Part shown: positions 1 through 5,993 of the stretch, piece by piece
Layout of the letters: every line of letters starts with the position of its first letter
How positions within the stretch are numbered: the stretch's first letter is position 1
Virus record (IMG/VR): IMGVR_UViG_2663762849_000004
Span: 1 to 5,993 of that record
Origin: a virus
Taxonomy: Duplodnaviria > Heunggongvirae > Uroviricota > Caudoviricetes
DNA: 5,993 nucleotides
Reading direction: 5' to 3' (one strand)
Notes under the pieces: model-generated
Seen by the model: the letters and a program-made list of their open reading frames with translations, nothing else
What the model was told of the DNA's origin: nothing
The model's database searches: none
Program-made: the position numbers and the translations under genes

Positions 1-436
1 CACCGAGCCGGAATTTCATGAAATCCCGGGAGGTAAACGGGCATTTCAGTTCAAGGCCGTTGCCGTCACTGCATAAACCATCGGGAGAGCAGGCGGTGCG
101 CATACTTTCGTCGCGATAGATGATCGGGGATTCAGTAACATTCACGCCGGAAGTGAACTCAAAGAGGGCTCTGGCGTCGTTCTCGTACTGTTTTCCCCAG
201 GCCAGCGCTTTAGCGTTAACTTCCGGAGCCACACCGGTGCAAACCTCAGCCAGCAGGGTGTGGAAGTAGGACATTTTCATGTCAGGCCATTTCTTTCCTG
301 AGCGGGGTTTTGCTATCACGTTGTGAACTTCTGAAGCGGTGATGACGCCGAGCCGTAATTTGTGCCACGCATCATCCCCCTGTTCGACAGCTCTCACGTC
401 GATCCCTGTACGTTGCAGGATAATGTCCGGTGTCAT
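1..436 (-). CDS. exo: Lambda-type 5'-3' exonuclease (Red-alpha), N-terminal 145 codons; gene continues past the left edge
   Basis: Translating the minus strand from ATG at 436..434 gives [50 protein letters not shown]..., which I recognise as the N-terminus of phage lambda Exo. The frame is open to the window edge. The start overlaps the bet stop as ATGA (433..436), as in lambda. Confidence 0.9.
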
Positions 437-1218
437 GCTGCTACCTTCTGCTCTGTGACTTTCTGTTTCAGGAATCCAAGAACCTTCACAGCTTCAGCCT
501 GTGTTAGTTCTGAAGATGTGTAAATGTTGCGGCGAAAAATCTGGGAACAGAGCGGCAACAGGTCGTCATCCCACGTTTTTTCCATGGAAGTAAGAAGGGC
601 GTTAATTTCCGACATGGTTTCTTCGTTAACCGGGGTGATGTCGCGTTCCGGCTGACGTTCTGTAGTATATGCAGTATTTTCGACAATACGCTCGGCTTCA
701 TCCTTGTCATAGATGCCAGCAAATCCGAAGGCCAGGCGAGCACACTGAATCATGGCTTTGTGCCGTAACATCCGTTTGGGATGCGACTGCCACGGTCCGG
801 TGATTTCTCTGCCTTCGCGGGTTTTGAATGGTGTGCGGCGACATTCATCCATCCACTCGGTAACGCAGATCGGGTGATTGCGATCTTTGCGGTAAATCCG
901 GCATGTACAGGACTCATTGTCCTGCTCAAAGTCCATGCCATCAAACTGCTGGTTTTCATTGATAATGCGGGACCAGCCATCAACGCCAACCACCGGAACG
1001 ATGCCGTTCTGCTTGTCAGGGAAGGCGTAAATTTCTTTCGTCCAGGGATTAAGGCCGTACTGGTTGGCGACGATCAACAATGCGATAAATTGCGCATCGC
1101 TGGCATCACCTTTAAATGCCGTCTGGCGAAGAGTGGTGATTAGTTCCTGTGGGTCGACAGAATCCATGCCGACACGTTCAGCCAGCTTCCCTGCCAGCGT
1201 TGCGAGTGCTGTACTCAT
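433..1218 (-). CDS. bet: Red-beta single-strand annealing protein (Bet), 261 aa
   Basis: The 261-aa translation ([44 protein letters not shown]...) matches lambda Bet over its whole length, with a few substitutions near the C-terminus. ATG start at 1218..1216; TGA stop at 435..433, overlapping the exo start. Confidence 0.95.
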
Positions 1219-1223
1219 CCGTT

Positions 1224-1520
1224 TTATACCTCTGAATCAATATTAATTTGGTGACGGGCGATGGTTTCAGCCATGTAGCGGATGTGTTCTGCCATGCGTT
1301 CCTGAAAATCGACATCGTCATCAAATGCACGGGAAATAGCTTTTTTGCTGGCCCCGTGACGTTGCAGATTATCGATGCATAGCGATTCAAACAGGTGTTG
1401 GGGCAGACCTTTTTCCAGGTCGTCTGCCAGCTCAGCTTCAGTTTCTTCACGGGCAATTTGCTGGTAGTGTCGTGCCCATGACTGCTCTTCAATGCGATCG
1501 GGGATAAGCCAGGCATTCAT
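1224..1520 (-). CDS. gam: Gam, host RecBCD nuclease inhibitor, short isoform only (98 aa)
   Basis: The translation [26 protein letters not shown]...[20 protein letters not shown] is clearly related to the lambda GamS region but diverged more than Bet or Exo. ATG at 1520..1518. An in-frame TAA two codons upstream excludes a long Gam isoform. TAA stop at 1226..1224, 5 nt from the bet start. Confidence 0.9.
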
Positions 1521-3589
1521 GATTTATCACCTCCGAAATTTTCAAGCCTGTTGGCAATCATGATGGCGATATCAGGGATTGCTGGCGCTGTGGCTATACA
1601 TGCGGGGTTGGCGCACAAACCATAGACGGCGGCAATCACGAGCTGTCTTTTCCAGTCGAGAGTTACTGGCTCAGAATTGGCGTCATCGCCGGACGTATCA
1701 CTGCCTGGCTCGTTCTGAACAACGGTTTCGCCCTCCTGAGCGGCATCAACAGAGTTTTCCTGAATGATCTTCTCCTCAGTTTGTGCTGAGTCTTCTCCAT
1801 CAGCGGCGTCATTTTCTCCAAAAGTTTCTGTGTAAGTGCTATCGCCCATTACCGCACTACAGTCAGGGCAGTTACCCCCGCCAGTCTGACCACAGACGCG
1901 GCAGTTTTTTTCCAGCTCCGGTTGCGCTACTGGCCCTGGCTGTTGCTCTTCTGGCCCGTTTTGTTGCGTATCCGGGCTGTTTTGTCCCGCTTCTGGGGCA
2001 ATTTGTTCCACTTTGGACTGATTCTGGTCCTCAGTGTCGCGAGTCTGGATCCCCTTCACCCACTTCGGATCAGCAGGGTTACTGATGCCTTCAACGAATT
2101 CTCCACGCGAGGCAGCCAGTAATTTGTCGGCATCGACTGGATTTTTTGGGGGGATGTTTTCCCTGGCTTTATTGAGTTCCTCCCTCAGTTCCTGGTATTT
2201 CGTTTCTACAGATGAGACATTTTCCAGTGATTGCGTGTCCTCATTATGTTTAACTGGAATTTCTTCCACTGATTCAGGCGCTGCCTGTTCATTAGCCATT
2301 GTGTCCGATGCTTGTTGCTTTTCTTCATCGCCATGTTTTCCTTCTGCTGTTCCGCGCTGCGGCATCGGTGCTGATGAGCGACCGCAGGCAATTTCCACGA
2401 TTTCCGGATCCGGGTTAGCGTGATCGGTTTCGGTCAACACTTTGTTGAGATATTCAGTCACGCGTGCCGGGATGGCCTCAATGCCGATTGGTGCTTCTTT
2501 CACGGAAGCCACCACAATGGCGCGGGAATAATCCAGCCCACCGGGCATGGCGATAAATTTGTCGCGAAAAACAGAAAAGGGCGGCTTATTCTCTGACACG
2601 ATTTCTTCAACGCGTTTTGCGTGTGCTGGGTGCAGGTTATAAATATCCACATCCATTGAACGGGCCAGAACGCCGGTGGCTACATCTCGTGCGAGTGATG
2701 TCTTATCATGTTTGAATCCTTCACCACGATCGGTAATATTTCCGCCGCCAGCGTTAGCACCGGAAGGCGTACGGGTAATGCCTGAAACATAATTTCCGTT
2801 CTGCCATTCTTTTGTCAGCAGGCCCTGATCAAGGTAGTCAGTTTTCATCCAGGTGGAAATGAACTTGTCGAATTCAGCCGGGCTGATGCGATGATTTGCA
2901 GAGTGGGGGAATGCTTTCCCTACAGATTCAGCCAGGCGACTAAGGTGATAGTTCGTCAGTTTATCCAGTTCATGATGCGCGGCGCGCACAGCAGTAAGCA
3001 GGCTCTGAAGGTAACTGTCCTCTGTGTCCATCTCCATACGGATCACGTTATTGCGTTGTTCTGGTGTGGCATGATGCCGGTATTTTCCATCTTCATCTTT
3101 GCTGAATAAGAAGAGGTGAAGGAAGCGATGAGTAAGGCTCAGAGTGGCGACGGGAATTTCACACTCAGAACAGTCATCGTCGCTGTCCGGGGATTCGCTT
3201 TTCTCCACATCATCCGGAATAGTTCCGTCCAGGTTATCGTTGTCATCGCCAGCAGTTGTGGCATCTTCACCGTTGATGTTGTCATCGAAGGGGATAGCCA
3301 TCATGGTGATGCCATCGTTACCGCCTTTTTCATAGCGGTTGCAGAATTCAGTATCAAACACGCCTTCCGGTGGAAGGTCATTCACAACGGGTAAATGGAC
3401 GCGGATGGGTTTTTTAAAATCCTCTTCGTCAAATCCGGCATCGTCCATTGCAGCAACACCGCGTGATATTGCAACCGATAATTTTTTTGCTGTGCGCCAG
3501 TAAAAACCACCTTTAATCCCAAGGCGTTTTCTGACTTTGTCATTTTTGGCTTCGTAATATAGTGCAATTTCTTCTTTATCAGCGTTCAT
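1517..3589 (-). CDS. Hypothetical 690-aa protein of unknown function: basic N-terminal region, acidic tract, central globular region, Q/E/P-rich low-complexity segment, CxxC-x7-CxxC motif, hydrophobic C-terminal tail
   Basis: A 2073-nt uninterrupted ORF on the same strand as the Red genes. ATG at 3589..3587 is preceded by GAGG 7 nt upstream. The TGA stop (1519..1517) overlaps the gam ATG as ATGA, implying co-transcription and translational coupling. Plus-strand ORFs inside this span are short antisense shadows. I recognise no family. Confidence 0.8.
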
Positions 3590-3681
3590 TGATAAACCTC
3601 ATAACCATTTTAAGGATGAACAAATTCCTGCCATTGCTGGCATTTTTAATCCGTTGGTATGGCGTTAATATGGCTGGCGGG

Positions 3682-3870
3682 TTATCCAGCCGGTGTTTCG
3701 TTATTCAGGTACAGCGATACTTTTTTTAACGGGAGGCATTCACCGGGGATTTTTTGTTCGTCCCTTACCTGAATGCAGGATGACTTACTGTCATAAATTC
3801 CGGTAATCACATTCTGCGGCTCACCCGTTATAAGAAAAACGGTCATTATCAGTGCAAACGCTGAAGTCAC
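3682..3870 (-). CDS. Hypothetical 62-aa protein with a hydrophobic N-terminal segment (MTSAFALIMTVFLITG...); GTG start
   Basis: ORF with GTG at 3870..3868 preceded by GGAGAA at about -8. The start overlaps the stop of the upstream ORF as GTGA (3867..3870). An alternative internal ATG at 3846 has no RBS. The short length keeps this call uncertain. Confidence 0.45.
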   Translation of the reverse strand: MTSAFALIMTVFLITGEPQNVITGIYDSKSSCIQVRDEQKIPGECLPLKKVSLYLNNETPAG

Positions 3871-4055
3871 TGCTGTTCTCCGATAATACCAAGTTCAAGA
3901 AGGGCAATTCTGGAAAGTATGGAATTATCATTGAGAAGATAAGGTTCATATTTTCTCATCTTAATGGCATCTTCAGTAAACTCCCGGTTACTGAGCAGAA
4001 CTCCAATATCAAAACAACCTTCAGACGTATTAACGTTTGGTAATAACGTTTCCAT
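3867..4055 (-). CDS. Hypothetical 62-aa protein (METLLPNVNTSEGCFDIGVLLSNREFTEDAIKMRKYEPYLLNDNSILSRIALLELGIIGEQQ)
   Basis: ATG at 4055..4053 with GAGGA 7 nt upstream. The TGA stop at 3869..3867 overlaps the next start. The six-frame track extends this frame to an ATG at 4202 (111 aa), but that extension has a poor RBS, runs through the inverted-repeat segment and has Arg/Cys/Gly/Pro-rich non-protein-like composition. Confidence 0.5.
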   Translation of the reverse strand: METLLPNVNTSEGCFDIGVLLSNREFTEDAIKMRKYEPYLLNDNSILSRIALLELGIIGEQQ

Positions 4056-4072
4056 TATCGCGTCCTCAACAA

Positions 4073-4222
4073 TGAATTTTGTGATGCAGTGCCTGGTGCC
4101 TCCAGGTGACGTTAACCAGTTAACAACTAACGCCGGGTCAGGGGACGATGACTTTCCGTGACATCCTGTCGGTTTAACTGTTCCGCGTGCGCATAGCCGC
4201 ATTCACCGCATCACAAAATTCA
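4073..4222. repeat. Pair of inverted repeats (15 bp perfect, 18/19 when extended) bounding a ~112-bp internal segment
   Basis: TGAATTTTGTGATGC at 4073..4087 is the exact reverse complement of GCATCACAAAATTCA at 4208..4222. Extended to 4073..4091 and 4204..4222 the arms match at 18 of 19 positions. The interior holds two GTTAAC sites 8 bp apart (4111..4116, 4119..4124) and a small CCTGG/CCAGG hairpin (4092..4106). Confidence 0.6.
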
Positions 4223-4267
4223 CTTTAAAAAGGGCGGACATCAGCAATCGGCAAACCGATGTCCGCC
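4221..4267 (-). terminator. Candidate rho-independent terminator for minus-strand transcripts
   Basis: A perfect 10-bp GC-rich stem (4233..4242 GGCGGACATC pairs with 4258..4267 GATGTCCGCC) with a 15-nt loop. On the minus strand the stem is followed directly by C-UUUUU-AAAGUGAAUUUUGUG (complement of 4232..4212). The plus-strand side has no U-tract. The loop is longer than typical. Confidence 0.45.
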
Positions 4268-4506
4268 AAGGGCTACACACAGCAATGTTGTTATTCACAA
4301 CCGGAAGCGCACGGTCGAAGAAATCTAACGACAAGCCTTCAATGGGAAAGAGTCTTCGCCGTGCACTTTCGTGTTGTACCCTGGCTTTCAGGGTAATGTC
4401 TGTTCAGTAAACTGAGAGTGCCGGAACTTACCCGTGTCCGGCGCACGATCTCCACCTCACCCGTGGAGAACTCCTCAACTACAAACCCCGTAAGGAGAGT
4501 GAGTTT

Positions 4507-4716
4507 ATGACACAAGAAGAAAAAGTGATGTTTCTGATGCGGCTGGCTGTCGATACCTACAACACACAATTCAGGGAGAAAGATATACCTCAAAAGGCAG
4601 TTCCTGCCGCGGTAGATAAGGGCGGTGCTATTGCCGTATTTTACGATGCATTTGAATCATTTTTTAATGAAAAACTCGACGCTGTTAGCGGCTTCGGAAC
4701 ATCGAGTAATAAATAA
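4507..4716 (+). CDS. Hypothetical 69-aa protein on the opposite strand to the rest of the operon
   Basis: ATG at 4507 is preceded by a strong RBS, TAAGGAGAG (4491..4499), 7 nt upstream. The ORF runs to TAA at 4714..4716. It converges on, and overlaps by 32 bp, the 3' end of the minus-strand gene 4685..5044. The competing minus-strand ORF 4339..4593 has junk-like composition. Confidence 0.45.
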   Translation: MTQEEKVMFLMRLAVDTYNTQFREKDIPQKAVPAAVDKGGAIAVFYDAFESFFNEKLDAVSGFGTSSNK

Positions 4717-5044
4717 CGTTCATTACGGTTCTTAAACAACAATCAGTGGGCTTGATGTTGTTCTTTTCAAGCTCACTTGCCATCACTTCCATTATTCTTG
4801 CACTTACACGAATTATTTGGTGGCTGTAAGCGATGCAACTGTCGCTGATATTGCTGTTTATTTCTATTACTTCATTTTCACCATTAGCATCAACTTCGGA
4901 TGCGCTGTTTTCATTATCCTGTTTCAGTGCTTTTTCTGCCATCTGGATGCGTGTCAGCGTTGCGGAATTTGGGCTAAGTCGATAAACCTGTCTGGCATCT
5001 TCCAGAAGCAGGGCGATAATGTGCTTCAGTTCTGTTTCGTTCAT
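4685..5044 (-). CDS. Hypothetical 119-aa protein (MNETELKHIIALLLEDARQVYRLSPNSATLTRIQMAEKALKQ...)
   Basis: ATG at 5044..5042 with GGAG 6 nt upstream. The track's 126-aa version starts at a TTG at 5065 that lies inside the RBS. No family recognised. Confidence 0.6.
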   Translation of the reverse strand: MNETELKHIIALLLEDARQVYRLSPNSATLTRIQMAEKALKQDNENSASEVDANGENEVIEINSNISDSCIAYSHQIIRVSARIMEVMASELEKNNIKPTDCCLRTVMNVIYYSMFRSR

Positions 5045-5075
5045 AGTTAACTCCGGTAGTTGCAATTTATTAATA

Positions 5076-5381
5076 TCAGGCGGTCAGCTCTTTAAGCTTC
5101 TGAACTGCTTTATTCATTTCATCCATACAGTCGATGAATTCGTCCAGTTTAAGCTGCATTTTTCCGGCGGCCTGAAGAATTTCAAGTTTTAAGGGCGCAA
5201 GTTTTTTGTTGAATGCATCATCTTCCTGGCGTTTTTTCTCCGCAATTTCGGCGGCTTTCAGCAATTCTTCAGCCTGTTTTCTGAGTATTTCTGGTGAAGG
5301 TGAAACTGCTTTGAGGTTATTCATTTCAGGTTCCTGTTGTTGCAGAATTAATTTGTTGCATTCTCTGCGTGAGCGTTTCAT
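5076..5381 (-). CDS. Hypothetical 101-aa protein, Lys/Glu/Ala/Leu-rich, predicted coiled coil
   Basis: ATG at 5381..5379 overlaps the upstream gene's TGA as ATGA (5378..5381). An alternative internal ATG at 5324 with AGGAA 6 nt upstream would give 82 aa. The sequence ...EILRKQAEELLKAAEIAEKKRQEDDAFNKKLAPLKLEILQAAGKMQLKLDEF... has a heptad-like charge pattern. Confidence 0.6.
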   Translation of the reverse strand: MKRSRRECNKLILQQQEPEMNNLKAVSPSPEILRKQAEELLKAAEIAEKKRQEDDAFNKKLAPLKLEILQAAGKMQLKLDEFIDCMDEMNKAVQKLKELTA

Positions 5382-5788
5382 TGCAGATTCGCACTTCTTG
5401 CAATAAATGGCTCTCCCGTCACGCTTGCTGGCATCTGAATAAAAATCATTGACTGATTTTGTCTGCCCGCATCTGGTACATAATTTTGATTGAAGGTCCT
5501 TAATGATTGTGACGTTTCCTTCCCGCTTGGGATATCCATATTTTTGTGGCGTAAAAAGGTTACTCCGTTACCAGAACCTTCTTTTCTGACCTTAAATACA
5601 ATGATGCTTTCCCGTTTATCGATAAAATCGATGAGCTGGTTTCTCTCCTTTCCTGACAGTTCGGCAAATGTCTTAACTTTTTTAGTAACCTCAGTAAGGC
5701 GAACGCCGTCAGGCATTTTTTCAACGAAGTTTTTAATCTCTGCAAGCGGACGCCATAATTTTTGCGGCAAAACTGAAGGCGTGGTCAT
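5378..5788 (-). CDS. Hypothetical 136-aa protein (MTTPSVLPQKLWRPLAEIKNFVEKMPDGVRLTEVTKKV...)
   Basis: ATG at 5788..5786 with GAGGTGA 5 nt upstream; the track's first codon is a TTG at 5791. Three nt separate it from the stop of the upstream partial ORF. No family recognised. Confidence 0.65.
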   Translation of the reverse strand: MTTPSVLPQKLWRPLAEIKNFVEKMPDGVRLTEVTKKVKTFAELSGKERNQLIDFIDKRESIIVFKVRKEGSGNGVTFLRHKNMDIPSGKETSQSLRTFNQNYVPDAGRQNQSMIFIQMPASVTGEPFIARSANLQ

Positions 5789-5791
5789 CAA

Positions 5792-5993
5792 TCACCTCGC
5801 CGTCAGTTGTTTTGATTTCCGGTAGCCTGCCGCGTAAATGGCTACGTTTGGAAGACATACACCAGTTTCTGGTTGCTTATGTCCAAACTCATTCGCGTAC
5901 ACAATGGCTGCTCGCTCCAGATTGCGTCTGTATTCTTTCTGTTGCCAGATCACGTCCTGTGCCATGAACTTAATTGGCTTAGCGTCTTCTATG
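5792..5993 (-). CDS. 3' end of a minus-strand ORF entering from the right edge (...MAQDVIWQQKEYRRNLERAAIVYANEFGHKQPETGVCLPNVAIYAAGYRKSKQLTAR)
   Basis: This frame is open from the window edge to TGA at 5794..5792, which sits inside the RBS of the next gene. An internal ATG at 5965 lacks a convincing RBS, so the gene probably starts outside the window. Confidence 0.5.
   Translation of the reverse strand, partial: IEDAKPIKFMAQDVIWQQKEYRRNLERAAIVYANEFGHKQPETGVCLPNVAIYAAGYRKSKQLTAR

Follow-up and report, generated by a model that had tools for sequence, protein, structure and literature searches.

What is encoded in the gam-proximal place of this phage, and what might the product do? Lambda has kil, and beyond it cIII, immediately upstream of gam, as the preliminary description of the locus correctly stated. 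In the stretch of DNA analysed here (5,993 nucleotides of IMG/VR record IMGVR_UViG_2663762849_000004, hereafter the window), the gene next to gam is a 690-aa ORF at 1517-3589 on the minus strand. This frame is real, as 690 open codons would arise by chance with a probability of about (61/64)^690, roughly 1e-14. It starts with ATG, preceded at 7 nt by a GAGG Shine-Dalgarno sequence, and its 3′ end reads GGT GAT AAA TCA TGA. The gam gene starts with ATG AAT GCC, so that ATGA is common to stop and start, as had been proposed, and the gam Shine-Dalgarno sequence (GGAGGTGA) is placed inside the last codons of the ORF. A promoter scan found no signal above chance 5′ of the ORF, and an Rfam search of the window gave no matches. 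We conclude that the ORF is an intact early-left operon gene of lambdoid phages, Stx-converting ones included, translationally coupled to gam; its assignment to this operon is confirmed. The genes concerned are the following.

1 to 436, minus strand: 5′ part of an exo gene of lambda type (YqaJ family) that runs off the end of the window, its ATGA overlapping the bet stop
433 to 1218, minus strand: bet (Red-beta annealase), RecT family, phrog_252 with E=2e-125
1224 to 1520, minus strand: gam, 98-aa GamS form, Pfam Gam with E=5e-65, its start overlapping the ORF stop (ATGA)
1517 to 3589, minus strand: the 690-aa ORF, stop codon at 1517-1519, assigned below with high confidence as a nuclease-less paralog of the RecE N-region (‘RecE-2’ or tail class)
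3682 to 3870, minus strand: small DUF1482 gene, directly upstream of the ORF
3867 to 4202, minus strand: DicB-domain ORF (cell-division inhibitor, Kil analogue), E=2.5e-37, probably translated from an internal Met, for a product of ~62 aa

The order in the window is thus N, and further on DicB, DUF1482, ORF, gam, bet and exo, and in relatives the same order continues to int. Because the Kil analogue and the DUF1482 gene are still present upstream, the ORF stands as an additional gene, with the kil-type block on one side and gam on the other, and does not replace kil: the part of the earlier claim that concerned the gam-proximal place stands, and the part that put the ORF in place of kil does not. 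What the ORF has in common with lambda Kil and CIII is just its place next to gam, on the upstream side, in the pL operon; homology is absent and the sizes differ 13 fold. Positions 1-1499 of the window are 92% identical to lambda exo-bet-gam DNA. The ORF gene is mosaic, with Rac-like DNA only at 1842-2847 and lambda-like DNA from 1499, and the suggestion of a variable accessory position is borne out, the place being an exchangeable one.

The ORF had been called unassignable. In fact its homology to RecE (exonuclease VIII) is clear and extends over the N-terminal ~590 residues. It is annotated in GenBank, RefSeq and PGAP as RecE or ‘RecE family exodeoxyribonuclease’, and belongs to a class that already has a name, RecE-2 (PMC12315714). 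It matches phrog_607 with E=7e-256 over profile positions 1-618 of 883, and the NCBIfam ExoVIII equivalog NF007259 over positions 1-598 of 877, with a score of 746 bits that falls below the cutoff of 1269, compared to 1830 bits for Rac RecE. Pfam Exonuc_VIII (PF06630) is found at residues 56-197 (E=3.5e-10), and BLASTP aligns the ORF to residues 50-578 of Rac RecE (E. coli K-12 b1350, 866 aa) at 52% identity (E=3e-177). Identity to Rac RecE amounts to 83-93% across ORF residues 271-420, and to only ~7-40% in the N-terminal 240 residues. Both proteins have the PF06630 domain, a helical core, the RGEFVxGISDPxDPKW motif and a CxxC-x7-CxxC motif, and both genes occupy the same lambdoid early-left operon place, downstream of a Kil/DicB-type gene. 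Unlike Rac RecE, the ORF has no PDDEXK domain, ends in a 45-aa helical tail instead, and is followed immediately by Gam, Bet and lambda Exo rather than RecT. A nuclease-bearing RecE of 1049 aa, P0116, is 97-100% identical to the ORF over residues ~120-510 and diverges after ~518, which points to a recent swap of the C-terminal module; its gene is followed by RecT, and nuclease-bearing RecE modules are without Gam. The ORF is almost certainly a stand-alone paralog of the RecE N-terminal ~590 residues, in which a conserved helical hairpin of ~45 residues has taken over the place of the C-terminal PDDEXK nuclease.

Could the product nevertheless be a functional exodeoxyribonuclease VIII, as PGAP and GenBank annotate it? 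The database names and the N-terminal Exonuc_VIII match are what speaks for this. Against it, PF12684, the PDDEXK nuclease family present in Rac RecE at 615-850 (E=4e-28), has no match in the ORF; alignments to all the family profiles are confined to the first ~600 positions, and the NCBIfam one scores far under its cutoff; a PDB sequence search gave no match to the crystallised RecE nuclease; and no nuclease domain or fold was found in the structure prediction. Judged on domain content, this reading is effectively refuted, and we give it next to no weight. A 5′-3′ dsDNA exonuclease activity would not be expected of the product, as the catalytic domain (RecE ~564/606-866) is absent, and the PGAP name is a misnomer for such nuclease-less proteins. 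The literature on retron triggers was considered and set aside, as it concerns the nuclease activity of RecE and has no bearing on the nuclease-less form.

A 2025 paper in Genome Research gave the name ‘RecE-2’ to nuclease-less RecE relatives in lambdoid Rec modules, with no assigned role (PMC12315714). The ORF fits every element of that description (a relative of Rac and Gifsy-1 RecE, no predicted nuclease domain, a lambdoid early-left or Rec module); the assignment is made on that description, and sequence features, a tail motif and analyses of selection or context are not part of the paper. The match to RecE is firm and is confined to the part of RecE that has no known function (PMC11611040); it goes only half the way towards the match to a well-characterised phage protein that the preliminary description would have taken as a refutation. 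Reviews credit these ~590 residues with an enhancement of linear-linear recombination, on which direct cloning rests (PMC11611040).

The AlphaFold model, built on a 96-sequence alignment of 50%-identity representatives, has two folded regions with a pLDDT of ~95 and long acidic disordered linkers between them; an earlier prediction, with 14 near-identical sequences as alignment, had reached a mean pLDDT of 34. From the N-terminus, the segments are the following.

3278 to 3589, minus strand (residues 1-104): small alpha/beta domain at the N-terminus, belonging to PF06630, pLDDT ~95
3170 to 3277, minus strand (residues 105-140): acidic disordered linker, with 18 D/E and 1 K/R in residues 101-150
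2345 to 3169, minus strand (residues 141-415): conserved core, for the most part helical, pLDDT ~95, nearly the same as Rac RecE over ~270-415
2219 to 2344, minus strand (residues 416-457): acidic disordered linker under relaxed selection, dN/dS ~0.95 over 413-460
2051 to 2218, minus strand (residues 458-513): confident helix pair and conserved RGEFVxGISxPxDPKW motif, dN/dS 0.11
1856 to 1906, minus strand (residues 562-578): CxxC-x7-CxxC zinc-ribbon-like motif (C563, C566, C574, C577)
1664 to 1855, minus strand (residues 579-642): acidic linker that evolves fast, dN/dS ~0.6, with DNA like neither Rac nor lambda
1520 to 1663, minus strand (residues 643-690): conserved C-terminal helical hairpin (‘tail’) in place of the RecE nuclease domain, dN/dS 0.12

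The helical core (141-415) is common to nuclease-bearing, tail-bearing and other family members. No structural neighbour of it was found, and for the ORF model as a whole none was significant in PDB or BFVD. The RGEFVxGISxPxDPKW motif recurs in distant family members amid otherwise variable sequence, and the CxxC-x7-CxxC motif is present in Rac RecE and P0116 and removed by an in-frame deletion in P0118. Conserved positions of the ORF are mostly hydrophobic and form no catalytic-type cluster. The earlier statement that no catalytic motif is recognisable holds up, as Walker A, HExxH, reverse transcriptase and Fic families were absent from the ORF in Pfam, NCBIfam, PHROGs and PADLOC.

The tail has the consensus LTYxQQLTIAALQGLCANPA...DDIPxMAxxLA, and the motif QQLTIAALQGLCANPA...DDIPxMAxxLA, at residues 645-683 of the ORF, ends ~3-13 residues from the C-terminus throughout the tail class. 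Positions Q649, L650, A653, A654, G657, C659, A660, N661, P662 and A675 are near-invariant. About 25 clusters (50% identity) from several genera end in this conserved tail, on cores that are only 30-45% identical. It has no match in Pfam, and a tail profile run against 5.8 billion proteins retrieved only short fragments of the same family, with no sign of a portable module elsewhere. The phage protein family phrog_26058 (633 profile positions) matches the ORF core at residues 175-425 (E=2.8e-29), and its C-terminal end (profile ~585-620) is matched by 23 of 23 tail sequences. The N-terminal half and central linkers of the ORF are, unlike phrog_26058, of the phrog_607 (RecE) type, and most phrog_26058-like members have a different middle domain of ~100 aa in place of the zinc ribbon and stand alone before xis-int. 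We also considered the tail as a membrane anchor, the window variant being hydrophobic, and rejected this from the amphipathic, charged character of distant tails.

A nuclease-less recE might also be a decaying remnant or a fusion artefact, cut short when it recombined with a lambda Red module, and reading into junk. The mosaic DNA described above would fit, as would the in-frame deletion variants (P0118, P0129) and the frame disruptions that shorten the tail ORF in 5 of about 62 full-length viral matches (L053, L055, L071, L072, L079). However, the gene is under purifying selection, with a dN/dS of ~0.2 overall and 0.11-0.17 in folded parts, the tail being as constrained as these and maintained across genera on divergent cores. 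More than 100 clusters of 680-700 aa, at 77-100% identity, keep the frame open, as most relatives do. Among 5,426 complete E. coli genomes about 80 carry the gene, which is also present in Stx phages, and plaque-forming or inducible phages (PhiR5_2, 75/02 Stx, POCJ13) are among the carriers. The remnant reading is contradicted by these selection and conservation data, and appears to us very improbable; the ORF is not a pseudogene.

Genomic context was then compared among relatives, gam adjacency being counted by tblastn. Every one of the 66 relatives with 50% identity or more has gam directly 3′, and six of these loci carry an AAA_24 (Sak4-like) ATPase in place of Bet-Exo. At 22 distant tail-class loci there is no Gam, Bet, Exo, RecT or RecE nuclease, and the next genes are only Rrf2-like/RcbA, Xis and Int; the protein therefore needs no phage recombinase in cis. 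The DUF1482 gene precedes tail-class genes in Buttiauxella and Lelliottia prophages as well. Docking of the tail specifically on lambda Exo or Bet was rejected, since the same tail occurs with the Sak4-like ATPase or with no recombinase at all.

As to function, we tentatively propose that the product may assist, as a non-catalytic accessory or scaffold protein, the phage apparatus that deals with double-stranded DNA ends. Long acidic disordered linkers, bearing short motifs (RGEFVxGISxPxDPKW, zinc ribbon and tail), connect its two folded domains. In RecE the same module is fused to a tetrameric nuclease, and the full-length protein enhances linear-linear recombination; in the window phage, the module would act in trans beside Gam-Bet-Exo, and the hairpin might stand in for the nuclease tetramer of RecE as the means of self-association or docking. 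The constant place of the gene inside the Rec or early-left module, among relatives at 50% identity or more, favours such an accessory role, and the lack of an enzyme family or fold match is consistent with it. The strongly acidic composition (125 D/E for 69 K/R) argues against direct DNA binding. A functional analogy, drawn from the literature and not from sequence relationship, may be made with P22 Abc1 and Arf, non-essential accessory proteins of lambdoid Rec modules that aid recombination (PMC12315714). Counting against an accessory or scaffold are the acidity, the 22 tail-class loci with no recombinase, and the dispensability of the N-region for basic RecE recombination (PMC11611040). No structural analogy supports a scaffold role. 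Fu et al. in 2012 reportedly found that the N-region must be in cis, which would count against action in trans.

Alternatively, the RecE N-region could be an autonomous, host-directed early protein active apart from the recombinase, for instance as a ligand or inhibitor of a host nuclease, of a DNA-binding protein or of a defence system. Its acidic disordered segments would then possibly be nucleic-acid mimics, and the fusion to a nuclease in RecE would be secondary. The 22 loci with no recognisable recombinase or Gam point this way, together with the modular swapping of right-hand partners, the orphan fold, the net charge of about -56 with its very acidic linkers, and the early-left place near host-modulating genes of the Kil/DicB, Ral/Lar and Gam types. 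Yet those linkers are the least constrained segments (dN/dS 0.6-0.95), non-specific acidity is all that is shared with the DNA mimics Ocr, ArdA and Gam, and the module is repeatedly fused to or beside recombination genes, its sole known experimental phenotype concerning recombination (PMC11611040). Nor is there any likeness to known defence or anti-defence families in PADLOC or in PDB and BFVD structure searches, and the earlier idea of host takeover, anti-defence or superinfection exclusion found no support there. We hold this alternative possible while rather unlikely, and the same reserve applies to its wider form, in which an orphan-fold early protein could act as a modulator of the DNA-end enzymes or the defences of the host, jointly with Gam in one lineage and by itself elsewhere. 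A partnership with Gam is more doubtful: the E. coli/Shigella-lineage protein would modulate or extend the inhibition of RecBCD/SbcCD by Gam, rather than serve the annealase-exonuclease pair. The unbroken gam adjacency, kept at the six Sak4-like loci, the stop/start overlap and the gam Shine-Dalgarno sequence within the tail codons suggest it. Linkage, with a common mosaic boundary, may however be all that lies behind this adjacency, the distant subfamily has the same tail with no Gam, nuclease-bearing RecE modules do without Gam, and lambda Gam works without such a protein.

Hundreds of entries named ‘RecE family exodeoxyribonuclease’ lack the nuclease domain, which amounts to a systematic annotation error. 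Stx-converting phages, which matter medically, and the O104:H4 outbreak lineage both carry the gene. If the autonomous reading were true, RecE would be a fusion of an N-region protein and a nuclease, and the hairpin a new oligomerisation or docking module replacing the nuclease tetramer. Recombineering has two standard systems, of which RecE/RecT is one, and the N-region of RecE has been without known function for decades. Natural settings of the module are now found beside Gam-Bet-Exo, beside a Sak4-like ATPase, and alone, and phages that keep the N-region as a separate, selected gene offer a direct route to the role of this module without the nuclease.

The 690-aa ORF, taken as unassignable in the preliminary description, matched RecE (exonuclease VIII) in PHROGs, NCBIfam and BLASTP. 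With PHROGs, the whole protein fell into the 'exonuclease VIII' family (E=7e-256), over profile positions 1-618 of 883 only. It aligned to positions 1-598 of 877 of the NCBIfam ExoVIII equivalog, scoring 746 bits against 1830 bits for Rac RecE of E. coli K-12, with a cutoff of 1269. By BLASTP, residues 58-635 were 52% identical to residues 50-578 of Rac RecE, and residues 271-420 were 83-93% identical. The PDDEXK nuclease domain PF12684, present at 615-850 in Rac RecE, was looked for in the ORF and not found; the final ~55 residues failed to align with RecE, and DNA of window 1517-1841 had no match to Rac or lambda. Solved structures, including the crystallised RecE nuclease, gave no sequence match to the ORF. 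The ORF thus differs from RecE proper in having no catalytic domain, a score below the curated cutoff and no RecT partner. That it encodes a nuclease, as annotated, is highly improbable, since the domain defining RecE is absent, and the database name is misleading.

Features of the window are as follows.
1517-3589, minus strand: 690-aa ORF, ATG start with GAGG in front
1224-1520, 3' of the ORF: Gam
433-1218, 3' of the ORF: Bet
1-436, 3' of the ORF: lambda-type Exo, 5' part
3682-3870, upstream of the ORF: DUF1482 gene
3867-4202, minus strand, upstream of the ORF: DicB-domain gene, Kil analogue
further right of the DicB gene, cut by the window edge: antiterminator N

Reading of the sequence agrees with the preliminary description that the ORF stop overlaps the gam start (TGA and ATG share an ATGA). 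The final ORF codons also contain the gam ribosome-binding site, GGAGGTGA. The flanking by Red genes was likewise borne out (at the DNA level, window 1-1499 matches lambda exo-bet-gam with 92% identity), as was membership of the early-left operon. The proposed location in the lambda kil/cIII slot holds in so far as kil and cIII adjoin gam upstream in lambda; however, the Kil analogue is still present upstream, so that the ORF is an extra gene and not a replacement.

Several observations concern the upstream region. The DicB domain is confined to residues 50-111 of its 111-aa ORF, and DicB is 62 aa long in relatives (L021:300-488), so that the true start is probably an internal Met. In close prophage relatives, KilR and a 128-aa hypothetical gene occupy this position, indicating that the block preceding the ORF is exchangeable too. 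Directly upstream of the DicB-domain ORF, window 4071-4312 shares 77% identity with the Rac segment (L002 9250-9497) that precedes kilR and contains the kilS small RNA. This resemblance makes a KilS/DicF-like sRNA possible there; Rfam reported no family at gathering score anywhere in the window. Further on, two adjacent minus-strand ORFs (5378-5791, 137 aa, and 5076-5381, 101 aa; together 5076-5791) are halves of one 237-aa early-left gene of a function-unknown family, phrog_2539, unbroken in relatives (L015:1952-2665, 98% identical). In the window copy, 1 nt is missing from a poly-A run, which shifts the frame near 5541; sequencing error, pseudogene mutation and slippage site are all possible explanations.

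Searching 1.84 billion representatives exhaustively yielded only 204 relatives. A RecE-type nuclease was found in 20 of the 82 long representatives, while ~25 ended with the same tail motif, 3-13 residues from the C-terminus, with cores only 30-45% identical; the others carried different C-terminal extensions. In consensus form the tail reads LTYxQQLTIAALQGLCANPA...DDIPxMAxxLA, where Q, L, A, A, G, C, A, N, P and A hardly vary. It matched the C-terminal end of phrog_26058, a function-unknown family, in 23/23 cases; no relative was found in Pfam or PDB, and a profile search detected the tail on no other protein type. P0116, a nuclease-bearing RecE of 1049 aa, is 97-100% identical to the ORF over residues ~120-510, and divergence begins after 'KGIQTRD' (~518), in a disordered segment. 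This pattern indicates that one N-region was recently joined to two alternative C-terminal modules. A weak partial PAPS_reduct match (Pfam, E=5e-6) lies in the middle of a distant tail-class protein (824-aa ORF; L097:5001-7040, match coordinates translated, not a called ORF), and may reflect either an inserted domain or an artefact.

AlphaFold2, run on a 96-sequence alignment, gave a model with a mean pLDDT of 74 and 357 residues at or above 90, in which long acidic disordered linkers set apart the following folded parts.
ORF residues 1-104: alpha/beta domain
ORF residues 141-415: mainly helical core
ORF residues 458-494: helix pair beside a conserved motif
ORF residues 646-683: tail helical hairpin, pLDDT 60-73
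The predicted fold is a high-confidence orphan.

The gene forms a functional unit. In a large protein database, over 100 clusters (680-700 aa, 77-100% identity) keep the frame unbroken, and their name is almost always 'exodeoxyribonuclease VIII' or 'RecE family exodeoxyribonuclease'. In a codon-based comparison with three phage relatives, dN/dS was ~0.2 overall, 0.11-0.17 in folding segments and 0.12 in the tail, reaching 0.6-0.95 in two acidic linkers only. The frame disruptions envisaged in the preliminary description affect a minority of copies, 5 of ~62 full-length viral matches (contigs L053, L055, L071, L072 and L079), so that some prophage copies are decaying. That the ORF is a pseudogene, as such copies might suggest, is as improbable as the annotated nuclease, given its dN/dS and the intact clusters. 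We conclude that the protein is a RecE N-region without nuclease, with a conserved alternative C-terminus, maintained under selection as an early-left operon gene.

Along the gene, blocks without any synonymous divergence alternate with blocks where it is high, a sign of intragenic mosaicism. Codons 1-100 (window 3290-3589) diverge strongly from the otherwise closest relatives, with dS ~0.65 compared to ~0 across most other parts in PhiR5_2, which points to recent recombination within the N-terminal domain. In-frame deletions remove the zinc-ribbon segment in P0118 (663 aa), so that the ribbon may be dispensable, and most of the core, with the tail kept, in P0129 (447 aa). Among 5,426 E. coli genomes, all complete, ~80 have the tail-gam junction, as one chromosomal copy; these include O104:H4 outbreak strains. 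Isolated phages with the gene are PhiR5_2, phiSTEC1589-Stx1c, and Shigella phages 75/02 Stx and POCJ13.

Modules that contain the N-region are of three kinds. In module A the tail form is followed directly by gam (66/66 relatives at >=50% identity), then mostly by Bet-Exo, or in six by an AAA_24 (Sak4-like) ATPase. At L064:5167-6264 this ATPase, of 365 aa, precedes RcbA-Xis-Int (L068, L071, L072, L076 and L086 are similar); in such Rec modules lambda Gam is paired with another type of recombinase. In L075:7092-8296, an IS3-family transposase pair (HTH_Tnp_1 and rve) is inserted right after gam, at the place of the recombinase genes. Module B, in Rac and P0116, has the N-region fused to the nuclease, then RecT, Lar, RcbA, Xis and Int. 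Module C, in 22/22 distant members, has the tail form alone, then Rrf2-like/RcbA, Xis and Int. These loci lack Gam, an annealase and an exonuclease; hosts are Buttiauxella, Citrobacter, Lelliottia and Cedecea, besides viral contigs. A small Rrf2-family (winged-helix) gene directly 3' of the tail-class gene, followed by an RcbA homolog (L007:7449-7814, L014:6139-6483), makes a recurring trio in stand-alone prophages.

Our tentative proposal, short of an even chance, is that the protein acts as a non-catalytic scaffold or accessory in phage DNA-end processing, where the tail hairpin would take over the multimerisation or docking that the tetrameric nuclease provides. This is suggested by the fusion of the region to the nuclease in RecE, by the gene always lying within a recombination module, and by a review reporting that linear-linear recombination is enhanced with full-length RecE, the nuclease domain alone being enough for basic function (PMC11611040). 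It is weakened by the stand-alone module C, by how strongly acidic the protein is and by the lack of an identified partner. An autonomous, host-directed function is the main rival, somewhat less probable; cooperation with Gam, to which the strict pairing with gam within one lineage points, is unlikely.

A survey published in 2025 on the Rec modules of lambdoid phages gave the name 'RecE-2' to RecE relatives that lack the nuclease domain; it left their role open and explicitly did not study them (PMC12315714). The ORF matches this description, and is thus a real gene from a recognised yet uncharacterised class. Stx-phage genomics papers merely list it under its database name, and studies in which RecE triggers a retron rely on nuclease activity, hence do not apply. 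Beyond the RecE-2 mention, the only one found in the literature, our analysis adds a conserved tail module, a predicted orphan fold of high confidence, a recent nuclease-for-tail swap, and two context regimes, in which the gene either invariably accompanies gam or stands by itself. Taken as a whole, these points open the long-standing question of the RecE N-terminal function to direct testing.

Follow-up and report, generated by a model that had tools for sequence, protein, structure and literature searches.

A RecE-family protein without a nuclease domain, encoded upstream of a lambda Red-type module, carries a conserved four-cysteine block and a separate conserved C-terminal tail

RecE of the Rac prophage of Escherichia coli K-12 (exonuclease VIII, b1350, 866 aa) combines an N-terminal region that includes the Pfam family PF06630 (Exonuc_VIII) with a PD-(D/E)XK nuclease domain (residues about 606-866, with the PF12684 match at 615-850), and recT is the next gene downstream. 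In a review, the N-terminal region is described as a domain "of unknown function" that gives full-length RecE enhanced linear-linear recombination (PMC11611040). A second relative, the 814-aa protein WP_000102182.1 of E. coli O157:H7, consists of an N-terminal scaffold, a four-cysteine (Cys4) block with its motif at residues 542-556, an acidic linker, and a C-terminal Rv2179c-like (DnaQ-superfamily) 3'-5' exonuclease module (PF16473, E=1.4e-67); its gene is directly followed by xis and int and has no annealing protein beside it. A third type, 'RecE-2' of lambdoid phages, is presented as having homology to RecE without the nuclease domain and as being 'distantly related', in a description that mentions neither a Cys4 motif nor a C-terminal tail of the kind reported below (Genome Res 2025, PMC12315714). 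Here, a protein encoded in a 5,993-nt stretch of viral DNA (IMG/VR record IMGVR_UViG_2663762849_000004; the whole stretch is referred to as the window) is compared with these systems.

A RecE relative upstream of gam, bet and exo

The window encodes a 690-aa protein of the RecE family that lacks the nuclease domain, referred to here as RecE-N (Table 1). Residues 56-197 match PF06630 (E=3.5e-10), which is common to this protein and K-12 RecE, and the open reading frame covers profile positions 1-618 of 883 of phrog_607. Against the NCBIfam equivalog NF007259, the protein scores 746 bits over profile positions 1-598 of 877 only, which is below the curated cut-off of 1269 bits, whereas K-12 RecE scores 1830. 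Identity to K-12 RecE is 53%, the region of residues 260-410 is nearly identical in the two proteins, as is a 17-residue segment, and their alignment stops at about residue 640. PF12684 was absent from all 690 residues in a Pfam scan; where K-12 RecE has its PD-(D/E)XK nuclease, RecE-N ends in a 45-aa helical tail. As the earlier note had said of the remainder of the protein, RecE-N is acidic (pI 4.59, with 125 Asp and Glu versus 69 Lys and Arg). The helical core is the most conserved region of the family, and searches of the PDB found no convincing relative of it. RecE-N shares with the O157:H7 protein the N-terminal scaffold, the Cys4 block and the acidic linker but not the PF16473 module. 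It also fits the description of RecE-2, a match by description only, and it is closely related to Rac RecE, whereas RecE-2 was termed distantly related (PMC12315714).

The gene sits in a lambdoid prophage, directly upstream of gam, bet and exo, which follow in that order on one strand and constitute a lambda Red module. The part of Exo encoded in the window is identical to the N-terminus of Exo of phage PhiR5_2. This setting differs from that of Rac recE, with no pairing with recT, and from that of the O157:H7 gene. Prophages of outbreak E. coli O104:H4 match the window at 100% identity over the tail and the gam junction, but upstream of recE-N they carry kil and a gene for a hypothetical protein where the window has DicB and DUF1482.

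Table 1. Features of recE-N and its neighbours, with nucleotide positions in the 5,993-nt window (aa, residues of RecE-N).
Feature	Position	Strand	Basis
RecE-family protein without nuclease domain (RecE-N)	1517..3589	-	open reading frame, 690 aa
Helical core of RecE-N, aa 145-410	2360..3157	-	AlphaFold, block-mean pLDDT mostly 80-96
Cys4 motif C563-x2-C566-x7-C574-x2-C577, aa 563-577	1859..1903	-	codons located
Conserved Cys4 block, aa 563-590, CxxCGxxGGxxCPDC[GS]xVMGDxTYxETF	1820..1903	-	alignment and dN/dS
Acidic disordered linker, aa 591-645, net charge -16	1655..1819	-	pLDDT <50
Tail core, aa 646-685, predicted helix-turn-helix hairpin with AAxxGLCANPA	1535..1654	-	AlphaFold and dN/dS
Variable C-terminal end of RecE-N (GGDKS, stop)	1517..1534	-	ATGA overlap with gam start codon
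gam (host-nuclease inhibitor), directly downstream of recE-N	1224..1520	-	Pfam PF06064, E=4.8e-65
bet (Red-beta-type single-strand annealing protein)	433..1218	-	Pfam RecT family, E=1.8e-33; phrog_252, Bet-like
Lambda-type exo, first 145 codons, running past the window edge	2..436	-	translation equals PhiR5_2 Exo

Proteins with the same tail make up a stable gene type: the 120 closest protein clusters are mostly 680-700 aa long and 77-100% identical to the window protein. Of 5,426 complete E. coli genomes, 106 encode the tail, which also occurs in 73 IMG/VR loci. The last residues vary between alleles. A 1-nt insertion sets the window allele apart from two others (L004 and L012), whose products end in GVTDDEYMPNF and GVTSDERLPDF and whose genes overlap gam by 23 nt. 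The tip of E. coli SSB is DDDIPF, and the ends of the longer alleles, DDE[HY][MI]P[DN]F, are loosely like it. Mimicry of the SSB tail was considered for these ends and rejected; the proline is placed differently and the window allele is without the extension.

The four-cysteine block

The earlier note had placed a CxxC-x7-CxxC motif in this protein, and both its residues and its nucleotide positions proved exact, with the four cysteine codons at 1901-1903, 1892-1894, 1868-1870, and 1859-1861. When the ten cysteines of RecE-N were placed at random, an arrangement of the form CxxC-x(2-20)-CxxC arose in 67 of 200,000 trials, so that chance is an unlikely source of the motif. Conservation of the cysteines, which the note had proposed to check, was borne out: all four are retained in K-12 RecE and in 123 of the 130 homologues having the block, across 20 distinct variants whose residues between the cysteines differ. 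An alignment of 14 sequences leaves C, C, C, P, C, V, G, T, and Y as the unvarying columns of the block. Its dN/dS of 0.15-0.3 indicates purifying selection. Between the window and PhiR5_2, the block is strongly diverged (dS 0.57) and the flanks are nearly identical; the cysteines are still retained. The motif matches in position residues 517-531 of K-12 RecE, which read CNACGQTGGDNCPDC, then GAVMGDATYQETF, nearly identical to the window, and it likewise matches residues 542-556 of the O157:H7 protein. Judged by these correspondences, the motif is inherited from RecE.

The block is nevertheless not universal in the family. A clean in-frame deletion removes the whole of it in one allele (L050), the first cysteine is replaced by tyrosine in another (L058), a lineage that includes Shigella copies (L012) has only three cysteines in the motif, and the block is wholly absent from three nuclease-bearing relatives (P0131, P0138, P0143). 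Because some relatives are without it, the block is a facultative cassette, and it is dispensable for keeping the reading frame open.

The earlier note had read the motif as a zinc ribbon. That reading stands as plausible, with the cysteines conserved; what it did not gain is a significant match to a curated model or a confident predicted structure. Pfam zinc-ribbon models gave no significant match to the block, with XPA_N, ZnF_RZ-type, Anti-TRAP, and Zn_ribbon_tTFIIB at E-values of 0.04-0.16, below cut-offs. A profile of the block likewise had no significant match among PDB sequences (best 9qtr_i, E=0.026); the weak matches were all to Cys-rich zinc-binding proteins, mostly Cys4 zinc ribbons. 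AlphaFold assigned the motif a pLDDT of 41-49 in the full-length model and of about 41-51 over both models, with a single weak beta bridge in the second model only. Known Cys4 zinc ribbons (the TFIIB N-terminal ribbon, Spt4/RpoE'', ribosomal proteins L32, L33, and S27ae, and the RadA N-terminal finger) have two CxxC knuckles, as does the window protein, and the second knuckle, of the CPxCG type, is comparable together with the hydrophobic, strand-like stretch that follows it (CPECGLVVGD in TFIIB, CPDCGAVMGD in the window). In contrast, the spacer between the knuckles, glycine-rich and seven residues long, is shorter than in typical ribbons. Text searches of the literature gave no description of zinc in RecE, and neither they nor the texts on RecE cited here mention the Cys4 block of its N-terminal region. 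The resemblance suggests that a ribbon fold is plausible and that the block is most likely a structural metal knuckle that would bind zinc. In such a structure, one Zn2+ would be held by the pair of CxxC knuckles, of which the second has the classic CPxC[GS] form, and the zinc-bound block would fold into a very small node resembling a miniature zinc ribbon within an acidic tether and just upstream of the point at which C-terminal modules are exchanged.

The C-terminal tail and its candidate roles

The last third of RecE-N is a long, acidic tether, predicted to be disordered, with two small, independently conserved elements. The linker between them is almost neutral (dN/dS 0.5-1.2), and homology with the nuclease-bearing paralogues ends inside it. 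The earlier note had taken the cysteine motif and the hydrophobic tail for a single targeting or protein-binding module. The two lie 68 residues apart, separated by near-neutral sequence, and each occurs without the other; they are therefore two distinct small modules rather than one.

The hydrophobic string that the note had put at nucleotides ~1550-1650 was located at residues 648-682 (nucleotides 1544-1648). AlphaFold places helices at residues 646-659 and 665-683, and a second independent run returned the same two. The tail has a pLDDT of 58-66 in the full-length model and of about 50-58 in the second run, made on the isolated C-terminal segment with a focused alignment; the mean over that segment was 49, so that confidence was not improved. 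A hairpin fold is accordingly given here as a prediction. The sequence itself is strongly conserved. Its signature, [WFY]-K-x-Q-L-x-[IL]-A-A-x-x-G-L-C-A-N-P-A ... [IL]-x-x-[IM]-A-x-x-[ILV]-A, includes an AAxxGLCANPA stretch that is invariant in 10 tail variants, down to 38% identity. The tail is under strong purifying selection, with dN/dS values of 0.06 for the window versus L004 (18 synonymous and 8 non-synonymous differences), 0.06 versus L012, and 0.17 versus L008. The tail matched nothing in Pfam at E-values up to 10, only the RecE-type families phrog_607 and phrog_26058 among PHROGs, and a single meaningless PDB sequence (E=0.39). By tblastn, it was found in 6 of 50,697 phage records and in none of them outside RecE-N genes. 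Searches of a large protein database yielded nothing beyond short pieces of recE-N; that search apparently favours targets of similar length, so its result does not exclude a tail inside unrelated long proteins.

The reading preferred here, with a probability of roughly 0.55, is that RecE-N is a RecE scaffold in which the nuclease domain has been replaced by the 45-residue tail, with the Cys4 block as a zinc knuckle and the tail as a docking or oligomerisation hairpin. The tail would take the place that a PD-(D/E)XK or DnaQ-like nuclease domain occupies in paralogues, and the hairpin would most likely be a protein-protein docking or self-association element that connects the RecE-N scaffold to partners in trans. 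Of the roles that the earlier note had proposed for the tail, protein binding is the best remaining one. Membrane anchoring, another of its suggestions, is improbable. A C-terminal transmembrane helix or re-entrant hairpin in the inner membrane would suit a segment of about 31 mostly apolar residues (649-679) with one charged residue only, and the Ala/Gly-rich helices recall helix pairs that pack tightly. The best 19-residue Kyte-Doolittle mean, 1.47, also points in this direction, yet it falls short of the usual threshold of 1.6 for a membrane helix, and insertion is unfavourable on the Hessa scale, with a sum of +3.7 kcal/mol for the best 19-mer and of at least +3.1 kcal/mol in every window of 17-23 residues. 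The tail is thus hydrophobic, as the note had it, but less so than expected of a transmembrane segment. Asn and Pro occur in mid-segment, and the remainder of the molecule is a highly acidic protein of a DNA-recombination family. Moreover, the distant relatives L080-L084 keep the AAxxGLCANPA signature but have an amphipathic second helix of net acidic charge, whose Kyte-Doolittle means are about 0.0-0.3; hydrophobicity is thus not the conserved property of the tail and does not extend to these relatives.

It is still less probable that the gene is a decaying recE remnant, its tail an out-of-frame or junction sequence left by the joining of recE to Red genes and its cysteine motif a relic. Prophage genes often decay, frameshifts or pseudogene annotations are found in some copies of this one, one or more cysteines or the whole block are missing from several alleles, and the last residues differ between alleles through the 1-nt indel. 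Selection data largely refute this reading: many of the changes in the tail are synonymous, and the Cys4 block is under purifying selection too. A length kept at 680-700 aa in most of the closest clusters, and a tail signature that persists to 38% identity in other prophage lineages, also speak against decay. A tail that folds back on the RecE-N core as a buried structural or autoinhibitory element is a somewhat better candidate, but an unlikely one. Apolar helices require a surface to pack against, every tail-bearing protein retains some portion of the RecE-N helical region, and the pLDDT of the tail is higher in the full-length model than in the isolated segment. Against this, about 130 residues between core and tail are predicted to be disordered, two tail-bearing proteins (L079 and L082) lack most of the conserved core, and paralogues with a nuclease domain function without any tail.

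A split RecE, in which the tail docks Gam, Bet, or Exo and RecE-N together with lambda Exo non-covalently reconstitutes the function of full-length RecE, is about as doubtful as folding back on the core. The gene order fits well: gam is directly downstream in 66 of 66 IMG/VR loci with a close tail and in 59 of 60 listed E. coli matches, the stop codon of recE-N and the start codon of gam overlap or nearly touch, and four diverged tail variants all have gam as the next gene. Divergence of Gam also tracks that of the tail (100, 89, and 74% identity), with Exo holding at 95-97%; linkage alone, however, predicts parallel divergence of adjacent genes. Further, paralogues have a nuclease domain fused at the position of the tail or encoded nearby. 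Other loci depart from this arrangement. None of gam, bet, and exo lies near the genes for seven divergent proteins with the tail (L079-L085), and in the L012 lineage gam is followed by an AAA_24 ATPase instead of bet and exo; for these reasons, Red proteins are unlikely as the universal partner of the tail. Phage lambda carries gam, bet, and exo and is not known to have a RecE-N gene, which indicates that Red does not need such a protein.

Exchangeable modules and their meaning for RecE

After the region that these proteins share, which ends at about residues 590-640, the C-terminal module differs from one protein to the next: PF12684 in K-12 RecE, PF16473 in the O157:H7 protein, and the tail only in the window. 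Two further nuclease-less relatives (P0141 and P0166) are encoded one small open reading frame downstream of a stand-alone Rv2179c-like exonuclease gene, and since this is the same domain as that fused to RecE-N in O157:H7, the nuclease seems to be either fused or split. In the window, a lambda-type exo is encoded two genes downstream of recE-N. On these comparisons, the RecE N-terminal region behaves as a scaffold whose C-terminal modules are exchangeable. Membership of the RecE family without the nuclease domain had gone unrecognised in the earlier note; it gives the Cys4 block and the tail their meaning.

Records of E. coli, Shigella, and Stx phages label the tailed proteins as 'exodeoxyribonuclease VIII' or as 'RecE family exodeoxyribonuclease'. 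Because the nuclease domain is missing, the enzymatic activity predicted in these annotations has been wrongly propagated, and the label 'exodeoxyribonuclease VIII' overstates what the sequence supports. The Cys4 block, for its part, offers concrete targets for mutagenesis directed at the role of the RecE N-terminal region.

A bolder and unlikely proposal is that the tailed RecE-N serves Red in trans as an accessory subunit, with the GLCANPA hairpin tethering the scaffold and the putative zinc knuckle to one of the Red proteins (Gam, Exo, or Bet) or to a host factor at DNA ends. Should the tail bind the scaffold to Red proteins, recombineering strains that use Red could gain a different substrate preference once recE-N is added. 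As an accessory subunit, RecE-N would confer on lambda Red the enhanced linear-linear recombination known from the RecE N-terminal region, and that region would be a portable scaffold whose effectors may be a PD-(D/E)XK nuclease, a DnaQ-like nuclease, or a hairpin that docks a separate nuclease.

RecE-N and its gene setting

The 690-residue RecE-family protein of the window, here called RecE-N, is followed by gam, bet and a lambda-type exo and preceded by genes for DUF1482, DicB, and an N-type antiterminator, an arrangement that marks the window as the early-left operon of a lambdoid prophage. The nearest phage records are PhiR5_2 (95.6%), phiSTEC1589-Stx1c, Shigella phage 75/02 Stx, and POCJ13, in all of which the RecE-N gene is labelled 'exodeoxyribonuclease VIII'. 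The upstream DicB ORF (window 3867-4202, minus strand) is listed at 111 aa, yet the Pfam DicB model spans aa 50-111 only, and translation probably begins at an internal Met, codon 50. Adjacent 137-aa and 101-aa ORFs (window 5076-5791, minus strand) correspond to the N-terminal and C-terminal halves of one 237-aa PhiR5_2 protein (positions 1477-2190 of that locus), the gene being broken by a frameshift after ~aa 83 with loss of the intact protein's CxxC...CxxC stretch (CTRCGQ...CKKCE).

Coordinates of RecE-N, its two C-terminal elements and the downstream genes
Feature	Residues or extent	Window (nt)	Strand	Basis or position
RecE-N ORF	690 aa	1517..3589	-	ORF call
Cys4 motif	aa 563-577	1859-1903	-	sequence
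Tail string quoted in the earlier note	aa 648-682	1544-1648	-	sequence
gam		1224-1520	-	downstream of RecE-N
bet		433-1218	-	downstream of RecE-N
lambda-type exo	first 145 codons	2-436	-	downstream of RecE-N

RecE-N is acidic, as had been stated (pI 4.59; 125 D+E versus 69 K+R). Its residues 56-197 match Pfam PF06630 (Enterobacterial exodeoxyribonuclease VIII), and a PHROG 607 match spans the entire protein yet covers profile positions 1-618 of 883 only. With the NCBIfam exoVIII equivalog model, RecE-N scored 746 bits, short of the 1269 required, and profile positions 1-598 of 877 were matched. When RecE-N was aligned with the K-12 Rac RecE (866 aa) and an 814-aa 'exonuclease' of E. coli O157:H7, the N-terminal ~590-640 residues were common to all three, the Cys4 block (aa 563-590) being invariant within them, and the alignment diverged completely thereafter. 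The K-12 protein ends in a PD-(D/E)XK nuclease (PF12684, residues 615-850) and the O157 protein in a Rv2179c-like 3'-5' exonuclease (PF16473, E=1.4e-67), whereas RecE-N has only 45 further residues. The shared N-terminus, the absent nuclease domain, and the sub-cut-off equivalog score together show that RecE-N is a nuclease-less scaffold of the RecE family and not exonuclease VIII.

Among the best 120 protein clusters, most are 680-700 aa long, are 77-100% identical, and carry the same tail at the end; tail-coding DNA was present in 106 of 5426 complete E. coli genomes and in 73 IMG/VR contigs. RecE-N with its tail is a stable gene type and not a one-off truncation. Recombination modules of lambdoid phages were surveyed in a 2025 paper that mentions 'RecE-2' proteins of unknown role in which the nuclease domain is missing; DnaQ-like nucleases are recorded there in these modules as well (PMC12315714). 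One related protein (P0130, 703 aa) is an in-frame RecE-RecT fusion with its breakpoint inside the Cys4 motif (CNACGQTGGD joined to SALGHAY...), the nuclease domain and second knuckle being deleted.

Conservation and nature of the Cys4 block

The motif (C563-x2-C566-x7-C574-x2-C577) and the tail described in the earlier note lie where it placed them. When the 10 Cys of RecE-N were positioned at random, CxxC-x(2-20)-CxxC arose in 67 of 200,000 trials; the pattern is unlikely to be due to chance. Its counterpart in K-12 RecE occupies residues 517-531. Conservation of the cysteines, which had been proposed as a check, was borne out: all four are kept in 123 of 130 block-bearing homologues (20 distinct variants), with positions 2, 3, 5-8, and 11 of the block variable and C, C, C-P-[DG]-C, V, G, T, and Y fixed. 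By the Nei-Gojobori method, dN/dS is 0.15-0.3 over the block versus 0.5-1.2 in the linker that follows it (aa 591-645). Between the window and PhiR5_2, dS is 0.57 in the block (window 1820-1903) and 0-0.01 in flanking parts of the gene; the PhiR5_2 counterpart reads CTTCSQNGGGHCPDCGPVMGDE and retains all four Cys despite the divergence. Because so diverged a block has almost identical flanks, it looks like a small recombinational swap of alleles.

The block is facultative all the same. Three nuclease-bearing relatives (P0131, P0138, and P0143) have an acidic linker alone at its site, one locus (L050) has lost the whole block by a clean in-frame deletion, another (L058) has Tyr in place of one Cys, and the 646-aa RecE-N of a lineage represented by E. 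coli FDAARGOS_943 (L012, 1722-5039) and Shigella has only three motif Cys. A second CxxC pair (DDDCSECE; aa 140-143, window 3161-3172, minus strand) is located where a disordered, acidic stretch (101-140) meets the folded core; it reads CSECE, CPECE, or CPDCE in close relatives and is absent from K-12 RecE.

The proposal that the motif forms a zinc ribbon is plausible. No zinc-ribbon model matched the block significantly, and its profile gave only sub-threshold matches to PDB sequences (best E=0.026), all of them Cys-rich zinc-binding proteins and mostly Cys4 zinc ribbons; the TFIIB knuckle CPECGLVVGD resembles CPDCGAVMGD of RecE-N. The motif is not confidently folded by AlphaFold (pLDDT 41-51). 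From the cysteine pattern and its conservation, zinc binding can reasonably be inferred.

The C-terminal tail and its possible partner

Two AlphaFold runs agree on predicted helices at residues 646-659 and ~665-683 joined by an ANPAC turn, though at modest confidence (pLDDT 58-66 with the full-length protein, ~50-58 with the C-terminal segment), with ~130 predicted-disordered residues just N-terminal of the tail. Tail dN/dS is 0.06 in comparison both with locus L004 (18 synonymous and 8 non-synonymous differences) and with L012, and 0.17 in comparison with L008, values that exclude an origin as junk from a recombination junction. A scan of IMG/VR recovered divergent tails with 43-51% identity; the proteins that carry them are 473-736 aa long and belong to other prophages (L079-L085). 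The tail signature is [WFY]-[KRQH]-x-Q-L-x-[IL]-A-A-[VI]-[YQ]-G-L-C-A-N-P-A ... [IL]-x-x-[IM]-A-x-x-[ILV]-A, with AAxxGLCANPA invariant across 10 tail variants. The final residues of RecE-N are not conserved: a 1-nt insertion at window 1517-1540 yields GGDKS-stop and an ATGA overlap onto gam, and other alleles (L004 and L012 junctions) end in GVTDDE[YH]MP[ND]F or GVTSDERLPDF with a 23-nt overlap with gam. DnaQ-type fusion proteins likewise end in [AV]DF.

Of the two roles the earlier note offered for the tail, protein binding is plausible. A membrane anchor is unlikely, because helix 2 is amphipathic and acidic in the divergent relatives (Kyte-Doolittle means 0.0-0.3) and the insertion estimate for the window tail is unfavourable (the best 19-mer gives +3.7 kcal/mol, and no 17-23-residue segment falls below +3.1). 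Nor do block and tail form one 'zinc ribbon plus tail' module. The 68 residues between motif and tail span the fastest-evolving part of the gene, the block occurs with three kinds of C-terminus (PD-(D/E)XK, DnaQ-like, and the tail) and, in the related protein P0141, with a fourth, unrelated one, and the tail is found both with and without the block.

The gam gene directly follows RecE-N in 66 of 66 close-tail IMG/VR loci and comes next after each of four diverged tail variants; Gam identity (100, 89, and 74%) drops alongside that of the tail, whereas Exo remains at 95-97% throughout. Two nuclease-less relatives with unrelated C-terminal tails (P0141 and P0166; L009 3209-6043 and L011 3176-6151) have, one small ORF upstream, a stand-alone gene for the Rv2179c-like exonuclease, the domain to which RecE-N is joined in the E. 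coli O157:H7 fusion. These observations suggest that RecE-N normally works with a nuclease, whether in one chain or as a separate protein, and that a short C-terminal tail could couple the two in trans. They are also consistent with the narrower split-RecE reading, that the tail is a docking peptide for a Red protein (Gam, Bet, or Exo) encoded just downstream, which nevertheless seems improbable. In the L012 lineage (also L054-L057, L063, L064, and L078), an AAA_24-family ATPase gene comes after tail-type RecE-N and gam where bet-exo would otherwise stand, no gam, bet, or exo was found at the L079-L085 loci, and linkage alone predicts co-divergence of adjacent genes. For these reasons we commit only to a putative docking or self-association hairpin. 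The intact 646-aa ORF of the L012 lineage is labelled a pseudogene by NCBI.

RecE-N is a RecE-family scaffold that carries the RecE Cys4 knuckle and has a conserved, predicted helical hairpin in place of the nuclease domain. A 2023 review treats the RecE N-terminal region as a domain of unknown function, and zinc goes unmentioned there (PMC11611040). Recognition of RecE-N as nuclease-less corrects a widespread mis-annotation, and its conserved elements offer concrete handles on the long-unexplained N-terminal region of RecE.

Follow-up and report, generated by a model that had tools for sequence, protein, structure and literature searches.

A probable dicB–ydfD module of the lambdoid dicBF type in the early-left operon of a lambda-like prophage

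Introduction

In E. coli K-12, ydfABC, dicF, dicB and ydfD are carried on a single polycistronic transcript that undergoes processing (PMC10448788), and the functions of several of its products have been described. The loop of the small RNA DicF pairs with the ribosome-binding site of ftsZ (PMC5069750). The protein DicB binds MinC, and ZipA-mediated targeting of the complex to the septal ring leads to disassembly of the FtsZ ring; via the same interaction with MinC, DicB inhibits ManYZ, so that both mannose uptake and the entry of DNA from lambda-type phages are blocked (PMC6832061).

The partner gene, ydfD, encodes a product annotated in RefSeq as a “lysis protein”. According to the account given in PMC8835842, which cites Masuda et al. 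2016, induction of YdfD lyses cells and the co-expression of dicB or sulA prevents this, from which it follows that lysis depends on ongoing division; growing, dividing cells are indeed required (PMC8835842). YdfD was further reported to act on the MEP isoprenoid pathway by binding IspG and inhibiting it, lysis being relieved by over-expression of ispG or by the IspG product (PMC8835842). This mechanism comes from one paper, whose evidence consists of pull-down, FRET and rescue data and does not include enzyme kinetics (PMC8835842).

The present analysis follows up a preliminary description of a stretch of viral DNA of 5,993 nucleotides (IMGVR_UViG_2663762849_000004:1-5993), which is referred to throughout as the window. 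The locus at 3682..4055 is very probably the dicB–ydfD module of a lambdoid dicBF operon, situated within a lambda-like prophage's early-left (pL) operon. This reading draws on family membership, conserved coding, a 4-nt gene overlap and cassette behaviour, with the functions being taken from the K-12 homologues.

Results

Two overlapping genes on the minus strand

The features of the gene pair, all on the minus strand, are as follows.

4063..4067, minus strand: dicB Shine-Dalgarno GAGGA, read from the sequence, with the ATG 7 nt further on
3867..4055, minus strand: dicB, encoding the 62-aa cell-division inhibitor DicB (ATG 4055..4053, TGA 3869..3867)
3878..3881, minus strand: DUF1482 Shine-Dalgarno GGAG, read from the sequence, within the 3' end of dicB, with the GTG 7 nt further on
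3867..3870, minus strand: GTGA stop/start overlap, read from the sequence, a putative translational coupling junction
3682..3870, minus strand: ydfD-family gene, encoding a 62-aa DUF1482 protein (GTG 3870..3868, TAA 3684..3682)

Two overlapping 62-codon frames, each with a ribosome-binding site, had been claimed in the preliminary description, which gave no strand; both were recovered at the same coordinates on the minus strand, and GAGGA and GGAG were each found 7 nt from the respective start. The upstream frame opens with ATG and is closed after 62 codons by TGA (product METLLPNVNTSEGCFDIGVLLSNREFTEDAIKMRKYEPYLLNDNSILSRIALLELGIIGEQQ, N-terminus METLLPNV), while the downstream frame opens with GTG and is closed after 62 codons by TAA (product (M)TSAFALIMTVFLITGEPQNVITGIYDSKSSCIQVRDEQKIPGECLPLKKVSLYLNNETPAG, N-terminus (M)TSAFALIMTVFLITG). 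The GTGA overlap likewise held on direct reading, the plus-strand TCAC at 3867..3870 being GTGA on the minus strand, such that the GTG start of the DUF1482 gene is shared with the TGA stop of dicB. Around the dicB Shine-Dalgarno, the leader aligned with that of K-12 Qin without a difference.

In a mechanical ORF list, the dicB frame can be extended upstream in-frame by 49 codons to an ATG at 4202, giving an ORF of 111 aa. The Pfam DicB model nevertheless aligns end to end with residues 50-111 of this longer ORF only, and the extension (4056..4202, minus strand) loses its frame at about 4145, where K-12 differs by a 2-nt indel, although the leader is conserved at the nucleotide level. For these two reasons the 62-codon reading is taken as correct, and the extension, as judged from the alignment, is not conserved as coding sequence. 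Gene callers elsewhere sometimes report ‘DicB’ products of 95 aa or 114 aa.

Family membership

The upstream frame is, by its family profiles, full-length DicB. Positions 1-62 of 62 of Pfam model PF05358 were matched at E 3.7e-38 (129.5 bits against a cut-off of 27), and NCBIfam NF049927 scored 111 bits against a cut-off of 100. The product is 61% identical to K-12 DicB and 100% identical to the RefSeq-annotated DicB of E. coli O103:H2 str. 12009, and it shares the family's general features: a length of about 62 aa, an ATG that is internal to and in phase with a longer ORF, and a hairpin in the DicF position followed by a conserved leader upstream. A sequence search of the PDB with DicB returned no match.

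The downstream frame is, by the same kind of comparison, a ydfD-family (DUF1482) protein, scoring 52.8 bits against Pfam PF07358 (cut-off 25) and E 1.7e-32 against PHROG 1092, and matching YdfD of the K-12 Qin prophage over its full length of 62 residues (45% identity, E 6e-21). It carries the hydrophobic N-terminal segment, the two conserved cysteines and the C-terminal PAG of the family. The exact 62-aa sequence (P0001) is present on 262 contigs in public databases under the name ‘DUF1482 family protein’, and some database members of its cluster are named ‘YebW family protein’; no NCBIfam model matched it.

The search of small-protein profiles that the preliminary description had proposed therefore returned two families above their cut-offs, and at E <= 0.01 Pfam gave nothing else for either ORF. 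An identity with lambda Kil or CIII was rejected on this result, in agreement with the earlier impression that neither ORF resembles them. A Hok/Gef or Ldr type I toxin was rejected as well, as neither a Pfam or PADLOC match nor a cis-antisense Rfam family was found.

The small size of both proteins, the hydrophobic N-terminus of one of them and the toxicity of the over-expressed homologues, with YdfD lysis being counteracted by DicB (PMC8835842), could together suggest a toxin–antitoxin addiction module of type I (Hok/Ldr-like) or type II. This is very improbable. No Hok/Gef, Ldr or antitoxin family was matched in Pfam at E <= 0.01, PADLOC returned no defence-system match for the two proteins and the three upstream ORFs, and no antisense family of Rfam was found on the strand facing 3682..4055; the nearby sRNA, situated upstream of dicB, is antisense to neither ORF. 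Moreover, the suppression of lysis by DicB is indirect, since SulA, an unrelated division inhibitor, suppresses it too (PMC8835842), DicB is toxic by itself, and the genes belong to a repressor-controlled early phage operon. The preliminary idea of a host-killing, modulator or superinfection-exclusion function thus stands in so far as the K-12 homologues do these things (PMC6832061, PMC8835842), but not as a Hok/Ldr-type or classical toxin–antitoxin pair. Nor is exclusion to be assigned to the hydrophobic peptide, for in K-12 this activity belongs to soluble DicB (PMC6832061).

Both frames are conserved as coding sequence

Eighty-four copies of the pair were compared: that of the window, its counterparts in K-12, O103:H2 and E. 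albertii, and those of 80 IMG/VR loci. Neither frame is interrupted in any of the 84, and the DUF1482 start lies 185 nt past the dicB start in every copy, the junction being GTGA in 70 and ATGA in 14. Where synonymous differences exist between the window copy and other alleles, dN/dS (Nei-Gojobori) ranges from 0.09 to 0.46 for dicB and from 0.13 to 0.51 for DUF1482, and the variable sites at codon positions 1/2/3 number 7/4/16 in dicB and 9/6/18 in DUF1482. The intact frames, fixed offset, low dN/dS and third-position variation indicate that both ORFs are coding sequences under purifying selection, so that the pair passes the test of frame conservation by which the earlier reading was to stand or fall.

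That one or both of these frames are open by chance and not translated could be argued from their very short length and from the GTG start of the downstream one, yet this carries a negligible likelihood and is refuted as far as the sequence evidence reaches. In addition to the conservation in 84 of 84 copies, the dN/dS values below 1 and the concentration of variable sites at third positions, both ORFs exceed curated family thresholds, the two alternative frames contain 9 and 5 stops in the DUF1482 ORF and 1 and 10 in dicB, and protein activities have been demonstrated for the K-12 homologues (PMC6832061, PMC8835842).

Distribution and linkage of the pair

The dicB and ydfD-family pair is already known and is annotated in thousands of E. 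coli genomes. Of 5,426 complete E. coli genomes, 4,636 gave a megablast match to the surrounding 1 kb, and RefSeq annotates the same pair (“dicB” and “DUF1482 family protein”) in both E. coli O103:H2 and K-12. Where the preliminary description had treated the ORFs as unidentified, they are in fact members of named and characterised families already in RefSeq, and the pair is not new.

Within the phage collection, DUF1482 lies directly downstream of DicB in 20 of the 20 records that contain DicB, and a DUF1482 subtype (P0105) with 53% identity to that of the window again shows the order dicB, 4-nt overlap, DUF1482, Exonuc_VIII. A scan of genome contigs with the single protein gave only one locus, in E. 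albertii. DUF1482 is also found without DicB in phages of Klebsiella, Citrobacter and Salmonella. There it follows other small ORFs: an unrelated one of 37 aa with a 4-nt overlap in the Klebsiella phages (L084, 2254..2692), and an unrelated one of 66 aa, N-terminus MKxxxxVPNxGRAV, with a 1-nt overlap in the Citrobacter and Salmonella phages (L085 and L086, 2301..2698). These upstream ORFs could be further division inhibitors or other partners. The recurrent overlap with unrelated small ORFs suggests that coupling of DUF1482 to a small early-operon ORF is general, with DicB as its Escherichia partner.

The hydrophobic N-terminus of the DUF1482 protein

The hydrophobic N-terminus noted in the preliminary description is present, with its core at residues 4-14, but it is short: the mean Kyte-Doolittle value is 2.84 over 11 residues and falls to 1.41 over 19, and the stretch of 11-13 residues is not preceded by a positively charged n-region. 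An alignment of 10 sequences across genera (Escherichia, Klebsiella, Citrobacter and Salmonella copies) showed L7, T10, G16, C32, E38, Q39, C45, P47, E58, P60, A61 and G62 to be invariant, with the C-terminal motif E..PAG kept across genera. From a shallow alignment of 30 Escherichia sequences, AlphaFold2 produced one model at pLDDT 80 and four at 48-56. In the former, residues 5-12 form a beta strand, not a helix, that pairs with residues 18-26 in a beta-beta-alpha-beta mini-domain, for which a Foldseek search of the PDB gave no match at E <= 0.001. The stretch, which in the preliminary description looked like a signal peptide or a single transmembrane helix, may accordingly be a signal peptide, a membrane anchor or a buried strand.

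These features invite the alternative that the DUF1482 protein is exported or acts in the envelope, and is not an inhibitor of IspG at the cytoplasmic face. Residues 4-14 would then be a signal-peptide-like h-region, followed by a small-residue site at which T-G precedes E-P, and C32 and C45 would form a disulfide; in its natural setting the protein would serve to remodel the envelope or to exclude phages instead of causing lysis, and DicB would act mainly in superinfection exclusion. With its 11-13 residues, the hydrophobic core falls short of the length of a standard transmembrane helix. G16 shows no variation across genera, nor do the two cysteines, which would be easier to reconcile with a periplasmic disulfide than with a cytoplasmic target. 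Such a role agrees with the finding of DUF1482 apart from DicB, both in the phages of Klebsiella, Citrobacter and Salmonella and, unpaired, on the chromosome as yebW, and also with its position as an early-operon gene outside the late lysis cassette. Even so, we consider export or envelope action distinctly unlikely, given the missing n-region charge and a sole confident structural model that places residues 5-12 in a strand of a small globular domain, the other four models being poor. YdfD's C-terminal domain, deprived of the hydrophobic segment, is reportedly still toxic when made in the cytoplasm, which would favour a target at the cytoplasmic face. Binding of cytoplasmic IspG and rescue by ispG over-expression, both reported for YdfD (PMC8835842), point in the same direction.

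DicB divergence and the DicF-position element

Divergence of the window DicB from its K-12 counterpart is concentrated in its C-terminal part. Of the N-terminal 35 residues, 27 are identical to K-12 (77%), against 11 of the C-terminal 27 (41%), and the net charge is -5 in the window as opposed to +3 in K-12. Two further features precede dicB.

4232..4281, with a 5' tail to about 4300, minus strand: DicF-position sRNA-like element, a divergent dicF allele
4056..4231, minus strand: conserved dicB leader, from the sRNA terminator to dicB, nearly identical to K-12 Qin in alignment with K-12 and O103

The element consists of a single-stranded tail AUUGCUGUGUGUAGCCCUU, a 13-bp GC-rich hairpin (GGCGGACAUCGGU...GCUGAUGUCCGCC) and U5, and its fold is well separated from that of shuffled sequence (z = -4.0). 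Against the Rfam DicF family (RF00039), whose gathering score is 48, it reached no more than 29.5 bits (E 4e-4). Only the base of the terminator stem and the position are shared with DicF; the 5' tail and the loop are replaced, and the loop bases used in K-12 for pairing with the ribosome-binding site of ftsZ are missing. The leader beside it hardly differs from that of K-12, so that only the sRNA body has been swapped. Among the loci anchored on the leader, canonical DicF is found in about 65, a different 5' tail in 12 and a short hairpin in 3, with a few loci being unique; the allele of the window is otherwise found only in locus L004 and in phages PhiR5_2 and phiSTEC1589-Stx1c. This rare allele in the dicF position, rather than the gene pair, is the most unusual nearby feature.

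RNAduplex predictions against the ftsZ translation-initiation region gave p = 0.11 for the variant and 0.08 for canonical DicF, neither of which beats shuffled sequences. Rfam at gathering thresholds returned no match over the whole window, and at permissive thresholds only sub-threshold DicF, STnc100 and RprA matches were seen near dicB. A 14-nt stretch of the element, AUUGCUGUGUGUAG, is the RprA consensus found just 5' of the RprA terminator, the overall RprA match, at E 0.4, not being significant. The leader also matches STnc100, an sRNA family of gammaproteobacteria, but weakly, at 27.2 bits and E 0.001 where the gathering score is 47; the match spans 4023..4234 (minus strand), a region that includes a conserved hairpin, CACCUGGAGGCACCAGGCAC, just before the dicB Shine-Dalgarno.

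The acidic C-terminal half of DicB (59% diverged), the 55% divergence of the DUF1482 protein and the non-canonical sRNA in the dicF position could also be taken to mean that this allele pair and its sRNA form a coordinated variant module with targets other than those of the K-12 pair, from which it would be functionally distinct. We regard this as unlikely. Were it true, possible targets would include a different phage receptor in the inner membrane or a different envelope enzyme, and the DUF1482 protein would be a DicB-dependent envelope effector and not a lysis protein.

Operon context and a swappable cassette

The remaining features of the window place the pair in its operon.

5792..5965, minus strand: C-terminus of the N antiterminator (PF25694)
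5076..5791, minus strand: split gene, as ORFs of 137 aa and 101 aa (PHROG 2539)
between the split gene and the DicF-position element, minus strand: ORF of 126 aa
3601..4070, minus strand: swappable cassette of 470 bp with dicB and DUF1482, absent from the closest relative
1517..3589, minus strand: RecE-like protein of 690 aa (profile matches)
1224..1520, minus strand: Gam
433..1218, minus strand: Bet/RecT
last gene of the window in minus-strand order: N-terminus of lambda Exo

The gene order is thus N ... DicF-like sRNA, dicB, DUF1482, recE-like, gam, bet, exo, and the window is a lambda-type pL operon in which the pair is placed where lambda has kil and cIII. The assignment of the pair to the kil slot in the preliminary description was borne out by the closest relative of the whole window, a prophage of E. 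coli G1/2 (98% identity), which matches 1..3600 at 97.6% and 4071..5993 at 99.0% and has a Rac-type kil and a 128-aa hypothetical ORF between the matched blocks (L088, 3426..4229). One breakpoint of the cassette lies 15 nt ahead of the dicB ATG and the other 11 nt ahead of the recE-like start. With kil occupying the space between the same leader and recE-like gene in G1/2, the dicB–DUF1482 segment behaves as a discrete cassette that alternates with a kil cassette.

Some observations were made on the flanking genes. The 137-aa and 101-aa ORFs are halves of one gene, a single ORF of 237 aa in strain G1/2; the split results from a 1-nt deletion in an A run at about 5541..5546 (A5 as against A6), pointing to a frameshift pseudogene or else to a sequencing error in the homopolymer. 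With the exodeoxyribonuclease VIII model (cut-off 1269 bits) the RecE-like protein scored 746 bits and aligned only over positions 1-598 out of 877, and with PHROG 607 only over positions 1-618 out of 883; as both matches end there, it lacks the C-terminal nuclease part; RefSeq annotates the same 690-aa ORF in strain G1/2. The recE-like stop overlaps the gam start and a full lambda Red set (gam, bet, exo) lies downstream, which looks like a mosaic joint between RecE-type and Red-type recombination modules.

Discussion

Taken as the dicB–ydfD module of a lambdoid dicBF operon, the locus would be expressed as follows. Upon derepression, the N-antiterminated pL transcript would read through the sRNA terminator, and with the operon driven by N and pL, expression would be expected early after induction. 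By analogy with the K-12 homologue, the 62-aa cytoplasmic DicB would bind MinC and be brought to the septal ring via ZipA, dismantling the FtsZ ring and causing filamentation, and the DicB–MinC interaction would also inhibit ManYZ, blocking the DNA entry of lambda-type phages. Its DUF1482 partner, being of the YdfD type, would be expected to bind IspG and, when over-produced, to lyse dividing cells unless DicB or SulA prevents it.

The DUF1482 protein would be translated by ribosomes terminating on dicB, as suggested by its weak GTG start, a Shine-Dalgarno inside dicB and the GTGA overlap. In stability, the fold of the RNA across the junction does not stand out from shuffled controls (z = -0.5), and an occluding hairpin was not found in it; the junction RNA being without special structure, the coupling is suggested solely by the overlap geometry. 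Such coupling would mean that a potentially lytic peptide is produced only together with the division inhibitor by which its lysis is masked.

At the level of annotation, the result gives two small ORFs, otherwise filed as unknown, their correct names. At the level of the operon, it suggests the lambdoid early-left kil slot to be a site of interchangeable division-inhibitor cassettes, with Rac-type kil in the nearest relative and dicB–ydfD in the window.

Comparison with known systems

Alleles identical or nearly so are carried by E. coli O103:H2 str. 12009 and by the PPompW and Stx2a prophages, in which DicB is 100% and the DUF1482 protein 93-98% identical to those of the window; they are annotated there as ‘cell division inhibition protein DicB’ and as ‘DUF1482 family protein’ or ‘hypothetical protein’. 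Their flanks are unlike those of the window: ydfA/ydfC lie upstream, and past the pair comes a longer annotated exonuclease gene, of 805 aa, and after it xis and int. They also carry canonical DicF.

Lambda Kil and Rac KilR resemble DicB in their pL position and in their outcome, a block of FtsZ-ring function, but have no sequence relationship to the window pair in Pfam. Kil and KilR are reported to act more directly on FtsZ. DicB, unlike either, acts via MinC and ZipA (PMC6832061). The chromosomal K-12 paralogue YebW (b1837) is of the same Pfam family and similar length as the window DUF1482 protein; its gene is, however, not paired with dicB and is located outside any early operon of a prophage, with a gap of 104 nt separating it from yebV (DUF1480) before it.

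Several single-gene lysis proteins are known to block envelope precursors, such as E of phiX174 on MraY, A2 of Qbeta on MurA and LysM of phage M on MurJ, all from unrelated families, and YdfD has likewise been proposed to be a small protein of this sort, which lyses cells by depriving cell-wall synthesis of its precursors, in this case via IspG (PMC8835842). Unlike these, DUF1482 is encoded by an early-operon gene of a tailed temperate phage with its own late lysis genes, for which reason lysis is unlikely to be its native role.

With the dicB–ydfD pair of K-12 Qin (b1575–b1576), the window shares both families, the gene order, the 4-nt overlap (in K-12, dicB ends at 1649797 and ydfD starts at 1649794), a nearly identical leader from the sRNA terminator to dicB, and a recE-like gene next in line (ydfE in K-12). 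An in-frame upstream extension of dicB is likewise present in K-12, as mentioned in PMC8835842 with reference to Cam et al. 1988. The differences lie in the proteins, at 61% identity for DicB and 45% for YdfD, with the diverged C-terminal half of DicB acidic in the window, in the DUF1482 start codon, which is GTG and not ATG, and in the dicF body, which is another allele. Finally, whereas Qin is a DicA-controlled cryptic remnant, the element in the window has the appearance of an intact pL operon of lambda type that carries N and the Red genes, and a lambda-type prophage with the pair under N/pL control would offer a better system than Qin for establishing the role of the ydfD partner.

Follow-up and report, generated by a model that had tools for sequence, protein, structure and literature searches.

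The inverted repeat that brackets positions 4073-4222 of the window (the whole 5,993-nucleotide stretch of DNA that was analysed) specifies a long-range helix in minus-strand RNA. We consider it likely that this helix, referred to here as P1, is an intercistronic RNase III processing site at which a DicF-like small RNA (sRNA) is cut away from the dicB message, whose 5' end is set in this way. Splitting of the joint DicF/DicB transcript matters for the amount of each product that is made. The segment is largely explained by earlier work on the dicBF operon of Escherichia coli K-12, and the window represents a new copy of it in another prophage. Our additions are modest, consisting of a structural description of the stem and of a link to a domain related to the STnc100 family of prophage RNAs.

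A minus-strand RNA helix between the DicF-like sRNA and dicB

All recognisable genes of the window lie on the minus strand, which is therefore the sense strand of a single long early-left operon of a lambdoid prophage. The 5'-most part of the RNA carries several small ORFs (5965-4685), which are separated from the inverted-repeat segment by ~400 nt of non-coding RNA. From there the order, read 5' to 3', is the DicF-like sRNA with its terminator, the inverted-repeat spacer and dicB. The dicB gene (3867-4055) encodes 62 amino acids, matches PF05358 over its full length (3.7e-38) and begins with an AUG at 4055 that is preceded by a Shine-Dalgarno sequence, GAGGA, at 4067-4063. Cell division is inhibited by both DicF and DicB, which are encoded by prophages and also act on metabolism, phage resistance and the virulence of enterohaemorrhagic E. 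coli (EHEC). On the 3' side of dicB follow a DUF1482/YdfD-like gene (3682-3870), a 690-aa ORF with a RecE N-terminal-like domain (1517-3589), gam and bet, and, at the edge of the window, presumably the beginning of exo. The match of the 690-aa ORF to the N-terminal domain of exonuclease VIII (RecE) is weak (3.5e-10); this ORF contains long acidic low-complexity stretches, and it occupies the place that kil and cIII have in lambda. Antisense to the operon, a 69-aa plus-strand ORF (4507-4716) has a good Shine-Dalgarno sequence and no Pfam match, and overlaps the 3' end of the minus-strand ORF 4685-5065.

A repeat search of the window recovered the two arms as 19-nt sequences (4073-4091 and 4204-4222) lying 112 nt apart. 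They match at 18 of 19 positions (95% complementary) and perfectly over the first 15, exactly as the sequence-only reading had described them. This was the only inverted repeat of 19 nt with no more than 1 mismatch and a loop of 3-200 nt in the window, and no comparable repeat arose in 200 dinucleotide-preserving shuffles of it. The single DNA mismatch, A4088 against G4207, becomes a G.U pair in minus-strand RNA and an A.C opposition on the plus strand. With 2 further nucleotides on each arm, the minus-strand RNA helix reaches 21 bp, in which the 5' strand AGUGAAUUUUGUGAUGCGGUG (4224-4204) pairs with the 3' strand CACUGCAUCACAAAAUUCAUU (4091-4071). Folding of the minus-strand RNA, which had been proposed as a check on the suggested long-range stem, came out in its favour: P1 closes the minimum free energy (MFE) and centroid structures, and its 21 contiguous pairs are present in both of these as well as in the alifold consensus. 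The minus-strand fold, closed by P1, has a free energy of -72.4 kcal/mol (z = -4.57), compared with -61.6 kcal/mol for the plus strand.

Two other pairings were considered and rejected. The 5' arm can also pair with 4522-4542 (86%); P1 is nevertheless retained when the window and K-12 are folded globally, and a separate local hairpin (4302-4371) accounts for the upstream RNase III site. On the other side of P1, the terminator U-tract together with the neighbouring AA (4225-4231) can pair weakly with UUGAGGA (4063-4069), which includes the dicB Shine-Dalgarno sequence. This pairing comprises 7 bp, is rich in G.U and extends P1 after a 1-nt bulge; a cleaner extension of P1, UUUUUA/UAAAAA, is seen in the class of elements preceding a 77-aa ORF. 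Sequestration of the dicB Shine-Dalgarno sequence by the U-tract was rejected, the pairing being weak and G.U-rich in the dicB class and lacking conservation in the other classes.

We gathered relatives of the segment with the motif CACCNGGAGGCACCNGGC of a small internal hairpin (P4, described below), which lies outside the arms and thereby avoids biasing them. A search of one genome per species together with viral contigs returned 268 matches, 164 of which (125 distinct cores) also had a closing helix and, suitably spaced, the 5' partner motif GGUGAAU; a stricter pass, which required full flanks as well, left 121 distinct elements. Many matches to the 18-nt motif in high-GC genomes, those of Streptomyces for example, were due to chance and were removed by requiring the 5' partner motif. 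For the analysis of P1 we aligned 29 distinct members of the subfamily that has the P2 hairpin of the window, drawn from E. coli, E. albertii, E. ruysiae, Shigella, Citrobacter, Lelliottia, Scandinavium, Pseudescherichia and phage contigs.

Compensatory changes on both sides of the helix were found at 14 of the 21 P1 pairs in these 29 relatives, where such changes had been named as something to look for. Across the alignment, 97.7% of P1 cells were paired, compared with 34-40% when the 3' partners were slid by 1-3 columns, and none of 500 shuffles reached the observed percentage paired or the observed covariation score. RNAalifold independently returned the same P1, along with helices P3 and P4 and a 3-bp helix closing a variable arm. 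At least 5 unrelated arm sequences maintain a helix of 16-22 bp, and the divergence of the 5' strand is illustrated by variants beginning GUGAAUUUUGUGAUG, AGCAGGCUUUAAGG and ACAGACCUUGCAAUG. The P1 cells of the 29 relatives included 47 G.U pairs as against 4 A.C oppositions, indicating that selection acts on the minus-strand RNA rather than on the DNA duplex. Taken together, the strand bias of G.U pairs and the covariation support the earlier proposal of a long-range stem in the minus-strand transcript, serving as an RNase III site or a riboregulatory domain.

The absence of a convincing coding frame between the arms, also remarked on before, is borne out by the relatives. A 111-aa ORF (3867-4202) would extend dicB into the segment, but its frame is not maintained in relatives, and it was rejected on the grounds of their in-frame stops at varying positions; likewise, coding by the segment was rejected given element lengths that differ among relatives by non-multiples of three.

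Probable RNase III processing of the dicF-dicB spacer

A megablast search found that the spacer of the Qin prophage of K-12 MG1655 is homologous to the whole segment (87.3% identity, window 3944-4237). In K-12 the spacer is immediately preceded by a bona fide dicF (76.7 bits) and followed by dicB. Similar places number >10,000 in 4,628 of 5,426 E. coli genomes, where dicB is annotated, and functional phages also carry the segment, unannotated.

Passages in two later articles (PMC5069750 and PMC9438474), both of which cite Faubladier, Cam and Bouche (1990), attribute two 3' ends to DicF in K-12: the terminator yields a 53-nt form and RNase III a 72-nt form. With dicF at 1649382-1649434 of NC_000913.3, nucleotide 72 corresponds to 1649453 (72 = 53 + 19). 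This is the U at the junction of GAAUUUUGU and GAUG, which occupies position 15 in the 21-bp helix, 12 bp away from the base. The equivalent end in the window falls between 4213 and 4212, inside the 5' arm, with a tolerance of ±2 nt as it is derived by arithmetic on two secondary sources. Table S1 of Gordon et al. (2017) lists a site at 1649470, labelled 'intergenic dicF-dicB' and 'known: yes', with 26 reads in the rnc mutant and 0 in both wild-type replicates; this site, which was derived from only 26 reads and from a coverage ratio accurate to tens of nucleotides, lies 8 nt inside the 5' arm, within the K-12 spacer. A review likewise places the dicA-dicF-dicB intergenic region among RNase III substrates. 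The homology to the K-12 spacer and the position of the published 72-nt DicF end within the 5' arm thus lend further support to the RNase III option among the earlier proposals.

[quoted passage not shown] At 21 bp, P1 has the size of about two turns of double-stranded RNA, and the pairs between the cuts predicted for the window are G-C and U-A, in keeping with the G-C rule. A one-nucleotide bulge lies opposite the predicted cut in 11 of the 29 long-stem variants and might restrict or shift cleavage.

We propose that P1 would form on the early-left minus-strand transcript whenever polymerase reads through the DicF-like terminator. RNase III would then cut the 5' arm ~12 bp from the base, between 4213 and 4212 (±2 nt, as projected from the K-12 homologue), and a second cut, expected from the 2-nt 3' overhang rule, would fall in the 3' arm between 4081 and 4080. 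Cleavage at these positions would free the DicF-like sRNA from the dicB message with a 19-nt 3' tail, would leave dicB with a 25-nt leader and a 5' monophosphate, and would excise a core of ~132 nt (4212-4081). RNase III dependence and the 72-nt product come from the K-12 literature; the cut positions in the window, the cut in the second strand and the effect on dicB expression are our predictions. The published RNase III event now has a concrete structure that is supported by covariation.

The sRNA itself (4227-4281) ends in a 13-bp terminator hairpin followed by a U-tract at 4231-4227. The hairpin has a perfect 10-bp core (4233-4242 with 4258-4267), which the MFE structure extends to the 13-bp stem. 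The sequence-only reading was correct in recognising a terminator hairpin here, and its identity can be refined to the 3' hairpin of a DicF-like sRNA; the accompanying statement that the right arm overlaps the U-tract does not hold, the arm being 4 nt and the extended helix 2 nt away from it. The match to the Rfam DicF family (RF00039; 4232-4281, minus strand) scored 29.5 bits, which is below the gathering cut-off of 48. It is the 3' hairpin that matches DicF, whereas the 5' target-binding part reads CUGUGUGUAGCCCUUGGCGG as compared with UUUCUGGUGACGUUUGGCGG in K-12. Since this variant 5' part recurs in four further loci (L012, L133, L200 and L210), the sRNA may represent a separate paralogue of DicF that has other targets.

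A second long, imperfect hairpin (4302-4371; 16 bp, a bulge and 2 bp) lies upstream of the sRNA. Its K-12 homologue is a helix that carries, in its 3' strand, the RNase III-generated 5' end of the 190-nt DicF form. Together with P1, this helix means that the DicF-like sRNA is bracketed by two RNase III-type helices. Some E. coli prophages (L012 at ~1330-1580 on the minus strand, L238 and L202) carry a short-stem element, with a 5' hairpin of the GCGGC type found in the window, directly 5' of a DicF-like sRNA. This order is opposite to that of the window and suggests that the sRNA and the structured domain are shuffled as modules.

The conserved core and its relation to STnc100

The 112 nt between the arms adopt a conserved multi-helix fold and are not filler, and P1 closes them into a ~112-nt five-way-junction domain that lies 5 nt upstream of the dicB Shine-Dalgarno sequence. 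The first internal hairpin, P2 (UGCGGCUAUGCGCACGC, 4185-4201), is near-invariant in sequence within the long-stem subfamily. It is followed by a variable arm (4135-4184), in which a 3-bp closing helix (4184-4182 with 4137-4135) covaries (alignment columns 45-47 with 112-114; AU 13, CG 8, UG 4) and the enclosed stretch differs in length and sequence among relatives. P3 (4108-4134) consists of a 9-bp helix (4134-4126 with 4116-4108) and a 9-nt loop which, with the closing U.G pair, forms the conserved run UUGUUAACUGG; compensatory changes were found at 5 of 8 tested P3 pairs. Two GTTAAC sites and a small hairpin had been pointed out between the arms, and all are present: the sites (4111-4116 and 4119-4124) fall within P3, in its 3' strand and loop, and the hairpin is P4 (CCUGG-AGGCA-CCAGG, 4092-4106). 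The P4 loop AGGCA is invariant, and a U-A pair is swapped for G-C in 9 of 29 sequences. The 3' strand of P4 continues straight into the 3' strand of P1; this passage, along with a 4-bp hairpin after the P1 5' strand, gives the junction a tRNA-like layout. An RNase III site does not require the conserved core formed by P2-P4, which is unexplained by the processing model.

When scanned with cmscan, the segment matched the Rfam family STnc100 (RF02076) at 4023-4234 on the minus strand. The score of 27.2 bits (E = 0.0057) is below the cut-off of 47, and the alignment spans the full model (positions 1-206), with the arms falling on the closing helix of the model. On the same scale K-12 scored 34.4 bits, another copy (locus L002) 30.8 bits and bona fide STnc100 copies 68-165 bits. 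The core motifs GGUGAAU and CACCNGGAGGCACCNGGCAC are common to the 121 distinct elements, many of which score as STnc100. In the window, cmscan flagged non-canonical pairs where the 5' hairpin GCGGCUAUGCGCACGC was aligned with the CCCCC/GGGGG helix of STnc100. Given a score below the Rfam cut-off and the absence of two family features, the window element is a diverged relative, not a member, of STnc100. STnc100, PasD and EcOnc27 are prophage sRNAs of Salmonella, EHEC and enteropathogenic E. coli (EPEC); STnc100 overlaps the Hfq-bound sRNA EcOnc27, PasD is an Hfq-associated sRNA detected by RIL-seq, and bona fide STnc100 copies have been grouped with PasD. Bona fide STnc100 copies are located downstream of stx2 or near Q, and those at loci L014, L057, L216 and L217 have phage tRNA genes within a few hundred nucleotides; ARAGORN found no tRNA or tmRNA gene in the window. 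No link between the dicF-dicB spacer and STnc100, PasD or EcOnc27 was found in the literature searched.

The length of the closing stem is bimodal across the 121 distinct elements, measuring 4-11 bp in 86 and 14-22 bp in 35. Among the short-stem elements, 75 of 86 have a 5' hairpin of the CCCC type, and an own terminator follows 43 of these 75. Long-stem elements (P1 of at least 14 bp) are of the GCGGC type in 35 of 35 cases; none of the 35 has an own terminator within 110 nt, and all lie inside operons, directly before a Shine-Dalgarno sequence and an ORF. Among the ORFs that follow are those for DicB, for a 77-aa protein and for several small hydrophobic peptides.

These observations bear on the possibility that the main role of P1 is to close an STnc100/PasD-like regulatory domain, with RNase III cleavage being incidental or absent and with Hfq-dependent base-pairing, binding of a protein or of ribosomes, or control of dicB translation in cis as candidate activities. 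The alignment to the whole STnc100 model with the arms on its closing helix (and 34.4 bits for K-12), the core motifs shared by 121 elements, the association of EcOnc27 and PasD with Hfq, and the covariation of P3 and P4 around invariant loops all speak for such a domain. However, this explanation does not account for the fact that P1 measures 14-22 bp in exactly the operon-embedded subfamily and 4-11 bp elsewhere, nor for the published rnc-dependent processing in K-12; moreover, the element has no terminator of its own, and its Rfam score is under the cut-off. We therefore regard it, in this exclusive form, as quite improbable. It is only in that form that the two ideas are rivals, and processing and a regulatory domain are otherwise compatible. 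Relatives with a P1 of 4-11 bp cannot be RNase III substrates, indicating that the domain must have another function too; likewise, since the short-stem relatives keep the core, the core must do something besides processing.

Processing at P1 could itself connect the two. If RNase III cut both strands of P1, the ~132-nt STnc100-class core (4212-4081) would come free with a 9-bp stub, a length that matches the 4-11 bp closing stems of stand-alone family members, and this could constitute an operon-embedded route to production of such an RNA. This is a tentative extension of the processing model that we consider rather unlikely. If it is true, DicF and DicB would not be the only products of dicBF-type operons, which would also specify a third one with its own function, and, if the core is released, its tRNA-like topology and the tRNA-gene neighbours of its relatives would point to a tRNA-handling or RNA-binding factor.

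Two readings at the level of DNA had also been offered for the segment, and neither agrees with the RNA-strand-specific, compensatory changes of the arms. To the first, a miniature inverted-repeat transposable element or other insertion with terminal repeats, we give next to no credence. A 150-bp unit with 19-bp inverted repeats at its ends would fit such an element, as would a copy number per E. coli genome of 2 (median) and up to 9, and mosaic junctions at or in the arms (4071 and 4080). However, the flanks (CAACAA/TGAATT and AATTCA/CTTTAA, the slash marking the boundary) share no direct repeat, and hence there is no target-site duplication. Every examined copy lies in the early-left context of a prophage, in the same orientation, before dicB or an equivalent small gene; arm lineages differ by compensatory changes (the 47 G.U versus 4 A.C noted above), unlike sequence-conserved transposase sites; and the interior is a covarying RNA fold, not filler. 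No copies at unrelated chromosomal sites with flanking duplications and matching empty sites were found. The second, in which the arms are half-sites for a DNA-looping or DNA-bridging protein (and to which we add a cruciform), has only the symmetry of the arms in its favour and is barely conceivable, given that it is pairing and not arm sequence that is conserved across lineages, that the G.U excess is strand-specific, that the plus-strand fold is weaker and that no regulator gene or promoter adjoins the segment.

Breakpoints of mosaic homology fall at the edges of the element, both in the window (4071, 4080 and 4237) and at another locus (L244, 1080-1130). Phages PhiR5_2 and phiSTEC1589-Stx1c match the window from 4071 onwards, and K-12 matches it over 3944-4237. 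In E. coli GN02050 and at locus L139, dicB lies directly behind a Rha-family gene without an inverted-repeat domain, and homology stops at 4080.

Comparison with known systems

The same structure recurs across many lambdoid prophages before different small genes, several of them toxic-looking, and the dicF-dicB spacer is tied to the widespread STnc100/PasD/EcOnc27 family, which is itself without an established function. In practical terms, the outcome is a set of precise predicted cut sites and a candidate excised RNA; current understanding is not overturned.

The closest known system is the dicBF site of K-12 Qin, which occupies the same position, between the DicF terminator and dicB, has the same downstream gene and forms an identical 21-bp helix save for one pair (U.G versus C-G). 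The window nevertheless represents a different lambdoid prophage. Its variable arm differs, its sRNA is divergent in the 5' part and scores 29.5 bits as DicF compared with 76.7 bits in K-12, genes other than ydfABC are found upstream, and gam, bet and presumably exo on the downstream side.

STnc100, PasD and EcOnc27 resemble the window element in the arrangement of closing helix, 5' hairpin, variable arm, P3 and P4 and in their residence in lambdoid prophages. In contrast to the window element, with its GCGGCU..GCGCACGC hairpin and 21-bp closing stem, STnc100 has a CCCCC...GGGGG 5' hairpin and a closing stem of 4-11 bp. The window element, unlike STnc100, lacks a terminator of its own and has an sRNA on one side and a coding sequence on the other.

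Intercistronic RNase III sites are also found in phage T7 (R1.1-R5) and in lambda (the N leader and sib), and the processing stalks of rRNA belong to the same class of substrate. Like P1, these sites place about two turns of double-stranded RNA between functional units of a long transcript, and their cleavage splits the units and fixes the 5' and 3' ends of the neighbouring RNAs. They have no sequence homology to P1 of the window, and whereas each T7 site is a simple hairpin interrupted by an internal loop, the helix of the window closes a large, conserved multi-helix domain, which cleavage would excise in one piece.

Follow-up and report, generated by a model that had tools for sequence, protein, structure and literature searches.

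A reverse-oriented small gene and its convergent partner at the edge of a divergent DicF precursor in a lambdoid early-left operon

The sieB gene of phage lambda (superinfection exclusion B), which is also present in P22 and Rac, encodes a membrane protein, and the sieB system includes a self-protecting product. A second arrangement of facing genes is found in prophages of Bacillus subtilis, where the type I toxin-antitoxin pairs txpA/RatA and bsrG/SR4 are convergent and overlap at their 3' ends. In the Qin prophage of Escherichia coli K-12, the small RNA DicF is excised from the polycistronic dicBF transcript, with RNase III producing a 190-nt species and RNase E the 53-nt form (PMC10448788). 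The 3' residues of K-12 DicF act on ftsZ and pykA and its 5' residues on xylR (PMC5069750), and both DicF and DicB are toxic upon expression (PMC5069750; PMC10448788). In papers on RNase III targets, DicF is cited merely in passing. Here, we compare with these systems a small gene that faces the early-left operon of a Caudoviricetes virus, in a window (i.e. the whole stretch of DNA that was analysed) of 5,993 nt that corresponds to positions 1 to 5,993 of IMG/VR record IMGVR_UViG_2663762849_000004.

The minus strand of the window is a lambdoid early-left operon of the pL/dicB type, as identified through Pfam and PHROG matches (N, DicB, DUF1482/YdfD, and RecE). Its elements follow in the order N, two genes, a long untranslated region with a DicF-like sRNA, dicB, ydfD, recE, gam, and bet. 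Only the C-terminal part of N is present, the gene running past the end of the window, and the PHROG 2539 gene that comes after it is split by a frameshift, while gam and bet were placed from the annotation of near-identical records. About 630 nt without a minus-strand gene lie between the 119-aa gene at 4685..5044 and dicB, and dicB is itself followed by a ydfD-like DUF1482 gene and then by a recE-like gene (Table 1). The dicB 5' UTR resembles Rfam STnc100, at a sub-threshold 27 bits. Phages PhiR5_2 and phiSTEC1589-Stx1c carry near-identical DNA, as do 65 of 5426 complete E. coli genomes. The original prediction had singled out 4507..4716 as the only well-supported plus-strand gene, and the PGAP annotation of a 99.6%-identical chromosome agrees, with no further plus-strand CDS in the early-left block.

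Table 1. Coordinates of the features discussed in the text (window numbering)
Feature	Position	Strand	Remark
Small gene, 69 aa, ATG start, predicted two-helix protein	4507..4716	plus	PHROG 2605; WP_000189937.1
Shine-Dalgarno AAGGAGAG of the small gene	4492..4499	plus	read from sequence
Partner gene, 119 aa, PHROG 2982	4685..5044	minus	PHROG match
Partner C-terminal domain, ~46 aa	about 4688..4825	minus	always accompanies the small gene
Tail-to-tail CDS overlap, 32 bp	4685..4716	both	
Conserved 5' part of DicF precursor (K-12 ydfC-dicF spacer homologue; "structured leader" of the original prediction)	4296..4490	minus	
Long interrupted helix, 5' arm, candidate RNase III substrate	4354..4379	minus	pairs with 4296..4321
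Long interrupted helix, 3' arm	4296..4321	minus	in K-12, the 190-nt RNase III product would start at the equivalent position
Hairpin H1, TCTCCAC/GTGGAGA	4449..4469 (4449-4455 with 4463-4469)	minus	
Hairpin H2, GCCGGA/TCCGGC	4420..4442 (4420-4425 with 4437-4442)	minus	
DicF-like sRNA body and terminator hairpin	4232..4281	minus	stem 4258-4267 with 4233-4242, U-tract 4231-4227
dicB 5' UTR	4056..4231	minus	aligns almost perfectly with K-12
dicB, 62 aa, next operon gene	3867..4055	minus	Pfam DicB match 3.7e-38

We find that this plus-strand frame is a genuine, rare prophage gene, in a small family confined to prophages of Enterobacterales. The strong ribosome-binding site attributed to it is present as AAGGAG at 4492-4497, 9 nt ahead of the ATG, and the match of the protein to PHROG 2605 (2.8e-44) is full-length, with residues 1-69 aligned to profile positions 1-69. 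PGAP annotates the gene as a CDS, and it is absent from the annotation of the two closest phage records, PhiR5_2 and phiSTEC1589-Stx1c. Homologues, gathered by word-indexed and exhaustive profile searches, are 58-69 aa long, share 31-57% identity, and keep both the start codon and the Shine-Dalgarno sequence. They come from E. coli, E. albertii, Klebsiella, Citrobacter, Buttiauxella, Atlantibacter, and Edwardsiella, with Edwardsiella phage EPP-1 among the sources. Among 1.8 billion representatives, a profile search retrieved 19 proteins, of 37-94 aa except for one 834-aa repeat-like match, and connected the family to no named family.

Both sequence checks that had been proposed for the gene, i.e. 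conservation of the frame and coding potential, come out in its favor. Specifically, the 69-aa frame is open in 41 of the 41 IMG/VR loci that encode a relative. A few database variants are frameshifted or shortened (P0007 and P0004). For genes of the type found in the window, 12 segregating sites comprise 7 synonymous and 5 nonsynonymous changes. Pairwise dN/dS ranges from 0.38 to 0.45; a ratio of about 0.4 indicates a constraint that is no more than moderate. The N-terminal motif has an invariant VMFLMRLAV core that is encoded with third-position changes between lineages (e.g. GTG/GTA/GTT, CTG/CTT/TTA, and CGG/CGA/CGC), and such amino acid conservation despite synonymous change shows that the protein itself is under selection.

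AlphaFold2 predicts helices at residues 3-24 and 38-63, separated by a variable linker, with moderate confidence (pLDDT 68). Read from its sequence, the protein is soluble-looking and has no hydrophobic toxin-like segment. Searches for its function found no match in Pfam, NCBIfam, PADLOC, or PDB sequences, Foldseek with AlphaFold2 models (pLDDT 68 and 66) against viral and PDB libraries returned nothing at E < 1, and the RefSeq accessions are mentioned in no paper in the literature.

The gene overlaps the 3' end of the convergent minus-strand gene by exactly 32 bp, as had been proposed, and this tail-to-tail arrangement extends well beyond the window. The small ORF is convergent with the C-terminal domain of the partner throughout the family, with an overlap of 23-36 bp in each lineage examined. 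The domain has the consensus lliISs.lLe.mkSELe..giKPTp.nLR.VM.iI..sLP, and these ~45 aa are fused to five unrelated N-terminal regions (118, 119, 175, 177, and 201 aa). The domain also stands alone, as a protein of 57-64 aa, in Klebsiella, Salmonella, and some E. coli, and there the pair immediately follows a strong pL-like promoter beside a cI-type repressor (e.g. TTGACA-16-CATAAT in locus L140). Small ORF and partner domain co-occur strictly across at least seven diverged lineages, in which the two diverge in parallel, and the pair is also found in phages without DicF or DicB nearby. Judged from these sequence comparisons, the small gene and the ~45-aa domain form a compact and portable tail-to-tail cassette, the two parts of which travel together, and their strict linkage suggests that the two proteins cooperate or oppose each other. 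The cassette of this phage adjoins the long untranslated DicF precursor exactly at its upstream edge.

The 240 nt that precede the small gene had been described as its structured leader, without a good coding frame and with hairpins, two of which were specified. The stretch is indeed noncoding, as close relatives differ there by indels of 1-3 nt. Because of these same indels, we reject as genes a minus-strand ORF of 84 aa (4339..4593) and the short plus-strand ORFs in 4259..4510. Both hairpins are present too, at 4449-4469 (H1) and 4420-4442 (H2). H1 is kept whether or not a locus has the plus-strand ORF, and is replaced by another hairpin at the same position in loci of the L136, L066, and L098 types, while the six pairs of H2 are essentially invariant among 44 variants and its loop is variable. 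Folded as plus strand, the 239-nt stretch reaches -88.7 kcal/mol (z = -5.3, with 0 of 200 dinucleotide shuffles as good), and the minus strand compares with its own shuffles at z = -4.7. The stretch thus folds about equally well on either strand, and folding energy alone cannot assign the strand.

Comparison with other genomes points to the minus strand. Positions 4296..4490 are ~80% identical to the untranslated ydfC-dicF spacer of the K-12 Qin prophage, and 4110 of 5426 complete E. coli genomes (~76%) contain this spacer, mostly with no plus-strand ORF, the small ORF being present in 65. Distant members of the small-ORF family lack the spacer and have another conserved block, of 75 nt, upstream. 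The RNAalifold consensus of 44 distinct variants includes H2, a short hairpin at about 4381-4392, and a long interrupted helix, the core of which (about 4358-4377 with 4296-4314) extends in the window to 4354-4379 with 4296-4321, i.e. ~24 bp. Across the variants, pairs of this helix are canonical in 99.4% of cases in the minus sense (57 cells being G·U) vs 91.1% in the plus sense, where the G·U pairs of the minus sense become A·C. Seven pairs vary, and all are still paired in the minus sense, one being fully compensated and six changed on one side to G·U; with this single full compensatory change, the support for the strand is real but modest. In 43 of the 44 variants, the minimum-energy fold forms the helix with 14 bp or more, most often with 21-29 bp. 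A local GNRA hairpin (CACGAAAGTG) that seemed to covary at first reading is better explained within the long helix.

The position of the helix would also be that of a processing site in K-12. In the K-12 locus (L015), the DicF match starts at 1374, a 190-nt species with the same 3' end would start at about 1511, and the helix arm lies at 1501-1512; we infer that the K-12 RNase III product begins within the 3' arm of the helix. The window likewise has a conserved helix upstream of the sRNA, as the structure of an RNase III site in a DicF precursor would have it, and cleavage is predicted there. A search of the whole window against Rfam, at E up to 1, found DicF and STnc100 only, both on the minus strand and both sub-threshold, with no match to a leader on the plus strand. 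The 240 nt are therefore best read as the 5' part of a DicF precursor, with folding apparently selected in the minus-sense RNA. Their description as a structured leader of the small gene is not supported, given the occurrence of the spacer in 4110 genomes vs 65 with the ORF, the G·U changes that favor the minus sense, and the different upstream sequence of distant family members.

At the other end of this precursor, the original prediction had placed a terminator. A minus-strand intrinsic-terminator hairpin is present, with a 10-bp G+C-rich stem followed by UUUUU at 4231-4227; what had gone unrecognized is that the hairpin is that of a DicF-like sRNA, as identified by an Rfam RF00039 match over 4232..4281. 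The score of this match (29.5 bits, E = 0.002) does not reach the gathering score of 48, and scores elsewhere are 76.7 for K-12, 43.5 for the O157 allele, and 45.9 for the allele of locus L006. The location is that of DicF, i.e. directly upstream of the dicB 5' UTR and dicB, with flanks that align with K-12.

The body of the sRNA differs considerably from its K-12 counterpart. Specifically, 90 + 23 nt (113 nt) are missing from the window allele between the helix and the hairpin, and these include the RNase E site and the canonical 5' seed UUUCUGGUGACG. Instead of the canonical DicF 5' region (UUUCUGGUGACGUU after an A/U-rich RNase E site), the 5' part reads UGUGUGUAGCCCUU, and the remaining sequence runs ...GAAUAACAACAUUGCUGUGUGUAGCCCUU and then enters a different stem-loop. 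The helix is 65 nt from the terminator tail in the window vs ~180 in K-12, and an RNase III cut made as in K-12 would yield a product of ~80 nt, from 4306 to 4227. The DicF parts that serve ftsZ and pykA (3') and xylR (5') both differ in the window allele, and RNAduplex comparisons with the ftsZ start placed no allele above shuffles, K-12 DicF itself included (z = -1.6). The terminator is the hairpin of a divergent DicF allele that is devoid of the canonical RNase E site and 5' seed.

Given this setting, we wondered how the small gene would be expressed. A consensus scan of the plus strand (4001-4520) found no promoter with 9 of 12 consensus positions, and a weight-matrix scan upstream of the small ORF found none above background, the best candidate being CTTTCA-17-TAAACT, which ends at 4413. 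An extended -10-like element, TGGTATCTT, is conserved upstream of the ORF in loci of the Klebsiella/Edwardsiella type and reads TGGAGAACT in the window. The antisense geometry that had been pointed out holds: the small gene is inside the span of an early-left transcript that reaches the hairpin at 4227-4267, and any such transcript is necessarily antisense to the whole gene.

The explanation that we favor, and hold to be probable, is that the small gene is real, that it belongs to a portable cassette set at the edge of the DicF precursor, and that its expression is sieB-like and switched by convergent pL transcription. A weak promoter of its own would allow transcription of the small gene during pL repression, as inferred by likeness to lambda sieB. 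Upon induction, convergent N-antiterminated transcription from pL would produce a full-length antisense RNA and turn the small gene off, through transcriptional interference together with RNase III cleavage of the duplex. The small protein would then probably act with or against the partner domain.

The junction at which the cassette is located is also used by other genes. In other prophages, four unrelated small ORFs (PHROGs 10348, 18692, 10133, and 4987) are found at this junction, likewise in reverse orientation. Together with PHROG 2605, these families are mutually unrelated in sequence and all annotated as "unknown function", and three of the five have an identical Shine-Dalgarno flank, CAGGAGGGTGA, up to a few bases before the ATG. 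Across 87 junctions, a Shine-Dalgarno flank occurs with a reverse small ORF in 59 and with a reverse start followed by fewer than 55 open codons in 3, and such a flank is missing in all 25 that have no ORF. Among 59 spacer-bearing loci picked solely by their dicB allele, 18 carry a reverse small ORF.

On a more far-reaching reading, which we rate as fairly improbable, the upstream edge of the DicF precursor would be a docking site for interchangeable reverse small-protein cassettes, with the same DNA serving both strands. In the minus sense, the DNA would provide a processing platform for RNase III and DicF, and in the plus sense a promoter and 5' UTR for the resident cassette. Small proteins expressed in the lysogen and the toxic DicF/DicB module would be switched reciprocally by sense-antisense pairing, and each small protein would be a cognate partner, in exclusion and escape, of the C-terminal domain of its convergent gene. 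What is novel here, and mildly so, is the hotspot and the cassette only.

Several other explanations bear on the same observations. Antisense effects would be incidental if the cassette is, in essence, a pair of cognate proteins (exclusion/escape or toxin/antidote), in which the small protein binds the C-terminal domain of the partner and the tail-to-tail overlap just keeps two alleles linked. Strict co-occurrence and parallel divergence in seven or more lineages speak for such a pair, as do the modular nature of the partner domain, fused to unrelated N-termini or stand-alone, and a position like that of lambda sieB. However, PADLOC models of defense or toxin-antitoxin systems are unmatched, neither protein has a hydrophobic toxin-like segment as read from sequence, and the physical overlap of the genes could alone explain their co-occurrence, and we consider this account unlikely on balance. 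It is distinctly doubtful that 4268..4506 acts in cis as a structured 5' leader of the small gene (e.g. an attenuator, a riboswitch-like element, or a stabilizer), with a promoter at or before 4268. The strong plus-strand fold (z = -5.3), a hairpin at 4377-4395 that is terminator-like on the plus strand, and the start of five unrelated reverse small ORFs at the edge of the region, three with the identical CAGGAGGGTGA flank, are what such a leader would offer; the shared flank suggests that it provides translation signals, and possibly transcription signals. However, thousands of genomes without any plus-strand ORF conserve the region, and only the minus sense tolerates the G·U substitutions. 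Moreover, distant members of the ORF family have another upstream block, and the plus strand provides neither an Rfam match nor a consensus promoter.

The plus-strand transcript could also act mainly as RNA, with the peptide being secondary, by pairing in the lysogen with leaky early-left read-through so that RNase III cleavage would keep the DicF-like RNA and DicB from being made. In the direction of the operon, the DicF precursor and dicB come right after the ORF, which fits such a role, and the products to be silenced are toxic upon expression (PMC5069750; PMC10448788). Yet amino acid conservation with synonymous change reflects selection on the protein, and the cassette also occurs in phages that have no DicF or DicB nearby, which leaves this account very improbable. 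Finally, we regard it as exceedingly unlikely that the 69-codon frame is an unexpressed chance ORF, antisense to an untranslated stretch. It is unannotated in PhiR5_2 and phiSTEC1589-Stx1c, the promoter scans found none, and the P0007 and P0004 variants are frameshifted or shortened, but a frame that is open, with start codon and Shine-Dalgarno, at 31-57% identity in seven genera, and that has synonymous substitutions in an invariant motif, is not what chance would leave. Among the 87 junctions, in addition, the Shine-Dalgarno flank always has a reverse ORF start behind it.

These results give a plausible leader and terminator a new reading, in which the former is the processing region of a DicF-family sRNA and the latter its hairpin, in an allele that the Rfam gathering score misses. 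Prophage DicF alleles exchange both seeds and loops, and with such swaps the target sets inferred from K-12 need not apply to other strains. Variation among DicF alleles matters for pathogenic E. coli, in which several copies are present. The cassette and the early-left hotspot for reverse genes also provide a handful of candidates for what may be, by analogy, sieB-type functions expressed in the lysogen.

Among the known systems, type I toxin-antitoxin pairs resemble the locus in their convergent units, in the 3' overlap, and in the scope for an RNA duplex and RNase III cleavage. Unlike these pairs, both partners here are conserved and protein-coding, and there is no small hydrophobic toxin and no PADLOC match, i.e. 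the small gene and its partner do not combine a hydrophobic toxin with a noncoding antisense antitoxin.

The dicBF operon of K-12 Qin (ydfABC-dicF-dicB-ydfD) has the same succession of spacer, sRNA with terminator hairpin, dicB 5' UTR, dicB, and ydfD-like gene, and its spacer, at ~80% identity, has the helix in which the RNase III cut that gives the 190-nt species would map. In contrast to Qin, the operon of the window has an N-dependent, lambda-type pL, with bet, gam, and a recE-like gene, the 119-aa gene takes the place of ydfC, and the head of the spacer carries an inserted reverse gene. The window DicF also differs from that of Qin by the absence of 113 nt, among them the RNase E site and the UUUCUGGUGACG seed, with a score of 29.5 vs 76.7 bits.

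As for lambda, sieB (34482..35036, plus strand) lies on the opposite strand within the pL operon and abuts the 3' end of N, and the small gene is likewise reversed and tail-to-tail with its neighbor. In relatives of the Klebsiella type, the partner of the small ORF comes first behind the pL-like promoter and thereby takes the place that N has in lambda. The small protein shows no homology to SieB by sequence or through Pfam, NCBIfam, and PADLOC, and is, at 58-69 aa, short and soluble-looking, unlike SieB, the CDS of which is 555 nt long and encodes ~184 aa. By analogy of position and orientation, the comparison supports the view that the small gene is a reverse-oriented accessory gene of the pL operon, for which lambda sieB is a classical precedent.

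The junction at the upstream edge of the DicF precursor, where the small ORF of the window begins, also carries four more unrelated small ORFs in other prophage loci (L-numbers), all reverse-oriented and belonging to PHROGs 10348, 18692, 10133, and 4987. The majority are likewise tail-to-tail with an operon-sense gene, and an identical Shine-Dalgarno flank is common to three small-ORF families found at this junction.

In loci L054, L056, L057, and L140-L146, the 75 nt before the small ORF hold a conserved block (GCCTGTCTTTTCACCACATCAGGCTCGGTGGTATCTTGG...CCAAGA), in which 16 nt separate a -35-like TTCACC from an extended -10-like TGGTATCTT. Sequences further upstream are unrelated. This block is a candidate promoter of the small gene in Klebsiella/Edwardsiella-type phages.

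Coordinates of the split gene, junction ORFs, and RNA features
Feature	Location	Strand or orientation	Remark
PHROG 2539 gene, split in window	ORFs 5378..5791 + 5076..5381	minus	break at about 5545
Further reverse small ORFs	L016:1709-1942, L135, L136, L066	reverse	junction homologous to window about 4490-4510
DicF allele of window	4232..4306	minus	short form without RNase E site
dicB 5' UTR of window	4023..4234	minus	resembles STnc100

Comparison of the window DicF allele with those of L015 (the K-12 locus), L016, L011, L048, and L098 reveals that the loop and the 5' "seed" of DicF-family sRNAs change independently across prophages, with at least three seed types (i.e. UUUCUGGUGACG, UGUGUAG(C/U), and AUGUUGAUUACC). 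Most alleles do not reach the Rfam gathering score. STnc100, a Salmonella sRNA candidate, may be a homologous prophage UTR, because the dicB 5' UTR resembles this Rfam family at sub-threshold scores, both in the window (27 bits) and in K-12 (34 bits).

The 237-aa PHROG 2539 gene is broken into two ORFs in the window, where an A-run has lost one nucleotide (A6 to A5) compared with phage PhiR5_2. Either the gene is a pseudogene and the prophage is decaying, or the missing A is a homopolymer sequencing error.

An earlier report found neither DicF nor DicB in phage databases (PMC5069750). The DicF-like region is present in the complete phage genome records PV340546.1 (PhiR5_2) and PQ600364.1 (phiSTEC1589-Stx1c), one of which is an Stx1c phage. 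In both, the downstream gene is a Kil-type FtsZ inhibitor, with a KilR-type gene replacing dicB, and the FtsZ-inhibitor slot that follows the DicF-like region is therefore mosaic.
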